A DNA stretch of 64,000 nucleotides, from contig JACKGO010000001.1 in assembly GCA_020631975.1 (NCBI GenBank), positions 131,409 to 195,408 of the forward strand, read 5' to 3'. How positions within the stretch are numbered: the first letter of the stretch is position 1; each line of letters starts with the position of its first letter. Positions 1 to 64,000 of the stretch are shown piece after piece. The position numbers were made by a program, and so were the translations under genes. Origin of the DNA: Candidatus Nomurabacteria bacterium. Its GTDB lineage: Bacteria; Patescibacteriota; Saccharimonadia; Saccharimonadales; CAIOMD01. The notes below the pieces were generated by a model that had not been told where the DNA came from, did not search any database, and worked only from the letters and a program-made list of their open reading frames with translations.

Positions 1-535
1 CTATGCAGCCATTAAAACTCGTATTGCCGTTGTTTACACGAGCAGTAAAGAACATATGAAATTTTTCAGTTACATCATCGTAAAAAATAAATGGGTCGCG
101 CCATGCAGGTGGATTATCTATTTCGTTAAAATCGGTCTGGGGTGAATATCGGGAATCACCGGGTTCTAGCACAGGCCCTGGGACTTTTTGCCAATGGTAT
201 AGATCATCACTAATGGCAAGACCTATTGCTTGTTGCCACTGGTCACGTTTGTTTCTGCCCGTGTAAAACATGTACCATTTGTCTTTATGTTTAAACACAG
301 ACCCCGTCCATAGTGCTAAATCGTCCCAGTCACCTTCATTGCCTGGCTCCAGAACCGTATCTAGTTGTTCCCAATTTTTTAAGTCTTTAGATTTAGCATG
401 ACCTATAGAGGGGGTTGCATATCGAGTATCACCAATATCTGACTCTAAATAAAACGCATGGTACGTGCCATCTGAATCTATGGCGAACCACGTGTCCCAC
501 ATGTATTTACCGTATGGACTGTATTGTTTCTTCAT
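1..535 (-). CDS. Glycoside hydrolase family 32/68-like (beta-fructofuranosidase superfamily), N-terminal 178 aa; gene continues beyond the window edge
   Basis: Own translation from ATG at 535-533 is open to position 1: MKKQYSPYGKYMWDTWFAIDSDGTYHAFYLE..HAKSKDLKNWE..LWTGSVF..MFYTGRN..PPAWRDPFIFYD. The order of the WDTW, WTGS, FYTG and RDP blocks fits the GH-J clan. Absent from the ORF track because it is truncated. Confidence 0.6.
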   Translation of the reverse strand, partial: MKKQYSPYGKYMWDTWFAIDSDGTYHAFYLESDIGDTRYATPSIGHAKSKDLKNWEQLDTVLEPGNEGDWDDLALWTGSVFKHKDKWYMFYTGRNKRDQWQQAIGLAISDDLYHWQKVPGPVLEPGDSRYSPQTDFNEIDNPPAWRDPFIFYDDVTEKFHMFFTARVNNGNTSFNGCI

Positions 536-710
536 AACGTTGATTGATTATAGTTCATACTAAACAGAATATCCATACCAAATTACACATGCTATAAACC
601 TATTGTGTACCTACGTTTGCCAGCATGGGTCGTGTATTTATACGGTTTTAAATGCACTCACATGGATACGAGCCAATTAAACGCAGCCAAAAAAGTGGTA
701 CCATACATAT

Positions 711-1919
711 GTGGGAACGCAAAAACTAAAACGCGAACTCGGTTTACCTATTCTTACGCTGTATGGGCTCGGAAATATATTAGGTGCGGGAATATATGTG
801 CTCGTTGGCAAAGTTGCTGGCCAAGCTGGTACAAGCACTACCCTCGCCTTTTTGATTGCTATGAGTATCGCAGCAATAACAGCATTTTCTTACATGGAGC
901 TTTCGGGCAGATATCCAGTAAGTGCGAGTGCTTCTGTATACACGTTTAAGGCATTTGCCAGCAAACGCCTCTCTATGATTATTGGGGTAGCAATGGTACT
1001 AAGTGGTGTTGCCTCGGCGGCGGCACTTTCTAAAGGCTTTGCTGGGTACGTAAATGAACTTATCGCTATACCAGCGGTTGTCGTTAGCATACTACTCCTA
1101 GTGGCGATTGGTTTACTGGCTGTGCGCGGTATCGGCGAATCTGCTAAAGCAGCCGCACTATTTACTATTATTGAAGTCGTTGGTCTTTTAATCATTATAT
1201 ACATTGGCAAAGGTGCTATTGCTAATTATGATTACCATACAATATTGACTATTGATCCTTCCGTCGGTTGGGCCGGAGTAATGAGCGGCGCATTTTTGGC
1301 ATTTTATGCTTTTATTGGCTTTGAAGATATGGTGAATGTGTCTGAAGAAGCCAAGTCACCACGCCGTACGATGCCTCTTGCAGTCTTATTATCTCTGTTG
1401 GGTGCCACGGTACTATATATACTTGTCGTGATTGTCGCCACCACCTTGGTAAGTCCTAGTGAATTGGCTGCTACCAATGCCCCTCTCACTTTAGTGTTTC
1501 AAGCAGGTGGCTATTCTGCGTCAGAGATCATAACAATTATTGGTATGGCTGCAACGGTGAATGGAGTGGTAGTACAGATAGTAATGGGCAGTCGCATGCT
1601 ATATGGTATGGCAAAGCAAAAATGGATAAATCGGCGTTTTGCGAGTGTTCATAGCACATATCAAACGCCAGCTTTTGCTACCTTTGTGGTTGTCGGGCTC
1701 ATGATAATCGGCGTAATAGCCTTGCCTCTTGTCTCGCTCGCATCAGTAACAAGTATGCTCGTTTTAGCTATTTTTGCGACAGTTAATGCTGCCTTGATTG
1801 TGATTAAAAAACAACATCCTAAAAACCCTGGATACATTAGTGTGCCAATACTGCTGCCTTGGTTGGGAGTGATAAGCTGCGCGGGTATACTCGTCTATCA
1901 ACTTAGTACAATATTTTAA
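711..1919 (+). CDS. APC-superfamily amino acid permease
   Basis: 402-aa hydrophobic ORF. N-terminus KLKRELGLPILTLYGLGNILGAGIYVLVG matches the amino-acid permease signature. GTG start as in the ORF track. Confidence 0.8.
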   Translation: MGTQKLKRELGLPILTLYGLGNILGAGIYVLVGKVAGQAGTSTTLAFLIAMSIAAITAFSYMELSGRYPVSASASVYTFKAFASKRLSMIIGVAMVLSGVASAAALSKGFAGYVNELIAIPAVVVSILLLVAIGLLAVRGIGESAKAAALFTIIEVVGLLIIIYIGKGAIANYDYHTILTIDPSVGWAGVMSGAFLAFYAFIGFEDMVNVSEEAKSPRRTMPLAVLLSLLGATVLYILVVIVATTLVSPSELAATNAPLTLVFQAGGYSASEIITIIGMAATVNGVVVQIVMGSRMLYGMAKQKWINRRFASVHSTYQTPAFATFVVVGLMIIGVIALPLVSLASVTSMLVLAIFATVNAALIVIKKQHPKNPGYISVPILLPWLGVISCAGILVYQLSTIF

Positions 1920-1951
1920 TAATTCATTCATAGCATATATAGTGATAGGAT

Positions 1952-2662
1952 ATGAACGCAACCATTTTTGAAGAATTTTTGCAAAAAGTAGATCTTAATA
2001 AATATAGAATTAAGTACCAACCAATTAAGCTTGTAGAAATGGATATGCCACGCAATATACAAGCTTTAGACGCCTTGTATGAAGTGTACTGGACTCAACG
2101 GCGCGTGCTTGGTTTTGAAGATTTTTACGAATACTATAAAAACAGCTGCACTAAAGAAATAGAAGGCTTTAGGCAAAAAACAACAATGTGTTCGGAATGT
2201 TTTTACAGAGGTTTACCAGCCAGAATTTACCGTACGTGGGCAAGCATCATTACCCAGATACACGCTGGCTATGTAGCTGAACAAGTATTTGGGAGCGGTA
2301 GCGTGAGTATGTCAACTGAGCTAGATCACAAAGGTATAGATTTTTCAGCACAGGTAAATGGCACATACTTATATTATCAAGTTAAAAAAGCTACCCACAG
2401 CCGAGAAGTGCGAGTTTCTAAAAAAGTTGATAGCCAAAATATAGATATTATACTCATTGAATACGAAGTTCCTGGAGCCGCAGTCTTTGCAGCACCTTAT
2501 AAACGTGATGGTACGTATAAGGCTGCTTATTCGCGTTTTATACAAAATAAGTCAATCAAACGCTTGCCTAATGGTTTTGTTGTTTTTACTCCCTATATGT
2601 TTGAGCAAAAAAAAGCTGAGCTACTTGCTGGTGGCGGTGCCAGCTATAAAGCCTTCCGCTAA
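1952..2662 (+). CDS. Putative type II restriction endonuclease (PD-(D/E)XK-like), partner of the adjacent methyltransferase
   Basis: 236-aa ORF with no family I recognise. Segment STELDHKGIDFSAQVNGTYLYYQVKK has an E..D..(Q)xK spacing compatible with a PD-(D/E)XK core. It is convergent with the MTase gene and their 3' ends overlap by 42 bp. Confidence 0.4.
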   Translation: MNATIFEEFLQKVDLNKYRIKYQPIKLVEMDMPRNIQALDALYEVYWTQRRVLGFEDFYEYYKNSCTKEIEGFRQKTTMCSECFYRGLPARIYRTWASIITQIHAGYVAEQVFGSGSVSMSTELDHKGIDFSAQVNGTYLYYQVKKATHSREVRVSKKVDSQNIDIILIEYEVPGAAVFAAPYKRDGTYKAAYSRFIQNKSIKRLPNGFVVFTPYMFEQKKAELLAGGGASYKAFR

Positions 2663-4153
2663 TACGGCATATTCAGGATTAAGCTCGTAGCCTATGAAGT
2701 CAAAACCTAGCTGCTTAGCGACATAGCATTCAGAACCAGACCCAACAAATGGCACCAGCACTAAGCCGCCGTCTTTTGGCATTGCAGATAACAATAATCG
2801 TTTAGTAAGTTCTATTGGTTTTTGTGTTGGATGTTTTAGGTAATCATGTTCACGATGTTGTGTAAAAACTTGAGGCGTAAACACTGTGCTGTTGCATGTT
2901 CTGCATATGAACCATCGTTCGCTCATGCCTGCTCCACCTGCAAGTGCTGGTATTTTAATAACATCACGTGGTAATGCTCCAGATTCATGTGCATTATAGG
3001 TGGTAGGCTCTCCCCCGCCTTTGCTGAACCGGCCTTTTGTGTTTTTTCTTACTTTACCGGCAGCACCTTTTAAGAAACCTTCGGTATACGGTTCACGTAC
3101 AGCATCTCTGTTAAATAACGGTTTATTTTTATAGGCGACAATGATAGATTCGTGACTGCGTTGCCAAAAATGTAGTGAGGCGACATTTTTATTTGTGTAG
3201 TGCCATACCAACCACCGCTTAGGTAGTGTGAGCTCTACAGAAATATGTGCGAGTATTTCGCTGAATCCATATATAAACATCGTACCGTGTGGCTTCAGTA
3301 CGCGCTCTGCTTGGAAAAGCCACTCTTTGCACCACGCTATATAATCAGCTAATTCGCGGTTGTCGCTATTATTGCCAAAGTCTTTGCCTATGTTGTATGG
3401 CGGATCTATGAGGACGACGTCACACGAAGCATCTGGTAGTTTAGTCATTTCTTGCACGGCATCCCCAACGATAATTTTATTTTTTTCTATGTTACTAGGC
3501 GTATGTGCTACTGCGGTTTTTTTATTAAGTTGCTTGAGTTTTTTGTGGGGTGCTTTGATCACAGATGCGACCGTGCCTTGAATGCTTAGGCTTTGACTTG
3601 GCAATACATAGATTGGTTCGTACTTATTGTTAGAGGGCTGCAACCGGACACGACCCGGCTCCTGGTAGAATCGCTTTAGCGTTACGTAATCGTTATCTAT
3701 CAAAGCAACGACTCTTTCTCCATTTTTTGGTGTTATGTTTTGTCGCACAATCACAACGTCATTATCATGAATATTATCGTCAACCATACTGCTACCTTTG
3801 ACACGGAGCGCAAATAGGTTTTTGCTGTCTTTTGCTTTTATACTAGACGCGGGTATGGTGAATAATTCTTGTTGGCTTACAGCACGAATCGGCTTACCAG
3901 CAGAAATCTCACCTAGTAACGGAACATGAATATATTGCGTTTCTGTTTCTGGAAAAATACTGCGGGTAGAATATGGACCTTTAGATATCTTTCCTTGTTG
4001 CTGGAGTTTGTTTAGATGGTAATGAATAACAGATGGTGAAGCTATGCGAAATTTAGCTCCAATTTCTTTGTATGATGGGCTGTAGCCTTCTTGTTTATGA
4101 TAGGCTTTAATAAACGCTAAGATATCATCTGTTTTTGTACTCATTACAGACAT
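2621..4153 (-). CDS. LexA-like repressor (wHTH + S24 peptidase) fused to beta-class N6/N4 DNA methyltransferase
   Basis: Start taken at the first ATG (4153); ATG at 4144 is an alternative. Residues 1-200 resemble LexA: wHTH SPSYKEIGAKFRIASPSVIHYHLNKLQQQG, GEISAGKP (Ala85-Gly86), KGSSM (Ser122), VTLKRF (Lys160), IQGTVASVIK. Residues from about 230 form the MTase: DVVLIDPPYN (motif IV), HPTQKP, VPFVGSGSE (motif I). Confidence 0.85.
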   Translation of the reverse strand: MSVMSTKTDDILAFIKAYHKQEGYSPSYKEIGAKFRIASPSVIHYHLNKLQQQGKISKGPYSTRSIFPETETQYIHVPLLGEISAGKPIRAVSQQELFTIPASSIKAKDSKNLFALRVKGSSMVDDNIHDNDVVIVRQNITPKNGERVVALIDNDYVTLKRFYQEPGRVRLQPSNNKYEPIYVLPSQSLSIQGTVASVIKAPHKKLKQLNKKTAVAHTPSNIEKNKIIVGDAVQEMTKLPDASCDVVLIDPPYNIGKDFGNNSDNRELADYIAWCKEWLFQAERVLKPHGTMFIYGFSEILAHISVELTLPKRWLVWHYTNKNVASLHFWQRSHESIIVAYKNKPLFNRDAVREPYTEGFLKGAAGKVRKNTKGRFSKGGGEPTTYNAHESGALPRDVIKIPALAGGAGMSERWFICRTCNSTVFTPQVFTQHREHDYLKHPTQKPIELTKRLLLSAMPKDGGLVLVPFVGSGSECYVAKQLGFDFIGYELNPEYAVLAEGFIAGTATSK

Positions 4154-4180
4154 TATATATAGAAAAAAATTAGAAAACAA
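4152..4180 (-). promoter_or_regulatory. Sigma-70-like promoter of the LexA-MTase gene, possibly giving a leaderless mRNA
   Basis: Minus strand reads TTGTTT (4180-4175), a 17-nt spacer, then TATAAT (4157-4152). The -10 overlaps ATG 4153. ATG 4144 lies about 7 nt downstream of the -10, where transcription would start. Confidence 0.45.
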
Positions 4181-4246
4181 CACGTGCGTACGGTCTAATA
4201 TACGATAACAAAGCAGGCTGTATAAGCAATAGGCTATAATATCATC

Positions 4247-4900
4247 ATGATACAGGCAGTAATATTCGATATGGACGGTTTGCTTATAGACAGTGAGCCT
4301 ATGTGGAAAGAATCTGAAGTAAAAATATTTACTCAATATGGGGTACCATTAACGTACGCGATGACCAAGCAAACGATGGGTTTGAGAACAGAAGATGTAG
4401 TAAATTATTGGTATCATCGGTACCCTTGGGCTGCTACGCCGAAAAACGTTGTAGTAAGACAAATTGATCAACTTGTTTTAGATATTATTCAGGAGAAAGC
4501 GAAGCCAATGATGGGTGTAATTGACGTACTAAATAGTTGCAAACAAGCCGGTTTACAGATGGCTGTTGCTTCTTCTTCATCTTTAGAAATAATTCATACT
4601 GTATTAGAAAAATTAAAAATTCTTACTTATATAGATGTGATACACTCAGCGCAAAATGAAGAACACGGTAAGCCTCACCCAGCAGTATTTATGACAGCTG
4701 CCGATCAGATGGGTGTTCCAATACACTCTTGTGTCGTGTTTGAAGACTCTATCACAGGTGTAATTGCAGCAAAAGCTGCCGGTATGGTATGTATAGCTGT
4801 GCCTCAGCATAGCGATAAAGAGGATGGTAGATATGCAATTGCAGATATTGTTATACCATCTCTAAAACAGTTTCGTTTAGATATGATAATGGCTAATTAG
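4247..4900 (+). CDS. HAD-IA family sugar/hexitol phosphatase (YniC/HxpB-like)
   Basis: MIQAVIFDMDGLLIDSEPMW carries the DxDG HAD motif I. HGKPHP and FEDSITGVIAAKAAGM motifs follow. Overall resemblance to E. coli YniC as I remember it. Confidence 0.8.
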   Translation: MIQAVIFDMDGLLIDSEPMWKESEVKIFTQYGVPLTYAMTKQTMGLRTEDVVNYWYHRYPWAATPKNVVVRQIDQLVLDIIQEKAKPMMGVIDVLNSCKQAGLQMAVASSSSLEIIHTVLEKLKILTYIDVIHSAQNEEHGKPHPAVFMTAADQMGVPIHSCVVFEDSITGVIAAKAAGMVCIAVPQHSDKEDGRYAIADIVIPSLKQFRLDMIMAN

Positions 4901-4966
4901 GTACGCTCGTTAGATACATTACTTAAAAAAGTGTATATATAAACATGAGTATTTTGTGCCATACTT

Positions 4967-6142
4967 ATGATAGTGAAAAAATACATATCTTTAGTAGCAG
5001 CAATAATTGTGCAAATTGCACTTGGTGGAATATATGCATACAGCATTTACGTACCAGAGTTAAAAAGTGATTGGGGTTTTACGGCTGCCCAAACCCAAAT
5101 AGTGTTTGGGCTTACCGTATTTATGTTTACCGTATTTATGATTTACGGTGGCAAGCAGTTAGTTAAAAAAGGCCCAAAAAAGTTAATAATTACCAGTGCT
5201 ATACTATTTGCAACTGGTAATCTGTTGGCTGCCTATAGTGCTGGTAATTACACATTGTTTTTTGTTGGCTACGTGTTATTTATTGCACCAGCTATTGCTT
5301 TTGGCTACGTGAGTGCTGTTTCTACAGGCTTGCTGTGGTTTCCAAAACACAAAGGCTTAGTTACCGGTCTTGCGGTAGCAGGCTATGGTCTGGGTGGTAT
5401 CATTTTAAGTACAGTTGCCCAAGTGCTTATAAGCAGTGATATGACAATACAACAGATATTTGTTTTTGTTGGTTTAGTGTGGGGTGGTGCGATATTGGTT
5501 AGCGGTATAGTTACGAGTACACCACCAGGTTTAATAAAAAAATCATACACTGTAAAGACGGCAACACGAATCAAACGCAATAAAAAAGAATTTGCAGCCC
5601 TGACAATATATTTATTTACTGGCACGATGCCAGGGCTGATGATGATTGGTGCGCTAAAACCATTTGCGCTTGATAGCGGCATTGCTACAGTGACCGCTGC
5701 AGCTGGGGTTGCTGTACTATCATTTGGTAATGGTTTTGGAAGAGTATTATGGGGAGCCATAGCCGACGTTATAAAGCCACGACTTGCGGTTATTATTAAT
5801 ATGATCCTTATAATTTCTAGTATGCTTCTACTGTTTGCTGTTGCCTCTAACCCTTGGTTATATATCCCAGCTAGCTTGTTGTTAGGCTTTAGTTTTGGTG
5901 GTCCACTTGTTCTCGCTCCAGACCAAACTGGGCGAGTATTCGGTGCAAGTAACTTAAGCCAAATATACCCTTGGGCTCTTATCTTTCATGGTATGGCAGC
6001 CGCCGTAGGGGCATCTGTAGCTGGAGTAATGTATCAATATAGCGGGAGTTATACTATGGTTATTGGTGTAGCCGCCATTAGTGCAACAATAGGGCTTATA
6101 TGCTATTACAACTTGGTTAAGTATTCACGCAAATTAGTCTAG
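4967..6142 (+). CDS. MFS transporter (oxalate/formate antiporter-like)
   Basis: 391-aa ORF with about 12 hydrophobic segments. N-terminus IVQIALGGIYAYSIY is typical of OFA-type MFS proteins. Confidence 0.7.
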   Translation: MIVKKYISLVAAIIVQIALGGIYAYSIYVPELKSDWGFTAAQTQIVFGLTVFMFTVFMIYGGKQLVKKGPKKLIITSAILFATGNLLAAYSAGNYTLFFVGYVLFIAPAIAFGYVSAVSTGLLWFPKHKGLVTGLAVAGYGLGGIILSTVAQVLISSDMTIQQIFVFVGLVWGGAILVSGIVTSTPPGLIKKSYTVKTATRIKRNKKEFAALTIYLFTGTMPGLMMIGALKPFALDSGIATVTAAAGVAVLSFGNGFGRVLWGAIADVIKPRLAVIINMILIISSMLLLFAVASNPWLYIPASLLLGFSFGGPLVLAPDQTGRVFGASNLSQIYPWALIFHGMAAAVGASVAGVMYQYSGSYTMVIGVAAISATIGLICYYNLVKYSRKLV

Positions 6143-6255
6143 ATATCACACATACTAGTTGTCATGAGCAATCTAAAGTGTCTACGTGAAAGATATTAAT
6201 TGACTTATTACGTTTGTTTGGTAGTATAAAAAGGTATCACCATGATCAGGCAGGC

Positions 6256-6783
6256 CTAAGGTTTCGACCGACCGCTACTCCTGGTCTTTTTTGTATATTG
6301 CAACATGTTGCGTAACTGATTAATCCTTACAATAAACGTTGTGTACTTTCGCAGTAACTTAGAGTATTTATCGTTTGGAACCATAACATGGAGAAGTTTT
6401 TCTTTTTGCTCTAAGTATTCTATTAAGCAGTAAAAATCACCATCACCAGATACAATGATGGCTTTGTCGTATAGATTGTATACTTTCGCCGCAGCGTACA
6501 ACACGAGTTCGGCGTCTACATTCCCCTTTACCGTCACTACTTCGTCTACAGTATATTCTGTCGTTGGCTTTAATATAAGCTCATAGCCCATTTCATGCAA
6601 ATTTTCATACAATAATTCATTGCCCTCTACCTGACCAATAAATAAATACGCACGTTTGACGTTATATTTATTCTTTAAATACAAACGAAATTTTCTAAAA
6701 TCTAAATCCCACCCAGCACTTTTCACACCGAGATTAAGGTTTTGACTGTCTATAAATGCGTAATTATGGTCCGTACTTGCCAT
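6256..6783 (-). CDS. NYN (LabA/DUF88-like) domain protein, predicted RNase fold
   Basis: YAFIDSQNLNLG, GNVDAELVLYAA and IIVSGDGDFYCLIEYL match the acidic-residue pattern of NYN/PIN-like domains. Confidence 0.7.
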   Translation of the reverse strand: MASTDHNYAFIDSQNLNLGVKSAGWDLDFRKFRLYLKNKYNVKRAYLFIGQVEGNELLYENLHEMGYELILKPTTEYTVDEVVTVKGNVDAELVLYAAAKVYNLYDKAIIVSGDGDFYCLIEYLEQKEKLLHVMVPNDKYSKLLRKYTTFIVRINQLRNMLQYTKKTRSSGRSKP

Positions 6784-6848
6784 TACTCCTTATAGTACGC
6801 TCCTGTTTTGATATTTGCACGCATCATGCGCAAATGTTTTATAGAAAA

Positions 6849-8378
6849 TCAGGCATCAAATATATCTTCACCTAAATGTTTTTGAAGGCGTATTTTTATA
6901 GATCCTTCGTGCCTCCCTAAAGCTTTGCTTAGTTGCGGTATTGATAGTCCATCGCTAAACTGCGTCACTAGTTTTTTATCGTCAGCCTCTGACCATGGCT
7001 TGTAGGCGTTAGGGTGTGTAATACGCATCTTTGCTAATTTGTCTGCCCAGCTACCTTGTTGTTTCTTGGTAAGTATCTCGGTTTTAAGCGGCTTCGTCTT
7101 ACCCCATTCGTTTATGTGATGCTGGTATTCTTGAATTGCCTGTTTGCTTTTTAAACGGAGTTCTTCATCGAGTTGTTTTGCAACGGGGCTTACTTTAAGC
7201 GCCATGCCATTAATTCCCAGCAATGACAACGTATCAATACTTTTTACGCGCGATAAAGCAACGTAGCCCATACCTTCTACAAATGCTTTGCTAAGATCTA
7301 TAGTTGCGGCATCTAACGTCATGCCTTGGCTTTTGTGGACAGTTATCGCCCATGCCAAACGTAGGGGAATTTGTGTCGCCGTAGCTCTTATTTTATCTCC
7401 ATCTATAAGCTCCCAGGATTCTGGTTTAATAACGATTTTTTTACCACTATTAAGCGCAACTATTGGGTAGTTTGTGGTATCTTCAAAACCAACAACGACG
7501 CCTAAACTTCCATTGACATATTTCTTGTCTGGGCTATTTTTAATACACATAACTTGAGCATTAATTTTTAATGTTAAAGTAGGCATGGCAAGGCAAGACT
7601 TAAGTAGTTGCTCTTTGTACTTTTTGCTGCCAGTTAAGAGCATTTCATATGTAGCTGCTTTGGTGTTAAGGGTCGCGAGGTGCTGTTGATTAATACTGTC
7701 GGTATCTACATTTGTTGTAAGTAGTTTTGTTACAGCTAAGGTTGCATCTAGCGTGGTATTTTGTTTATCTAGTAACTTTGTAAGTTGGCTACGGTTGAGT
7801 ACCCCTGCCCGTATACCATTTAAAATATCAGTGTAAACTTGGTCATCTTTTTGACGATACTGTTCTACAAGATAACACACGCTAAATATACCATCGTGCC
7901 ATAATGAAGATTGTGTTATAAACCCCCCGTGTGGCTCATCTGCACGATTAACGGGTGGTAGTTGATAAAAATCACCACATAAAATAACTTGTAAACCGCC
8001 GAATGGTGCGTCATTTTGGCGGACGTGTTTACAAACAGTATCGATCATTTCTAGACGATAGTCGTGCAGCATGCTGATTTCATCAATTATTAATATGTCC
8101 GTATTTTTAATTATTTTTTTACGACTATCTGGCATTTTTTTTAACATGTCTGGATGCACTTGATGCTTGATACCTATGCCAGCCCATGAATGAATTGTAT
8201 TACCATTCAGATGAGTCGCGGCAAGCCCTGTCGTGGCTGTGACAGAAACTAATTTACCTGAGGCACGGGCATGCCTAATAAAGACATTCAGTGTATGTGT
8301 TTTGCCTGTACCTGCAGCACCGGTAAGAAGTACCGACGCACCAGAATCCATAATCGCGAGTGCTTCTTGTTGTGTCAA
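6849..8378 (-). CDS. PIF1/RecD-like SF1 DNA helicase with C-terminal Myb/SANT-like HTH
   Basis: Walker A LLTGAAGTGKTHTL, Walker B LIIDEISML, GDFYQLPPV and ITVHKSQGMTLD. C-terminus KPWSEADDKKLVTQFSDGLSIPQLSKALGRHEGSIKIRL. Confidence 0.8.
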   Translation of the reverse strand: MTQQEALAIMDSGASVLLTGAAGTGKTHTLNVFIRHARASGKLVSVTATTGLAATHLNGNTIHSWAGIGIKHQVHPDMLKKMPDSRKKIIKNTDILIIDEISMLHDYRLEMIDTVCKHVRQNDAPFGGLQVILCGDFYQLPPVNRADEPHGGFITQSSLWHDGIFSVCYLVEQYRQKDDQVYTDILNGIRAGVLNRSQLTKLLDKQNTTLDATLAVTKLLTTNVDTDSINQQHLATLNTKAATYEMLLTGSKKYKEQLLKSCLAMPTLTLKINAQVMCIKNSPDKKYVNGSLGVVVGFEDTTNYPIVALNSGKKIVIKPESWELIDGDKIRATATQIPLRLAWAITVHKSQGMTLDAATIDLSKAFVEGMGYVALSRVKSIDTLSLLGINGMALKVSPVAKQLDEELRLKSKQAIQEYQHHINEWGKTKPLKTEILTKKQQGSWADKLAKMRITHPNAYKPWSEADDKKLVTQFSDGLSIPQLSKALGRHEGSIKIRLQKHLGEDIFDA

Positions 8379-8589
8379 AAGGAGCCTGCCTTTTCACCTA
8401 CCCAATATATTGTCGTGTTGGGCATGTATAACATTCTGTTGTGTATTGTATTCACATACTCTATTCTAGCTGCAAACTAAGGCGACTACTAATTAATCTG
8501 GGTGTATAAGAGCTATACGTTTCGTTCGTAGCCTCGTAGTACGCTATACTTATACACAGACAATCAAGACCAAACCAAAGCGGAGACAT

Positions 8590-10239
8590 ATGCAATCGGT
8601 CATCAACATATTGGTTGAACATCAACTACTACTTTTATTTGTCGTCATAACACTAGGCTATGCAATCGGACGAATTAATATTTTTGGCATCAAGCTCGGA
8701 GCTGCTGCAGTATTATTTGTCGGGCTTTTTTTGAGCGCACTAGATGATCGGCTTAGTTTACCTGCTATTATTACGACACTTGGTTTAGTATTATTCGTCT
8801 ATTCAGTAGGCGTATCAAGCGGGGCTAGTTTCTTTGGTTCATTTAAAAAGTTCGGATTAAAGGACCTAGCTTTAGTATCTGCTTTCTTGCTCCTTGCTGC
8901 TGGTTTAATCGCTACCCTTACTAGTTATAGTGGTATAAACGGTGCAATAGGTACCGGTATTTTTACCGGATCACTCACGAACACTCCCGCCCTAGCGGCA
9001 TCAATTAACTTATTAGAATCTGGCCAATTCAGCGAAAGTGGTATTGTACCAACAACTCCTACTATAGGCTATTCTATTGCATACCCTTTAGGTGTAATTT
9101 TCCCGATTGTAGCAATCTTTTTTTGGCAAAAACGGTTTAGAATAGATTACAAAAAAGACATACATAAAGCAAAAGGTTTAGTGAGTGTCGGCGCAGATAT
9201 AAAAAACAAAGCCATTTGCATTACAAACGCTAGATACATTGGTCAATCAATCCGTCAGCTTAAAGATGATAATAATTGGCCTGTATTTTTTGTGCGCATA
9301 AAACGGTCTGGCAAAATACATATCATTAGTGATTTATCTACAAAGATTAAACGTGGCGATATACTGAGCGTCATTGGCACTGGAAAAGATATTGATGTAG
9401 TTGCTAAAGCTTTAGGTTCGTACACGGATGATGTTTTACAATTTGAAACATCAAATTACATCTATCGCAGAGTGTTTGTATCAGAAAAAAATATTATTGG
9501 TAAGACAATCGCAGATTTACATTTGCCAAAGCGGTATGGTGCAATTGTTACACGCATACGTCGTGGCGATGCAGACTTAGTTGCAGACAGTAATCACGTG
9601 CTCGAATACGGTGATAGAATACGGTTTGTTTCGCCTAAAGAAAACGAGCATAAAGTAGCAAAGGTCTTTGGGGATTCCTACCGGTCTATTAGTGATATCC
9701 ACCCGATGTCCATTGGTCTTGGCATATGCTTAGGTTTATTGGTAGGTATGATACCTATACATTTACCCGGTGGTATAGAGTTCGAACTAGGTGAAGCCGG
9801 TGGTCCTTTAGTAGTAGGGTTGATTTTGAGTTACTTACGCCGAACAGGACCTTTTGTCTGGACAATATCGTACAGTGCTAGCCATACAATTCGTGAGCTT
9901 GGCCTGTCTTTGATGCTTGCAGGTATTGGGGTGCGCTCTGGACAAACGTTTATAAACGGTATTCAAGATGGTAATGGTTTGCAGATTTTTCTTATTGGAG
10001 GCATCATCTCATTTATTGTTCCTATGATTTTTATACCGCTCGCCTATAAAAAATTTAAATTACCTTTTGCTGTAGTTAGTGGGATGGTATCTGCTATACA
10101 TACACAGCCAGCTGTCACGGGCTACGCTTCGCAGCAAGCAAAAAATGATCTGCCAACCTATGGCTACGTTCGATTATTTCCGCTCGCCACTATCATGAAA
10201 ATTATTGTCGCTCAAATTATGTTACTTGCACTTGTGTAA
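8590..10239 (+). CDS. AAEx/YidE-YbjL family transporter with two RCK-C (TrkA-C) domains
   Basis: 549 aa. Membrane domains flank two central TrkA-C-like segments (GQSIRQL..GDILSVIGTGKDI and GKTIADL..GDRIRFVSPKEN). Confidence 0.7.
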   Translation: MQSVINILVEHQLLLLFVVITLGYAIGRINIFGIKLGAAAVLFVGLFLSALDDRLSLPAIITTLGLVLFVYSVGVSSGASFFGSFKKFGLKDLALVSAFLLLAAGLIATLTSYSGINGAIGTGIFTGSLTNTPALAASINLLESGQFSESGIVPTTPTIGYSIAYPLGVIFPIVAIFFWQKRFRIDYKKDIHKAKGLVSVGADIKNKAICITNARYIGQSIRQLKDDNNWPVFFVRIKRSGKIHIISDLSTKIKRGDILSVIGTGKDIDVVAKALGSYTDDVLQFETSNYIYRRVFVSEKNIIGKTIADLHLPKRYGAIVTRIRRGDADLVADSNHVLEYGDRIRFVSPKENEHKVAKVFGDSYRSISDIHPMSIGLGICLGLLVGMIPIHLPGGIEFELGEAGGPLVVGLILSYLRRTGPFVWTISYSASHTIRELGLSLMLAGIGVRSGQTFINGIQDGNGLQIFLIGGIISFIVPMIFIPLAYKKFKLPFAVVSGMVSAIHTQPAVTGYASQQAKNDLPTYGYVRLFPLATIMKIIVAQIMLLALV

Positions 10240-10262
10240 GTCTACGTACAGCACAAATTACA

Positions 10263-10931
10263 TCACCTTTTTAGCATATGCAAAACAGACTTGACGGACG
10301 ATGCTTGCATACGCACTTCTGTGCTTGGTCGCGTATCGGGACCAAATGGGTATACTTCTTGTGTGCCCGTAGGTTCCAAGCCTATTTGCTGCCACCATGT
10401 CTCTGAATCAGGCAACTCATCTTTTAGGGTATATGTTGTGAGTGGTTGTTTCTTGCTAGCGTGTTCTAGGTGTGGCTGCAGCAACAGGCGTCCTATTCCC
10501 CTGCCTTGTTCTTCTGGCACGACGGCAACACCACGTATCCATAAATAGTTCTTTTTTTGTAAAGGATCTCGATGTTTTAACTGACGGATAGGCCAGCTAC
10601 CAGATGCATTATCTGCAGAATATGCATAGCCGACAGGCGTGCCATCCTTGACTGCCATTGTAAGCCGAGTATTCCAATATTGTTGGTGAGCACGTAATGT
10701 GCTACCAACTTGCGAATTAGGGTCTCCCATAGAATCGTAATAGGTCGGACGACGTCTATCGCTCCACCCTGTCATGTAGGCAATTTCTTCATCTGTACGC
10801 ATTTCATGATTTATAGCTTCGCGCATTGCTATGTAAGCAATGCTGCTTACTATATGCCAGGTTGATTGTGTTACGTATTCTACTCGGGTTTGAATAATTT
10901 CAGGTTTGGGGTATTTTGATTTGTTTGCCAT
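10263..10931 (-). CDS. GNAT family N-acetyltransferase
   Basis: IRGVAVVPEEQGRGIGRLLL is the acetyl-CoA binding motif A (Q/RxxGxG). Confidence 0.7.
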   Translation of the reverse strand: MANKSKYPKPEIIQTRVEYVTQSTWHIVSSIAYIAMREAINHEMRTDEEIAYMTGWSDRRRPTYYDSMGDPNSQVGSTLRAHQQYWNTRLTMAVKDGTPVGYAYSADNASGSWPIRQLKHRDPLQKKNYLWIRGVAVVPEEQGRGIGRLLLQPHLEHASKKQPLTTYTLKDELPDSETWWQQIGLEPTGTQEVYPFGPDTRPSTEVRMQASSVKSVLHMLKR

Positions 10932-10963
10932 AGTTACATAAGTTTACAATTGTGCACGTGTTT

Positions 10964-11608
10964 TTACAACGCATTGGGTAGAGTATGAGCCGTAACGATT
11001 CGCGGTAATGTTGCACCATCAAAGATAGCAGCCTGATTATCGTTTAGTACTATCATGTCTTGTGGCTGATACGTTTGCTTGGCAAGTTGGTTGGATTTTA
11101 TAAAACTAGGATTATCGGCATGCGGCAAAATAAAATACGGCACTAAACCGAGACCTTCATAGATTACTTCTTCTGCAAATAAGGGCTCGTCGTCTAGTTC
11201 TACACTTTTAAGTGAAATGCCCGCCAATATTGCCCCGGCGCTTTCTCCAATATATACAATTCCCTTGTGTAGTAGTGATTCAACAACACTGTCAAAATTG
11301 GCTTTTTTGCTAGCGTAGCGCAGACTAAACGTATTGCCACCAGCAACGTGTACTGCGTCGCAAGTGAGCAATTGCGCTTTAAGCTGCTGTGATGGAGTAG
11401 CTAGTAAATCAATTACGCTCGTTTTTAGCCCAAGCTCATTGTAGTACTGTTCGAGTTTGCTAATACGCACAGCCTTAGCACGCGGTATGTAATAATCTTT
11501 GGCATTCGGGATAATCGCAACTGATATTTCACCTGCTGGCTTACCGATTAATTCTATCAAATCATCAGGAGTTGGTAGGCGATATGAACTTAAATAGAGT
11601 TTTGCCAT
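10964..11608 (-). CDS. Peptidase S51 (dipeptidase E-like)
   Basis: VHVAGGNTFSL and VYIGESAGAILAG (nucleophile Ser) are typical of S51. Confidence 0.7.
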   Translation of the reverse strand: MAKLYLSSYRLPTPDDLIELIGKPAGEISVAIIPNAKDYYIPRAKAVRISKLEQYYNELGLKTSVIDLLATPSQQLKAQLLTCDAVHVAGGNTFSLRYASKKANFDSVVESLLHKGIVYIGESAGAILAGISLKSVELDDEPLFAEEVIYEGLGLVPYFILPHADNPSFIKSNQLAKQTYQPQDMIVLNDNQAAIFDGATLPRIVTAHTLPNAL

Positions 11609-11653
11609 ACCGTTATTGTACCAACTGTTGTTTGGTTAATCCTATTGATTTTA

Positions 11654-12763
11654 CTAGTCAGTAAAATGTGCAATGAATGATTGCAAGACATTATATGTTT
11701 TGTCTATCGCACTGATTTCGACATATTCATTAGGCTGGTGCATGACAGTGTCTGTTCCTGGTCCATAAATGAGCATTGGGATGTTGTTGGCAGTAAAAAA
11801 TAGTTGGTCAGACGCACCCTGAAAGACTCGAATGTCTTTTACAGCAAATTGTTTTTTTGCTATAGCGAGCAATTGACTGTCTTCTGAGCAGAGTCCATAC
11901 CCGTTTGGCTTATACGGGTAGCTATAAGTCGCACCATAAGTTGTAGCAAGTGCATCAATTGCGGCTGCGAACTGTGCACTCAGCTTTGGTGTTGTTCTGA
12001 TATCTAAGCTTACGAGCACCGATTGCGGCACGGCATTTAAAGCTTTGCTACCAACCGATTCTATGTTCGTGACGTTTATGGTTGGCTCACCAAGAATTGC
12101 ATGGGTGTAGGTGGTCTTCCAGCTTTGAGCGATTCGTGGCAGTTGCTGGATAAAATGGGCTGCTTTATGACTTGCTCGCTGCTGATATGGAAGTTCCATA
12201 GAACCATGCCCACCTTGCCCATCAAAAGTAAGTGTTACAAATATGTTACCTTTGTGCCCTATCGCGACATATGTGCTGTTGGTTGGCTCTAAAATAAAAC
12301 CTTCTACCCCGCCAGGGTATGCATTTGTAAAGTTTGGCAATACGTCGAGCACTTTTTTGGTACCCCTACCGTCGGTTTCTTCTTGCTCTACAAACATGAA
12401 CCACATATCGCAGGGTGGTTGCTGGTTGGCAAAATCGTTAGCAAGTTGCAGCATAATACCTACGCCACTTTTCATATCACTGGCGCCCAGGCCGTACAAT
12501 TTGCCATTTTTTTCTACAGCTGTTAGTGGTTGGGTTTGCCACGACGAACCAGCGGGCACAGTGTCTATATGACCATTAAAAATAAGCGCTTTCGTTTGGT
12601 CTTTACCCACAATATGTAGAACAACAGACTGCTCTATAGTCTGCACACTTCCCAGTGTAGCGACGGTTTCTTGAATATACGAGCTAATAGCTTGTTCGTT
12701 GCCAGAATCAGACGAAATACTAATCAGTTTTTTGGTGTAATTAAGGGCTTGTGCTGTCTTCAT
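11654..12763 (-). CDS. M20 family metallopeptidase (ArgE/DapE-like deacylase)
   Basis: NGHIDTVPAG and LYGLGASDMKSG metal-binding motifs; length 369 aa. Confidence 0.8.
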   Translation of the reverse strand: MKTAQALNYTKKLISISSDSGNEQAISSYIQETVATLGSVQTIEQSVVLHIVGKDQTKALIFNGHIDTVPAGSSWQTQPLTAVEKNGKLYGLGASDMKSGVGIMLQLANDFANQQPPCDMWFMFVEQEETDGRGTKKVLDVLPNFTNAYPGGVEGFILEPTNSTYVAIGHKGNIFVTLTFDGQGGHGSMELPYQQRASHKAAHFIQQLPRIAQSWKTTYTHAILGEPTINVTNIESVGSKALNAVPQSVLVSLDIRTTPKLSAQFAAAIDALATTYGATYSYPYKPNGYGLCSEDSQLLAIAKKQFAVKDIRVFQGASDQLFFTANNIPMLIYGPGTDTVMHQPNEYVEISAIDKTYNVLQSFIAHFTD

Positions 12764-12772
12764 AGGTATATT

Positions 12773-13342
12773 TTACGGGTTTTTTATCATTATGGTATCG
12801 GCGCATGGTTGTTTGAGTTTATCAAAATCACAATTTTTACAACCAGCACACTCGGCTAGTGCAGCTTGAGGAACTTCATGTAATGGAGCCTCACTATACC
12901 CTATTCTTATAAATGTGTTTAGGCTCGCTGTATTACAAAACGCCAATGCTGTTTTGCCTTCGTGTAAGGCACTTTCTGTAGCCAGCCATGCCAAAGTAGT
13001 ACCTATATGTTCATCGTGGTAGCTGCCGTGCCTGTATTCTGGTAAAACAGTAACACCCCCAATTTCTCTGACTGTATCGTCGTTGTATTGTAAAAATGAG
13101 CCACAAACACCAGCGACCACCCACTCACCCATATGCTTCACTCGTGCAATATAGACATTAATGCCGTCACGTAATTTTTCTTCAGTCAGTTCCAGCATAG
13201 GATTCTGCTGGGTAATTGCTACTAACGCTGCTAAGCGAGTTTCGGCATCACCTGGTTGATAGGTATACGGTTCGTAAAGAACTGTAGGTTCTTCAACTTG
13301 TTGTAGCCCGCTCATTGTAAGTGATTCTAGTGTTGTTGTCAT
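12773..13342 (-). CDS. Hypothetical protein, possibly acetyltransferase-like, with a Cys-rich C-terminus
   Basis: 189-aa ORF and first gene of a four-gene minus-strand cluster. IGGVTVLPEYRHGSY and FIRIGY are weakly GNAT-like. Tail reads CAGCKNCDFDKLKQPC. Confidence 0.35.
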   Translation of the reverse strand: MTTTLESLTMSGLQQVEEPTVLYEPYTYQPGDAETRLAALVAITQQNPMLELTEEKLRDGINVYIARVKHMGEWVVAGVCGSFLQYNDDTVREIGGVTVLPEYRHGSYHDEHIGTTLAWLATESALHEGKTALAFCNTASLNTFIRIGYSEAPLHEVPQAALAECAGCKNCDFDKLKQPCADTIMIKNP

Positions 13343-13360
13343 AATTGTATGGTTGATTCC

Positions 13361-13394
13361 TTAATCATTAAAAATCCCCTCTTTGTTTGAGGGG
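13361..13394 (-). terminator. Intrinsic-terminator-like hairpin inside the leader of the 12773-13342 operon (attenuator candidate)
   Basis: Minus strand reads CCCCUC-aaacaaa-GAGGGG followed by AUUUUUAAU. It sits 20-50 nt upstream of the AAGGAA SD and ATG 13342. Confidence 0.5.
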
Positions 13395-13497
13395 TGGTAT
13401 TCTTTAAATATTTTGATAATTTCAATAAATATAGATTAGCACCCAATGGTGCGACGACGGATTGCAACTGAACTATATAGTGTACTCATCAGTTACA

Positions 13498-13526
13498 ACT
13501 ATAGCACACTTGCCGCTAAATAGCAA
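13498..13526 (-). promoter_or_regulatory. Sigma-70-like promoter for the leader and operon at 12773-13342
   Basis: Minus strand TTGCTA (13526-13521), 17-nt spacer, TATAGT (13503-13498). Confidence 0.45.
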
Positions 13527-13714
13527 CATTTTTTACATATAAAAAGCGCATAGCGTATGCCTATTATTACCAATTTTTATGGGTTAGTTGTGAGCTTTTA
13601 CATGTTGTTTAACAGTTAAGAAATTGACTATAATATACGAAGATTGTATGATAGTTTTATCTTGTAGCGCCCGCTACGAGTTCTTTGACAAGCAGGCCCC
13701 TAAGGAGGCATATC

Positions 13715-14050
13715 ATGACTACGATCATAGTCACCTGTAAGTTTGAAGATTGTCGAGAAGAATGCACAATCTCGGCACAAGAGGTTGTTCTTGTGATCCA
13801 CAAGGACCCAGAAGAGAGTTTCTATAGTTTCATGTGTACGGCTTGCAAGCGGTACAATAAGAAGCAAGCCGATGAATACACCATCTCGTTGATTGAAGGG
13901 TACGTGACCGTAACTACCGTTGTGGAGCCGTCACCGGTACGCTACTTTTGCAAAGACCCTATCAGCGAGCACGATATACAGTGCTTCGTCTTTGATCTTG
14001 CAGATAACGCACTTACCGGTGCGCATATCCAAGAAGAGCTCGAAGAGTGA
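13715..14050 (+). CDS. Hypothetical 111-aa protein (GC-rich island)
   Basis: ATG 13715 is preceded by TAAGGAGG 7 nt upstream, so it is preferred over the ORF-track start at 13685. Sequence MTTIIVTCKFEDCREECTISAQ... No family recognised. Confidence 0.55.
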   Translation: MTTIIVTCKFEDCREECTISAQEVVLVIHKDPEESFYSFMCTACKRYNKKQADEYTISLIEGYVTVTTVVEPSPVRYFCKDPISEHDIQCFVFDLADNALTGAHIQEELEE

Positions 14051-14153
14051 TCGGCAGCCCATGCAGGTATAACCCGCAAGGGCAACCAGTGTACGGTAGT
14101 ACCCTGAGTGCACAATCGCCCCTACACGGCTGTGCCTGCTTATCATACCCACC

Positions 14154-14181
14154 ATGGCCGCTCCCTTAAAAGAGCGGCCAT
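14154..14181. terminator. Bidirectional hairpin between convergent genes
   Basis: Perfect 10-bp stem ATGGCCGCTC / GAGCGGCCAT with loop CCTTAAAA. Confidence 0.55.
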
Positions 14182-14185
14182 TTAC

Positions 14186-14692
14186 CTAGCTACCTAAATA
14201 TTCTTGTATGTTTAGGTAAATAGCATCCATTATTGTTTGTGGTACTGCGCGTTGGTATGGGTCATCCCAGGGAGTTTTGTAGTGTTTACCAAAGTCGTTG
14301 TCTGTAAACGTATAACCTTGCAGATAAACTGTATTTTTATAGCGTGGCCGAACATGAAAGTGCACGTGTGGTGACTGTGTGTTTGCGGTGTCTTTATATG
14401 CATCGTTCATTAAACAAGCCCAATTAAATAGGTCTGCACCATAGGCCGAACTGATAGCGTTTTCTAGTGCTATTATAACTTGATGCAAATCATCCCACTG
14501 AGCTTTAGATAATGCTGCCAAACTACGTGTATGTTTTTTAGCCGTCACGAAACTACGCCCCAAAAACTGTTGATCTGGCGCGAGACTTACCATCCACAAA
14601 TCTGTTTCTAGTAGTACATACTTAGTGTTTGGTAATAATGTACAGATTTCGCACGACTGAGTCATGTAATTATTGTAGTAGATTGTACCCAT
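14186..14692 (-). CDS. HIT (histidine triad) family nucleotide hydrolase/transferase
   Basis: HVHFHVRPRY is the HxHxHxx triad. Start taken at MGTIYYNN (14692), because the upstream part of the ORF covers terminator hairpins. Confidence 0.75.
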   Translation of the reverse strand: MGTIYYNNYMTQSCEICTLLPNTKYVLLETDLWMVSLAPDQQFLGRSFVTAKKHTRSLAALSKAQWDDLHQVIIALENAISSAYGADLFNWACLMNDAYKDTANTQSPHVHFHVRPRYKNTVYLQGYTFTDNDFGKHYKTPWDDPYQRAVPQTIMDAIYLNIQEYLGS

Positions 14693-14726
14693 AAGAAGAA
14701 CCCCTCGCCGTATTAGGTACGAGGGG
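14693..14726 (-). terminator. Intrinsic terminator downstream of pckG
   Basis: Minus strand CCCCTCG-loop-CGAGGGG followed by TTCTTCTT. A second GC hairpin, GTGGGGCCC...GGGCCCCAC, lies at 14743-14780. Confidence 0.55.
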
Positions 14727-14791
14727 TGGTGTTCGTGCTGTGGTGGGGCCCGCGGGCTTGGTAAGCCACATGGGCCCCACTCACACACTTG

Positions 14792-16600
14792 CTACGAGCG
14801 GATCAGGTTCAACCCACTACGTAGATTCTTTTGCTCTTCAAAGAGCTGCTTTGGCGGATTGCCAAAGCTCATGAAGTGCGCAGTGAGCTTTGGTAGCTCT
14901 TCTTTCCATGCCTCTGCGTCACATTCACTGAGCGGCAGAACGTCTGGCGAGGCCACGCCTTCTGCAGCAAACAGTTGGTCATTCGGAAACGGCAGGTTCC
15001 CGATTGCTGTTTGCCGCGCATTTACTGTTCCTTCGAGCCTGTCAAAGATCCAGCGCAAAACCCGTGAGTTTTCGCCAAATCCCGGCCAGATGAACCTCCC
15101 GTTTGCATCTTTGCGGAACCAGTTCACCGCAAAGATACGGGGTAGTTGCTTGCCCGGCTGGTCAAACTTCAACCAATGGGCGTAGTAGTCAGAAATGTTA
15201 TAGCCAAAGAACGGCAACATTGCTGACGGATCAAAGGCGAGCTCCCCCACCTTGTCGGTGATGGCAGCAGCGGTCGTTTCGCTGGCAACCGAAGCTGCCA
15301 TAAATACGCCCTGTTGCCAGCTTTGAGCTTCGCGCACTAACGGCACAACACTCGCACGCCTGCCACCGAACAAGATTGCCGATATCGGAACACCAACCGG
15401 ATCATTCCACTCGTCTATTAGTGCAGACGGGCAGTTTTCGATTGGCGCGGTGAACCGTGCATTGGCGTGAGCTGCCAACTTACCACTTGCAGGATCGTAC
15501 GCTTCGCCCTGCCAGTCAATCAGATTTGCTGGCGCTTCGTCTGACAGGCCTTCCCACCATACATCGCCATCACTGGTGATGCCAACGTTAGTGAAAATGA
15601 CATTGCCCTTGCGGAGCGTTTCGATTGCCACCGGGTTGGTGCTTTCGCCCGTACCGGGTGCAACCCCAAAAAAGCCCGCTTCTGGGTTGATCGCCCTCAG
15701 CGTTCCATCTTCTCCAAACCGCAGCCAGGCGATGTCATCGCCTATGGTTTCGACCTTCCAGTCTGGAATAGTCGGTACCATCATGGCAAAGTTGGTCTTG
15801 CCACAGGCACTTGGAAAGGCCGCAGCCATGTAGCGCTGCTTGCCTTCTGGGTTGGTCACCTTGATGATGGCCATATGCTCTGCCATCCAGCCTTCATCCC
15901 GTGCAATTACGCTTGCTATGCGCAGCGCAAAGCACTTTTTGCCCAACAGGGCGTTTCCACCGTAGCCACTCCCGTAAGATACGATTTCTCGCGTTTCTGG
16001 GAACTGTACAATGAACTTGTCTTCGACGTTTGGCTGGCATGGCCAGCTGGTGTCTTGTTGACCTTCAGCCAGCGGTGCACCCACTGAATGGAGTGCTTTC
16101 ACGAACTGGCCATCACTGCCCAACTCATTAAGCACGGCACTGCCCATACGCGTCATGATGCGCATGTTCATAACCACATAGGGGCTATCGGTGATTTGCA
16201 CACCAATGTAGCTCATTGGCGACCCGATTGGCCCCATACTAAAGGGGATGACATACATCGTCCTCCCCTGCATGCAGCCCGTCATGCGACGGTTGAGTTC
16301 TGCCCGCATTTCGCTAGGTTCTACCCAGTTATTGGTAGGACCTGCATCTTGCATGCGTTCAGAACAGATGAACGTGCGCTGAACCACCCGTGCAACATCG
16401 CTAGGGTGGGTCCTGCAGTAGTAGCTGTTTGGCCACTTCTGCTCATCCAGCTTGGTAAACACGCCTTTCGCGACCAGTTCGGCCGCAAGTTGGTCGTATT
16501 CTTCCTGCGAACCATCGCACCAGTGTATTGACTGTGGTGTGGTTAGCCTTGCAACTTCCATTACCCAAGCGTTAAGCTTGGCATGGAATCCACCTTCCAT
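14792..16600 (-). CDS. pckG: Phosphoenolpyruvate carboxykinase (GTP)
   Basis: 602 aa. Long blocks match the actinobacterial GTP-PEPCK as I remember it: [76 protein letters not shown] precedes the ATG. Confidence 0.95.
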
Positions 16601-16762
16601 TACTACCTCCTCAGGTAGGTACTCCAGGTTTATTGGTAAACCCAGTTATTATAATTATAAAATAAATTACAGAGTTATACCAGAGGTAGTATTTACCTGT
16701 CTTTAAAATAAAAAAACTCCCAAACAAATGAGAGTATAAAAAATATTTTACATACGAATTAT

Positions 16763-16807
16763 GGTGGGCGTGGAGGTGCATAGACTATGCACACTCACAC
16801 GCCCACC
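16763..16807 (-). terminator. Long GC hairpin downstream of the 16818-17231 gene
   Basis: GGTGGGCGTG ... CACGCCCACC outer stem with a nested GTGCATAG/CTATGCAC stem. A second hairpin plus U-run lies at about 16710-16735 on the minus strand. Confidence 0.5.
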
Positions 16808-16817
16808 GCTCTGCCCG

Positions 16818-17231
16818 TCACAAATCCGGGTTGACTGACCCAGCCGGAACGACGCTTTCGTGCGTCATGTCGTTCCACTTTTTGTATTCCTGGTTACTGC
16901 GCCAAAAGTGCCATCCACTGTAGCCAAAGCTGATCAAGCCGAGTGCCACGAACAGCGACAGCAATGCATCCGGTATGTACCCCCAAAAAACTGGGTTGAC
17001 GGCCTTCTGACCCGCTAGGGCTTCTGTCTGGTACATTGTGGCCCAGGCGGTTGCCCGTAGCACGAGCATCACCATGTAGGTGCCGACGAAGGCGATGCCA
17101 GCCAGCAGGCTGGCGACCTTCTTGCGGGTTCGGGCTGGGTACTTGTCGCTCAGAGCGACAAGTACGGCTAGTGTTCCAGGTAGGAACACGCTCGCGGCCA
17201 TAACAGCCGTATTGTAGCTGGACAGTTCCAT
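16818..17231 (-). CDS. Hypothetical membrane protein (about 4 TM), very GC-rich
   Basis: 137-aa hydrophobic ORF. SD GGAGGTGG lies upstream of the ATG. Confidence 0.6.
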   Translation of the reverse strand: MELSSYNTAVMAASVFLPGTLAVLVALSDKYPARTRKKVASLLAGIAFVGTYMVMLVLRATAWATMYQTEALAGQKAVNPVFWGYIPDALLSLFVALGLISFGYSGWHFWRSNQEYKKWNDMTHESVVPAGSVNPDL

Positions 17232-17340
17232 TTATTTCCACCTCCGTATGTAAACGAACAAAGCGGTATTATAATAGCATAAAATGAAATATATGCAATA
17301 TATACGTATATCTACCCAGTAAATAGATAAATATGAAAAA

Positions 17341-17410
17341 GCCCGCAAAAAGTACGCCGGCTGGAAATAGCTGCTTTTCTAGCGTTTATTTCCGGGCTTT
17401 TTCTGCGGGC
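17341..17410 (-). terminator. Extended hairpin plus U-tract downstream of the 17420-17671 gene
   Basis: Minus strand GCCCGCAGAAAAAGCCCGGAAATA...TATTTCC.GCCGG...TTTTTGCGGGC followed by TTTTT. Confidence 0.45.
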
Positions 17411-17419
17411 AGTTGCCCC

Positions 17420-17671
17420 CTACTCCATTGTAATCGTCACGTCGTGACCCAACATACCGAACTTGCCTAGTTGTGCTAAGTCTTGCCTGAGCGTTCGGAC
17501 TTGGTGATCGTTGCGCAGCGTCACGTGGACCGATTCTCTGTCACACGGTACGACGGACGCAAAGTGACCACTTTCTGTGAGTGTTGCATCAAGAAGACGC
17601 ATGTGGGCAGGGTCTACGCTAAGTACCCAATCCCTTTTGCTTACTCCTTTAGAGACCATGATATGTACCAT
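17420..17671 (-). CDS. Hypothetical 83-aa protein (GC-rich island)
   Basis: ORF only; no motif recognised. Confidence 0.4.
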   Translation of the reverse strand: MVHIMVSKGVSKRDWVLSVDPAHMRLLDATLTESGHFASVVPCDRESVHVTLRNDHQVRTLRQDLAQLGKFGMLGHDVTITME

Positions 17672-17806
17672 GATTACTCTTTCTACTAGAGATGATATAG
17701 GACGTAGTCTAGTATACCATATTTACAAGAAAAAGCACACTTTAGCCCCACTACTGTTATATGTGAACGGTACTGCTTATGGTATATTTATGGTAAAGGA
17801 GAACAC

Positions 17807-18565
17807 ATGCAAGAAAATACAAACCCTACAAAAGACACACCATCACCAGATGGTGCTACGGTTGCACCATTAGGGACTACTCACCCACTGGTGCAAGACA
17901 GTCAACCCGTGCAAGGTGCGAACACACCTACAAACCCCATGGTAACACCAGCCCAAGTAGTTCCGAGTGCTGGTATTTACCCAGAAGCAACGAAAGGCTT
18001 TGTTGGTGCTTTACAAACAAGCTCAGCTGAAGACCCACTACAATCACTCTCAGAAGATTCAAATAGTGGGCAGTCACTACTGTTCGTGAGTGCTTTTGCG
18101 GTTTCGTTCGCATTGGTTCTTAGTATTGTTGCTAGTGTCAGTGGTGTTCTAGAAATTATTTTTAACCATGTGGGCAAAACAGCCACAAGCAGCACCAGTT
18201 CGTATCTTGGACTAGATACCTATGAGTTAAAACTACTTTTGTGGCTCGTTTCTAGTTTAGTAATATCAACTGTGGTATATGTACTCATGGTGTTGTATCT
18301 ACAAAAAAATAACGAAGTACGCCTGACTGATTTTTCACTTAAAGTAAAAGGTTTTGTGTATGGGGCCTTTTTGTCAATTCTTGCAGTGGCGACAGTAACG
18401 TCTGTAGCCAATATCGCCTATTCAGCACTTGTACCACTGGTGCCTAAAGGGAGCTACGAAACATCTACCGGTGCATGGTGGCCTGGGATTGTGCAGGCTG
18501 TATTAACGAGCTTGCTTCTTGCCGGAATAGCTTTTTATTATGTAAAAAAAGCTAAAAGGTTGTAA
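17807..18565 (+). CDS. Hypothetical membrane protein with Pro/Thr-rich N-terminus
   Basis: 252 aa. Low-complexity N-terminal 90 aa, then four hydrophobic helices. Confidence 0.55.
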   Translation: MQENTNPTKDTPSPDGATVAPLGTTHPLVQDSQPVQGANTPTNPMVTPAQVVPSAGIYPEATKGFVGALQTSSAEDPLQSLSEDSNSGQSLLFVSAFAVSFALVLSIVASVSGVLEIIFNHVGKTATSSTSSYLGLDTYELKLLLWLVSSLVISTVVYVLMVLYLQKNNEVRLTDFSLKVKGFVYGAFLSILAVATVTSVANIAYSALVPLVPKGSYETSTGAWWPGIVQAVLTSLLLAGIAFYYVKKAKRL

Positions 18566-18572
18566 AAACACC

Positions 18573-19133
18573 ATGAAAAAATTTGACACCGTGTACGTAT
18601 TAGCGCTAACACTATTTGTGGCTGGCGTCGTTATTGTTGCAATGCTTATTCCGTTTAAGCAGATGCGACAAGCGGCACTAGATAGTACAATGTCATCTGC
18701 CCTAACAGAAGTAGCGCAAGAAATTAAAGCTTTTGTCCAGAAAAATAATAAACTACCAGAAGATGTAAATGCGCTTGAGTTTAAGGGTGAAATGTCGGTT
18801 GTAAATAACAACCCAGCTATACTTGGGCAAATTACCTATCAAAAAGACAGTAGTAACTCTAAAGAGATGCAATTTAGCTTGTGTGCAAACTTTAAAACCG
18901 AAAATAAATCATCAGAATCTAGCCCCTTACCGACTGCCCTTATGGGCCAGAGCCTAAGCCCGCAAAGCTATAGTTCAGTGGACTATAAAAACCACCCTGC
19001 AGGGTACCATTGTTTTGAAAAAGAAACGATCTCAAGCGCAAACAGCTACGATTCGTATTTTGAAAGTTTATACAATAATCAATCACCACAAGACACCACA
19101 CAACCTATGATTGATCCATATAATTTTAATTAA
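18573..19133 (+). CDS. Hypothetical N-terminally anchored secreted protein
   Basis: 186 aa with a single N-terminal TM (VYVLALTLFVAGVVIVAMLI). It starts 8 nt after the previous gene. Confidence 0.5.
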   Translation: MKKFDTVYVLALTLFVAGVVIVAMLIPFKQMRQAALDSTMSSALTEVAQEIKAFVQKNNKLPEDVNALEFKGEMSVVNNNPAILGQITYQKDSSNSKEMQFSLCANFKTENKSSESSPLPTALMGQSLSPQSYSSVDYKNHPAGYHCFEKETISSANSYDSYFESLYNNQSPQDTTQPMIDPYNFN

Positions 19134-19203
19134 CGAGAAATACATCAAGTACTACTATCACAAAGTATAGTAAAAATATTAAAAGTATTATATAATATTT
19201 TTA

Positions 19204-20013
19204 ATGAGTACAGAGTCTATAGGCAATCTTGATCTTCCAGTTGGACATCCAAATCATCAAGAATCAGAGCAATCTGTAGCAGAGATTCTACTGGTAGATA
19301 GCAATGAAGTCACACCAGAGGAGGCAATGTTTTGGCGTGATGCTGGGTTGATATTTTTAAAAAACTTGAGCAAAGAATCGTTTCGTCTACGCTTTGGTAG
19401 CCCCAAACCAGAAGAAGATACAGGTCTTATACCAGTTGTTGATTACTTTGTATTCAGCCAACAACATCACCATAAGATGTTGTTATTGATGCACGAAGCT
19501 AAGCTAATAGGTGCATGTAGTATATTTGATTATCCATTGCGAGATTCAATGGGCTCTTCTACTGTTATTAATACTGATGATGTTGTAGAGCTGGCGGTCA
19601 CCATAAGTGATGAACAGCAAGGTAAAAAATTAGGAACAGTGCTATTAGAACAGGCGGTACAAGTTGCTGGTGCAGACGGCAAGACCCACGTTTATACAAG
19701 TTTTAACTCAGATAACGATAGGAGCCGTCGTTTAGTTGAACGTATTTTAGGCTCTGCTAATATTGTTGCAGGTAAAGATAATTTACAAGATAAATTCTGG
19801 AGAATACCAGGAGTACCAGCTGATGACTATATGATCCAGAAAACGCTATGCGTCTCTATTGTGGTGATGAATCTACAGAGCTTGATGATACTAAGCGAGG
19901 GAATAGGATTGATCGTATTGGTAAGTTTGGTCGCGATATTCTATCGAAGATTCCGATACCACACGATACCGAAAGCCTTGATCCATCAAAGTAAACATTT
20001 CTTAAAGTATTGA
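19204..20013 (+). CDS. Putative GNAT-like acetyltransferase with a C-terminal hydrophobic extension
   Basis: VELAVTISDEQQGKKLGTVLLEQAV resembles GNAT motif A. The C-terminal 60 aa are of uncertain validity. Confidence 0.4.
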   Translation: MSTESIGNLDLPVGHPNHQESEQSVAEILLVDSNEVTPEEAMFWRDAGLIFLKNLSKESFRLRFGSPKPEEDTGLIPVVDYFVFSQQHHHKMLLLMHEAKLIGACSIFDYPLRDSMGSSTVINTDDVVELAVTISDEQQGKKLGTVLLEQAVQVAGADGKTHVYTSFNSDNDRSRRLVERILGSANIVAGKDNLQDKFWRIPGVPADDYMIQKTLCVSIVVMNLQSLMILSEGIGLIVLVSLVAIFYRRFRYHTIPKALIHQSKHFLKY

Positions 20014-20056
20014 CAAAAAAATAAAAAAGTGATATACTATAATCAAGAGGTAGTAT

Positions 20057-20569
20057 ATGACGAGTGCTTTTGTACACAAAAGGCGTTTTGGCATGACAAT
20101 ACTTGCAGGGGTAACCTTAGCAAGTATTTTTTTTGGGAGCACATTTTTGTCGCACACCCAAGCAGACAGCCAAACACTGTATCAGCCAAAGACTGCTGTC
20201 ATGCAGCAATTTTTAACGAAAACGAATCAGCTACGCGCAACTGCCGGTAAGCAACCCTTACAACCAAATAGTTCGCTTGAAGCTTCTGCTCGTGCCAAAT
20301 TAGCAGATATGCAAACGAACCATTATTGGGGGCATCGCAGCCCAAGCAATATATCGTTTTCGGCATACATCTGGCAAGAAGATGAAAATGCTCAGTTGGT
20401 TGGCGAAAACTTGGCTCGTTGTTACGACACCTACGACGAAGCCTTCAAGGCATTAGTGAACAGCCCTACTCACTACAGCGTGTTGGTTGGTGATTTTACA
20501 GATATTGGCGTAGCCAGCCAGTGGACAGATTATGGGTGTGAATCTATTGTTATGCATGTTGCCAAGTAG
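20057..20569 (+). CDS. Secreted CAP/SCP (PR-1-like, YkwD-type) domain protein
   Basis: Signal-like N-terminus; motifs NHYWGHRSP, GENLARC and NSPTHYSVL. AAGAGG SD upstream. Confidence 0.7.
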   Translation: MTSAFVHKRRFGMTILAGVTLASIFFGSTFLSHTQADSQTLYQPKTAVMQQFLTKTNQLRATAGKQPLQPNSSLEASARAKLADMQTNHYWGHRSPSNISFSAYIWQEDENAQLVGENLARCYDTYDEAFKALVNSPTHYSVLVGDFTDIGVASQWTDYGCESIVMHVAK

Positions 20570-20681
20570 TTCCCTGAATATTGCTAAATTTTGGGTGGCA
20601 AAGAACTTACGTAAAAAATAGTATTTCGTAGCGCTTGATTGGTATACTTAGTATAGACACGTAAATGAGGTACAAACGTAT

Positions 20682-21419
20682 ATGCAAGATAAGAGTGGCA
20701 ATCCGGCACTAAGAGAAAGTGTCCTTGATAGAGTTGCTTCGTTAGAATCAACTGATAGCGCGAGTATTGGTGGGACTACTATTAAAATATTTACACTGCT
20801 TAGCCTGAGCGTTATAGGCGGATTTTTTGGGTGGCAAGCAATGGCGAACGCAAGTGGGGCTACAGGATTTTTGATAATAGGGGCATCACTATTTGCACTT
20901 ATTATGGCATTGACAACTGTTTTTAAACCACAGTTTGCAGCAGTAACTGGTAGTTTGTATGCGCTGTCGCAAGGGTATGTCTTGGGAGCGATTTCGCAAA
21001 CCTATAATGCAGCACTTGATGGTATTGTTATTCAGGCTATAGGGCTAACAGGCGCGATATTATTTGTAAGTTTATGGGCATTTAGTTTAGGGTTAATTAA
21101 AGTAACGCATAAGTTTAGGATAGGTGTGATTATTGCGACTGCAAGCATAGCGCTCTACTACGTTTTTGCATTTATTATTGGACTATTTGGTGGTACGGCT
21201 CCATTAATTTTTGATTCAGGCACGTGGGGTATTGTATTTAGTGCTGTTATTATTTTTGTCGCGACACTTAACCTTATTTTAGATTATGACTTTATCCAGA
21301 CAATTGTAAAACGTGGTGCTCCTAAAAAAATGGAATGGTACGCTGCATTTGCGCTCATCGTAACATTGCTTTGGTTGTACATTGAGGTATTACGTTTACT
21401 GTCTAAAACGAGACAGTAA
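20682..21419 (+). CDS. Bax inhibitor-1/YccA family membrane protein
   Basis: SGNPAL near the N-terminus followed by seven hydrophobic segments, as in COG4760-type proteins. Confidence 0.6.
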   Translation: MQDKSGNPALRESVLDRVASLESTDSASIGGTTIKIFTLLSLSVIGGFFGWQAMANASGATGFLIIGASLFALIMALTTVFKPQFAAVTGSLYALSQGYVLGAISQTYNAALDGIVIQAIGLTGAILFVSLWAFSLGLIKVTHKFRIGVIIATASIALYYVFAFIIGLFGGTAPLIFDSGTWGIVFSAVIIFVATLNLILDYDFIQTIVKRGAPKKMEWYAAFALIVTLLWLYIEVLRLLSKTRQ

Positions 21420-21421
21420 GC

Positions 21422-21967
21422 ATGAACCAATTAGATACGGAGCGCTCACGGCAACATGATAGCCGTAAAACTGTATATGAATTTTTGTTAGTGATTGGGC
21501 AATTTACTAGTTTATTTATCATCGTGTATCCATTTAGCTCTATATTTTTGTGGCAAGCAACAATTTTTCAGCTGGTGGGCGTCATGTTTGTAGCAATGGC
21601 AAGTATGCTAGCATTGTGGACTTTGAGATCTTTTAAGCAAAAAGTGAACATTTTGCCGTCGCCACGAAAACATAGTTATTTAGTGACGAGTGGTCCGTAT
21701 AAGTATATAAGACATCCGATGTACGCTGTACTTATACTTGGGAGTTTCGGTATAATTATCGCCTACCCTACTCTTGTGCGGCTTATTGGATTATGTTTGC
21801 TGATGAGCATACTTCATCTCAAAATGAAGTATGAAGAAACGATGCTTTCTAAAAAGTTTACTGGCTACGATACGTACCAGCACGCGACCAATAAGCTAAT
21901 ACCACGCGCGTGGCACAAACCTAAGACGTACAAATCTAGTAAGAAAATAGTAAAAAAAGGTACATAG
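21422..21967 (+). CDS. Isoprenylcysteine carboxyl / phospholipid methyltransferase family protein
   Basis: LVTSGPYKYIRHPMYAVLILG is the ICMT/PEMT signature. Confidence 0.7.
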   Translation: MNQLDTERSRQHDSRKTVYEFLLVIGQFTSLFIIVYPFSSIFLWQATIFQLVGVMFVAMASMLALWTLRSFKQKVNILPSPRKHSYLVTSGPYKYIRHPMYAVLILGSFGIIIAYPTLVRLIGLCLLMSILHLKMKYEETMLSKKFTGYDTYQHATNKLIPRAWHKPKTYKSSKKIVKKGT

Positions 21968-21968
21968 A

Positions 21969-23144
21969 ATGTCTACTATTACACCACTTGCCGAACAATT
22001 GCGACCTCAAAAAATTAAGGATATCATTGGACAAACCAAAATTGTCGGTAAGGGTGAAATTATTGATCATATTATAAAAACCAAGCAGCCTGTTAGCTTG
22101 ATATTGTGGGGGCCACCAGGCAGTGGCAAAACAACCATAGCACGAATAATAGCGAACGAGGTGCAGGCCGAATGTATTGAACTTAGTGCCGTTACCTCAG
22201 GTATTGCAGATGTTAAAAAGGTTATTTCACACGCCGAAGCGAATAGACGGCTCGGTTTGCAAACAGTACTATTTGTAGATGAAATTCATCGTTTTAACAA
22301 AGCTCAACAAGATGCATTTTTACCACATGTAGAAAAAGGCACAATCACACTAATTGGTGCAACGACAGAAAACCCTAGCTTTGAGGTTATAGCACCGTTG
22401 TTGTCACGCATGCGTGTTGTTGTGCTAGAACCGTTAGCAGATGCTGATATAATACGAATCGCAAAAAAAGCTCTTAAAATACTTGGTTACGCTCATGCAG
22501 TGCCAAAACAAGCCTATCAGACACTTGCGCATATTGCTGGTGGTGATGCTCGGGTTGCGCTTGGAACACTAGAGCTAGCTCTAAGCCTATCCCCTACTAT
22601 TTCTATGGAAACAATAAAGCAAGCTGCCCAGACCACTATGCCTAGTTACGACAAAGCTGGCGAGCAACACTTTGCTATGGTGAGTGCATTTATTAAGAGC
22701 ATGCGAGGATCTGACGTAAACGCAACGTTGTACTACCTAGCTCGCATGCTACAGGCTGGTGAAGACCCAAAATTTATTGCTCGCAGAATGATTATATTTG
22801 CAAGCGAAGACGTAGGTGTGGCAGCTAGTCCAGCACTTAATTTAGCTGTGAGTACATTTTTAGCAGTCGAGCGAATTGGTATGCCGGAATGCGAATATAG
22901 CTTGTATCACTGCGCAACCGTATTGGCTGGTTCAAAAAAATCTCGCGCGATACCAAATGCTATGGGAAAAGCTAAACAAGCTGCAGTAGCTACCCCCCAC
23001 CTACACGTTCCGTTGCACCTGCGTAATGCGAGTACTTCGCTTATGAAAGAATTGGGATACGGAAAGTCATATCAATGGGAAGCTGATTACAAGCACCCCG
23101 ATGGGTTCTTGCCACCAGAAGTTAAGGATTTACAGGTATTTTAA
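21969..23144 (+). CDS. rarA: Replication-associated recombination protein A (AAA+ ATPase)
   Basis: LWGPPGSGKTTIARIIAN, LFVDEIHRFNKAQQDAFLPHVEKGTITLIGATTENPSFEV and YLARML..GEDPKFIARRM. Confidence 0.9.
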   Translation: MSTITPLAEQLRPQKIKDIIGQTKIVGKGEIIDHIIKTKQPVSLILWGPPGSGKTTIARIIANEVQAECIELSAVTSGIADVKKVISHAEANRRLGLQTVLFVDEIHRFNKAQQDAFLPHVEKGTITLIGATTENPSFEVIAPLLSRMRVVVLEPLADADIIRIAKKALKILGYAHAVPKQAYQTLAHIAGGDARVALGTLELALSLSPTISMETIKQAAQTTMPSYDKAGEQHFAMVSAFIKSMRGSDVNATLYYLARMLQAGEDPKFIARRMIIFASEDVGVAASPALNLAVSTFLAVERIGMPECEYSLYHCATVLAGSKKSRAIPNAMGKAKQAAVATPHLHVPLHLRNASTSLMKELGYGKSYQWEADYKHPDGFLPPEVKDLQVF

Positions 23145-23171
23145 TAAGCAGCCTGTTTAGGGGCTGCTTAT
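23145..23171. terminator. Bidirectional terminator hairpin
   Basis: AAGCAGCC-tgtttagg-GGCTGCTT between the convergent rarA and 23192-23599 genes. Confidence 0.6.
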
Positions 23172-23191
23172 TAACACATTTCACTATAGAG

Positions 23192-23599
23192 TTATTCTAC
23201 AGCTATTTCATCACCGTGGACAATCAGTGCGTATATGACAAACACACAAAGTGCGATAATCACAATTGACCAGAGTGGGTAGATTGGTATAAATGCAAAG
23301 TTAACCAGTGCACTTACGCTTGCAAGGATAACGCCCGTAACACGTCCCCATGTTTTGCCAGATAAGATAGCACCACCTGCTAGTACCAAAAAGATACCCC
23401 ACAGCAGATGTACCCAGCCCCATGTTGTGTAGTCAAACAACCAGAGATTTTCTGGTCCTAAAACATACACCTCGTTTTTAAACAGCGCTACAATGCCGGC
23501 GACAGCCTGAAATGTACCAAGCACCATGCTTAATACACCAGCAAAGGCTACCCAACCAACCCAGCCACTGACTTCTTGTTTTGTACTTACTTTAGCCAT
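23192..23599 (-). CDS. Small integral membrane protein (4 TM)
   Basis: 135 aa, Trp-rich TM helices, GGAGG SD upstream. Confidence 0.6.
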   Translation of the reverse strand: MAKVSTKQEVSGWVGWVAFAGVLSMVLGTFQAVAGIVALFKNEVYVLGPENLWLFDYTTWGWVHLLWGIFLVLAGGAILSGKTWGRVTGVILASVSALVNFAFIPIYPLWSIVIIALCVFVIYALIVHGDEIAVE

Positions 23600-23694
23600 A
23601 AAACCTCCTTGTTTTATAGTTGAATATTACACCAAAACGTAACTACAAACAAATATTATGATTAAGATGTAGTGCAAGATACAGGTGTATTTAA

Positions 23695-23925
23695 ATGGTA
23701 TACTGTTTTTATATGGTAGTTTTAAACTTCTTCTTAGCAGGATATATTGTGCTTTTAATAGCAGTTGTGGTAAATGTATTATCCACAAAAGCTGGCTTGG
23801 GTTCGTGGTATGAATTTTTAAAAAACCCAAAATCATCTAAGATAACTTCAATCATTTGGCTGGTCTGGGCGTATCCGTTGGTACTTGGTGTCATAGCCTA
23901 TTTTGCCGTCAGTGTTGCGTTTTAA
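23695..23925 (+). CDS. Hypothetical small membrane protein
   Basis: 76-aa ORF with two hydrophobic helices. The internal start MVVLNFF is possible. Confidence 0.35.
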   Translation: MVYCFYMVVLNFFLAGYIVLLIAVVVNVLSTKAGLGSWYEFLKNPKSSKITSIIWLVWAYPLVLGVIAYFAVSVAF

Positions 23926-24744
23926 TTATTTAGCCGCTTCTTCAATAGCCTGTATAACCAATGGTGCACTCTGTTTTGTTATCATATGAGCACCTCTATG
24001 TGGCATAAGTATTATGTTCTCATTATGAAAACTCGCTAGTTTATCGTAATTTTTTTGTTGTAGTAATAAGTCCATTTTACCGTAGACGAGCACCACCTTA
24101 CTATGCAAACCGAGCAATTCTGCCGTACTGTTTTGTTTCATGATGGTGTTGGTAAGGCTGAGTTTAAATGGCTCCCATGTGTCTTTTGTGAGTATAAAAC
24201 TGTTACGAAACGGGGCAATTTTGACAAAGCGCTGGGCAGTTTTTAGCGTGAGTTTTTTGTTGTAGACGATTTGGTCATACATATAAAATAGACTATTACC
24301 GAGACTCAATTTTGGATTGGCATATTTACTCGTTGCAAAAACAATATCTTCTGGATTATACAGCGGTGCGCCAACCAGAACCAGACTATGTACGAGCTGA
24401 GGATTATTTTCAGCAATATCAATCGCAATTAGGGCACCCATTGAGTGACCTACAATGACGGCCGGTTTATTCATACCAAGACGACGAATTGTTTTCGTAA
24501 CAGCACGGGCGTGATCTTGCATTGTATACGATATATGACTAGGCTTTGGCGAACTACCAAACCCTAGTAGATCTATTGTTATTGCTCTGTAGTGAGGCGG
24601 TAGTTTAGGTAGAACGTGCTTCCACGTAGAGCTGTCACTAGCTACTCCGTGTAAAAAAATAACAGGCAGACCTTGTTTGGTGTCTTGCGTTATCTTAAGG
24701 GAATAAGGAACGTGGAATAGCTTGTGAAATAGTGTCATCATCAT
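23926..24744 (-). CDS. Alpha/beta hydrolase
   Basis: VIFLHGVASDSSTW and the nucleophile elbow VGHSMGA. Confidence 0.8.
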   Translation of the reverse strand: MMMTLFHKLFHVPYSLKITQDTKQGLPVIFLHGVASDSSTWKHVLPKLPPHYRAITIDLLGFGSSPKPSHISYTMQDHARAVTKTIRRLGMNKPAVIVGHSMGALIAIDIAENNPQLVHSLVLVGAPLYNPEDIVFATSKYANPKLSLGNSLFYMYDQIVYNKKLTLKTAQRFVKIAPFRNSFILTKDTWEPFKLSLTNTIMKQNSTAELLGLHSKVVLVYGKMDLLLQQKNYDKLASFHNENIILMPHRGAHMITKQSAPLVIQAIEEAAK

Positions 24745-24802
24745 ATTCTAGTATACGGTATTTTTGTCAGAGGTGAAGAAAGTATGCTACGCTAATGGTA
24801 AG

Positions 24803-26038
24803 ATGAAACAACTCATACGCATGTTGTCTGTTGCTGGTTTAACTGGCGTGCTCGTGGCCGGTATATATTTTGTATTTAGTGCCGTCGTAGAACAGCTGCA
24901 GGATTTTATATGGTTTACTCTTATAGATACCGAAGAAAATAAATTACTCGTGTTCCCCTTAGCTATCACGGCGGGTGTACTCTTCGGCTTTTTGCTTAAA
25001 ATATTAGGCGAAGATACTAAACATGAAGCTAATCACAGCATTGCAAGTTATGCATCTAGTGCAAGTCAGATTAACAGCAGCTGGGTATTACGAGTACTGG
25101 GAATAGGTGTTGCGAGTTTGGTGGCTGGTGCATCACTTGGGCCAGAAGCCATCTTACTGCCGGCTTCATACGGGGTCGCCTTTTTACTCGCTAAAAAATT
25201 CAAGCTTCCGAACCCTGCTCAATTAGGTATGTTAGGCATAATTGTCCTGTTAGCTGTATTTTTTAATGGCTATGCTGCTGCAATTATCCTGCTAGCGTTT
25301 ATAGGTTATAAAAACACAAAAAATATCAAAAAAAGCCTTTTTTTGGTAGTGCTTGGTGTATTTGCAATATTCATAAGCTTAGCTACCTTGCGGTTATTAA
25401 ACGAAAGAGAGGGCTATGTATACATAGGCCCGATTGGTGATGTTACGCTCACACCTACACTATTTGCTGCAGCTGTCATCATAGCAGCCGTCGCTACCTC
25501 ACTACCGCTCCTGTTGGATGTATTAACAGCCTTATTTAGGCGAATGTTTGATAGGGTGAGGTCACATTGGTTCATTGCCGGAGCACTTGCTGGCTTGGGT
25601 ATTGGTGTAGCCTATTACTTACTTGGTCCAATAGGTTATTTTAGTGGTCGGTCTGGGTTAGGAGAACTCTTAACTATCAATAGTGAGCTTACTTCCTTGC
25701 AACTTGCTGGCCTAACATTTGGAAAACTCATTGTGACTGCATGGTCGTTAGCGACGATATATAGAGGAGGTTTTGTATTTCCGCAGCTACTAGTTGGTAT
25801 GAGCATGGCTCTGCTACTGAGTGGTGGCATACCCGATAGCAGTTGGCTATTTACGTTGTTGTATGCGTCATTTTTTGGCATATTTACTGGTGCACTAGGC
25901 TCAATGCTTGTCGCTGCTGCCTTTGTTCTTACACTATTTGGAACGACTGCCCTACCACTTTTAGTAGCTGCTGCCGCTGGGTCATTACTCATAAAAACGA
26001 TATTCAAAAAACAGTTTGCTTCAAAAGCAACCGTGTAA
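24803..26038 (+). CDS. Divergent ClC-family (voltage-gated chloride channel-like) membrane protein
   Basis: GASLGPEA lies in the position of the GxEGP filter motif, and GGFVFPQLLVG resembles GxFxP. Start uncertain (ORF track TTG 24764; ATG 24803 chosen). Confidence 0.5.
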   Translation: MKQLIRMLSVAGLTGVLVAGIYFVFSAVVEQLQDFIWFTLIDTEENKLLVFPLAITAGVLFGFLLKILGEDTKHEANHSIASYASSASQINSSWVLRVLGIGVASLVAGASLGPEAILLPASYGVAFLLAKKFKLPNPAQLGMLGIIVLLAVFFNGYAAAIILLAFIGYKNTKNIKKSLFLVVLGVFAIFISLATLRLLNEREGYVYIGPIGDVTLTPTLFAAAVIIAAVATSLPLLLDVLTALFRRMFDRVRSHWFIAGALAGLGIGVAYYLLGPIGYFSGRSGLGELLTINSELTSLQLAGLTFGKLIVTAWSLATIYRGGFVFPQLLVGMSMALLLSGGIPDSSWLFTLLYASFFGIFTGALGSMLVAAAFVLTLFGTTALPLLVAAAAGSLLIKTIFKKQFASKATV

Positions 26039-26692
26039 TTACTCTATAATAATTGGACACTCTTGGTAGTAGCTACGATCATCAATGATTTTAAGTTCAA
26101 ACTGTGCCACGTTTACCCGTCTTATACTAGGTACCTCTAAAACGCCACACGTATACCGTTTTTTATAAATGCGGTATGGTGACGATGGTTGTTTATTTGT
26201 TAGCAGGCCACAACGCACCAACGTCCAGTTGAGATTACTGTTTTTTACTATAGTATCTTCTTTTTTCTTGTAGTGGTAGATGTTACGTAAAGGAAGAAAT
26301 ACTTTAAAACTTAGTTGCATGAGGGGGCTTGCATCATGCAGATGCTCTGTAGCCCATGCACCTGACTGTCCAATGTATCGTTGAACACCATGCTTTTGCA
26401 TAGCGTTAATAATATTATTGGTGGCAAGCTCACTTATCGGGTAATTTTTTTTGTCGAACATTTTTGGTGCTATGATATTAATCACGACATCATGTCCGCG
26501 TATCGCACGATCCACATCGTGATACACCTTGGCGTCTCCAGTGATAATATGTAAACGTTTATGACTTGGTAATTTGTCTTTTGCTAATAATGTATAGCTA
26601 AAGACTGATACCGAATGATTAAGAGATAGGGCTTGGCGAACCACCTCCCTTCCTGTTCGACCAGTTCCACCGAATACAATAATGTTACTCAT
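26039..26692 (-). CDS. NAD(P)H-binding atypical SDR (NmrA/flavin reductase-like)
   Basis: N-terminal Rossmann motif IIVFGGTGRTGREVV. Confidence 0.7.
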   Translation of the reverse strand: MSNIIVFGGTGRTGREVVRQALSLNHSVSVFSYTLLAKDKLPSHKRLHIITGDAKVYHDVDRAIRGHDVVINIIAPKMFDKKNYPISELATNNIINAMQKHGVQRYIGQSGAWATEHLHDASPLMQLSFKVFLPLRNIYHYKKKEDTIVKNSNLNWTLVRCGLLTNKQPSSPYRIYKKRYTCGVLEVPSIRRVNVAQFELKIIDDRSYYQECPIIIE

Positions 26693-27425
26693 CTTGAGGT
26701 TCCTTTACTACACTTCTTTGACTAATTTTTTTTGCTACGTAGATACCAGCGACTCCACTCGCGTTAATTGTCCAGTGCAAGAGCCACGGAGCAACGATAC
26801 TGCCAGCTAGTATACGTAGATAGCCAAACAATAACCCAGCAACAGATGTGATGGTTACAGTTGCTACAACCCCGCCGTACATACGATGTTTTTTAGTTTG
26901 TACTGCACGAGCGGTAGCATCATTTTGTTCGAGTGTTTTAATAGTAGGAAAAATATGCCATAAACCAAAAATTGCAGATGAATATAGTAGTGCAATTAGG
27001 GTCGGATAGTGAATTAATAATAAGCCAAGTAATACACCACGGAATAAAACTTCTTCTATGAGCGCGGTGCTAAAAGGTATGCGAATACCTGCCTCAAATG
27101 CGATTAATCGGCCGCTTGCACTACTTAGGTTGTCTCCTAAAAAGTATTTTCTTAGTGGTGGGATAATTGCGATAATAAGGGTCATAATAGCTATCACTAA
27201 TGATGCTGCCGCTGCTATGAGAATACCTGAAGTAATCGTATATACCGATATGCCCATATCTCTTGGAGTTAGCCCGAATCCAAACCCGAGTGTAATTGCC
27301 GTTATTGCGATACCAAGGTTAAGAATCATATGAAATTTGCGCGGCACCAGCTTTGCTAATACCGTGCCATAAAGTAAAATGAGCACGATAAGAGATAGCT
27401 CTTGAGCAATATGTATTGGTACCAT
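26685..27425 (-). CDS. CPBP family intramembrane glutamic endopeptidase (CAAX protease/Abi)
   Basis: EEVLFRGVLLG and FGLWH motifs. It overlaps the downstream gene by 8 nt. Confidence 0.8.
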   Translation of the reverse strand: MVPIHIAQELSLIVLILLYGTVLAKLVPRKFHMILNLGIAITAITLGFGFGLTPRDMGISVYTITSGILIAAAASLVIAIMTLIIAIIPPLRKYFLGDNLSSASGRLIAFEAGIRIPFSTALIEEVLFRGVLLGLLLIHYPTLIALLYSSAIFGLWHIFPTIKTLEQNDATARAVQTKKHRMYGGVVATVTITSVAGLLFGYLRILAGSIVAPWLLHWTINASGVAGIYVAKKISQRSVVKEPQDE

Positions 27426-27462
27426 TGTTTCTATTATCTGCTATTGTGCCACAAAGGCGCAA

Positions 27463-29319
27463 CTACATATTGCCGCGTTTTTTATCGTTACGGACTAGTA
27501 GTGCATTAATAGCGTTTAAATCGTTGACTGTGTAATGAAACCCATATACTTCGTTGATAAAATCTAGTAAATCTGCACGGTAGTCATGCCCGACTGATGT
27601 GAATATGCCGGGTTTTGGTTTTAGCGCATTTTTCATATCTATCATTCTAAGGACAAACGTCGTAGGCGTTCGGTAGCGAGTATTTTGGGGCAATGTTTTA
27701 GGTCGATTTGTGTAGCTACTAAGCCATCGTGGACGACGTACTAATAACGAGAGGCTAAAGTGGGCAACGGGGTCATTGTGGTGGGTACACATAACGTAGC
27801 GGAGCTGTTTTCTGTCTGAAGCTGGTAGTTGTCTATAATCTGCTATATTATCAAACTTTGCTACTAACTCATGATCCACATTCAATGTACTGCCATTATT
27901 TACTATGTCTTGCCATCTACTGAGTTCTGGCGTGCCAATCCAAAGTGCCCTGTCTATTCCCGTAGCAATGAGCCCGTCTGTTCCGCTGTACAAGAAGGCA
28001 TCTTGGCTTACCCAGGCACCCAAGCTTTCGCCAAACATAAGGATTTGTGGTCGCTTATCTTTTGGCATGTTACGCAAACGCTTGCTAAGCGCATTGACAA
28101 GTATTCTAAACTGAATATGTCCATCATCTACCCTGTCTAGCGACAACGGAGACGGTCGTTTGGAGTACTGCATCGTTATCATGGCGCAGTCACCTTTGGC
28201 TAAGTATTCCACGGTATCGCTCATAACATAGTTAACATAGCCTGTACCTGTTGGGGCTATGAGTACAACGTATTTACGATCGAGTGCTTTGGTGCGATCA
28301 ATTTCTGCTAGTGCTAATGCTGTGCGAGCTTCGTCGCTTGGTGCGCTATCGTACCCAACATAAATTCTTATCGGCTCTAGAGCATTTTTAATATGCAAAT
28401 CTTCATTGAGCTGTTGCTTAGATATACGTGTACCGATATGACGCCTTCCTTGTAAAGACAAGGTTTGCCAAGATACATGACTAGACGTACTTCCACTCAC
28501 ATAGATTTCATCGGGATTACGAGAAAATATTTTTTCTACAGTATTTTGTGATGATTCAATTTTGCGATATAGTTTTGATATGCCATACCACCCAATGCCA
28601 GCAAGTGTAGCCACACTAGCGACATGCCCAATCGGTAACCAACCCTTAGCGAGAGGCTTGGCGTGAGAATCAACATACTTTTGAACGTGGTGAGCAATAT
28701 ATTTTTCTGATCTCGAAACAACCGTGAGTCCTGCAATTATTGCGATACCTGCCGTCAATGCCTTTGCTGGTGATGAAACAACAGGGTTTTGTTTGATAGA
28801 TACAATTTGCCGATATTTCACGAAATCAAACAACAAAGCGAGTAAAACACCAAGCGGAAAAATAAATAGCGTACTAGCAAGTTGTTTTTTACCGCCGCCG
28901 TTTTCTATATCATCACCTAATATTGCACCCAGGCCACGCAGTGTAACGCCTGCCGCTCCTGCAACAGTCATCCAGTAACTAAGGGTTCTGGCGATACTCC
29001 GTGGCATTTGTTCTGAATCTGTCTGGTGTAATAGTCTTTGAGCAATCAAGCCAATGCCAACAGCGACGCCACTTGCCAATATTCCCGCTTGAAAGCTGTC
29101 TTTACGCGAATCCTCATCTATAAATTGATTCGTAGCTGCCTCTATACCGTCTTGCATCAGGATAGCTATGCTAAAGGCGAGTGCCATTGTTAGTCCAGTA
29201 GCCAGTCCTTGATCAACCGCGTCGCGTTCGATCATGGATTGCTGCAGTGTACCAGGCATAACTGCAGCTGCAGCTAACAACCCAACGTCTGAAGAAATGC
29301 TTCTACTTTGTCTACTCAT
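27463..29319 (-). CDS. Membrane-anchored alpha/beta-hydrolase family protein (Abhydrolase_9-like)
   Basis: N-terminal multi-TM region, then a C-terminal hydrolase region with LMFGESLGAW (GxSxG). Confidence 0.6.
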   Translation of the reverse strand: MSRQSRSISSDVGLLAAAAVMPGTLQQSMIERDAVDQGLATGLTMALAFSIAILMQDGIEAATNQFIDEDSRKDSFQAGILASGVAVGIGLIAQRLLHQTDSEQMPRSIARTLSYWMTVAGAAGVTLRGLGAILGDDIENGGGKKQLASTLFIFPLGVLLALLFDFVKYRQIVSIKQNPVVSSPAKALTAGIAIIAGLTVVSRSEKYIAHHVQKYVDSHAKPLAKGWLPIGHVASVATLAGIGWYGISKLYRKIESSQNTVEKIFSRNPDEIYVSGSTSSHVSWQTLSLQGRRHIGTRISKQQLNEDLHIKNALEPIRIYVGYDSAPSDEARTALALAEIDRTKALDRKYVVLIAPTGTGYVNYVMSDTVEYLAKGDCAMITMQYSKRPSPLSLDRVDDGHIQFRILVNALSKRLRNMPKDKRPQILMFGESLGAWVSQDAFLYSGTDGLIATGIDRALWIGTPELSRWQDIVNNGSTLNVDHELVAKFDNIADYRQLPASDRKQLRYVMCTHHNDPVAHFSLSLLVRRPRWLSSYTNRPKTLPQNTRYRTPTTFVLRMIDMKNALKPKPGIFTSVGHDYRADLLDFINEVYGFHYTVNDLNAINALLVRNDKKRGNM

Positions 29320-29472
29320 GGTGGCAATGTCCTATTAAATACCAAGTACAATAAGTGGTCTTATGTATATTTATACCATAAATAGTAAATGTATCAAACA
29401 AACAAAGTAATGACTCTCAGCATACATACCAGTAATTCAGCACAGCCTACAAAAAGCTGTTATCATAAAACT

Positions 29473-29787
29473 ATGAAATTTCCATGGAAGAATAAAGAAG
29501 AACCACCCAAACCGAGACCAATGACAGATGCAGAATATTTAAAACTTGGTAAAGCCGTAGAGCAAGTCTACGTATCTGGGTATGCCTCTAAAAAACAACT
29601 CTTTAAAATGAGCTTATATAAGGGTATAGGGTATGGGTTAGGCATATTTATTGGTGGTACAATTATCGTAGCCCTGCTGGCGTATACCATCAGTCAGTTT
29701 GAAACCGTACCATTTTTAAAAGACGTATTAGAACCTTTCCAACAAACCATTCAACAAGTTAACGGTGGTCCTATAGCACCGCAGTAG
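29473..29787 (+). CDS. DUF5665-like small membrane protein
   Basis: Start at MKFPWKNK. YKGIGYGLGIFIGGTIIVALL is typical of this CPR-enriched family. Confidence 0.5.
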   Translation: MKFPWKNKEEPPKPRPMTDAEYLKLGKAVEQVYVSGYASKKQLFKMSLYKGIGYGLGIFIGGTIIVALLAYTISQFETVPFLKDVLEPFQQTIQQVNGGPIAPQ

Positions 29788-29790
29788 TCT

Positions 29791-30816
29791 TTAATCACCT
29801 GCGCGCTTGGATGCTACGAATGAACTAAAAATTATGGCTATTCCAGCAAGTCCTGCAAAGGTTTCTGGTACATGAATGAACATTGTAATTGCTAATATGA
29901 GCACTGTGTAGTGTGCACCATGTTCAAGGTATCTATAGGTTGCAAGCGACCCTTTGCGTACCATATAAACGGTCATGGATCTCACCCATACAGCTCCGAT
30001 ACCGAGCCCAGCAGCTATTAGAAGGACTTGATTTGTGATAGCAAAAGCACCAATCACACTGTCTAGGCTAAAGCTCGCGTCGAGCACTTCTAGGTATAAA
30101 AAAGTCAAAAATGCAGCAAAACCATAACGTACGGTAGTAGTTGCTCGTTTGCCGTTGTGCCCAGACTGTATTTTTGTAAAGAATTCAGCCAGACCATGGA
30201 CCACTATATACGTTACAACGCCAACAGCACCTGATGCAATTGTTGTTTCTGGGTGGTCATTTCTGGGCAAAGCGGCAAAAAAAGCAATAACGCCGGCTGT
30301 CATAAGACTAGGCATGTACCAATGGCTTACACGGTGCAGACGAGATTCTATTGGTGTAAGCCATAGTGTTTTTTTTGTTTTGTCAAAAAAGAAACTTAGG
30401 GCAAGCATTAGCAAAAAAGCACCACCAAATGCCGCTATTGACGGATATGCCACTTCTAATTGGGCAGAATACGCAACAGGATCATTAAGAGCGGTGTCTA
30501 AGACGGTTTGCCAACTTGTGTTCGCTGCTATCGCTACGAGAGCAATCGGAAACACAACTCGCATACCAAATATTGCAATAAAAATACCTATTGTTAAAAA
30601 CATTGTTTGCCAAAATTTAGACATCGTTGTAAGTACTTTGGCGTTAATAATGGCATTTTCGAAACTAAACGTAATTTCAATTATTAAGAGAGCAAACAAG
30701 ACAGGAATAACCTGCGCTCCGTTATACGCAATGGATATTGCTGAAATTAAGATAGTGAGTACAACAGAAATACCAAATATTCTCACTGGCGAATGACGAT
30801 GCAGTAGACGGCTCAT
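29791..30816 (-). CDS. DUF475 (TerC-related) integral membrane protein
   Basis: EITFSFENAIINA and LEVLDASFSLDSVIGAF repeated motifs. Confidence 0.7.
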   Translation of the reverse strand: MSRLLHRHSPVRIFGISVVLTILISAISIAYNGAQVIPVLFALLIIEITFSFENAIINAKVLTTMSKFWQTMFLTIGIFIAIFGMRVVFPIALVAIAANTSWQTVLDTALNDPVAYSAQLEVAYPSIAAFGGAFLLMLALSFFFDKTKKTLWLTPIESRLHRVSHWYMPSLMTAGVIAFFAALPRNDHPETTIASGAVGVVTYIVVHGLAEFFTKIQSGHNGKRATTTVRYGFAAFLTFLYLEVLDASFSLDSVIGAFAITNQVLLIAAGLGIGAVWVRSMTVYMVRKGSLATYRYLEHGAHYTVLILAITMFIHVPETFAGLAGIAIIFSSFVASKRAGD

Positions 30817-31232
30817 GTTTCTGTAGGCTGTGGGGCGATATCGTTGCCACTTGCTACGTTGTCAATGATTTCAACGAGTTGCCGAGGCGTGAATTCAGCT
30901 TTTATCAAATAACCATCTGCCATTTTTTCTATTTCTTCACGAGATTCATCTTCTTGATCAAGGTTTGTTGTAATGAGTATTTTAGCTTTAAGGTTAGGAG
31001 CCTTCGCACGTAATTCACGCAGTACCTCAAAGCCGGTAATACCAGGAATCATGAGATCTAGCAATATAATGTCGTAATCGTCCTTGAGTGCAGAACGTAG
31101 ACCATCTTCGCCACTTAATAAGGTTGTCACATCATAACCAGCTCGCCTAAGTGCCCGTGCATATAGTTCACTAATAAAATGTTCGTCTTCTACGCACAGT
31201 ATTTTAATTCCGTTTGCTGGTTTCGTTTCCAT
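30813..31232 (-). CDS. Receiver-only response regulator
   Basis: ILCVEDE and IILLDLMIPGITG (phospho-acceptor Asp). There is no output domain. Start at METKP, 1 nt after the kinase stop. The stop overlaps the DUF475 ATG (ATGA). Confidence 0.85.
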   Translation of the reverse strand: METKPANGIKILCVEDEHFISELYARALRRAGYDVTTLLSGEDGLRSALKDDYDIILLDLMIPGITGFEVLRELRAKAPNLKAKILITTNLDQEDESREEIEKMADGYLIKAEFTPRQLVEIIDNVASGNDIAPQPTET

Positions 31233-31233
31233 G

Positions 31234-32766
31234 TTACCCCCTATAGAGCGAATGGTTTTTAATCCATCCATGCGCTCCTCGTATTATTTCTTTGTTATCT
31301 TGGTCATCAATTTGGTCAGCTACTGATGCATAGGTTGGTAGTAAAAAGCCAAATGTGCTGCCTTGGCCTTCTTTACTTTGGACCCATATTGTACCGCCGT
31401 GAGCGTCTACAATGGCCTTACAAAGATATAAGCCGAGCCCAGTACCACCGACGCTGTTCTTGCTCTGGTGAGCTCGGTAAAACTTGTCAAATACGTGGCC
31501 GATTAAACTAGATGGTATACCCACACCTCGGTCGGTAACCGTTGTCTCTATCATGTCATCTTTAAGGTATGATTTTATTACGATATCTTCTTTAGTGTGC
31601 GTGTATTTAATCGCATTATCTAGCAAGTTATTTAATACTTCATAAATACTTACTTTATCTACTGCAATCGTTGGCAAATCTGGGTCTATATCTATAATGA
31701 GATTCTTATCATGTACTTGAGCTCTCAGCTGCATGTCTTTGCAAGCTTGTTGCAAGACGTCGGCCCATGGTTCTTCTTTAAGCCGCAATAATAGGGCATT
31801 TTCCTCTACCCTTGCTACGTTAAGGATATTAGAAACAAAAGATGATAATCGCTGAGCACTTGCTGCCATGTTATGCATGAATGCAGTTTGTTCTGAACTT
31901 AGTGTGGGGCTGAGTTCGTCTTCAAAAACTTCTATGTAACCTCTCATAATTGTGAGTGGTGTGCGTAGTTCGTGAACTGCTAAACTTACAAAACTAAGAT
32001 CATGATCATCACGCTCATATTGCATAGTTCTATCAAAAAATGTCAGAGCCAGCTCAATACCCGTGACATCATCTTTACGGTAGTGTGCTGCCAAGTCAAA
32101 TTGTTTGCGTTTATTTTCAGGGAGGTTAAGCCGCACTCGCTCCCAAACTTCATTTTCTACCACGGCCCCTTCACGGCAACTTTGTAACCATGCTTCTAGA
32201 GTTGTTTCACTCACAAATGATAAGTTGCAGGCATCGTAAAAGTATTGCCCAATCACCTCATTAGCTGGCAGCTCTAAATATTTAAGTGCTGCTTCATTAG
32301 CGAAAGTAATTTGTTGATCAGTATTGACGACAATCAGCGGTAAAGAAAGTACATTTACCAACGTTCTGTAATAAACAAGCTCTTGGTCATGCATCTGGCC
32401 TTGTTGTTGCAAGGCTTGGCTAACATCCATCGCTCTTTCTGCAAGTTTTAGTAAAAACTCGCGAGACGGCGCACCAATGTCATGCTCACTTGGTCTATCT
32501 ACTTCGTCGTCTTCTTTTAGAGCAACCAAAATTGCTCTTGTTAAGAAATCGGTAGTTTTTATGACTTCATTAGCGACAACTCTTCCCAAAATTATGCCGA
32601 CAATCACCGATGTGCCGAGTGCAATATAGACGCTCATGAGCGTATCAACTTTCAAGATTTGAGAAACGCCATAGTAGACACCAATAGCCATGACACTCGT
32701 ACCAATGGCTGCAAACATAATTTTACGCCATATGCTTTCGCGCAATGGGTATAGATGTGCGATCAT
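31234..32766 (-). CDS. Sensor histidine kinase (TM, PAS, HisKA, HATPase_c)
   Basis: H-box SLAVHELRTPLT, N-box LNNLLDNAIKY and G-box GTGLGLYLCK. Confidence 0.9.
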   Translation of the reverse strand: MIAHLYPLRESIWRKIMFAAIGTSVMAIGVYYGVSQILKVDTLMSVYIALGTSVIVGIILGRVVANEVIKTTDFLTRAILVALKEDDEVDRPSEHDIGAPSREFLLKLAERAMDVSQALQQQGQMHDQELVYYRTLVNVLSLPLIVVNTDQQITFANEAALKYLELPANEVIGQYFYDACNLSFVSETTLEAWLQSCREGAVVENEVWERVRLNLPENKRKQFDLAAHYRKDDVTGIELALTFFDRTMQYERDDHDLSFVSLAVHELRTPLTIMRGYIEVFEDELSPTLSSEQTAFMHNMAASAQRLSSFVSNILNVARVEENALLLRLKEEPWADVLQQACKDMQLRAQVHDKNLIIDIDPDLPTIAVDKVSIYEVLNNLLDNAIKYTHTKEDIVIKSYLKDDMIETTVTDRGVGIPSSLIGHVFDKFYRAHQSKNSVGGTGLGLYLCKAIVDAHGGTIWVQSKEGQGSTFGFLLPTYASVADQIDDQDNKEIIRGAHGWIKNHSLYRG

Positions 32767-33986
32767 TGGACGTCGTATCGAACGTCGTCAGCAGATGCAA
32801 CGAGCGTTAGCCATGTTTGTCCAGCATTCAATTTTAATGGGAGTCCAAATGAATCTTTTAGTGCGAGAGATGATTTGCGATCCGGCTTTTCCCATGTTCC
32901 AACACTCACAATGCCGTCCTGGAAGACGAATACTTTACCAGAACCTGTGGTGGTGTAATTGGTATGATACCCGTCAGGATCGTTGCCTTTATTGGCGACT
33001 AGTGCGATAACTACCTTTGGATTAATTTGCTTGCCCGTCGGTTCGTCTTTATGGGGGGCTCCTGCTTGTGAGCGTAAATAACTGTTAGACGCACTGTCGT
33101 AGCTAAATTGTGCGTTATATTTAGGACCAGATAATATAAGATTAACCGTATTGGCTGTTGGGGTTTGTGGTACATCAATTTTGCGAGCAAAACCTGTAAA
33201 TTTACTAGATGTATATCCTTTTGATTGATTAAGGCTGTCTAATCGTGCAAAATCACTATACACATTGTGTGGAGCAGATTTGCTAGATAGTCTAGTGTAG
33301 GCATTGGCGTTATAAAACTGATCTAAATCTTTAATGCCAAGGCTTTTTATATCCTGAAGCGCTTCTGGGCTACCACCAACGTGACCGTATGAACCATCTA
33401 GTCCAGCAATGTAGTCAACATAGTACGGACGCGCACTTCTAATCGGTCCGATTTTGTCTGGCTGAGATTCTTGATACACTGCCATGAACCTGGTTACACC
33501 ACCTTCTGCAATCGCTTCGATAACCATGTCAGCTTGGTATAAGCCACTTTGCGGACGCGCTTCTGGGCTATTTTCTATCATAATGCCAGTAATTGGTCTG
33601 GCTGCAATTGCAGCTGATGCTACTTCCCTACCAGTGAGGGGGGATGTGGGTGGCTGGTTTGGAGCAGGCTCTTCTTGGGTGATGCTATTCTGGGTTGTCG
33701 GTTGAGTAGTGTCTTTTGTAAAGAAAATATAGTATATTCCAAACCCAACAATTATTGCACAGACAACACCAAGGATAATTAATTGCTTTTTAGTTAATTT
33801 CTTAAAAATATTTTTGCTCTTTTTAGGTGATTTTGGCATATTCGTAGGTTCTTTTGAGTCGTCAATAATAATTTCGTCTTCAATAATTTCATCTTCTAGC
33901 CGGGTTGGCTTTTGCGCAATACTCTGCAAGGTTGGCTCGCTTAGTGGCACTGAATCGTCTTTTTTTGGTGTTTTGATGTCATCCAT
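32763..33986 (-). CDS. DUF3048 domain protein (YerB-like), N-terminally anchored
   Basis: IENSPEARPQSGLYQADMVIEAIAEGGVTRFMAVYQ. The stop overlaps the kinase ATG (ATGA). Confidence 0.7.
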   Translation of the reverse strand: MDDIKTPKKDDSVPLSEPTLQSIAQKPTRLEDEIIEDEIIIDDSKEPTNMPKSPKKSKNIFKKLTKKQLIILGVVCAIIVGFGIYYIFFTKDTTQPTTQNSITQEEPAPNQPPTSPLTGREVASAAIAARPITGIMIENSPEARPQSGLYQADMVIEAIAEGGVTRFMAVYQESQPDKIGPIRSARPYYVDYIAGLDGSYGHVGGSPEALQDIKSLGIKDLDQFYNANAYTRLSSKSAPHNVYSDFARLDSLNQSKGYTSSKFTGFARKIDVPQTPTANTVNLILSGPKYNAQFSYDSASNSYLRSQAGAPHKDEPTGKQINPKVVIALVANKGNDPDGYHTNYTTTGSGKVFVFQDGIVSVGTWEKPDRKSSLALKDSFGLPLKLNAGQTWLTLVASADDVRYDVQ

Positions 33987-34035
33987 ATGTAATAGGTACC
34001 CTTGACATTACTTCTTAAGGTTATTGTACCACTTT

Positions 34036-35478
34036 TTAGACAATACTATCAAAATATTTTTCAGCTTTAGATAGTCGCTGCATGACTTCATCTTTTCCAA
34101 GGAGTGCCAGTGAAGGTGCTAAATCGGGACTGTACTCCGCCCAAGTGGTCGCTAAACGAATTAAACTAAATAATATGACAGGTTTTTGGTGAGTACTTTC
34201 TAGTAGTGAATTTAGGCAATCTTGTATTGATTCGATAGAAAAATCCGCTTGTTGCTGAAGGGCTGATTGGGTTTTGGCTAACAGGCTTGATAATACAGCT
34301 GGCGATAGTTTTGATAGTTGTTTATGCGCTAAAACGAGTTCTGGTTTTGGCACTGGTTGCTCAAAAAAGCTTGCAGCGACAGCTTGTATATCGGCAAGTG
34401 TTTTTAGCCTTCCTTGTGCAAGTGCGACTACTTCACGTTTATAAGTACCTGAATACGACGACGCTGACGATGGTAAAAATGGTTGTACACGGTTATACAG
34501 ATCATCTGTATCTATTCGGCGAATCCATTGACCATTCAGCCACAATAACCGCTTTTCATCGAACCTCGCTGGTGATTTTTGAACTTTATCTAGACTAAAT
34601 TTCTTTATGAGTTCTTCTTTGCTAAAAATTTCTTGTTCCGTGCCGTCATTCCAGCCGAGCGTTGCTAAAAAATTGAGCATAGCTTCTGGCAGATAGCCCT
34701 CATTTTGATAATCTAAAATATCTTTTGCACCATCACGTTTAGATAGTTTTTTGTTCCCGTTCATCGCCATAACATATGGCAACGTTGCAAACGTAGGAAT
34801 GGGTACAGACAGGGCTTCATACAAATTAAGGAATTTTGGTACACTTGCAATAAATTCTTGACTCCGAATAACAAGGTTTACGTCCATGAGCGAATCATCA
34901 ACAATATGGCAAAAATTATACGTCGGATAGCCATCACTTTTCATTAAAATAAAATCGTCAACAGCATCCTCGCCTGCAGAAAGTTCACCTAGCACTTCAT
35001 CATGCCACGCGTAGGCTTTAGGGCTAGATGTAAACCTGAGCGGTTGTGTACCATCCCATTTTGGTGGGTTTTTTGGGCGATGGTTCCTATACAAAAAAGG
35101 TTGCTTGTTTCGCTTGGCTTCTTCTCTGAATGCGGCTACTTGAGCTGGTGTGTAGGGGTCCGCGTACGCCCTGCCACTTGCTACCAGTCTTTGAGCCCAG
35201 TCTGCATAAAGCAGTAGCCGTTCAGATTGTCTATATGGTTGATGTGGCCCTGGTTTGTCTGGCCCCTCGTCCCATTCTATGCCGAGCCATTGCAAGCTCT
35301 TTATAATATGCTGTTCTGCCCCAGCTACTTCACGCTGTTTGTCGGTATCTTCTATGCGCAAGATGAAGGTACCGCCTTTTTGCCGGGCAAGTAACCACGC
35401 AAAAAGTGCTGTTCTGACGCCACCAACATGGATAAAGCCGGTTGGACTCGGTGCAAATCGTGTCGTAATGTTATGCAT
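34036..35478 (-). CDS. gltX: Glutamate--tRNA ligase
   Basis: RFAPSPTGFIHVGGVRTALF (HIGH region) and KLSKRDG (KMSKS). Confidence 0.95.
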   Translation of the reverse strand: MHNITTRFAPSPTGFIHVGGVRTALFAWLLARQKGGTFILRIEDTDKQREVAGAEQHIIKSLQWLGIEWDEGPDKPGPHQPYRQSERLLLYADWAQRLVASGRAYADPYTPAQVAAFREEAKRNKQPFLYRNHRPKNPPKWDGTQPLRFTSSPKAYAWHDEVLGELSAGEDAVDDFILMKSDGYPTYNFCHIVDDSLMDVNLVIRSQEFIASVPKFLNLYEALSVPIPTFATLPYVMAMNGNKKLSKRDGAKDILDYQNEGYLPEAMLNFLATLGWNDGTEQEIFSKEELIKKFSLDKVQKSPARFDEKRLLWLNGQWIRRIDTDDLYNRVQPFLPSSASSYSGTYKREVVALAQGRLKTLADIQAVAASFFEQPVPKPELVLAHKQLSKLSPAVLSSLLAKTQSALQQQADFSIESIQDCLNSLLESTHQKPVILFSLIRLATTWAEYSPDLAPSLALLGKDEVMQRLSKAEKYFDSIV

Positions 35479-35541
35479 ACTCGCCTAGTAGTATGTCAAA
35501 TACACGAGTTATTCTCAACTTATAACGCGAAAAACAACTTA

Positions 35542-36717
35542 CTACATGCTGGATGCGAGTTCAAGCAGCTGCTCAGATGACAGACTTCCATCTTCGCCGT
35601 TAACGCTATACCATATTCCTTTATCTACCCATGTAGCATTAGAACCATTATATATATAAATCGTTAAGCCATTGTCTTTATACGCTTGGTACCTAAATTG
35701 TGAATCTAGTAAGTAATTTGTCAGTAGTGCTTCACTAGACCAGTTAGATGGTTTTTGCGTCACAATAAAGCGTCGCGCGTCACTATTAGAGTTATAAGTG
35801 AGTGAAATTACATCTTTATCTGCTTGCACCGGGCCATTAAATGAGTACCCTGCAGGTATGTTGCTTGGAAGTGCTCCATTAAAGCCTGCTTTGCTTGCCG
35901 CGACACGCATACTTACCATAGGTACATTCTGATACGCAAAAAAGCCAGCTAATAGGGTCAAGGCAAACACAGCTGCGCTCGCCGATACTACCTTGGGTGA
36001 TATTTTTAAAGATCGCACCAGGCGTTTTCTACGCGAATCTTTTTTTACTGGTTTTAACAAGTGACTATTAGCTTTTTTAATGTGATCTTCAAAAACAAAT
36101 TTTTTAGGATTTGTAGGCGTTTCTTTAGTCGTAGTAGTGGGTTGTGTATTAACAGGATTAGTCGGATGGGTAGTAGCACCAGCACTAGAATGAGTGTTTT
36201 TAGGTGCCTGGTGATGAACGGGGGGTTGTTTTACAGGGAGTTCTGTCGTTAGGTGTGGTTTTGGGTTTGGTGGCGTGCCAAACTTAGATATTAACGTACT
36301 TTTACTCGCCCGTAAGGCACGGCTCAGACGCACGTCGGGGACTCTCTTAACAAGCATACCTCTGCCAGTAGCGCTGTGCTCTACGCTACTGTGGACATTT
36401 GCATTCGTGCTGTGTATATGTGGCACAGGCTTTGGTGTAGAGGGTTTTTGTACTGCTTTGCGATGTAGAGTCTGAGATTTTTGAACATGTTTAACTGGTG
36501 TGGGTTGCGCGCTACTAAGCGGCCTGTTTGTAGCATGATGGGGCGTTTTACGCACGCCATCCATAATAACACCACGTTGTAATGGTTGCGTTACTTGTGT
36601 GCGTGTCGGCGTTTTACGTTCAGCGTTAGATGTATCTGTCTTTGCTGGGTGCGATGATACTACTTTACCTGTGTGTGCGTCGTATATTTTGCCGTTTATT
36701 TCTATCGTTGTTTTCAC
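35542..36717 (-). CDS. Hypothetical membrane-anchored protein with a His/Pro/Thr-rich cytoplasmic region
   Basis: 391 aa. Low-complexity N-terminal half, one TM (VVSASAAVFALTLLAGFFAY), then a C-terminal globular domain. Confidence 0.5.
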   Translation of the reverse strand: MKTTIEINGKIYDAHTGKVVSSHPAKTDTSNAERKTPTRTQVTQPLQRGVIMDGVRKTPHHATNRPLSSAQPTPVKHVQKSQTLHRKAVQKPSTPKPVPHIHSTNANVHSSVEHSATGRGMLVKRVPDVRLSRALRASKSTLISKFGTPPNPKPHLTTELPVKQPPVHHQAPKNTHSSAGATTHPTNPVNTQPTTTTKETPTNPKKFVFEDHIKKANSHLLKPVKKDSRRKRLVRSLKISPKVVSASAAVFALTLLAGFFAYQNVPMVSMRVAASKAGFNGALPSNIPAGYSFNGPVQADKDVISLTYNSNSDARRFIVTQKPSNWSSEALLTNYLLDSQFRYQAYKDNGLTIYIYNGSNATWVDKGIWYSVNGEDGSLSSEQLLELASSM

Positions 36718-36870
36718 CTATGCCACCAAAATTTATTTTTTAAATTTCTGCCTTATCTACTATCGTACAAGCATTTAGTATATAAACGCAAGTGTTTTTG
36801 TTAGTTCTTACCCGCTAACATGCCGTAGCGATTTTAACGTGTACGCGTTACAATAATTTGTGGTACTACT

Positions 36871-38346
36871 ATGGAATTTTTAGACCCCGAAGAAAAAAGA
36901 GAAAAAACCCTACGTTTATTTATGGGCTATGGCTTTATAGCCGCGGTTATTATTTTTAGTACGTTTATGATTTCTTTTATTTTGCAAGGCTTTGATTTAT
37001 TTAACAATAATAGAGATGTCAGAAACGGATTATTATTTATAGATAGTAAACCGGTTAGTGCGAACATTTACATAAATGATGTATTAGAAAAACGCACAGA
37101 CGCCCGCTTTGTCTTGCCAGAAAATACCTATTCAGTGCGGCTTACAGAAGAAGGCTATCGCGATTGGTATAAAGATGTAGATGTCATAGGTGGCAGTGTT
37201 ACCTACCAAATTTACCCAAGGTTATTCCCCGTAGATATTCGTAAACAAACCACCGCTACGTATGCACAAATACCAAAAATATGGACAGAATCACCGAGCA
37301 GAAAATGGATAGTTGCGAATGCCAATAGCACGAACCCCACGCTTAATGTTACTGACACTACAAAAGCGACAGAGGCGCCAAGCCAAATCGTCATACCAGA
37401 AACTGTTCTTAGCGCGCAAGATATGGCGACAAGTTCACTGAAAGTGGTTGAATGGTCTACAGATAACCGTCATTTTTTGGTGCAAAAGACGGCCTCCGAC
37501 GGTTTCATTTCATATGTCATAATAGATCGCGAAAAACCTGAAGAGTCATTTGACGTGACGGCAAAGCTATCTATTGCACAAGGGATCGATGTACGCTTAC
37601 GTGATAAAAAGTATGACCAATATTATCTACTAGATGCGAACACAAAGCTGCTACGGCGGGCATCGCTATCTAATGGGATAGAACCCGTAATCGTGGCGGA
37701 CGGTGTTGTGTCGTATGCACCGTACGAAAACAACACACTCTTGTATGCCACAACAAGTGGTGCGCCAGAAGGCAAGTACGCAGTCAGAATTCTCGACGGA
37801 GCAACAAACTATTTATTACAACCTATTGCCGCAAGCCAAACAATTTTATTAGACATAGCTCGCTACGAAGGCGATTGGTTTTTTGTGGTTGGCTCTAATG
37901 CTCAAGAAAATACACACATTTATATTAACCCACTGCAGAATGCAGATAATATAGACACGACTGGCGCTCTTCGTTTTCAATTAAAACTACCCTTACCTGC
38001 AGCACGCTATGTTGGCTTTTCTGATAATGCTCGTTTTATAGGTGTGCAAAATGACACAGCTTTTACGGTATATGATGCTGAGCTACAAACAATTTATCGC
38101 TTTGATAGCCCAGTTGCTTTACCACCAGAAGGCGCGCAATGGTTAGACGGCCATCGGTTCCATGTGGTGAGTGGTGGTAGCGAGCATGTATTTGAATTTG
38201 ATGGTGCTAATTTTCAAACATTAACAGAAGCAGTGAACGGTCAAAAAGCGTTTTACGATAATGACTTTGTTCGCCTTTTTACCCTCGCTCCACAAGCTAA
38301 TAATTCGTTAAATTTCCAAGTAGGTTTCTTAACGCTTACTAACTAA
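36871..38346 (+). CDS. PEGA domain-containing membrane-anchored protein
   Basis: N-terminal TM, then LLFIDSKPVSANIYINDV..YSVRLTEEGYRDW (PEGA). Confidence 0.65.
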   Translation: MEFLDPEEKREKTLRLFMGYGFIAAVIIFSTFMISFILQGFDLFNNNRDVRNGLLFIDSKPVSANIYINDVLEKRTDARFVLPENTYSVRLTEEGYRDWYKDVDVIGGSVTYQIYPRLFPVDIRKQTTATYAQIPKIWTESPSRKWIVANANSTNPTLNVTDTTKATEAPSQIVIPETVLSAQDMATSSLKVVEWSTDNRHFLVQKTASDGFISYVIIDREKPEESFDVTAKLSIAQGIDVRLRDKKYDQYYLLDANTKLLRRASLSNGIEPVIVADGVVSYAPYENNTLLYATTSGAPEGKYAVRILDGATNYLLQPIAASQTILLDIARYEGDWFFVVGSNAQENTHIYINPLQNADNIDTTGALRFQLKLPLPAARYVGFSDNARFIGVQNDTAFTVYDAELQTIYRFDSPVALPPEGAQWLDGHRFHVVSGGSEHVFEFDGANFQTLTEAVNGQKAFYDNDFVRLFTLAPQANNSLNFQVGFLTLTN

Positions 38347-38352
38347 ATTATC

Positions 38353-39576
38353 TTATAACCAACCAAACAAACGCTCGAACAAACTTGGTGCGTTTCCGGG
38401 TACGATATCGGGCGTATTTGCTACTTGGTTAGCCGTGCTAGCAGCTACGTTGCCATTAGGGTTCGGCGATATTTGCTCGGCGCGCACAACCAGCCTATTA
38501 ATACTTGTACCAGGTGGGTCACACGTAATCAGGCTTAAAGAAGCCGTTTTATCTGTTGGCCCAAGCACACCAACATCACTCGGTTTAACGATGACTTTCT
38601 CGTATACCTTATACACATAGCGCTTGCCGCCATATTGCATCGTTATGGTGTCGCCTTCTTGCAGTTTGTTTAGTAGTACAAATGCAAACTTGTACTTACC
38701 TCTGTTGAGTAGATTATTCGATGAGTGCCCGACTATCACTACATTACCATTCTGCCCTGGCACAGGAGTGCTCGGATAGTGCACAACGCCGTTTTCCAGG
38801 GCCGCTTGAACAGCTTTTTCTTCATTGGTAGTCATGTCATAGACAACTGGTACATCAACATTGATTTTAGGAATAATAACTTTTGATTCTGGCCCGACTT
38901 GCTCATTTGGATTTATGATTATTGGCGATGCGCTCGCCGTGCGGCTTGGTGTAATAAAGGGCGCAATAAATCGCTCATTAAAAAAGCTGAGCATGACGAC
39001 GGCTACTACAATCATACCCATGCTCAAACCAAACAAAAGCGACTGTAAATGGTGTTTAGGGCTTAGCTTGCCGCGGGCAGTCACCTTATCTAGTAACTCT
39101 GTCTTGGCAGTTTCCATTGATTTTTTATTTAACGAAGAACGTGGTTTTAACGAACGCCTCCGAGACATGCGCGGGCTAGATAACGGGGCTAGTTGCTTGC
39201 TGGCTGGTAATACCGATGATGTTGCTTGACTTGCTTTTTTACTTTTGTCGTAGGCACTATAAAACTCATTCCATACTTGGTGTTTTTCTGTATCTGGTAA
39301 CGATTGATAATACGAGTGCCATTCTGTTTGAATTGTAGCCAAGTCTTGGCCAGAGTCCATGAGCTTTTTAATATATTTTTGATGTTTCGAATGTGCCCCT
39401 GTTGCAATAATCTCCTGCTCTTCTTGCAATGCCGATGGCTCTTTGGCGTATATAGAGCTAACTTTATTCCGTATCAAATCCAGCGCCGCTTTTGTTTGTG
39501 GCTTTTCTTCTGGCAAATCATCACTGGGTGATGACTGTGGTGTCGGTAATGGTAGTGATTGATCAAATTTAGGCAT
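38353..39576 (-). CDS. Sortase (class E-like) with a long N-terminal region
   Basis: VIVGHSS (His), SLITCDPPG (TLxTC Cys) and NRLVVRAE (Arg). Confidence 0.8.
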   Translation of the reverse strand: MPKFDQSLPLPTPQSSPSDDLPEEKPQTKAALDLIRNKVSSIYAKEPSALQEEQEIIATGAHSKHQKYIKKLMDSGQDLATIQTEWHSYYQSLPDTEKHQVWNEFYSAYDKSKKASQATSSVLPASKQLAPLSSPRMSRRRSLKPRSSLNKKSMETAKTELLDKVTARGKLSPKHHLQSLLFGLSMGMIVVAVVMLSFFNERFIAPFITPSRTASASPIIINPNEQVGPESKVIIPKINVDVPVVYDMTTNEEKAVQAALENGVVHYPSTPVPGQNGNVVIVGHSSNNLLNRGKYKFAFVLLNKLQEGDTITMQYGGKRYVYKVYEKVIVKPSDVGVLGPTDKTASLSLITCDPPGTSINRLVVRAEQISPNPNGNVAASTANQVANTPDIVPGNAPSLFERLFGWL

Positions 39577-39689
39577 GCGAGTACCTTTTTAGGCTTTAGC
39601 TATCTTTATAATTATAGTACAATAGCTGTGCTTTAGCGACACGTACTAGGTGCTAATGCAAGGGTTGTACATCATCGGTTATATTTGGC

Positions 39690-39776
39690 GCCGCAGTGGC
39701 GGAATTGGTAGACGCGCTAGACTCAAAATCTTGTGAGCTTATGCTCGTGCCGGTTCAAGTCCGGCCTGCGGTACCA
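39690..39776 (+). tRNA. tRNA-Leu (anticodon CAA), CCA encoded
   Basis: Hand fold: acceptor GCCGCAG/CTGCGGT, anticodon loop CTCAAAA, long variable arm GAGC/GCTC, T arm GCCGG-TTCAAGT-CCGGC. Close to E. coli tRNA-Leu(CAA). Confidence 0.9.
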
Positions 39777-39840
39777 TATCTAACTGATAAGTTTATTATA
39801 ACATTTTATAAGTAAAAAAGCTACTATTTATAGTGGGGTG

Positions 39841-40620
39841 TTATTGGGTTATGCTCGTCGTGATTGCTTTAAATAATTGCGAAGGCTGTTGCATTGCCCA
39901 CACTGCTGCTGTAATTGCAATTATTTGGCTGCTTGGCGGTGATTCGATTGGTTTGGTAATACTCACCTGCCCCCTGCAGGCAACATACACAGCGTGATTG
40001 TAACTGAGCAGTACAGACGCTGAATAGTCATTACTGAACGCTTCTAGCCACGTTACAAGCGCTTTAAGGGGCATCGTTGCGGTCAAAGGTTCTGCTACGC
40101 CAATGTTCATGGCTATTTTTTGTAACTGTGTAAATTGCGGAACAATCAGCGTACTTTTTCTATGTAAGAGTAAATGTGGAGTATCTATAAATGAGTCAAG
40201 ATTTTCACCTTCTACTACGAGCATGGTGCTTATGTGAGTGCAAAAATCAATGAGCGCCATGGTGGTTTCGCTATTTTTACTCATATCGCCAGCTAAATAG
40301 ATAATGTCAGCCCACTCTGCATACTGCAAGAGTGTGGTTACAGCCTCTTTTGCAAAGCTTCCGCTGGGTGTGCTGGGTGCAAACATAATATCTGGCGTCG
40401 CGGTACGCGGAAAATACCGTTTCGCTGCATCTGGGAGCACAACCCTCACCTCGCCTGCACCTTTATTTATGGCGATCCTATACGCTTCATTGGGCGCAGC
40501 AATACTGTGGCTATTTCCACCTATAATAAGCAGTTTACCTGCGAGCGCTTTTGTTTCTGGCTTGTTCCATATAAGTTCTGGATATAGCGGACTAAGCGTG
40601 GTTTGGGTGACGTAAGGCAT
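39841..40620 (-). CDS. YjeF C-terminal-like (NAD(P)HX dehydratase / carbohydrate kinase fold) protein
   Basis: GKLLIIGGNSHSIAAPNEAYRIAINKGAGEVRVVLP resembles the YjeF_C N-terminal motif. Confidence 0.45.
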   Translation of the reverse strand: MPYVTQTTLSPLYPELIWNKPETKALAGKLLIIGGNSHSIAAPNEAYRIAINKGAGEVRVVLPDAAKRYFPRTATPDIMFAPSTPSGSFAKEAVTTLLQYAEWADIIYLAGDMSKNSETTMALIDFCTHISTMLVVEGENLDSFIDTPHLLLHRKSTLIVPQFTQLQKIAMNIGVAEPLTATMPLKALVTWLEAFSNDYSASVLLSYNHAVYVACRGQVSITKPIESPPSSQIIAITAAVWAMQQPSQLFKAITTSITQ

Positions 40621-40624
40621 GGCG

Positions 40625-41341
40625 TTACGCTACCACGTATCCTTTGTTTGTGTGATCTAGTTCATACACAACGTTTTTCCGTTCAACAACTATTTTCCAG
40701 CCATGTTTTTTTGCGTGGGCGTACAGTGCGGCTTCTGGATTAAAAGCAATTGGTTGAGCAACTAACTCTAGCATAGCAATATCGCTGACACTATCGCCAA
40801 CTGCAATGCTACCTGTAAAACTGGCACCGTAGGTACTAACAAGCTCGCGAAGTGCGGTATCTTTACTATGCACAGGTGATTCAACATGGCCAGTGTATTT
40901 GCCCTCTATGGTAATGAGCTTTGCACCAACAGCCGCATCAAAACCGTGATAGGCGGCAAGTTTTTGTACAATTTCATCTTGTGAACCTGATATAGCAAAT
41001 AGCAAGTAGCCCGCTTTTTTTAGTTGTTGAAGTAGGCTGCGTGTATACACAAATAGTTGATCCTTATATATGTCAAACACTTTTTCTACTGCTCTATGAT
41101 ATTGTTCTGGTGGTATAGTTTGTAGCGCTACCATGTATTCCCCAAGCAACAAAGTTTCATATTCTTTAAACGAATCAGGGTTACCTCTGTTCTTCCATTT
41201 CATTCGTGCATTTCTGATTTTTTGATGCGAGGTTTCGTCCATGTAACCTTGTTTGCCAAGCTCGTGAACAATCGCATGAAATAACTGCCAACGTATAAGC
41301 GTGCCATCTATATCAAAAACCGCAAACTTTGCTTGTTTCAT
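40625..41341 (-). CDS. HAD-IB family hydrolase (SerB-like)
   Basis: FAVFDIDGTLI and VGDSVSDIAML. Confidence 0.75.
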   Translation of the reverse strand: MKQAKFAVFDIDGTLIRWQLFHAIVHELGKQGYMDETSHQKIRNARMKWKNRGNPDSFKEYETLLLGEYMVALQTIPPEQYHRAVEKVFDIYKDQLFVYTRSLLQQLKKAGYLLFAISGSQDEIVQKLAAYHGFDAAVGAKLITIEGKYTGHVESPVHSKDTALRELVSTYGASFTGSIAVGDSVSDIAMLELVAQPIAFNPEAALYAHAKKHGWKIVVERKNVVYELDHTNKGYVVA

Positions 41342-41381
41342 AGGGCGAACCCTTCAGTGCAAGTAGTTATTCGTAGATGTA

Positions 41382-42182
41382 TCATGGAGTAATCTCTATA
41401 CTTACTGGGCAATGGTCGCTTCCCATGACGCTGGCGTGTATCTGTGCGCTTTTAAGCCGTTTTTTTAGCCTTGGGCTGACCATGATGTAATCTATCCGCC
41501 AACCGACGTTACGGGCGCGAGCGTTGGCCCAGTGAGTCCACCATGTGTAATAACCGTTGCCTTCTGGCGTAAATAGGCGGAAGCTATCTATGTAACCGGC
41601 ATCAATGAATTTTTGAAAGCCTTCCCTCTCTTCGTTAGTAAAGCCGTGCTTACCAATATTGCCTTTGGGGTTAGCTAGGTCATTTTCGGTATGCGCAACA
41701 TTTAAATCGCCACAAAAAATGACCGGTTTGGTTTGCTCTAAGTGGCTAATATATTCAAAAAAGACTGGGTCCCAAAGACGATACCGTAGCTCTAGCCTAC
41801 TTAAATCGCCTTTTGTGTTTGGTGTGTAAACGGTTACAAAATAAAAATCATCAAGTTCGATGGTAGTGATACGCCCTTCCTTTAAGACATCACCGTAGGC
41901 GTCTTCAAAGCTACCAAAGCCATCGCTAATGGCGCTTGGTGCGCCGTAAATAACACTTTTTGGAGTAATTTTGGTAAAAATTGCCGTGCCACTGTAACCT
42001 TTTTTTTCGGCACTGTTCCAGTATTCACTATATTCAGGCAAATCAATTTCTGCTTGCCCTTGCATGGCTTTTGTTTCTTGCAAGCCTAAAATATCGGGCT
42101 TTTCTTGGGCGATAAACGCTTGAAAGGCACCTTTATTAACAACCGCCCTAATTCCATTAACATTCCAACTGTAAATCTTCAT
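41382..42182 (-). CDS. xth: Exodeoxyribonuclease III
   Basis: MKIYSWNVNGIRA, LGLQETK, GDLNVAH and SDHCPV. Confidence 0.9.
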   Translation of the reverse strand: MKIYSWNVNGIRAVVNKGAFQAFIAQEKPDILGLQETKAMQGQAEIDLPEYSEYWNSAEKKGYSGTAIFTKITPKSVIYGAPSAISDGFGSFEDAYGDVLKEGRITTIELDDFYFVTVYTPNTKGDLSRLELRYRLWDPVFFEYISHLEQTKPVIFCGDLNVAHTENDLANPKGNIGKHGFTNEEREGFQKFIDAGYIDSFRLFTPEGNGYYTWWTHWANARARNVGWRIDYIMVSPRLKKRLKSAQIHASVMGSDHCPVSIEITP

Positions 42183-42216
42183 GTAATAATTATAGCCTTA
42201 AAATAGAGTTTCTTAT

Positions 42217-42474
42217 TCAAGAGCATGTGTTTGATAAATACTTTTCTTCTAGATACCGTGTAATTGCTGTTTCACCAATTACTTTGCACGTTAATGTAAC
42301 AAGAGTCGGGTCCTTGTAAGCATCGCTGTCTATGGTGCATGTAGCGATAATTGACCCGTTATTTCTGACTTGTTGAATAACGTTATGTAATGCGGCAGTA
42401 ATCTCGTTAGTAAAAATTGAACCTGCCACATTAGGCTCTGGCCTCGCTTCCGGAAAAAACATTGCCGTACTCAT
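42217..42474 (-). CDS. Hypothetical 85-aa protein
   Basis: ORF only. Confidence 0.4.
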   Translation of the reverse strand: MSTAMFFPEARPEPNVAGSIFTNEITAALHNVIQQVRNNGSIIATCTIDSDAYKDPTLVTLTCKVIGETAITRYLEEKYLSNTCS

Positions 42475-42523
42475 TTCTATACATAGTATACTCCTTGTTG
42501 GCTCGTGGCTCGATTTTTACTAT

Positions 42524-42547
42524 TAAAAAAACACCATATTAAGGTGT
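42524..42547 (-). terminator. Intrinsic terminator of the orphan transcription unit
   Basis: Minus strand ACACC-ttaatat-GGTGT followed by TTTTTTT. Confidence 0.55.
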
Positions 42548-42605
42548 ATGTATTCATGTTTGAATGTTGTGTTGCCGGAGGGCTCGGGCGAGTTAATTAA
42601 TGATC

Positions 42606-42653
42606 TCATGCACCGATTGCGAACAAAATCACAATCAAAATGGTCCAAAGCAT
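42606..42653 (-). CDS. 15-aa hydrophobic micro-ORF (MLWTILIVILFAIGA)
   Basis: Own translation. AAAGGAG (42667-42661) lies 7 nt upstream of the ATG; TGA stop. Not in the ORF track because it is too short. Confidence 0.4.
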   Translation of the reverse strand: MLWTILIVILFAIGA

Positions 42654-42975
42654 AGGACGACTCCTTTCTGTGACTGGTACTGTGCTTCCCAGATCACGCA
42701 CTGCTTACTCTTAGCAAGCAATAAGCACTGATGCGATCTGGGAAATGTTCAACAGTATTTTTAGATTTAACTAACCGAGTAGCCAATGACCTTCGTTCAT
42801 TTGTTGAAGCGTCTATCTTGTACCTGGTTTAGTTTCTCTTTTTGGTTCCTGAATCGCTAACTGAGCACCTTAGTGTACTGCAAGGTCGGTGCGCACTATA
42901 TGAGCCAGGAATATCACTAGAAAAGAGCCTGATATTTTTGTTTAATCGCTACTTTAATTAAATAGCGTGAGAACC

Positions 42976-43004
42976 ATTATAGTACAAAATACTATAAATG
43001 TCAA
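42976..43004 (-). promoter_or_regulatory. Consensus sigma-70 promoter
   Basis: Minus strand TTGACA (43004-42999), 17-nt spacer, TATAAT (42981-42976). Confidence 0.6.
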
Positions 43005-43030
43005 TAGTTATACTCATTTAGCAGGCATCG

Positions 43031-43523
43031 TTAGGGTGTATGTGCACCGGCGGCAGCTTTTGAAAGAAGTTCGTTTATGTCTAGCTTATGCTCATGATGG
43101 ATAATGCCCACTGTACTGAACATTTTAATAGATAAATCAAAAGAATCTATCCATCGTTGGCGTAATTCGGGCTGCGGTGTGACAAAATGAACTTCGGCGA
43201 CTCCTGCTTGAATCATCAGTTTAGTGCAGTCAGAACACGGGTGATGAGTAACGTAAGCAATGCAGCCATTCAGTGCTGCGCTGCGCGCGGCAGCATTAGG
43301 TAGTGGCGTTTTGTTCAGCATGTATAGTCAGTGCGTATTTGTCTGTACGTGACATAGTGGCAATAGTTTCGTCTGGCCAGTGGCGTGGAAAACCGTTATA
43401 ACCCTGTGCTAGTACATCCCCTCGCTGGGCATCTACCATAATACAGCCTACTTTCGTAGAGGGATCTTTGCTTTTGAGTGCAACTGCCGCGCTTAGGATT
43501 AAATACCATTCATGTTTTGTCAC
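43031..43523 (-). pseudogene. dCMP (deoxycytidylate) deaminase interrupted by a frameshift
   Basis: The upstream ORF ends TIHAEQNATT* (HAExNA zinc motif). The downstream ORF in another frame carries HHPCSDCTKLMIQAGV (PCxxC). The join is near 43296-43321. Confidence 0.75.
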
Positions 43524-43573
43524 ACGTACTGTATTCTTATGTTTATACAGCTATTGTAGCGCTTTTCGGCTAT

Positions 43574-44041
43574 TTATTGGTACTTTTTAAGATCTCGTTT
43601 TGCGTCGCGGTGAGTATCACGCTCTTTTATTTTGGCACGCTTGTCGTAAGCTTTTTTGCCCTTAGCGGTGGCAATGCGCACCTTAATGTAGCGGCCTTTG
43701 GTGAGGAGTGCCAATGGCACAATGGCATTCCCCTGATCTTTTGCGGCAATAATATCGGCTAATTCACGTCTTTTTAACAGTAGTTTGCGGGCTCTGGTTT
43801 GTTGATCTTCGGTTAAATGTGCGGCATTAGTGTTCATGGGCATAATCTGTAAATTATTGAGCCATGCTTCGCCATTTTTAATGGTTACAAAAGCTCCCCG
43901 CAAACTCCCCCTGCTAAAGCGGAGGCTTTTAGTTTCTGGGCCATTAAGCACAATACCAGCAAGGTATTCGGTTTTAATATCATAATCAAACCGCGCTTTC
44001 TTATTTGTAATTGTACTTCGTGTGGGCTTTTTTTGCTTCAT
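43574..44041 (-). CDS. smpB: SsrA-binding protein
   Basis: NKKARFDYDI..LAGIVLNGPETKSLR and GKKAYDKR are typical of SmpB. Confidence 0.9.
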   Translation of the reverse strand: MKQKKPTRSTITNKKARFDYDIKTEYLAGIVLNGPETKSLRFSRGSLRGAFVTIKNGEAWLNNLQIMPMNTNAAHLTEDQQTRARKLLLKRRELADIIAAKDQGNAIVPLALLTKGRYIKVRIATAKGKKAYDKRAKIKERDTHRDAKRDLKKYQ

Positions 44042-44109
44042 ACCGTATGTATTGTAGCAATCATTCCGCTTATTGTAAAAATAATATAATTGTGCTATAA
44101 TAAGTCACC

Positions 44110-45147
44110 ATGAAAAACACTCAACCCAGCGTAGCGAATAGCTGCTACTCACAAGATTATTATCCAGCAACCGGTATATATGCACCACCAACAGAAATTA
44201 GTGACGAACATACCAGCGCGAAACTAGATGAAATTCCCATGGGAACATTACTAAATGTGCCACACCCTACTGTGGTGGATCTATCTGATGGTTCACAAAT
44301 TCGCCTTTATAATGTTACGCCAAGGGGTGACTATGACGAATCACGCACAATTGTGTATGTGCCGGAATTTGCAGCCGGCATGGTGCCACATCGTGACGCA
44401 GCAGCGCTCGCTATAGCAGAAGTTTTGGGGTGCCGTGTTATTGTAGCCCCACATAACGAACTGAGTACAACGCGGCAAGAGCGGGCACAGCTCCGTGCTG
44501 GAAACGTAGGTTTCATTGCAGCCCGCCTGGCAGAAGCTCTAGCTAAGGTGTTGCCAGTAGGCCAAGACACAACAATTTATGGGTATAGCTTTGGTGCACA
44601 AATTGCACCTGACTTGTCAGGAGAAGTAAGCCGTCATGGGGTGCTAGATCACAAAAAGCTCGCACTACTAGAGCCACCAAACACGGTTGAACGCAGCATG
44701 TACCAATTACTAAAAGATTTTTCGAAGGCCGGTACTGAACAGTGGTTGCAGGCGACGCGAGATTCGCGCTGGCAAGCCCTGATTGAACTCGTAGACAGTA
44801 CGTACGTGCACGAAGATGCGGGACGGTTTATTAGACAAGCACGTAGCTTAGCCAGCTTAGCGATGATTGGCGCAATGAAACGCGGCACATTTGCTGCAGA
44901 TTTATTGGCTGCGCACCAGGCGCTGCCGCCAGATGCACGGACTACCCTTGGCTACGTAGAAAATAGCGCGATGGTAGCACCATTTGGGCTTGAAGACGCG
45001 CTAGACGCTGTACAAGCCAGCAGTAATAATCCTGATGCTATTCGCCTTGTAAGATTTACATCTGGATCAGAGGCAAAAGGCGTTGGTCATGCTGGTGGGA
45101 ACAACCCATTGGTCGCGATATCTTTACTTGAAAAAACTACTGAGTAG
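44110..45147 (+). CDS. Hypothetical protein, possible alpha/beta-hydrolase fold
   Basis: 345 aa with IYGYSFGAQ (GxSxG-like). More GC-rich than its neighbours. Confidence 0.4.
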   Translation: MKNTQPSVANSCYSQDYYPATGIYAPPTEISDEHTSAKLDEIPMGTLLNVPHPTVVDLSDGSQIRLYNVTPRGDYDESRTIVYVPEFAAGMVPHRDAAALAIAEVLGCRVIVAPHNELSTTRQERAQLRAGNVGFIAARLAEALAKVLPVGQDTTIYGYSFGAQIAPDLSGEVSRHGVLDHKKLALLEPPNTVERSMYQLLKDFSKAGTEQWLQATRDSRWQALIELVDSTYVHEDAGRFIRQARSLASLAMIGAMKRGTFAADLLAAHQALPPDARTTLGYVENSAMVAPFGLEDALDAVQASSNNPDAIRLVRFTSGSEAKGVGHAGGNNPLVAISLLEKTTE

Positions 45148-46246
45148 ATAATGCTTTGGCTTTTTCTTCACGGACAGCTTCCCAAAGACTTGGGTCGTCT
45201 TGGGTTTGCTTGCGCCAATACCACCACTCCCCACCCCATAAATCGATATCTCTAAAACCAGTCGCTACACCATATTGTATGCGTTCACGTAACCGATCGG
45301 CATTCATTGATTTGTCTTGTTCTTCTATACTTACTGTTTTAACGTCGGTGGGTGTCCAGGGTTCGGCTTGGAGTTCGTGGAGCATTGAATCTTTGCCTGT
45401 TAAGATTTCTTGTAGCCCCGCTCGCCAGCTGTAATACCACGATGGAAACGGATATTCAAAATAGCGTTTGGTTACGGTTTGTTCCCAGACGCGTTTATAC
45501 ACAGATACTCCTACTTGATCTGGCTGTGGTTGGCCAGTCGCAACACCAAAGTAGTTATTGGCATAGCTTAATATTATTGGCGTATTAGGGTCTAGATTTT
45601 TCACAAAATTAAATTCGTCTATGAGGCGTTCTCGTTCGGCACCGTAATGACCGCATTCACCAAATACACCCAAGAAAAACTCATTTTCTAGTTGATAACT
45701 TGTAAGGGCTGGGTTGTCGCCGTATCTTTCTATGACAGCTTGCATAAACTGCTTTAGTTGTGGGTACCATACATCTTTATCTTCTGCTTTTACCCACTGT
45801 GGTGCGTGGCACTCTGGCCAACGTGGCTGTCGTAAACCAATCGCCAGCGACACTTCACCGCCGACTTCATTGACTTTTTCAAATTGCCAATCTAGTTCAC
45901 TAAAATCATACTGGCCTGGTGACTTTTCTATATCTTTCCAGTAGCTAACTAACCGAAAGCGTTTAAAACCAAGGTCATCGCGCAGGGCGAGCATTGTTTC
46001 TTGTGGGTCAAGCTCAAAAAAGCGAGCGTAGTTAGGGATAAAAGTAACACCAAATGTTATTGGCTCGCTACTGTGCTTTTTTTGGTACCAATAACCTATC
46101 GCGTAGGCTTGTGCTACAAAAGCTATACAAAAAATGATAATAATCAGTAACGATTTCTTCCATACAGAAAGTGACCTAAATGCAGCGAACGCGCGTTTAA
46201 AGGCACTTTTTTTACTTGCTTGCTTGGGATGTTTTTTCGTATTCAT
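45137..46246 (-). CDS. Membrane-anchored glycoside hydrolase (clan GH-A TIM barrel, cellulase/GH5-42-like)
   Basis: Start at MNTKKHPK; one TM. YQLENEFFLG contains the NE acid/base motif. WKDIEKSPGQYDF. Confidence 0.55.
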   Translation of the reverse strand: MNTKKHPKQASKKSAFKRAFAAFRSLSVWKKSLLIIIIFCIAFVAQAYAIGYWYQKKHSSEPITFGVTFIPNYARFFELDPQETMLALRDDLGFKRFRLVSYWKDIEKSPGQYDFSELDWQFEKVNEVGGEVSLAIGLRQPRWPECHAPQWVKAEDKDVWYPQLKQFMQAVIERYGDNPALTSYQLENEFFLGVFGECGHYGAERERLIDEFNFVKNLDPNTPIILSYANNYFGVATGQPQPDQVGVSVYKRVWEQTVTKRYFEYPFPSWYYSWRAGLQEILTGKDSMLHELQAEPWTPTDVKTVSIEEQDKSMNADRLRERIQYGVATGFRDIDLWGGEWWYWRKQTQDDPSLWEAVREEKAKALSTQ

Positions 46247-46293
46247 AGTGGTAATACCTATTATTATACATGGTACAATAAGAGCTAACGATA

Positions 46294-47127
46294 ATGAGTG
46301 CAAAACCACCAACTATATCTGTTGTTGTACCAGTGTATAATGACGAACCGTATGTCAAAGCGTGCTTAGGTGCGTTGCAAGCTCAAACTGTTACACCTCA
46401 TGAAATACTATTTGTAGATAATAATTGCACAGATGGTTCTATGGCAATCGCTCGGCGCTATAAAAACGTAAAAATACTGCACGAGCCTAAACAGGGCTTA
46501 ACTTATGCGCGTAATACTGGGCTTAATATGGCAACTGGTGATATTTTGCTGCGTATAGACGCTGACACAGTATTACCACCAACATATATAGAACGTCTAC
46601 AGCAACTCGCGGTTGCGCACCCTGATGTGGCTGGATTTAGTGGCTATGGCGTATCGCGTTATGAATTTATTCCAAAAATATCACTCTTATGGGCGTGGAG
46701 CTACTTTGCATTTACAAAAGCGTACCTCGCATACCCTGTGCTATGGGGGGCGAATATGGCGATCCGTAAACAATACTGGCACAAGGCGAAAAAATACCTC
46801 ATAAATAACGATATGGCTGTGCACGAAGACCAAGATGTGAGCCTTGCTATAGCCAGTGTTGGCGGGCGGGTCTTAGTAACGAGGCAATTAACTGTATCGG
46901 TGCAGATGAAAGCGATGTTTGAATATGCTAGGTATCGTAAGTATGGACTGATGCTACAACTTTTAAAGCGTTTAGACAAAGAGCACCCACGCTACCAGCT
47001 TGCTACACGAGTGCCGCCTTTAGCGTGGCCAAAACGGGCTCTATATTGGGTGGCGACGGTGTGGGCGGTTTATGCGTTTTATCTTGTAACGTTTGCATAC
47101 GAGCTTATGCGTAAACTACGCCGCTAA
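46294..47127 (+). CDS. Glycosyltransferase family 2
   Basis: ISVVVPVYNDEPYV, FVDNNCTDGS and RIDADT (DxD-type). Confidence 0.85.
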   Translation: MSAKPPTISVVVPVYNDEPYVKACLGALQAQTVTPHEILFVDNNCTDGSMAIARRYKNVKILHEPKQGLTYARNTGLNMATGDILLRIDADTVLPPTYIERLQQLAVAHPDVAGFSGYGVSRYEFIPKISLLWAWSYFAFTKAYLAYPVLWGANMAIRKQYWHKAKKYLINNDMAVHEDQDVSLAIASVGGRVLVTRQLTVSVQMKAMFEYARYRKYGLMLQLLKRLDKEHPRYQLATRVPPLAWPKRALYWVATVWAVYAFYLVTFAYELMRKLRR

Positions 47128-47735
47128 AGTTCGTTCGTTTTTGGGCGGTCACCATTAGGGTTGGTAATGTCACACTGCCCGCCCCAAACGCCACGATTGT
47201 TTTGGCGAGCATCTACTTGGGCGAGACGGAATTCTTCAGCTTTTGTAAATGGAAAACTAAGGTACGCAAAGCCAAATCCCTCGCGAATAATTTGCTCATT
47301 TACTAGTGTTCCCTCTTGCGTGTACACATAGCGAAGTAGGCGGTCATAGCGATCACGGTTTTGGTTAATAGGGTCAGATTCTAGCCGTACCGTTTTAGCA
47401 CTAAGCAGTGACTTTAAGTTATTACTGGCAGCAACACCATAGCATTCTACGGGGCTGTTAGGTTTGATTGTCTCTGGTGTGTCCACACCAATAAGTCTGA
47501 CTTTCTCTTCACGACCGTCCATTTTGACTGAAATTGTATCACCATCAAATACGTGACTCACCAAATAAAAACCTGGCTTGGGTGGCAGCTCTACACTTTT
47601 TTGTTGAGGTAATACGCGGACTATCCCAGATATGAGTACTATTGCAGCAAGTCCCCCTACAATCGCTACGCTACTAAGCAGCAGCTTTGCTCTTGATTTT
47701 GGGGGTGTTTGAATAGGCGCTTTAGAAGAATGCAT
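47124..47735 (-). CDS. Secreted thermonuclease (SNase) family nuclease
   Basis: VFDGDTISV, VRLIGVDTPE and DRYDRLLRYVY, with an N-terminal anchor. Confidence 0.8.
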   Translation of the reverse strand: MHSSKAPIQTPPKSRAKLLLSSVAIVGGLAAIVLISGIVRVLPQQKSVELPPKPGFYLVSHVFDGDTISVKMDGREEKVRLIGVDTPETIKPNSPVECYGVAASNNLKSLLSAKTVRLESDPINQNRDRYDRLLRYVYTQEGTLVNEQIIREGFGFAYLSFPFTKAEEFRLAQVDARQNNRGVWGGQCDITNPNGDRPKTNEL

Positions 47736-47824
47736 TGATTATATCTTACGGTAGGGACAAATGAGCTACAATAGGTACAGTTACGCAAAGGCGTGCGTAT
47801 ATCTTTGCAAAGGAATTAAAATAT

Positions 47825-48445
47825 ATGGATAACATTCTAAAGCATTTTCTGCACTTGAGTGCCGTGCAGCAGCAACAGCTTGCAGCGTTAGGTGCGTTAT
47901 ATCATAATTGGAACGCAAAAATTAATGTTATTTCTAGAAAAGATATAGACCTGCTTTACCCAAATCATATTCTGCATAGTTTGGCTATCGCAAAATATAT
48001 AGAATTTAGTGCCCAAGATCGTGTGCTTGACGCAGGCACGGGTGGTGGCATGCCAGGTATCCCCTTGGCGATACTGTTTCCCAACACCCAATTTGTACTT
48101 GTAGATAGCACGCGAAAAAAATTACAAGTAGTAGATGCTATTGCTGCGGAGCTAGGACTTTCCAATGTACAGACAGAACATATACGTTTAGAAGAAATAC
48201 ATGATCAATATGATTACGTTGTTTCGAGAGCAGTTACGCGGCTTGATGTCATGTGGGGATGGGTGCACCAGCGCATCAGGCAATCGTCTCAAAATAAGGT
48301 ACCCAACGGCCTGTTGTATTTAAAAGGTGGCGACATTTCAGGTGAGTTACCGAACAATTGTCGTGTTCAAAAAATACCACTCCAATCGTTGATAAATGAA
48401 CCACAGTTTGTCGAAAAAGCGCTCGTACATATCTGTAAAAAGTAA
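47825..48445 (+). CDS. rsmG: 16S rRNA (guanine527-N7)-methyltransferase
   Basis: WNAKINVISRKD and VLDAGTGGGMPGIPLAI. Confidence 0.85.
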   Translation: MDNILKHFLHLSAVQQQQLAALGALYHNWNAKINVISRKDIDLLYPNHILHSLAIAKYIEFSAQDRVLDAGTGGGMPGIPLAILFPNTQFVLVDSTRKKLQVVDAIAAELGLSNVQTEHIRLEEIHDQYDYVVSRAVTRLDVMWGWVHQRIRQSSQNKVPNGLLYLKGGDISGELPNNCRVQKIPLQSLINEPQFVEKALVHICKK

Positions 48446-48474
48446 TTAGTACAACAATATAGCTTACAAAAAAA

Positions 48475-48506
48475 GTCGAGGCTCCGCGAGGCTCTCGACT
48501 TATTTT
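48475..48506 (+). terminator. rsmG terminator
   Basis: GTCGAG..CTCGAC hairpin followed by TTATTTT. Confidence 0.55.
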
Positions 48507-48589
48507 GACCCTTTTTGTTCTGTTAGTTAGTGTAGCGTAGCGCTTATGCTGAGGTCAAGTATTTGTAGTATATTTAGCAACAAAAGACT

Positions 48590-48832
48590 AAAAAAAGAGC
48601 AGCCGTGGGCGTACCATGCTGTTCACTAGAATCTAAGTAGCAAAGGAGGGAGCTACATAGGCGTGTACGTGTGCAATGAACGCGTGACTGCTCTTTGGTA
48701 AGGTTTCATAGTTAAATCATGACATTTGCATCTTCACTGCTCGTAAAACATGACTACGGCGTGCAAGCAAATACATCATAGATTAGTCTAAAACCCTCCG
48801 TCTGGTAGTAATCTCCCAAAAAGAATTACTAC
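48590..48832 (-). ncRNA. Candidate small RNA of about 240 nt (unclassified)
   Basis: Minus-strand promoter TTGACA (48868-48863), 18-nt spacer, TACTAT (48844-48839). Internal hairpins GTAGTAAT/ATTACTAC and GTAGC/GCTAC. Terminator GAACAGC-loop-GCTGCTC plus T7 at 48624-48590. No ORF with an SD. Confidence 0.4.
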
Positions 48833-48883
48833 TCTACTATAGTAGCTGCTTTGGCACTTACGTGTCAAGAGTGCTAATGTGTC

Positions 48884-49021
48884 TTATTCTTGCTCTAAAT
48901 CGCTATCAGCGCTCAGCGAAATTTCTAGTTGCCTAGTAGTGCCAGTGCTTCCAAGTGCGAGCTGAATTTCGCGCGGTATATGGTGTTCTTGATGCCAATT
49001 GGCAATTGCTTCGTACGACAT
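48884..49021 (-). CDS. Hypothetical 45-aa protein
   Basis: MSYEAIANWHQEHHIPREIQL... preceded by AAGGAG. Located 65 nt downstream of the adenosyltransferase gene. Confidence 0.45.
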   Translation of the reverse strand: MSYEAIANWHQEHHIPREIQLALGSTGTTRQLEISLSADSDLEQE

Positions 49022-49086
49022 AATACTCCTTAATACTTTTATAATTACTAATTTTTTTACTATAACATATGGTACTTGCGCCAAGG

Positions 49087-49656
49087 CTAGTAATCTATAC
49101 CAGGATTTGCCAAATATTTATCATCAAAATGATGTTTTAGCTTTGTCATATTTGTTGAGATATCGGTAAAATGCATGAGTTCATTAGGAAAATCTCTACC
49201 GGTAACACAGATACTTGTTTTTGGGTGGTGTTCTTCTAAAAGTTCGCGCAGATGCTGCACAGTAAGTAAACCATCATGGACAGCATTGTTTATTTCATCA
49301 CATATAACAAGGTCGTAATCGCCACTGGTTGCTGCTTGAAGAGCTGCTGTATATGTTTTTAGCGCTATAGCTTTATGTTCGTTTTCCGTGACATTTTTAG
49401 CACTTAGTTCACCTGCATTGTAAAAACCAGCCCCACCTTTCATAAATAATAAATTGTCTCCGTATATAGGTGTAATGTTTTCTATGAACGTATGTTCATT
49501 AACGTGCCAGTGCTTAATAAATTGGATGTAGGCAACCTTCCAATTCGCACCAAGAGCACGCGCCATTAAGCCAATGCTCGCACTTGTTTTACCCTTGCCT
49601 TCGCCAGTGTATACCACGACGACACTATCTTTGCTTTTAAAATCTTCAAAACTCAT
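49087..49656 (-). CDS. Cob(I)yrinic acid a,c-diamide / corrinoid adenosyltransferase (CobA/BtuR-type P-loop)
   Basis: VVVYTGEGKGKTSASIGLMARA, VAYIQFIK and LVICDEINNAV. Confidence 0.7.
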   Translation of the reverse strand: MSFEDFKSKDSVVVVYTGEGKGKTSASIGLMARALGANWKVAYIQFIKHWHVNEHTFIENITPIYGDNLLFMKGGAGFYNAGELSAKNVTENEHKAIALKTYTAALQAATSGDYDLVICDEINNAVHDGLLTVQHLRELLEEHHPKTSICVTGRDFPNELMHFTDISTNMTKLKHHFDDKYLANPGIDY

Positions 49657-49683
49657 GGTAGTTATAGCATACCATTTTTGGTA

Positions 49684-50292
49684 CTAAGGCTTCGTTGTTT
49701 GATCAGAGTTATAAATACCCCGTTGTTTTGCTATAGCTATGAGTACTAACCTATAGATATTTGTAAGACTATGCTGTTTATCTGCTGTACCCTGTTCGTG
49801 AGCGGTTATGACTGCACGTTGTAAAATACGAGTAATTGGGTATAAAGCGATAATGTGTTCGCCGAGCTCTTGAGTAATAAGCTCATTAAAGCGCTTTTGG
49901 TCAAACATACCGGTTGTTTCGTCTATAAAGAGTTCATAATCTATTAAAAGTTGCTCGGCTGCCATAATTTGATCGTGACGTTGCTTTGTGTCTTCTATAA
50001 CGTGTTCTTTAGGGATGGCACGAGTTATTTCTAATAAACGTAGTAAAAACGCACCTATTTTTGGTGCACTTTCTACTGTGTAATACGTATCTAAAAAGCG
50101 AGTAATGTCTTGCGACGTCGGCCCGTCTAGTGAGGTGCTTATGAGTTCAGCAGAGTAATGTGCTGGTGGTGCTGGCTCAATCGTTTCAGTGCTATCCCGA
50201 GGCATGGGTATGTGGGCTCTATGGCGATTATTATCGTATTCTAAGAGCAGTTCTGCGGGTGGTACAAATGTTCCATAGATTGACTTAGCCAT
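49684..50292 (-). CDS. Hypothetical protein
   Basis: 202 aa from MAKSIYGT; no motif recognised. Confidence 0.45.
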   Translation of the reverse strand: MAKSIYGTFVPPAELLLEYDNNRHRAHIPMPRDSTETIEPAPPAHYSAELISTSLDGPTSQDITRFLDTYYTVESAPKIGAFLLRLLEITRAIPKEHVIEDTKQRHDQIMAAEQLLIDYELFIDETTGMFDQKRFNELITQELGEHIIALYPITRILQRAVITAHEQGTADKQHSLTNIYRLVLIAIAKQRGIYNSDQTTKP

Positions 50293-50439
50293 GCCTTGTC
50301 CTCGCATATCTCTACGTACACTATAACTATATACTTTTTACAACAAAATCGCTACAGGTAGCCACCCCTATTAGGTATTGCTTTTTTTTGATATTCTTTT
50401 TATTGTAAGGGTATATATAAATGTAAGGAGGGTTCTCTT

Positions 50440-51189
50440 ATGATTAAGCAACGACATGTTGCTGCGCTGTTGGTGGAGTTTTTTGGCACACTGACACTCG
50501 CACTCGTTGTACTGAGTGTAAGCCTGTATAGGTTTCCATTCTTTACTGCACTTGCTGCAGGTGTGACGGTGGCTGTATTCGTCAGCGCATTTGCAAAAAT
50601 TTCAGGTGGGCATGTAAATCCAGCGGTTACCGTTGGTATGTTTGCAATTCGTCAAATCACTGCGCTAAGAGCAGTTGGCTATATTGCTGCTCAAATGCTC
50701 GCAGGTTTTGCTGCATGGCAACTGTATGAGTATTTAACTGAAAGAGCACTAACAAATGCTACGACAGCTACCGTAGAATGGAACGTAGCAGCAGCCGAAG
50801 CACTTGGTGCCTTTATCTTTGGCTTGGCACTTACCGGTGCTGTAGCTCAAAAACTTAAAGGGTATCAATTAGCCTTCACTGCTGGAGCAGGCCTCTTTAT
50901 TGGTTTAACCGTATCTGGTTTAGCATCAAATTCGTTACTAAACCCTGCTGTTGCAGTTGCAGTACGAAGTTTTGATCCAGTTACCTATGTAGGTGCACCA
51001 GTTGTGGGCTATCTAGTTGCTGCTGCGTTGGTAGCGTACGTTGTTGTACCAATGTTTGGCAAAAAAGAAGTCGAAAAGACGACTGCTGTGGCTGCCGCAA
51101 AGCCAAGTGTCGCAAAAACAGCTACTAAAAAAGCTCCTGCAAAAAAGCCTGCAGCTAAGAAAAAAGCTCCTGCAAAAAAGAAGAAATAA
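50440..51189 (+). CDS. MIP/aquaporin family channel with a Lys/Ala/Pro-rich C-terminal tail
   Basis: SGGHVNPAVTVG and LLNPAVAVA (two NPA boxes). Tail KPSVAKTATKKAPAKKPAAKKKAPAKKKK. Confidence 0.85.
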   Translation: MIKQRHVAALLVEFFGTLTLALVVLSVSLYRFPFFTALAAGVTVAVFVSAFAKISGGHVNPAVTVGMFAIRQITALRAVGYIAAQMLAGFAAWQLYEYLTERALTNATTATVEWNVAAAEALGAFIFGLALTGAVAQKLKGYQLAFTAGAGLFIGLTVSGLASNSLLNPAVAVAVRSFDPVTYVGAPVVGYLVAAALVAYVVVPMFGKKEVEKTTAVAAAKPSVAKTATKKAPAKKPAAKKKAPAKKKK

Positions 51190-51217
51190 TCACAAATAAG
51201 CTTTAACGTATATTAAT

Positions 51218-51244
51218 AACGTGGCCATCAATACAGTGCCACGT
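51218..51244. terminator. Bidirectional terminator hairpin
   Basis: AACGTGGC-12 nt-GCCACGTT followed by ATTTTTATTT, between convergent genes. Confidence 0.6.
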
Positions 51245-51249
51245 TATTT

Positions 51250-54200
51250 TTATTTGTTTGCTATAAGCCAATCTTCAAATTCGGTAATGCCTTTGGCATC
51301 TTCACTAAACACACTAATATCTGGAAAATCTAAATTTACGATACATCGCCATACACTTGCAATGATTTTCCGCAACCTGGTAAGTTCTTGTTCATCTGTG
51401 ATGTCAAGCGACAAGCTATCGAGCGAGCCTTGTTGGTTTGGTTCTACAAACACTAGTTCACCTTTAGTAGCGCGAATACCCTGTTCGCCCCACGTTCGTG
51501 ATCCATCCACAAGCAGTTTATAAAAGTATAATTGTTGTTTATAGCGATGTAATTTTTGTTTAGCGTAGTTCGTTTGACCTTGCGCATTCCAGGTCGTGCT
51601 ACTTGTGCCGGTTTTATAATCTGTAACAGTTGCCGAATGTTTGGTGACGGTAAGCACGTCTATCTTGCCTGTTAATAAAGCGTCGCCAATTCGTACACCC
51701 TGCCTACGAAAATCTTGTTCTGGTAATTGTTTGGGGGTAAACTCATGTGAGCGTTGAGCGTATAACGCATTCAGCGCATTGATGGCTTGGGTGTGATATT
51801 TATCGTACTCGTTTGGTGCTAAACCCTTTCTTTGTAAACTAGATGCCATAAACGATTCGCTTTTCGCTAACGCAGGTAATGAGCCATGTTTTACTACATA
51901 GCTATGCATATATTCGAGTGTACTATGCATGGCGCTACCAAAACTAGCGCTCGGGCTCATTGCAGATGGAAATTGAAGGAAATTGTGTAAAAAGAACTTA
52001 TGAGGCCCACCGTTTGGCACATCCAAAAAATTATTTAAATGAGTAGCACTTAATGTATAACGGTTAATACGGTCTTGTAATAGATCTTTTAAAGTAGCTT
52101 GAGGCACAGATAGATGTTTATCGTGCCAGTGACGTTCTGCGCGAAATAATATGTCATGTGGGGTAGAAGGCATAGCCATAGGTTCTACAGGTGATTGTAT
52201 GATTGCTTGGACTGTCTTTTCTTCTAGTGGGGCATACGGGATCATTTCTTTGCCGGTATCACTTGTCATAAAACTACTCATAAATAAATGACGCTTAGCA
52301 CGTGTCATAGCGACATAAAACAATCGCAAATTATCATCTGGGTTAGGACTATGAGCAATACTTAGTAGGTTGGGGCTTAAACTAATACCTCCACCCCTCC
52401 CCTTACTGTTCCATATAGATTGGGTAGCAGACAGAATATATACGGTATCAAATTCAAGTCCTTTGCTTTTGTGGGCAGATAATAAGTTAACCGGATCCTT
52501 ACCTGTAGCGTGCATCATTTTCACTGGTATAGAAACGTGTGCTTTTTTGGCTAAATCGCAAAAATGTATATAATCTTGCAAGCTATGAGTGATATCAGGT
52601 TTGTACGATCTCAGGCTCGAGCGTACGGCGCTAAGTGCAGCAAGTAGTTCTAAGTACGCCTGCGGCTTGTTTTGTAAGTTTGTATCACTGAAATAGTACG
52701 ACTTAAAGGGCGATGCAATTGTTGGAGATGATGCTGTTTCCACTGCTTCTGATTCAGCGCTGTCAGCCACGAACGCATCTGTGCTACCTATGAGCACATC
52801 TAAAATTTCCTCTAAACTACTATTAATAGACAATTTGGCAGCTTCTAGCAAAAATCTTGCAATATTTTTTTGTTTTACTGTGCCTGTGAGCATGATTTGT
52901 AACCATAATTTGTTTGCTTCGTACTCCGTCTTTATTTGCCTGCTTGCAAGGCTTATCTGCCATATCTCGGTCGCTGGTAATTGCCAATAATCGGCACTTA
53001 GGAGTTCTGGCATCAGCTCGTTCGCTACCTGTGGTTTGTCTATACTTAGGTAGTAGACTACTTTCGCAAGAACGAGTAATTCTTTAAGTTGAGGATTATT
53101 TAGGGCATTTTCGCGGCGTTCGTATGCTACTGGTACATCGGTATCAAATAAGTATGGCAAGAGCGCCTCGAGTTGTTTGTGTTCACGTGCAATGACGGCA
53201 ATATCGCTTGCCACCGTACCTTGTTTAATCTGCGCTGCAATATGTTTCGCGACGTATTCGTATTCGTGGGCTTGAATGTCAAATAGCCAACGCTCGCTGC
53301 GAGGCGCAGTAGCAAAGGTAGCATTAGGTAGTAGTGTTTTATCTATGCCCTTCACGTAATTTTCTAATCTATCTTCGCCCTGGGTAATTACAGCTCGTGC
53401 TGCCTGCAAGATATTGTGGCTACTTCTGTAGTTTTCAGTGAGTGTTATTTGCATTGCGCTGGGATATGTTTCTGTAAAATTAAGGATATTAGATAGTTCT
53501 GCACCTTGAAATGCAAATACGGCTTGATCATCGTCCCCTACTACCATAACGTTTGGCAAGCCTTCGTGTACCGGTGCATCTGCAAGGGCGCGCAGCAAAC
53601 GCATTTGCACAACATTCGTGTCTTGGAACTCATCAACTAGCAAATACTGATATTGTTCTTGCAGTTCATAGGCTAAATCTCCACGGGTTTCGATGCTATT
53701 GACTGCTTGCATAATCATGTCATCAAAATCAAATAAGCGGCGTTTATGTAGTTCGTGTTGGTAGTTGCTATAGACTTCAGCAAATGCTGCTAATTTTTCT
53801 AATACTACACGCTGTTTGCATATGGGTTTTTTAGATACGTCTTTTGCAAACCAATCTTTTTTCCAAACAGTCAGTGGTTTGGTTGAATCTTCTTCAATGG
53901 CGGTTCCATAGGCCGCCGCAAGTGATTCGTTAAATACGACGTGAAGCGGCTTTATACCCGTGATAATCTTTGATGAATTGTTGTATGCAAGCCCTACTTC
54001 TAGCAGCTCTGCAACCTGAGGAAACTGTTTTTTTGTAAAAACATTTGTTCCAAAAGTATCAATAATAGCTGGTTCTATGTAACGAACAAACGCATCGCCA
54101 TCGCTAATAACGCCTGCAAGTTCATCTGGTGTTAATGCTTTTTTGCATTCTTGTATGCGTCTTTTTATAGAGCCTATTAATGCATAGTCTCCTTCGTGTT

Positions 54201-54615
54201 TTGCGGTGAGTGGGTGCCGTGCGGGTAACGCATCTAAAACGCTGGTAATAACTTCGTGTATGCTCAGATCGTCGGCGGGAGTAAACTGAACATTGTTAAA
54301 AAAGTAATCTGGATGAGTATTAATTATTTCTGAGCCAAAGCTGTGGAATGTGTGTACAGCAACATGGGCACCAGCTTCACCCATCAGTTCTATAAGCCGT
54401 TTTTGCATGGCTATTTGGCCAGCTTCTGTAAACGTTAGGCATAATATGTTGGCCGGTGACAAGCTAGGGTTATTTTGTAGAATATGGAGCACCCGACTTG
54501 CAAGCAGCTGAGTTTTACCTGTGCCGGGTCCAGCTATAACCATAACGGGGCCTTCAGTTGTGTCTACGGCTTGTTGTTGGGCGGCATTTAATGTAGGAGT
54601 TTTTGGGTTACTCAT
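51250..54615 (-). CDS. UvrD/PcrA-type SF1 helicase fused to a C-terminal PD-(D/E)XK (RecB/AddA-like) nuclease
   Basis: VIAGPGTGKTQLL, LLVDEFQDTN and YRSSHNIL. C-terminal GKIDVLTV..VTDYKTG nuclease motif. 1121 aa. Confidence 0.8.
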   Translation of the reverse strand: MSNPKTPTLNAAQQQAVDTTEGPVMVIAGPGTGKTQLLASRVLHILQNNPSLSPANILCLTFTEAGQIAMQKRLIELMGEAGAHVAVHTFHSFGSEIINTHPDYFFNNVQFTPADDLSIHEVITSVLDALPARHPLTAKHEGDYALIGSIKRRIQECKKALTPDELAGVISDGDAFVRYIEPAIIDTFGTNVFTKKQFPQVAELLEVGLAYNNSSKIITGIKPLHVVFNESLAAAYGTAIEEDSTKPLTVWKKDWFAKDVSKKPICKQRVVLEKLAAFAEVYSNYQHELHKRRLFDFDDMIMQAVNSIETRGDLAYELQEQYQYLLVDEFQDTNVVQMRLLRALADAPVHEGLPNVMVVGDDDQAVFAFQGAELSNILNFTETYPSAMQITLTENYRSSHNILQAARAVITQGEDRLENYVKGIDKTLLPNATFATAPRSERWLFDIQAHEYEYVAKHIAAQIKQGTVASDIAVIAREHKQLEALLPYLFDTDVPVAYERRENALNNPQLKELLVLAKVVYYLSIDKPQVANELMPELLSADYWQLPATEIWQISLASRQIKTEYEANKLWLQIMLTGTVKQKNIARFLLEAAKLSINSSLEEILDVLIGSTDAFVADSAESEAVETASSPTIASPFKSYYFSDTNLQNKPQAYLELLAALSAVRSSLRSYKPDITHSLQDYIHFCDLAKKAHVSIPVKMMHATGKDPVNLLSAHKSKGLEFDTVYILSATQSIWNSKGRGGGISLSPNLLSIAHSPNPDDNLRLFYVAMTRAKRHLFMSSFMTSDTGKEMIPYAPLEEKTVQAIIQSPVEPMAMPSTPHDILFRAERHWHDKHLSVPQATLKDLLQDRINRYTLSATHLNNFLDVPNGGPHKFFLHNFLQFPSAMSPSASFGSAMHSTLEYMHSYVVKHGSLPALAKSESFMASSLQRKGLAPNEYDKYHTQAINALNALYAQRSHEFTPKQLPEQDFRRQGVRIGDALLTGKIDVLTVTKHSATVTDYKTGTSSTTWNAQGQTNYAKQKLHRYKQQLYFYKLLVDGSRTWGEQGIRATKGELVFVEPNQQGSLDSLSLDITDEQELTRLRKIIASVWRCIVNLDFPDISVFSEDAKGITEFEDWLIANK

Positions 54616-54684
54616 ATAGCTATATTTTATACAGTTTTACAATTTATGACAGATAAGTTAGCATAATGCCCTATAATCATAAGC

Positions 54685-55560
54685 ATGGACATAACACTAA
54701 ACAGTATTATCAAAGAGTTAATTTACCTAGCGGTAGCTTTCATTATTGCCCTGATTGTTCGGCGTGTCATACATATTTTTATAGAACAATATTTTGCACG
54801 CTTGTATAAATCTGCCCAACACAGGGGTAGAAGTATAAATAAGAAACGGCTTAATACCCTTGCCCGAGCCTTTAAGAGTTTAGCGGCGGTAAGCGTTTGG
54901 ATAATATTTATATTTGTACTGCTAGGACACTTTAATGTTAATACTGCCGCATTACTCACTGGTGCTGGTGCTGTTGGTATCTTTTTTAGCATAGCCGGCA
55001 AAGATATAATTATGGATTTGTACGTTGGTTTTATGGCACTTGTAGAAGATCAATACCGTGTCGGGGATGTTATTACCATAGATCAAGATCACAGCGGTAC
55101 GGTTCAGGAAATAACCTTGCGCACCATTAAACTACGTGATATTGATGGCAATATTCATATTGTGCCCCATAGTTTGGCGCGCTCTATTATTAATAAAACC
55201 TATGATTATTCTGTTGTGAATGTCGAACTGGGTGTTGCTTATGATGCTGATATGGATGCCATTAAAGATATTGTTAATAAGACAGGTGAACAAATAGCCA
55301 GCGAAGAAGATTGGAAGCAAATATTCATAGAGCCAGTGCAGTATCAAACGATGCTTCGTTTTGATGAATCACAACAGACATTTCGGGCACAAGGTAAAGT
55401 TAAACCTGGTAAACAGTGGGCTGCAGCCAGCGAATTTAGAATGAGAATTAAAGATGCGTTTGATGACAATGGCATAGAAATACCCTTCCCACAACGAGTT
55501 GTACGCACCGTAACAGAATCGGCACCCAAAAAGATAGTAAAAAGCAAATCTAAAAAGTAA
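54685..55560 (+). CDS. Mechanosensitive ion channel (MscS family)
   Basis: YRVGDVITIDQDHSGTVQEITLRTIKLRDIDGNIHIVPHS. Confidence 0.85.
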   Translation: MDITLNSIIKELIYLAVAFIIALIVRRVIHIFIEQYFARLYKSAQHRGRSINKKRLNTLARAFKSLAAVSVWIIFIFVLLGHFNVNTAALLTGAGAVGIFFSIAGKDIIMDLYVGFMALVEDQYRVGDVITIDQDHSGTVQEITLRTIKLRDIDGNIHIVPHSLARSIINKTYDYSVVNVELGVAYDADMDAIKDIVNKTGEQIASEEDWKQIFIEPVQYQTMLRFDESQQTFRAQGKVKPGKQWAAASEFRMRIKDAFDDNGIEIPFPQRVVRTVTESAPKKIVKSKSKK

Positions 55561-55562
55561 TA

Positions 55563-56267
55563 ATGAACGAGCTAGTTGGCCAGTTTGAATTTCCGCTTGC
55601 TTATAATTTATTGGCAACATTTTTGTTCGCTTTAACTGGCGTTATACTGGCAACAAAGCGGCAGTACGATATTATTGGTGTGATTATTCTTGCGACTGTC
55701 GCCGGGGCTGGTGGTGGCTTAATACGCGATGGTATTTTTTTGCAGCAAGGTCCCCCACTGTTTTTGCAAGATAACCGTTTTTTGGTTGCCATTTTACTGG
55801 CAGTAGTTGTTGGTACGGTGTTTTATCATTTGGTGAAAAAGTGGGATGGAGTGTTTTTTGTAGCAGACGCACTTGGGCTTGGTATCTATGGTGTTATAGG
55901 AGCGCAGATGAGCATTAATGCTGGGCTTGGGTTTATATCGGCGGTACTTGTAGGGCTAATATCTGCAACAGGCGGTGGTTTACTGCGTGATATTCTTACC
56001 AAAAAAGAACCCGTTATCTTCTTCCCGGGTCAGTACTATGCAGCGGCTGCTTTGGCAGGTGTCACACTATTTTTGTTCTTAGCCACAGTATTAAAAATCA
56101 ATGCCCAAATTGCTGCATGGGTGGCTATAGGGCTTGTGTTCTTTTTTAGATTAGCAGCCATGAAGTTTGATTTAAGCACCAAGCCACTCGCAGCCTTTGC
56201 AGATGTCAATAGAACTAAGTTTCTTACATTCTATGACTTTGTAAAACCAAAGCGTAAATCAAAATAA
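55563..56267 (+). CDS. TRIC/UPF0126 family cation channel (YadS/YicG-like)
   Basis: Duplicated G(G)GxxRD motifs: AGGGLIRDGIF and TGGGLLRDIL. Confidence 0.75.
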   Translation: MNELVGQFEFPLAYNLLATFLFALTGVILATKRQYDIIGVIILATVAGAGGGLIRDGIFLQQGPPLFLQDNRFLVAILLAVVVGTVFYHLVKKWDGVFFVADALGLGIYGVIGAQMSINAGLGFISAVLVGLISATGGGLLRDILTKKEPVIFFPGQYYAAAALAGVTLFLFLATVLKINAQIAAWVAIGLVFFFRLAAMKFDLSTKPLAAFADVNRTKFLTFYDFVKPKRKSK

Positions 56268-56335
56268 TCAGTAAAATAGTACAGCTACACGGCCTATGTT
56301 ACGTCGCATTAAATTTGTGTAGTACGTGTCGTTTG

Positions 56336-57442
56336 CTAGTGATTGTGAGCGGTGCCAACTGCTTCTTGTACGTTGTTGTAGCCATTGTTTTTTAAAGTAC
56401 AGGCAAGTTCTTTGTTAATATCACCTACGCATTGTGGTCCTTGGTAAATAAGCCCGGTGATAAGCTGAACCAAACTCGCTCCAAGCGTAATTTTTTTGTA
56501 GGCATCTTTGCCGCTAAATACTCCACCAAGACCAATAATTGTTTTTTGGCCGTTGGTAAGCGTGTACATATCGCTGATAAGTCTATTAGATAATTCCTCT
56601 ACAACCTTGCCACTTAGACCCCCCACATCTGGTATATTTTCATCATAAATACTGCGTAAGGTTCTATTTTTAGTCAGATTACCACATATAAATCCTTGCA
56701 CATTGTGTGTAAAAGCTAATTTAGCGATGGCTTGTCTTTCTTTGAACGTAATATCCGGTGATAGCTTAATGTAAACAGGTTTTTTCGTCTTGATTGTATC
56801 TAACCTAGACAATAGTAGGTCGAGTCGTTTTTTATCATGGAATGGTTGGCCACCAAATGTGTTGGGGCAACTAACATTAATCGTAAAATAGTCGCCGATG
56901 TGCGAGAGTTTTTTGAATGAATATGCATAATCTTCTATTGACGCAGCATCGTCGCAGTTAGGTGAATTTGTGCGGGCTATATTTGTACCTACCGGTATTG
57001 TGCTGTTCGTCTTAGCGATCCTCGGTGCTATCGTATCTACACCTTGGTTTTTAAGACCATAATATACTGCAATGCTACTGGATTTAGGTAAGCGCCAGAG
57101 CCGTGTACCTTCGTTACCAGCATAGGGATGTTGCGTGATTGACCCTACTTCGTTAAACCCAAAACCAATTGGTTCCATAAGACTAATTGCTTTCGCATCT
57201 TTATCCCACCCTGCCGCTAGTCCAATAGGATTTTCATAATAAATACCATCAACTGTTTGTGTGAGCGAAGAGTCGCGGTAGCTCCAGGACTTTTTAACAA
57301 GCCACCGTAGCGGTGCTATTTTACCGCTCGTGCTAGCAGCTAGCAATGTGGTGTCATGCACTTTTTCTGGGTTAATGGTAAAAAGTAACGGTTTAACAGT
57401 TTTTTGGTACAAGAATTTTGTTATATTGCTAATGACTCTCAC
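56336..57442 (-). CDS. pyrD: Dihydroorotate dehydrogenase (class-2-like scaffold)
   Basis: NPIGLAAGWDKDA, INVSCPNT and IIGLGGVFSGKDAYKKITLGASLVQLITGLIYQGP. Start uncertain: GTG 57442 chosen, the ORF track gives TTG 57490, and there is no nearby ATG. Confidence 0.8.
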   Translation of the reverse strand: MRVISNITKFLYQKTVKPLLFTINPEKVHDTTLLAASTSGKIAPLRWLVKKSWSYRDSSLTQTVDGIYYENPIGLAAGWDKDAKAISLMEPIGFGFNEVGSITQHPYAGNEGTRLWRLPKSSSIAVYYGLKNQGVDTIAPRIAKTNSTIPVGTNIARTNSPNCDDAASIEDYAYSFKKLSHIGDYFTINVSCPNTFGGQPFHDKKRLDLLLSRLDTIKTKKPVYIKLSPDITFKERQAIAKLAFTHNVQGFICGNLTKNRTLRSIYDENIPDVGGLSGKVVEELSNRLISDMYTLTNGQKTIIGLGGVFSGKDAYKKITLGASLVQLITGLIYQGPQCVGDINKELACTLKNNGYNNVQEAVGTAHNH

Positions 57443-57507
57443 ACTTGTATTGTGCACGTTTATACAAAATGCCGCAACTAAGCAACACAACTAGTGGTTG
57501 CATATCT

Positions 57508-57777
57508 TTAAGATTGAGTAGTTCTTACTGACACTATGCCTAAAGCATTCTTTGATCTTCTTAGTAGTTTCTCTCTTTCTGCTAAAGTCATTCCACCCCA
57601 AACCCCAGGTGGGTTATCATTCTCGATCGCGTCTAATAAACATAAATCCCTAACCACGCACCCATCGCAGAATTCTTTAATAAAAGCTTTTTGCTCTCTT
57701 AGGTGACTATCAAATGGCCGATCATCAAATGTGCCGTCACAGGCTGCTTTAATGTGCCATGATAATATATTCGCCAT
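57508..57777 (-). CDS. WhiB-like (Wbl) Fe-S transcription factor
   Basis: Four Cys in the C-x(n)-CxxCxxxxxC pattern (AACDG ... FCDGCVVRDLC), then the GVWGG turn and a basic tail. Confidence 0.75.
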   Translation of the reverse strand: MANILSWHIKAACDGTFDDRPFDSHLREQKAFIKEFCDGCVVRDLCLLDAIENDNPPGVWGGMTLAEREKLLRRSKNALGIVSVRTTQS

Positions 57778-57891
57778 AAAGTCAATTATACAATAATAAT
57801 ATATATATTACAAAATTAACTTCATTTATGCGACGTTGCGCAAGCCTTTGAAAAAAGGTATACTACTACAGCTAAATCTATTAGCTATTAA

Positions 57892-57966
57892 TAGGGTGTG
57901 GCCAAGTGGTAAGGCACCAGGTTTTGGTCCTGGCATTCGGGGGTTCGAATCCCTCCACCCTAGCCA
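57892..57966 (+). tRNA. tRNA-Gln (anticodon TTG), CCA encoded
   Basis: Hand fold: acceptor TAGGGTG/CACCCTA, anticodon stem CCAGG/CCTGG with loop TTTTGGT, T arm GGGGG-TTCGAAT-CCCTC. Confidence 0.9.
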
Positions 57967-57990
57967 AATATTGCACCAAAGGAGACCCAG

Positions 57991-58701
57991 GTGTCCAAAG
58001 ATTTGATTATTAGAGACGATGTTATTTCATATCGAGAAATGTGTGATATTGAGAATGTACAGACTTTACAGCGAGGTATGAATTTCAGATTAAATCCTAA
58101 ATATTCAGTAGTCCTGATGTCGCAACGATCAAATGCTCAGTATACTGACAGGATTCATGATGATGGTATTACTGTAGAGTATGAAGGCCACGATGTTTCA
58201 AGAAAGACATATACTCATAATCCAAAGTTTGAAGATCAAATTGCCACACTTCCTTCTGGAAAACCAACGCAAAACGGCTTGTTTATTAAAGCTGTTAATA
58301 ATTTCAAAAAAGGTGGTGCAAAACCTGAGTTAGTTAAGATATACGAGAAAATATTACCTGGTGTTTGGTCGTTAAAAGGTGTCTTTGAGCTGATCGATTA
58401 TATGCAAGTTTTTGATAACGGGCGTAACGTCTATAGATTTATTCTAAAATTATCGAAAAACCAAAGTATAAATAATGATTTAGGCAATCAAGATATCGAG
58501 CATACCCGAGTTATTCCTAGTAGAGTAAAGCAAGAAGTATGGAAACGCGATAACGGACAGTGTGTTCTGTGTGGTTCATCAGAAAATCTCCACTTTGACC
58601 ATGAGTTACCTTTCTCAAAAGGGGGCACCAGTTTGACTTCGAAGAATATCAGGCTTTTATGTATGAAACACAACTTAGAAAAATCAGCGAAAATAGAATA
58701 A
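57991..58701 (+). CDS. HNH endonuclease with an N-terminal SRA/PUA-like reader-type domain (putative type IV, modification-dependent)
   Basis: C-terminus: CVLCGSSENLHFDHELPFSKGG..NIRLLCMKHNLEKS (HNH). N-terminus: QRGMNFRLNPKYSVVLMSQRSNAQYTDRIHDDGITVEYEGHD, tentatively SRA-like. Confidence 0.65.
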   Translation: MSKDLIIRDDVISYREMCDIENVQTLQRGMNFRLNPKYSVVLMSQRSNAQYTDRIHDDGITVEYEGHDVSRKTYTHNPKFEDQIATLPSGKPTQNGLFIKAVNNFKKGGAKPELVKIYEKILPGVWSLKGVFELIDYMQVFDNGRNVYRFILKLSKNQSINNDLGNQDIEHTRVIPSRVKQEVWKRDNGQCVLCGSSENLHFDHELPFSKGGTSLTSKNIRLLCMKHNLEKSAKIE

Positions 58702-58715
58702 TTAAACTAATTATC

Positions 58716-59159
58716 ATGAAAGATAATCAACTCAATAAAACAGAAGAACAAAGGATAACAATTGCTTTCGGGATCATAGCAACGACGATAGCTTTATTGG
58801 CATTTATTGATTCGGGATTTTGGAGTTTTTTTAAAGGCTTGTTTTCAATATCTGGAATTAGCGCATTTATTTATATATTGCTTACAGGCACTATACTTAA
58901 ATATAAAGATGAAAAATCATTCGGCTTTATGGAGGTACCAAGCAGGATAAGAGAAATGTTCTACGATTTATCAATAGATATTTATGGGAGTAATCTTATA
59001 TTGGTATTGACCTATATTGCGTACTACTTTATATCTGGTAGAAATTCTTCAAGTCCAGATAATATAGGGATTAAGTACTATTTTGTAGGTGCAGGGATTG
59101 CCCTATTGCTACTCGTTTTGTTCATATTTGTAGAAAAACGTCAAAACAGAAGAGAATAA
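58716..59159 (+). CDS. Hypothetical 4-TM membrane protein
   Basis: Start at MKDNQLNK, 15 nt after the HNH stop. AT-rich. Confidence 0.5.
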   Translation: MKDNQLNKTEEQRITIAFGIIATTIALLAFIDSGFWSFFKGLFSISGISAFIYILLTGTILKYKDEKSFGFMEVPSRIREMFYDLSIDIYGSNLILVLTYIAYYFISGRNSSSPDNIGIKYYFVGAGIALLLLVLFIFVEKRQNRRE

Positions 59160-59357
59160 TTTACTAGACCACAGAGCTCAGCCATAAAAAATATTCGGAC
59201 TATATGTTCGGCTTTTTTCTTGTAATACTTTGGTATAAATTTATACTATTTTAACGCGCGATGTGCTTCTGTATAAGAAGTAGGCAGATTAGCAGTGATA
59301 GTTTTGTCTATTTGCGGTGATATTGCGCATTCTTTCATTTAGTTATATTATTTGTTT

Positions 59358-59660
59358 ATGAATAAGCACAAGAATAAACATATAGGGTTTCACCATGTAG
59401 GGCTTATGGTAAGTGAATTTTTTATAACAGGTTTAATAGTATCATTTTTAACCAGTTTTACATTCTTGCTTATGGGCTTAATCGCGTTAAGTACTACTGT
59501 TGCGCTCACCTTTGCAGTAAAAACGGCAATACGTATATGGCGCCAATTACCAACTATACTTGGTTATGGTGATTTAACAGTCGCCAAAACCAAAAAAACA
59601 ACCCAGCATATTATAATTACTCCAGCACCAAAACGAGCCTCTAGCCGTTTGATGGTGTAA
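59358..59660 (+). CDS. Hypothetical 2-TM membrane protein
   Basis: ATG at 59358 (MNKHKNKH). Confidence 0.4.
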   Translation: MNKHKNKHIGFHHVGLMVSEFFITGLIVSFLTSFTFLLMGLIALSTTVALTFAVKTAIRIWRQLPTILGYGDLTVAKTKKTTQHIIITPAPKRASSRLMV

Positions 59661-59755
59661 ACACTTGGGTATTTATTAGCAGACAGTTCTTACCAACGCA
59701 TAAATACTTAATTAAATATTAGCTATTAAATAAACATGCCAATTATGATTTATAG

Positions 59756-60604
59756 TTAAATAGTCAGTTTTTTTCTTAACTTTTTTGATGATTTTTTAAA
59801 GTCAGACAAACGCAGACTATTTACCAGACCTGATCTACGGGGATTAACGACTTTTTTGCGTGGATTATTCACACCAAAGAGTGGTTTTAATCCGCTTGAA
59901 TGTTTGTGCGCCCAAGGGCTTAATCGCCCAGGAGTTATATGGATTTCTTCAACGTCATACGCTTCTAATGACCAAACGCCACAATTACCTATAAAATCTT
60001 TTTTACCTATAGGCTGAGTGTTCATGGCTGGTCCGACTCCGACTATAGTACCTTGTGGTACATAAAGACCATCTATGCTTGCGTCTTCTAGCATTAATGC
60101 CGTTGGCTCATCATGTGATTTCCTAAAGATAATTGGGACCTCGTCATAGAAGTAAACGCTCGTCCTACTTTGGCCCAGGTCTTCTGTATCATTAATTTGG
60201 TCTAGACAGTCTATAAAGCCAATTTCTGCCGCTGAGCAATAGCGATAATTAGTTTTTGCAGTTTCAGTCTGCAGAGTAGCTTCTGGCAGGTGTATTCCAA
60301 GTGAGGGTAAAAGTACCTTACCAACCAGACGTCTCACGCGGTTTGTAACTGGTGCTCCTTCTGCGATATCTTGGTATAAACTGCTTACTAAATGATGCGC
60401 CGGAAGAGGGAGTGCATTCGTATCTCGTCGTTCGTGACTATGTGGATAAGCATAGTCTAAAATTGCTTTCCCGAAATTGCGGTGAGATTCCCCTATTTTT
60501 TGCCATTCACCAATATTATTGGCAGCTATTTGTCTTTGCTTGCCTGAAAGTTTACGAAACCTTTCATATATCCTGTCTTCATTCATAACTAAATAACTGT
60601 ACAA
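59756..60604 (-). CDS. Hypothetical protein with a basic C-terminal tail
   Basis: 282-aa ORF; the alternative start MNEDRIY is at 60586. No motif recognised. Confidence 0.45.
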   Translation of the reverse strand: MYSYLVMNEDRIYERFRKLSGKQRQIAANNIGEWQKIGESHRNFGKAILDYAYPHSHERRDTNALPLPAHHLVSSLYQDIAEGAPVTNRVRRLVGKVLLPSLGIHLPEATLQTETAKTNYRYCSAAEIGFIDCLDQINDTEDLGQSRTSVYFYDEVPIIFRKSHDEPTALMLEDASIDGLYVPQGTIVGVGPAMNTQPIGKKDFIGNCGVWSLEAYDVEEIHITPGRLSPWAHKHSSGLKPLFGVNNPRKKVVNPRRSGLVNSLRLSDFKKSSKKLRKKLTI

Positions 60605-60841
60605 ACCACCATATTAAAAGTATATAATATAACAAAACAGTAATAATAACAAACTTACTACCTTAAAAGCACCCTCATTCCAGCCTAGTAAAAAAATTAT
60701 AAAAATACATAAATTTAACACGGTCGTCGTAAATATATGTATTTTGATTAAAGTAGGTGTTAAGGGTGGATGAAATGGTGTTATTTCTAAGTACCTTGCA
60801 AAAAAGTATAGAACTATTGGGAATACATATGTGAAGAATTA

Positions 60842-61267
60842 TTAACCTATTGTGGGCGGAGTGGTAGTTTGAGGCTCTGGCTGGTCAGGCGTAAGTGCGT
60901 CTATGACAAGTTTATCTATTTGATCCATAGACATATTGGCTTTGACCTGGTAACCAACTATGCCGAGTTGCCGTAGATTTGATGGTGCCTCTGTTTCGTT
61001 AAGGTTAGATACTACAAGTACCTTGATATTTTTACCCCAGCTACTGTTACGCATGGTTTCTAGTACTTGCCCACCACTTATATCTGGAATCATTAGGTCT
61101 AGCAGTACTAAATCTGGTATTTCTTTTTGAATAAAATAAAGTGCCGTAATACCGTTATATGCTATATAGCATTGAAAGCCGAGCAGCTCTAACCGAGTGC
61201 GATATATTTCTGCTAGATCCATGTTATCTTCTACAATGATGATTTTTTTAGGTGATGTGGTATCCAT
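60842..61267 (-). CDS. Orphan receiver-only response regulator
   Basis: IIIVEDN and LVLLDLMIPDISG, with a Pro/Thr-rich tail. No kinase gene is adjacent. Confidence 0.8.
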   Translation of the reverse strand: MDTTSPKKIIIVEDNMDLAEIYRTRLELLGFQCYIAYNGITALYFIQKEIPDLVLLDLMIPDISGGQVLETMRNSSWGKNIKVLVVSNLNETEAPSNLRQLGIVGYQVKANMSMDQIDKLVIDALTPDQPEPQTTTPPTIG

Positions 61268-61400
61268 GATAGTGCTTATTATAAACGACAGGTTACTGAC
61301 TTACCACCGCAACTACTAGCGCTTGTGCTTGGCTAGCGCCACAATTAATGGTATAAATAGCCTGACACAAATTGTGTTGTACTCCTACCTATGTTAGGCG

Positions 61401-61652
61401 GTGGTTCTGGTGCCAAGAAGTACCAGCACGCTGTATGATGTTTTTCACGACAACAGTTGTACTTCAGCGATGCGTATGCGCATCACCGACCAAGTGATGC
61501 AACGAGCGCTTGCAGGCCACAAAAATTATAAGAAGAACGTGGCCAAGGCTTTCCGGGAACGAGTCAAGAAAGATTACGGCTCGGACCCAGGGTGGGTCGA
61601 ATTCAGTGATCTGGACTTTGTCGTCATCCGAGAGCTAGACGCTGAAGTCTAG
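61401..61652 (+). CDS. Hypothetical small protein (GC-rich)
   Basis: ORF only. Start uncertain (GTG 61401 or ATG 61470). Followed by hairpin GGCCGA-gcaa-TCGGCC at 61675-61690. Confidence 0.35.
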   Translation: MVLVPRSTSTLYDVFHDNSCTSAMRMRITDQVMQRALAGHKNYKKNVAKAFRERVKKDYGSDPGWVEFSDLDFVVIRELDAEV

Positions 61653-61755
61653 CACAGAGTACGGGTTATAGGGCGGCCGAGCAATCGGCCCCCTACCCTC
61701 TATATATATTTTTTGGCAAAACTATCATACATATAAACAAAAACTATTAAGTGAT

Positions 61756-62085
61756 ATGATTATACAAATGAATACACTACTTTCTCCATACGGAAGAATC
61801 AACAGGGCTACGTATTGGAAGACTATCATCGTACTTTATGTGGGCTATTTATTGGCAGTGTTTTTAGCTGCGATGGTGCTTGAATCTAATGTTAATGATG
61901 CAGCTGTCTTCATGGCTGTGATAGGTTTAATATTTTTAGCGTTCGCCTATTTTTATGTTAGTTTGGTACTGTTCTTAAAACGTGGCCGTGATGCCGGCAA
62001 TGCAGTGTTGTGGGCGGCGATAGGCCTGATAGTGCCATTTGGTTTTATTATCGTTGGTATTTTACCGTCTAAAAAAACACTGTAG
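61756..62085 (+). CDS. DUF805 family membrane protein
   Basis: GRINRATYW and LKRGRDAGN, with three TM segments. Confidence 0.7.
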   Translation: MIIQMNTLLSPYGRINRATYWKTIIVLYVGYLLAVFLAAMVLESNVNDAAVFMAVIGLIFLAFAYFYVSLVLFLKRGRDAGNAVLWAAIGLIVPFGFIIVGILPSKKTL

Positions 62086-62241
62086 TATCGTTGATTCAAA
62101 GGGTTACATGCTCATGCTTTATGTGGTATAATTTTACCTAGATATTCTTTGTGGAGGGGAATCATAAAAACTACAAATATTAATCGTAAAAAAATACGAA
62201 AATTGTATACATCTATCAAGAGGTCTATACAGCACTTTAGC

Positions 62242-64000
62242 ATGTTATTTTTACGGTATTTTAGTGTAGCGATTATTAAATCGTATGTACTTATAGCCAA
62301 GTGTATAAGCTATATACGACTCCATTACACAAAACCTCTTCGCGCCAAGTTGCTTGTTCGTTACCCTGCTTTGCAAAAGTGGGATACATGGAAGTTCAGA
62401 CCACACACCAGAAATGCTACGGGTATACTGAGCGCTTTTTTAATAGTGACACTCCTTATGCAGTCACCGCTGCGGGCTGCTCCAGATATTTTGCACGATT
62501 GGGATCTTACCAACGCTGCAGACTATAGTTACGACGATGGGATAGAAGTTGTATCTGGCGCAGCTCGCTTAAAAGCCCAAAATTATACTAGTGACGCACA
62601 AACAAATGCTTTGTATCATTTTGATGAGTCTGGGGGTGCATTTATAGGAGACAGCTCTAGTAATGCCAACAATGCAACACTCAGTAATGGTAACTTTGCA
62701 TCGGGCAATCTAAATAACGCAGTTAGTTTAAACGGTACAGACACTAGTATCTCTGTGCCGAATAGTCCGAGTTTACAGCTTGGGCAACAGCAAAGTATCG
62801 AAAGCTGGGTAAAGTTCAATAATAATTTTACTGTAAGTAGTAGCGATAGGCGCAATGCTGTCATAGACAAAGGTGACTACCAAGTGTATTTTGATAATGA
62901 AACTGGTAAATTAACGTATGAGCTAGCAAATGCAAATGCTACAGACTGGACACAAGCAGGTGGTGGCTGGAATGTCGGTGGCAAACGGTTGGTATCTAGT
63001 ACGGTGGCCATTGGTAACACGGTCTATGCTGGTATCGGTAATAGTGTTTCCGATGCTGAAGTATGGCGGTGGGACGGAGCTGCATGGACGATGATTGGTG
63101 GCGATGGCATCAATAATGGTTGGGTTGACCAGACCTTTGAAGAAGTAACCTCGCTTGCTACAGATGGAACAAATATTTACGCTGGGCTTGGTAACACAGC
63201 TGGCGATGGCGAAGTTTGGGTGTGGAACGGTAGCTCTTGGACGAAAATCGGTGGCGACGGTATCAATAGTGGTTGGGGAGCATCTACTTTTGAGAACGTC
63301 CCTTCCCTACGCTTTGTAAACAGCCAGTTATATGCAGGGCTTGGTGCGAGTGCTAACGACGCAGAAGTATGGCGCTGGAACGGTAGCTCTTGGACGAAAA
63401 TCGGTGGCGACGGCATCAATAGTGGCTGGGCTGGTGGTTACGAAAGTGTTTATGCGTTAACAGACGATGGAACGAACATATATGCTGGGCTTGGTAATTC
63501 TACAGGCGACGCAGAAGTATGGCGTTGGAACGGTAGCTCTTGGACGAAAATCGGTGGCGATGGGGTAAGTAGCAGCTGGAATACAAGTTACGAATCAGTG
63601 CGCTCGCTTAGCTACATGGGTGGTCAGCTTTATGCAGGCATAGGTGACGGCACGACAGACGCAGAAGTCTGGAAATATAACGGTACAACCTGGAGCCAAA
63701 TCGGTGGCGACGGTGTAAGTGGCAGCTGGAATACAAATTACGAATCAGTATATAGCTTGGCGAATGATGGGTCAGTATTATATGCCGGTCTAGGCAGTGG
63801 AAATGGCGATGGTGAGCTATGGGAGTATAACGGTACAACCTGGAGCCAAATCGGTGGCGATGGTGTAAACAGTAGTTGGTCCACTAACGAAGGTGACAGC
63901 GTATTTGCCCTTACGTCTAGTATGGGTAAGGTTTATGCTGGTTTATATGACGCCAGAGGTGGTGGTTATTTATATTCGTACAATGGTAGTAGCTGGACAG
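62242..64000 (+). CDS. Large secreted/surface protein: LamG-like domain followed by tandem roughly 50-aa propeller-type repeats; 3' end beyond the window
   Basis: Own translation of the frame with codons at 62242, 62245 and so on; it is open from 62095 to 64000. Signal-like GILSAFLIVTLLMQSPLRAAP. LamG-like NAVSLNGTDTSISVPNSPSLQLGQQQSIESWVKF. At least 7 repeats of YAGLG..DAEVWRWNGSSWTKIGGDG. Start codon uncertain (ATG 62242, TTG 62203/62350/62371). Confidence 0.7.
   Translation, partial: MLFLRYFSVAIIKSYVLIAKCISYIRLHYTKPLRAKLLVRYPALQKWDTWKFRPHTRNATGILSAFLIVTLLMQSPLRAAPDILHDWDLTNAADYSYDDGIEVVSGAARLKAQNYTSDAQTNALYHFDESGGAFIGDSSSNANNATLSNGNFASGNLNNAVSLNGTDTSISVPNSPSLQLGQQQSIESWVKFNNNFTVSSSDRRNAVIDKGDYQVYFDNETGKLTYELANANATDWTQAGGGWNVGGKRLVSSTVAIGNTVYAGIGNSVSDAEVWRWDGAAWTMIGGDGINNGWVDQTFEEVTSLATDGTNIYAGLGNTAGDGEVWVWNGSSWTKIGGDGINSGWGASTFENVPSLRFVNSQLYAGLGASANDAEVWRWNGSSWTKIGGDGINSGWAGGYESVYALTDDGTNIYAGLGNSTGDAEVWRWNGSSWTKIGGDGVSSSWNTSYESVRSLSYMGGQLYAGIGDGTTDAEVWKYNGTTWSQIGGDGVSGSWNTNYESVYSLANDGSVLYAGLGSGNGDGELWEYNGTTWSQIGGDGVNSSWSTNEGDSVFALTSSMGKVYAGLYDARGGGYLYSYNGSSWT
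63023..64000 (+). repeat. Coding tandem repeat, period 150-153 nt, at least 6.5 copies
   Basis: Exact 38-nt block tggaacggtagctcttggacgaaaatcggtggcgacgg at 63223 and 63376, with 35 of the 38 nt repeated again at 63526. Exact 35-nt block tataacggtacaacctggagccaaatcggtggcga at 63676 and 63826. Confidence 0.85.

Follow-up and report, generated by a model that had tools for sequence, protein, structure and literature searches.

A LexA repressor fused to the methyltransferase of a mobile type II restriction-modification cassette in Candidatus Saccharibacteria: predicted autorepression and a probable response to DNA damage

The 64-kb stretch of DNA analyzed here (the window) contains a mobile type II restriction-modification (R-M) cassette in a Candidatus Saccharibacteria chromosome, and the methylase (M) gene of this cassette encodes a complete and apparently self-cleaving LexA repressor joined in frame to a DNA methyltransferase (MTase). 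The LexA domain most likely has its own operator in the promoter of the fusion gene and represses that promoter, such that the methylase limits its own synthesis, and the fusion methylase is probably derepressed by DNA damage by means of LexA self-cleavage, with restriction alleviation as the proposed purpose. This reading as a whole is given a probability of about 0.6, where DNA binding, self-cleavage, RecA dependence and the methylation target are all inferred from sequence. The design represents a large and recurrent family that is undescribed as far as the literature searched goes.

The fusion gene within its restriction-modification cassette

The features of the locus are as follows, with residues numbered on the 510-aa translation.

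1952..2662, plus strand: TaqI-family type II restriction endonuclease (REase, R) gene, convergent with the fusion gene (PF09573 RE_TaqI, 1.5e-34; PADLOC REase_II, 3e-32)
2621..2662, no strand: tail-to-tail overlap of the M and R coding sequences, 42 bp (ORF coordinates)
2621..4144, minus strand: LexA-MTase fusion gene, 507 aa from ATG 4144 or 510 aa from the in-frame ATG 4153 (ORF calls, Pfam, TIGR00498)
2657..3421, minus strand: beta-class N6_N4 DNA methyltransferase domain, aa 245-499 in Pfam (PF01555, 126.3 bits; PADLOC MTase_II; solved relatives 8urk, M.RsrI and CcrM)
2846..2905, minus strand: CxxC...HxxH insertion in the MTase (Cys417, Cys420, His433, His436), with invariant columns, in a segment unaligned to solved MTases
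3467..3553, minus strand: basic linker, poorly conserved, aa ~201-229 (AF2 pLDDT below 50 at residues 203-229)
3569..3922, minus strand: Peptidase S24 domain, aa 78-195, with Ser122 at 3788-3790 and Lys160 at 3674-3676 (PF00717, 98.1 bits)
3896..3901, minus strand: predicted autocleavage bond Ala85-Gly86, in register with E. coli LexA Ala84-Gly85
3962..4150, minus strand: LexA winged-helix DNA-binding domain, aa 2-64 (PF01726 LexA_DNA_bind, 46.7 bits; gap-free alignment to E. coli LexA residues 1-60)
4016..4024, minus strand: recognition-helix triplet His44-Tyr45-His46, aligned with E. coli LexA Glu44-Glu45-His46, Tyr45 being the residue that covaries with the operator
4152..4180, minus strand: predicted fusion promoter, with -35 TTGTTT (4180-4175), a 17-bp spacer containing the operator and -10 TATAAT (4157-4152), by homology to the family promoter TTGAYT...TATAAT
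4160..4177, minus strand: candidate operator, a direct repeat of TTTTCTA (4177-4171) and TTTTCTA (4166-4160) with a period of 11 bp, the sole exact TTTCTA-N5-TTTCTA in the 64 kb

The initial annotation had described a complete LexA, a basic linker of about 30 aa and a beta-class MTase in one reading frame, and this architecture is confirmed by Pfam, TIGR00498 and alignment, with LexA_DNA_bind, Peptidase_S24 and N6_N4_Mtase all matched on the 510-aa product. The LexA equivalog model of NCBIfam (TIGR00498) scores 156.9 bits, for a cut-off of 110.95, and is covered from position 1 to 200 of its 203. The ORF listing gives 2621..4153 (minus strand) as a single unbroken ORF, and this part of the original description stands, while its start and length change: ATG 4144 (MSTKTDD..., 507 aa) is the more likely start codon because the resulting N-terminus fits the family pattern MxTKRQKE and most near-identical cluster members are called as 507 aa. 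ATG 4153 falls within the predicted -10 box of the fusion promoter. PADLOC matches the fusion as MTase_II (2.8e-47), with the MTase_II models aligning from aa 201 onward only, and the motif order is that of the beta class, with DPPYN at 3406-3395 (DPPY, 3395-3406) followed by HPTQKP at 2833-2816 and FVGSGS at 2749-2732. The CxxC...HxxH insertion is a probable zinc-binding element. The AF2 model of the whole fusion, built from a 22-sequence alignment, has a mean pLDDT of 57, with residues 309-412 below 50, and its MTase half was thus too weak for a fold search or for any reading of domain packing or dimerization compatibility.

That the fusion is part of an R-M system, as first proposed, is borne out by the RE_TaqI neighbor and the PADLOC pair of MTase_II and REase_II, and the locus combines a catalytic MTase (DPPY and FVGSGS) with a co-inherited adjacent REase and with site avoidance, as is expected of type II R-M. 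Of 86 fusion loci, ~78 have a convergent TaqI-family REase gene next to the fusion. Among 70 unique relatives, M and R overlap in 68, and the usual length of this overlap is 9 bp; a terminator scan of the junction in the window (2621..2662) found no terminator-like site. TCGA is the most depleted of the 16 4-bp palindromes in the window (66 observed, 154 expected, O/E 0.43) and also has the lowest O/E of the 16 (0.48) in 652 kb of relatives' loci, and TCGA is the probable target of the R-M system, judging from the REase family. The cassette resembles the TaqI R-M system (TCGA) in that its endonuclease is of the RE_TaqI family and TCGA is strongly avoided in host DNA. M.TaqI, however, belongs to the gamma class and recognizes its target through a TaqI_C domain, whereas the MTase in the window is a beta-class N6_N4 enzyme with the CxxC...HxxH insertion. 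Mobility of the cassette is indicated by flanks that differ from locus to locus, together with MTase-only versions accompanied by the same REase in DPANN archaea and MTase-only versions in viral contigs.

Recurrence of the fusion and of its LexA module

The search for the same fusion that was called for at the outset was productive. At least 120 clusters of proteins have the fusion, and each of the 120 best-matching ones is a fusion over its full length (500-511 aa). In metagenomes, relatives are encoded by at least 555 stretches, and all 80 loci that were kept span aa ~2-506. These results bear on whether the single ORF is an assembly or frameshift artifact that joins separate lexA and MTase genes. 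In one public MAG, the gene calls split a copy (at least 90% identical) into two ORFs, an S24 peptidase of 150 aa and a methyltransferase of 376 aa, which would fit such an artifact but is most simply a frameshift of that assembly. The best 120 clusters come from many independent assemblies, the kept metagenome loci all cross the junction, the length of the linker is conserved and the same type of fusion is also seen with other MTase families. An artifact therefore has next to no probability and is refuted by the recurrence in independent assemblies.

The initial annotation knew of no described system of this kind, and this holds for the literature searched, which included a review of R-M regulation and a 2026 preprint on CPR methyltransferases, neither of which mentions a LexA-MTase fusion; Sanchez-Osuna et al. 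(2017, Environ Microbiol), on the SOS network of Patescibacteria, was outside its scope. The fusion is not a one-off, however, but belongs to a large family, which databases already list as 'transcriptional repressor LexA' or 'site-specific DNA-methyltransferase', both of them misleading names. Hundreds of proteins in Patescibacteria MAGs that are named 'transcriptional repressor LexA' are R-M methylases, and counting them as SOS regulators skews regulon reconstructions.

Four or more further methyltransferase families, accompanied by different endonucleases (AccI-like, MwoI-like), also carry the LexA module, and a LexA fusion to a true M.TaqI-like MTase is found elsewhere (P0215). Among Saccharibacteria relatives, HTH-MTase variants that lack the S24 domain (L008, L009) retain both the HTH and the operator, which points to DNA binding at the fusion promoter as the core function, and the loss of S24 suggests that damage sensing is dispensable in some lineages. 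On viral contigs, MTase-only homologues were found but no LexA fusion, and a phage origin of the fusion was rejected for this reason. The promoter, operator and LexA unit looks to be derived from a CPR chromosomal lexA and to be portable across several unrelated methylase families. A broader proposal can be made, to which somewhat less than an even chance is given: a portable module of promoter, direct-repeat operator and self-cleaving LexA would have been captured from CPR lexA and grafted repeatedly onto unrelated type II R-M MTases (TaqI-, AccI- and MwoI-associated; beta-class, gamma-class and Eco57I-type), and its operators and helices would have diversified into private pairs, such that methylation, and restriction through convergent transcription, would answer RecA-sensed damage.

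The candidate operator in the fusion promoter and its recognition helix

The candidate operator precedes ATG 4153 by 7 nt and ATG 4144 by 16 nt, and the fusion transcript would begin at about ATG 4144, making it leaderless. A generic sigma-70 consensus scan of the window, the hits of which were no better than those of shuffles, did not list the fusion promoter because its weak -35 (TTGTTT) matches at 3 of 6 positions. The operator repeat is conserved between -35 and -10 in ~78 relatives, and it covaries with the recognition helix. Helix residue 45, which is Tyr45 in the window and Glu45 in E. coli LexA, is F or Y with the repeat TTTC[T/G]A in 66/66 loci, E or Q with TTTCGG in 11/11 loci, and K with TTTCAC in one locus. 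The covariation is thus perfect across ~78 loci, a tally of loci rather than of independent events, although it extends over several MTase families and over free lexA genes. The rule is also valid in three other MTase families (L174, L175, L176), and stand-alone CPR lexA promoters, with GTTCGG-N5-GTTCGG and an HEH helix, share both the rule and the layout of the operator. The location of the operator in the fusion's own promoter, between -35 and -10, together with this covariation with the helix, supports self-repression of the methylase. A natural series of LexA repressors and operators is thereby provided, with two operator bases that follow a single helix residue (TA or GA for F/Y, GG for E/Q, AC for K), and this should be useful for LexA specificity and for orthogonal damage-inducible switches.

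It had been proposed that the fusion represses the R-M promoters. This holds for the M promoter, but an operator was looked for in the region upstream of the REase gene (1900-1951) and none was found, such that this region was rejected as an operator-bearing target and 'R-M promoters' should read 'M promoter'. The alternative suggestion, tethering of the MTase to DNA, is unsupported, with no further copies of the operator beyond chance in the window or in the flanks of relatives. A match with one mismatch within an MFS gene (5814-5830) is within chance, and a recurrent one-mismatch match at +1136 in relatives is on the opposite strand of conserved MTase coding sequence (E-T-V-Y-K codons) and is regarded as coincidental. 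The host-type SOS box TTCGG-N6-TTCGG has a single one-mismatch match in the window, which is also within chance. The absence of extra copies beyond chance suggests that the operator is dedicated to the fusion promoter and is not global.

This distribution also bears on whether the fusion is the ordinary SOS master repressor of the host, with a repair regulon, in which the MTase would be a passenger or would be delivered to mark SOS boxes. The LexA-equivalog score and the NCBI name 'transcriptional repressor LexA' agree with such a role, as does the window itself, in which no second lexA was found, and the cassettes with HEH or HQH helices use TTTCGG repeats that are so near to the GTTCGG of stand-alone CPR lexA promoters that cross-talk with the host regulon is possible for this subset. 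The exact operator, however, occurs once in the window, 595 kb of relatives' loci show no enrichment of it at other places, and the gene moves with its endonuclease as a cassette between unrelated flanks. Moreover, archaea have this MTase and REase pair with no LexA, viral contigs have the MTase alone, and LexA is joined to several MTase families, each with its own REase. Free LexA genes are also present in CPR genomes with the normal chromosomal neighbors priA, clpB and uvrA, and the HYH helix and TTTCTA repeat of the window differ from the HEH and GTTCGG of free LexA. A role as master SOS repressor is hence quite improbable.

In comparison with LexA itself (E. coli; T. maritima LexA, PDB 3k2z; TIGR00498), the first 200 residues of the fusion have the full-length architecture, with cleavage site and dyad in register, and the fusion is predicted to control itself by way of the operator in its promoter, which seems to be the case for free CPR lexA genes as well. 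It differs in being joined to a 300-aa methyltransferase within a mobile R-M cassette, in having 507 aa rather than the ~200 aa of the stand-alone protein, and in having its operator once in 64 kb with no repair regulon detected in the window or in the flanks of relatives. The LexA box of Alphaproteobacteria is the direct repeat GTTC-N7-GTTC (PMC8565304), which has the same 11-bp period, and the GTTCGG-N5-GTTCGG of free CPR lexA reads as GTTC-N7-GTTC. The TTTCTA-N5-TTTCTA of the window, with its His-Tyr-His helix, has diverged from this box and apparently has a private specificity.

Predicted self-cleavage and the proposed damage response

In an alignment with E. coli LexA, Ala85-Gly86 of the fusion corresponds to Ala84-Gly85, Ser122 to Ser119 and Lys160 to Lys156, and the same span is matched by the solved LexA chains 1jhh, 3jso and 3k2z. 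Cleavage site and Ser/Lys dyad are thus in register with LexA, and the codons first assigned to them (A85-G86, 3901-3896; S122, 3790-3788; K160, 3676-3674) are right. All four residues are invariant among 120 family members, although the LexA half evolves faster than the MTase half (67% versus 82% identity). A broader set, 65 representatives covering LexA domains both fused and free, has Ser and Lys throughout (65/65) and Ala-Gly in 64/65; the four residues read AGSK in those 64 and SGSK in the remaining one. The cleavage chemistry of the LexA part therefore appears to be under purifying selection, and self-cleavage triggered by damage would be expected because the scissile bond and the dyad are intact and invariant. 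RecA-stimulated cleavage of the fusion is predicted from these invariant catalytic residues, and no recA was found in the 64-kb window. The LexA part might, nevertheless, be a DNA-binding and dimerization module only, in which S24 never cleaves in vivo and there is no damage response, as the S24-less HTH-MTase variants that retain the operator and the well-known simple HTH-MTase autoregulators could suggest. This is unlikely in view of the invariance of these residues, as a role in dimerization alone would leave the scissile bond and the catalytic residues free to vary.

In the preferred reading, the LexA winged helix, dimerized through S24, would bind TTTCTA-N5-TTTCTA in its own promoter, and the methylase would limit its own synthesis, a step that covariation of the sequences supports. 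Autorepression would consequently allow a burst of methylase upon entry of the cassette into a naive cell, followed by a low set-point. RecA-ssDNA filaments would then induce self-cleavage, which would part the DNA-binding domain from the S24-methylase body and derepress the promoter. Derepression would be expected to give more methylase and, because M and R overlap tail-to-tail without a terminator, more antisense transcription into the endonuclease gene. Together, the two effects would amount to a type II 'restriction alleviation' in which unmethylated DNA arising from repair or recombination is spared self-restriction.

The fate of the cleavage products could change this outcome. Fragments of E. 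coli LexA are rapidly degraded by ClpXP and Lon, and cleavage of the fusion could therefore lower methylase activity and reverse the proposed physiological outcome. Cleavage might then be a suicide or abortive-infection switch, where damage or phage replication leads to inactivation or degradation of the S24-methylase fragment, methylation lapses and the endonuclease kills the cell. The family sequence I-A-A before the scissile bond resembles the V-A-A end of E. coli LexA that is recognized by ClpX, though it is on the N-terminal fragment, and R-M systems do act as addiction modules akin to toxin-antitoxin pairs (PMC3874152). Cleavage would, however, also lift repression of the M promoter, so that more full-length methylase should be newly made, and convergent overlapping transcription would oppose expression of R. 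Killing at every ordinary episode of damage would also be costly for a chromosomal cassette present in hundreds of genomes, and a suicide function is considered distinctly unlikely.

In type I R-M systems (EcoKI), ClpXP-dependent restriction alleviation spares unmodified self DNA that results from repair or recombination after damage (PMC11109961). The same purpose is proposed for the fusion, although type I alleviation is achieved by proteolysis of HsdR on DNA while the fusion would use transcriptional derepression through LexA self-cleavage. The avoidance of self-restriction at unmethylated sites made by repair or recombination is understood for type I systems only and not for type II. A methylase gated by LexA cleavage would provide a direct and testable answer to how type II R-M systems spare the host. 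The broader proposal of a portable module, if true, would amount to restriction alleviation in a general and so far unrecognized type II form, and it would give defense systems a new route for reading the SOS signal. Since Saccharibacteria are now transformable (PMC10187176), the damage-response hypothesis can be tested in vivo, and the LexA-fused R-M systems of Saccharibacteria are themselves practical barriers to genetics in these organisms.

Other mobile elements also have their own S24 repressors. Lambda CI, SetR of SXT and the LexA-like repressors of prophages are RecA-sensitive proteins by which such elements read host damage, but these are stand-alone proteins that govern lysogeny or transfer, none of which is known to be linked covalently to the enzyme that its target gene encodes. 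A functional parallel exists with SsoII-type methylases. In M.SsoII, M.Ecl18kI, M.EcoRII, M.MspI and M.ScrFIA, according to references given in PMC3874152, an N-terminal HTH binds the methylase's own promoter and limits methylase synthesis. The fusion likewise has an N-terminal DNA-binding domain with a predicted operator in the MTase promoter, and L008 and L009, the Saccharibacteria variants without S24, have the architecture of the SsoII type. The SsoII-type enzymes, however, methylate C5 of cytosine and have a short HTH; their M and R genes are usually divergent, with activation of R, and a proteolytic or damage-sensing element is absent, whereas the fusion is a beta-class DPPY enzyme with convergent overlapping M and R genes and a complete LexA regulator that is predicted to be self-cleaving. 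Hence the fusion would work like the SsoII-type autoregulatory HTH-MTases without being a member of them.

Control by C proteins (PvuII, BamHI and Esp1396I type) is a further point of comparison. A C gene is absent from the window: only 32 nt separate the permease stop (1919) from ATG 1952 of the REase gene. The LexA module would be a second, separate layer of control on the M gene. The likeness to C-protein systems is with other loci, ~35 of 86 fusion loci having a matched L001-type HTH_3 gene upstream of the REase gene together with a palindromic C-box (ATAATCCCA-TT-TTGGGATTAT), and at least five further fusion loci carry a different HTH_3 gene in this position.

A complete LexA repressor joined to a DNA methyltransferase

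The gene at the centre of this analysis encodes a 510-residue protein when read from its most upstream ATG, and residues are numbered accordingly.

2621..4153, minus strand: LexA-methyltransferase (MTase) fusion, a single uninterrupted reading frame

The initial annotation had described this product as a complete LexA repressor fused to a DNA methyltransferase, with coordinates and motif calls that proved correct, and the profile-HMM search that it had proposed matched all three expected Pfam domains in the order LexA_DNA_bind (residues 2-64), Peptidase_S24 (78-195) and N6_N4_Mtase (245-499). Residues 1-200 score 156.9 bits against the NCBIfam LexA equivalog model (cut-off 110.95 bits), covering model positions 1-200 of 203, while the PADLOC type II MTase models cover the protein from residue 201 onward only. 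The solved LexA structures 3k2z, 1jhh and 3jso align with residues 3-200, and the solved beta-class MTases 8urk, M.RsrI and CcrM with residues 219-501. When aligned with E. coli LexA, Ala85-Gly86, Ser122 and Lys160 of the fusion correspond to Ala84-Gly85, Ser119 and Lys156. The domains, the equivalog score and this residue register together confirm that a complete LexA is joined to the MTase.

The host of the window is a Candidatus Saccharibacteria bacterium, its GluRS being 100% identical to a protein from an NCBI Saccharibacteria MAG, and the same fusion recurs in many other sequences. The best 120 protein clusters are all full-length fusions of 500-511 residues, with a few longer gene calls of up to 587, that are ∼56% identical and come from many independent assemblies, which refutes an artefact joining two genes. 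Named hosts among these clusters are the Patescibacteria/CPR groups Falkow-, Kaiser-, Jorgensen-, Gribaldo-, Magasanik- and Parcubacteria, and a metagenome scan gave at least 555 stretches encoding relatives. A near-identical but split copy occurs on a 617-kb contig of a Saccharimonadales MAG as MEZ6330783.1 (S24 peptidase, 150 residues) and MEZ6330782.1 (DNA methyltransferase, 376 residues); seen against the full-length fusions above, it is probably a frameshift in that assembly or a pseudogene rather than a native form. The LexA half is the faster evolving, with a median identity of 67% versus 82% for the MTase half, and the LexA part in the window is an outlier, being ∼44% identical to the LexA parts of the family and likewise to free LexAs, with an MTase part that is 69% identical to the family. 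Ala85, Gly86, Ser122 and Lys160 show no variation across the 120 homologs. That the S24 part might serve dimerization only is disfavored by this invariance of both the scissile bond and the catalytic dyad.

The open reading frame reported initially stands, but translation more likely begins at ATG 4144 (MSTKTDD...), a start that matches both the N-terminus of the family and the length of 507 residues with which most near-identical copies are called in databases. ATG 4153 falls within the predicted -10 box. An invariant CxxC...HxxH insertion (Cys417, Cys420, His433 and His436; window 2846-2905, minus strand) immediately precedes HPTQKP in the MTase; it aligns with no solved beta-class MTase and was modeled poorly by AF2. 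It is probably a zinc-binding element and perhaps belongs to target recognition.

The restriction-modification cassette

The fusion gene (M) is convergent with a restriction endonuclease gene (R), and in the window their 3′ ends overlap by 42 bp.

1952..2662, plus strand: TaqI-family endonuclease (REase) gene (Pfam 1.5e-34; PADLOC REase_II)

A TaqI-family endonuclease adjoins the fusion in ∼78 of 86 fusion loci, the M and R coding regions overlap tail-to-tail in 68 of the 70 unique loci (typically by 9 bp), and the overlap in the window lacks a terminator. In many relatives the endonuclease is also preceded by an HTH_3 controller (C) gene with a palindromic C-box, both absent from the window, and the genes flanking the cassette vary among loci. 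A version of the MTase without LexA, 59-64% identical, is present in DPANN and halobacterial archaea, with the same endonuclease in full beside it in the two DPANN loci and matched only in part, over a short stretch, at the halobacterial locus, and MTase-only homologs (residues ∼221-505, 49-59% identical) are common on IMG/VR viral contigs, several of them giant-virus MAGs (GVMAG). These comparisons identify the fusion gene as the M of a mobile R-M cassette of type II.

Both in the window (66 observed vs. 154 expected) and across 652 kb of the relatives' loci (O/E 0.48), no 4-bp palindrome is as depleted as TCGA, the TaqI site, and the DPPY motif suggests, through established knowledge of such motifs, that the modification is N6-adenine methylation. 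The second and third most depleted 4-bp palindromes in the 64-kb window are GGCC (97 observed, 164 expected, O/E 0.59) and GATC (O/E 0.74), a hint that this lineage is under additional R-M pressure of a HaeIII- or MboI-like kind.

Within 1916-1951 (plus strand) is a promoter-like TTAATA-16-TATAGT, at a level not above shuffle expectation, that stops 8 nt short of the REase start codon (ATG 1952). The REase mRNA may therefore be leaderless, like the M mRNA, the alternative being read-through from the amino-acid permease gene at 711..1919. A tRNA gene precedes the REase or C gene in ∼25 of 60 relatives, on the strand of the REase and in most cases no more than a few hundred bp away; it is often tRNA-Ser, and Leu, Lys, Asn, Glu and Gln tRNAs also occur.

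tRNA genes beside the cassette, on the REase strand, in four related metagenomic loci
L007: 8231-8320
L031: 8243-8328
L051: 8236-8325
L086: 8227-8316

This adjacency suggests that either the cassette inserts beside tRNA genes or the REase is expressed by read-through. The window cassette has no tRNA gene nearby, the closest being at 39690. About 2 kb from the cassette, a gene for an NYN-domain protein, a predicted RNase (6256-6783, minus strand), adjoins one for a 509-residue P-loop protein with a putative C-terminal HTH-like tail (6849-8378, minus strand), and the two may be another defense or mobile-element pair.

Operator repeat, recognition helix and probable autorepression

Alignment of the relatives revealed a conserved upstream block, in which a DnaA-box-like motif is followed by -35 (TTGAYT) and -10 (TATAAT or TATACT) boxes whose spacer is filled by the direct repeat TTTCTA-N5-TTTCTA, of 11-bp period. 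The corresponding elements in the window are as follows.

4177-4160, minus strand: operator repeat TTTCTA-N5-TTTCTA, the sole exact copy in 64 kb
4157-4152, minus strand: predicted -10 box TATAAT, next after the operator repeat

The repeat sequence tracks a single recognition-helix residue, Tyr45 in the window, which aligns with Glu45 of E. coli LexA, a base-contacting residue in the LexA-DNA structure. The rule extends beyond the fusion's own family to three loci with other MTases and to stand-alone lexA genes.

Recognition-helix residues and operator repeats (counts are of loci rather than independent events, the main caveat on the autorepression reading)
Helix Phe or Tyr: TTTC[T/G]A, 66 of 66 non-identical loci
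Helix Glu or Gln: TTTCGG, 11 of 11 loci
Helix Lys: TTTCAC, 1 locus
L174, gamma-class M.TaqI-like MTase: helix HYH, TTCGA
L175, Eco57I-type MTase with AccI-like REase and C gene: helix HYH, TTTCGA
L176, another N6_N4 MTase with MwoI-like REase: helix HEH, TTTCGG
Stand-alone lexA of Uhrbacteria and another Patescibacterium: helix HEH, GTTCGG-N5-GTTCGG between -35 and -10

In Alphaproteobacteria, LexA boxes of the direct-repeat type, GTTC-N7-GTTC, are established (PMC8565304), and together with the covariation they make a strong comparative case for binding of the repeat, and repression of its own promoter, by the fused LexA. Of the R-M promoters that the initial annotation had proposed to be repressed, only that of M carries the operator; none is present before R, at 1900-1951. 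The fusion passes the sequence-level tests for LexA and might be taken for a global SOS repressor, but the single operator copy, the mobility of the cassette and the existence of free CPR LexAs disfavor this, and as far as the 64 kb and the flanks of relatives show, it lacks the setting that defines LexA, that of a free-standing protein in charge of a set of repair genes.

The upstream edge of the conserved cassette is the perfect DnaA-box-like TGTGGATAAC (reverse complement of TTATCCACA), found in 67 of 79 unique upstream regions (∼0.01 expected per region), ∼69 nt upstream of the fusion ATG in L001-L093 and also in L174, L177 and L179. Its window counterpart at 4201-4210 is a degenerate GTTATCGTAT only, without a clean copy. 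The motif shows no covariation with the LexA helix and was not found at the archaeal MTase-only loci. Similar motifs flank stand-alone CPR lexA promoters, which suggests a possible DnaA input into CPR lexA-type promoters.

In relatives (e.g., L175 1608-1667 and the L014 upstream region) the promoter is enclosed by an inverted repeat, TTGACTTT...AAAGTCAA, of which one arm is the -35 box and the other directly precedes the ATG; read on the bottom strand, this second arm could supply the -35 to an antisense promoter directed at the operator. The window, whose predicted fusion transcript is leaderless, lacks the inverted repeat. A one-mismatch operator-like TTTATAAACNGTTTCTA at +1136 from the fusion start (minus strand, in the MTase coding region) in 27 relatives (e.g., L026 7130) is probably coincidental as an extra operator; it overlaps conserved E-T-V-Y-K codons and is absent from the window.

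A proposed damage response and the portability of the LexA module

With the fusion, its R-M context, the operator within the promoter, the conserved cleavage chemistry and the terminator-less M/R overlap established by sequence comparison, the following scheme can be proposed. The fusion would dimerize via its S24 domain, bind the repeat and repress its own gene, giving an early methylase burst and then a set-point, as for M.SsoII or M.EcoRII-type enzymes. RecA filaments would trigger cleavage at Ala85-Gly86, releasing the DNA-binding domain and derepressing the promoter. Derepression would yield more methylase and, by transcription into the overlapping endonuclease gene, less restriction, a type II counterpart of restriction alleviation; this step is the least secure because it turns on whether the S24-MTase fragment is stable and active. 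Cleavage might instead be a suicide switch, which is possible but conflicts with simultaneous derepression.

The fusion would appear to work like the SsoII-type HTH-methylases, but it differs in MTase class and gene order, and its regulator is predicted to be a complete self-cleaving repressor. Whereas autoregulated R-M methylases are known, the putative damage-sensing input and the modular, recurrent design are new. Databases name these proteins 'transcriptional repressor LexA' or 'site-specific DNA-methyltransferase.' In a 2013 review on the regulation of R-M systems (PMC3874152), LexA comes up solely in connection with toxin-antitoxin systems; LexA, S24, fusions and SOS all go unmentioned in a 2026 CPR-methyltransferase preprint, and no description of a LexA-MTase fusion was found in the literature searched.

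The LexA module itself is portable, as judged from a search of 1.8 billion cluster representatives, in which full LexA N-termini, 33-44% identical, were found on proteins of 430-825 residues. At least 38 of the 150 representatives listed are LexA-MTase fusions, and the MTases among those examined include other N6_N4 subfamilies, gamma-class N6_Mtase with TaqI_C, Eco57I-type and sequence-permuted N6_N4 enzymes. Ser and Lys are retained in 65 of 65 LexA-domain representatives, with an Ala-Gly cleavage bond in 64 and Ser-Gly in one, and in a crude neighbor-joining tree most fused LexA domains form a group separate from most free LexAs. Some fusions to MTases of other families are assigned to Omnitrophota (protein cluster representative P0188) and 'Limnocylindrales' (P0122); provided that the binning is correct, the architecture may extend beyond CPR. 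P0122 has lost the S24 domain completely, as have two Saccharibacteria MAG loci, L008 (581-1720) and L009 (6001-7125), both of which keep the winged-helix domain, the MTase, a linker of ∼25 residues rich in Pro and basic residues, and a matching operator (TTTCTA/TTTCGA with helix HFH in L008; TTTCGGG with a 10-bp period and helix HEH in L009).

Follow-up and report, generated by a model that had tools for sequence, protein, structure and literature searches.

A probable SPFH/Band-7 gene remnant with a conserved leader RNA and a predicted Shine–Dalgarno-sequestering helix in a Saccharimonadales genome

Translational riboswitches and other leaders that sequester the Shine–Dalgarno (SD) sequence, such as RNA thermometers and ribosomal-protein leaders, are linked in cis to a downstream open reading frame (ORF). 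In riboswitch-type leaders, a structured domain, recognizable by covarying stems and invariant nucleotides at its junctions, is combined with an upstream anti-SD strand that pairs with the SD, and in tandem-domain riboswitches (glycine, NAD+-I) two related arms follow one another. Long folded 5' UTRs in which long-range pairing hides the SD of a small ORF are also a hallmark of type I toxin mRNAs (hok, tisB, fst). Integron cassettes and idiomorph-style alleles, on the other hand, are characterized by unrelated ORFs alternating in one promoter-proximal slot, and internal deletions in reduced genomes leave promoter, start and terminator behind as remnants. To our knowledge, very few regulatory RNAs are known in the CPR/Patescibacteria. 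Here we analyse a minus-strand transcription unit at positions 42524-43004 of a 64,000-nt stretch of a Candidatus Nomurabacteria contig (hereafter the window). We consider it likely that this region comprises the promoter, a conserved cis-regulatory leader, the first 13-15 codons and the terminator of an SPFH/Band-7 (stomatin/flotillin-like) membrane-protein gene that has suffered a deletion of ~0.95 kb.

Relatives of the locus were fetched via the adjacent dCMP deaminase (65-82% identical proteins), those for the RNA comparison via both the deaminase and the SPFH proteins. In these relatives, SmpB is followed by the deaminase, a variable interval, exonuclease III (ExoIII) and a HAD hydrolase. 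A scan of the GTDB species-representative genomes with SmpB gave no close relative, the best match being a Saccharimonadales MAG at 53% identity.

The unit opens with a sigma-70-type promoter, TTGACA-17 nt-TATAAT (43004-42976; coordinates are window positions on the minus strand unless noted), which matches the consensus at 12/12 positions and is the sole such match in a 3-kb scan. In the leaders of 10/11 relatives it is kept as TTGAC[AT]-17-TATAAT, with a spacer ending in TTTGTAC. At the other end lies an intrinsic terminator, ACACC-loop-GGUGU followed by U7 (42524..42547, by sequence check), which is also found 3' of intact cargo in the loci L086, L087 and L101 and appears from this comparison to be native to the SPFH unit. 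A first-pass annotation of the window had read these two elements as the ends of a single transcription unit, and the sequence analysis supports that reading. The predicted 446-nt transcript folds with a minimum free energy (MFE) of -136.8 kcal/mol, compared with -99.4 +/- 5.7 kcal/mol in dinucleotide shuffles (z = -6.6; 0/100 shuffles equal it).

Near the 3' end of this transcript, a 15-codon ORF with its stop (42653-42606; translation MLWTILIVILFAIGA*) follows the strong SD AAAGGAG (42667-42661) at a distance of 7 nt from ATG 42653, as the first-pass annotation had recorded. In a BLAST comparison with L101, 94% DNA identity extends as far as TTGTTCGCAATC (window 42615, codon 13), and homology restarts at window 42590 (CGCCCGAGCCCTCCGG / CGCCCGAGCCC). 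Between these points a 24-nt scar, GGTGCATGAGATCATTAATTAACT (42591..42614), stands in place of 963 nt in L101, and the stop codon TGA of the 15-codon ORF falls inside this scar. The leader in L101 and L100 is followed by a 317-aa protein, which starts MLWTILIAILFAIS... or MLWTILIVILLAIS...; the intact L101 protein matches Pfam Band_7 at E = 6e-20, and a match of E = 4.6e-20 is obtained in L087. Five more SPFH homologues (73-82% identity) are found syntenically behind the same leader in L105-L111, where the order is SmpB ... leader - SPFH - ExoIII and the SPFH start is always MLWTILIA. The relatives' ORF in the frame and position of the stub is an SPFH protein of 312-335 aa. SPFH is therefore the usual occupant of this site, and the window a deletion derivative, in which ~0.95-1 kb would have been lost with the SPFH gene body and half of a 3'-UTR hairpin. 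Homology to SPFH covers stub codons 1-13 and possibly 1-15; since the SPFH N-terminus in L107 is MLWTILIAVLFAIGAAAL, the Gly-Ala codons 14-15 may also be original SPFH sequence. We accordingly interpret the MLWTI start as the putative N-terminal membrane anchor of the 317-aa protein, and the micro-ORF as an apparent deletion by-product in which membrane-anchor codons run into a stop codon supplied by the scar. The idea in the annotation that the peptide might be a truncated relic is thus upheld by DNA and protein homology to the 5' end of the syntenic SPFH gene. Regarding conservation in related genomes, the leader and codons 1-13 are found there, but the small ORF as such is not conserved.

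L081-L085, L088-L090 and L103, at least 9 independent metagenome contigs, have identical copies of the deletion allele; because these derive from several samples, it is apparently no assembly accident. In other strains, whose flanks are 99.6-99.8% identical, the slot is filled by SPFH or by another gene pair. The downstream flanks of L087 and L086 are 99.8% and 99.6% identical to the window, respectively, the leader of L099 is nearly identical, and in all three loci intact cargo is joined at exactly the boundaries of the deletion allele. In L087, the flank is joined at window 42590 to the 3' end of SPFH with its complete 3' hairpin; L099 is identical to the window through CACAGAAAGG and then continues into a different gene.

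The leader upstream of the stub is ~310 nt long in total and consists of a 5'-terminal hairpin, an anti-SD strand, a core domain, a long 3' hairpin (P5) and the SD strand, in this order. The 5'-terminal hairpin CACGCUAUUUAAUUAAAGUAGCG (42947..42969), taken from the MFE fold prediction, has ends (CACGCU...AGCG) that are kept in most relatives around a loop of varying length. The conserved core (42777..42935, ~160 nt) is built from stem P1 (42902-42911 with 42846-42855), stem P2 with the invariant loop CUAAGGUGCUCAGUUAGC (42856-42894), a variable hairpin, and the P4 hairpin (42783-42814), which is flanked by invariant ACAAGRUAG and CAUUG; the consensus of the invariant loop across leaders is CUAAGGUGCYCAGUUAGC. 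RNAalifold recovered P1, P2 and P4 from the core alignment. With this structure held fixed, 98.2% of cells are standard pairs, compared with at most 53% when the partners are slid by 1-3 columns. Nine pairs, located in P1 and P4, show two-sided (compensatory) changes, a number reached by 2/500 shuffles, and these changes occupy 28 cells, reached by 0/500; the comparison comprises ~10 distinct sequences from a narrow clade, whose relatedness inflates the covariation statistics. P2 is invariant across leaders, and its pairing is neither supported nor contradicted by covariation. A pseudoknot between the core GUUAGC and either the sequence after CAUUGC or the GCUAAGAGUAA motif was considered and dropped, as it was not conserved by eye.

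With a covariance model of the core (R1), the window scores 149.4 bits, and every relative scores 132-157 bits. The core is single-copy by R1 in the 64-kb window, and R1 has no match in L093 or L001. The first ~230 nt of the unit, including the promoter, are kept in L091, L094 and L095 as well. The 18-nt core motif CTAAGGTGCYCAGTTAGC retrieved seven more genuine metagenome loci, whereas a further match, L102, was discarded as a chance match in GC-rich DNA; the motif is absent from 2.9 M viral contigs, and a viral or mobile origin of the leader was rejected on this ground. Rfam 15 at gathering thresholds reports only two tRNAs in the window, both elsewhere in it; a permissive scan of the region (E <= 10) yields noise only and no tmRNA, and nine relatives' loci give nothing at E <= 0.1. 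Literature searches found no papers on Saccharibacteria together with SPFH and, at the level of titles and abstracts, nothing relevant on CPR riboswitches, horizontal gene transfer or GC content. The leader is a structured RNA new to Rfam 15 and to the searched literature, and it is narrowly distributed.

R1 also has a second match within the leader, which coincides with P5 (42678..42758, RNAalifold consensus of 7 leaders). This match reaches 30.1 bits (E = 6e-6) in the window and 20-33 bits in every SPFH-type leader, and in an alignment P5 resembles the P1-P2 arm of the core with its flanks; the leader therefore appears to hold two related arms in tandem. This arrangement recalls the tandem-domain riboswitches, but the second arm lacks P4 and the invariant loop CUAAGGUGC...CAGUUAGC, and the two arms are alike only in the P1/P2-like stems and the sequence flanking them. 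The two perfect 10-mers that the annotation had placed at the ends of a long imperfect hairpin, TTCCCAGATC (42686-42695) and GATCTGGGAA (42735-42744; both given on the plus strand), are present and lie as arms within P5. Also of note, a 10-18-nt block, (TTRACAA)GCTAAGAGTAA, recurs at differing leader positions: in the window it falls in the P5 loop (42705-42714), in L091 (7121-7138) and L095 (4918-4935 and 5038-5055) before P5, and in L105 and L109 before the anti-SD strand, in the 5' parts of the leaders.

Directly 5' of P1, a stretch of ~15 nt is complementary to the region around the SD. This anti-SD strand, GGCUCUUUUCUAGUGA (42914..42929), and the SD strand UCACAGAAAGGAGUC (42659..42673), which includes AAAGGAG, are predicted to form a long-range helix, P0, whose strands are ~250 nt apart. 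In the window, RNAduplex gives -21.7 kcal/mol for the pairing of GGCUCUUUUCU-AGUGA with UCACAGAAAGGAGUC, which spans positions -22 to -5 as counted from the ATG, and against shuffled 5' strands the helix has z = -5.4 to -6.2 (0/300 as good). Every SPFH-type leader has a predicted anti-SD:SD helix (z = -2.1 to -6.3), whose sequence differs by species, for example CUUCUGUGAAU/AUUCACAGAAG in L106 and UUUCUUCUAGAACU/AGUUC-AUAGAAGGGA in L109; at the sequence level, a helix retained through such changes amounts to covariation. In the proposed mechanism, the anti-SD segment 5' of the core would pair over ~250 nt with the SD region and would block translation initiation by default, while the core would sense a ligand, protein or RNase as the signal for opening or processing P0. 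P0 would then regulate translation, with the core as the putative sensor that receives the opening signal. The annotation had pictured a structured 5' UTR that limits translation: its structured part stands in the fold statistics above, and its limiting effect is consistent with the SD occlusion predicted for P0.

Like riboswitch-type leaders, this RNA therefore combines, as far as sequence comparison goes, a structured, covarying domain with invariant nucleotides upstream of an ORF with a predicted SD-occluding platform, the latter in all SPFH-type leaders but absent from the three divergent other-cargo leaders L091, L094 and L095. It differs from them in having no Rfam match, in that its ligand- or protein-binding role is putative, and in that its sequestering helix encloses a domain of ~250 nt instead of forming a local hairpin. 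The search for an alternative, ON-state helix was negative: a mutually exclusive local helix between the anti-SD strand and the P1 3' flank gave z = -2.4 to +0.6, no better than shuffles, and this candidate switch helix was dropped. A helix of -14 to -22 kcal/mol is presumably too stable for a simple RNA thermometer. Taken together, the leader most likely represents a cis-acting translational control leader that is now stranded on a gene stub. We assign it, from its predicted structure, to the broad class of SD-sequestering cis-regulatory leaders and regard the micro-ORF as an ordinary remnant. With its promoter, covariation, SD-sequestering helix and lack of a database match, it offers a tractable orphan riboswitch or leader candidate.

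The ~440-nt transcript of the deletion allele might be more than inert debris, for instance a free-standing non-coding RNA that titrates a core-binding factor. The retention of a perfect promoter, intact structure and terminator would fit such a role, as would the commonness of the allele. However, only a few SNPs separate the leader from its counterpart in L099, where the cargo is intact; the deletion must therefore be recent, and that the leader has been kept is uninformative on selection. Moreover, L093 lacks the whole unit, which is therefore dispensable. We thus regard a free-standing RNA as unlikely: the long non-coding RNA that the annotation had offered as an option survives as a residual possibility for the deletion allele only. 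The locus resembles known pseudogenes and deletion remnants of reduced genomes, with a recent internal deletion that has left promoter, start and terminator in place and with a neighbouring deaminase that is frameshifted as well; it differs from them in that the regulatory RNA which it keeps is intact and unusually elaborate.

The deletion can further be placed within a locus whose content varies. Directly after the stop codon of every cargo type lies a GC-rich 3'-UTR hairpin, CCGGAG.UGG.CYBGGGCGGGG...CCCGCCCRG.CC.CUCCGG with a small inner hairpin (full form for example at L087:809-868), which might act as a 3' stabiliser of the mRNA. The complete hairpin is present in L086, L087, L101, L098, L094 and L105-L109, with 5 covarying pairs; in the window, the deletion took its 5' arm and loop and left the 3' arm CGCCCGAGCCCUCCGG (42590-42575). 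The cargo lies between the SD, whose ...AGG precedes the ATG by 5-9 nt, and a conserved gene end '...AAG TAG/TAA' with this hairpin behind it. A single frame of promoter-leader and 3'-hairpin/terminator (window 42575-42663 for the interval concerned) encloses at least five cargo sets among L086, L087, L091, L094, L095, L098, L099, L101 and L105-L111. Besides the usual SPFH (for example in L101 and L105-L111), these are a 109-aa TM protein with a 178-aa lipoprotein (L098, L099, L086), a 103-aa TM protein with a 308-aa SPFH-like lipoprotein (L094), a membrane protein of at least 228 aa (L091) and a glutathionylspermidine-synthase-like protein (L095). The cargo ORFs have 52-61% GC in genomes of ~40% GC, the SPFH genes have a GC3 of 0.64-0.77 compared with 0.27-0.40 in neighbour genes, and the named SPFH homologues at ~45-55% identity are mostly from Actinobacteria. 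In L093 (4474-4871), an unrelated 396-nt AT-rich spacer between an 81%-identical deaminase and ExoIII has no promoter-leader, no cargo and no R1 match; the whole unit is therefore accessory.

These features are shared in part with integrons, in which unrelated ORFs likewise alternate in one slot, flanked by conserved sequence and a 3' hairpin and with a composition unlike that of the host genome. The leader end could be viewed as attI-like and the GC-rich 3' hairpin as attC-like, with the window as an almost empty slot; differing GC-rich ORFs indeed fill the exact interval, and they vary within one species (window, L099, L087, L086) as well as between species. Yet there is neither an integrase nor any other recombinase gene adjoining the site in the window or any locus examined, nor are there repeated attC-like sites or an attC consensus, and each locus has one hairpin rather than one per gene (L094 and L098 have two genes and one hairpin). 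The window also retains 13 SPFH codons and therefore originated by deletion, not cassette excision. With no adjacent recombinase and a single hairpin per locus, cargo exchange by homologous recombination in the conserved flanks, which would also explain the junctions shared across species, is favoured, and we consider an integron-like mechanism very improbable.

More speculatively, the core could be a new two-arm sensing RNA, riboswitch-like or protein-binding, of a Saccharimonadia-like CPR clade, which together with the 3' hairpin forms a fixed frame for swapping foreign, Actinobacteria-like envelope genes (SPFH, lipoproteins, a GSP-synthase-like enzyme) between strains. We put this forward as a tentative model that is rather unlikely to hold in full. 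If true, epibionts would have a slot under regulation into which surface or membrane functions derived from the host could be placed. The alternation of GC-rich envelope genes within AT-rich genomes points to a recombination hot spot, which may record gene flow from high-GC bacteria into epibionts.

Returning to the stub itself, the annotation had seen in the unit a layout resembling that of type I toxin-antitoxin loci. On such a reading, the 15-aa hydrophobic peptide would be a membrane toxin, silenced by its folded leader together with an antisense RNA. The unit does recall hok, tisB or fst mRNAs in its small hydrophobic ORF, its strong SD and a folded leader that hides the SD by long-range pairing. 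However, the ORF corresponds by homology to codons 1-13 of the gene for a 317-aa SPFH protein, its frame continues for ~317 codons in relatives, where it is not kept as a small ORF, and its stop codon sits in the deletion scar. The leader is common to full-length non-toxin genes, and a consensus scan found no promoter-like site for an antisense RNA on the plus strand within 42524-43004. Type I toxins, at about 20-60 aa, are also not known to be as short as 15 residues. A toxin-antitoxin locus is thus highly improbable here, and the case illustrates that internal deletions can yield convincing toxin-like mini-genes. Highly improbable as well is descent from a Lmo0937-type small membrane protein of ~45 aa, which the annotation had suggested from the MLWTI start, presumably a feature of that family: the 31-aa extended peptide (the 15-aa ORF being too short alone) has no NCBIfam match at E <= 10, none of 12 loci has an intact ~45-aa Lmo0937-family gene behind the leader, and the homology at both DNA and protein level is to the SPFH genes of syntenic relatives. 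Finally, a known RNA gene, be it a divergent tmRNA, RNase P RNA, 6S RNA or another Rfam family, can practically be dismissed: tmRNA genes often adjoin smpB, which lies ~570 nt upstream on the same strand, but ARAGORN detects no tmRNA in the window, the Rfam scans of the region and relatives, which the annotation had seen as a route to a known RNA, return no known family, and the RNA lacks tRNA-like ends and in every case leads into an ORF downstream, so a tmRNA beside smpB was rejected.

Several minor observations concern the neighbourhood of the unit. The annotation had described the upstream deaminase gene as frameshifted, and comparison with the intact 163-aa allele of L081, otherwise 99% identical, confirms a 1-nt insertion; the frameshift (window ~43295-43305) lies inside a cluster of four substitutions and could be either real pseudogenisation or a local assembly or consensus error. 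The 85-aa ORF downstream (42217-42474), annotated by NCBI as a hypothetical protein and described in the first pass as an orphan, is a near-orphan with only 2 clusters: its sole relatives are the 86-aa protein P0002 of L096, which is 65% identical, and a homologue of 82 aa in L101. Clade-restricted and without a Pfam or NCBIfam family, it is absent from most relatives, where ExoIII follows directly 3' of the cargo. The best-placed SD near it (AAGGAG) precedes another frame of 17 codons, whose start, ATG 42483, is not kept in L086. Elsewhere in the window, positions 14001-18000 have 49-51% GC compared with 40-43% in the remainder; Rfam finds no rRNA match there, and the segment may be another compositionally foreign island. 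The interval between SmpB/deaminase and the leader also varies among relatives, with a 712-aa protein without a Pfam family in L091 (4445-6583), and an Abhydrolase_9 protein with a 50-aa ORF in L109 (745-2586) and L110.
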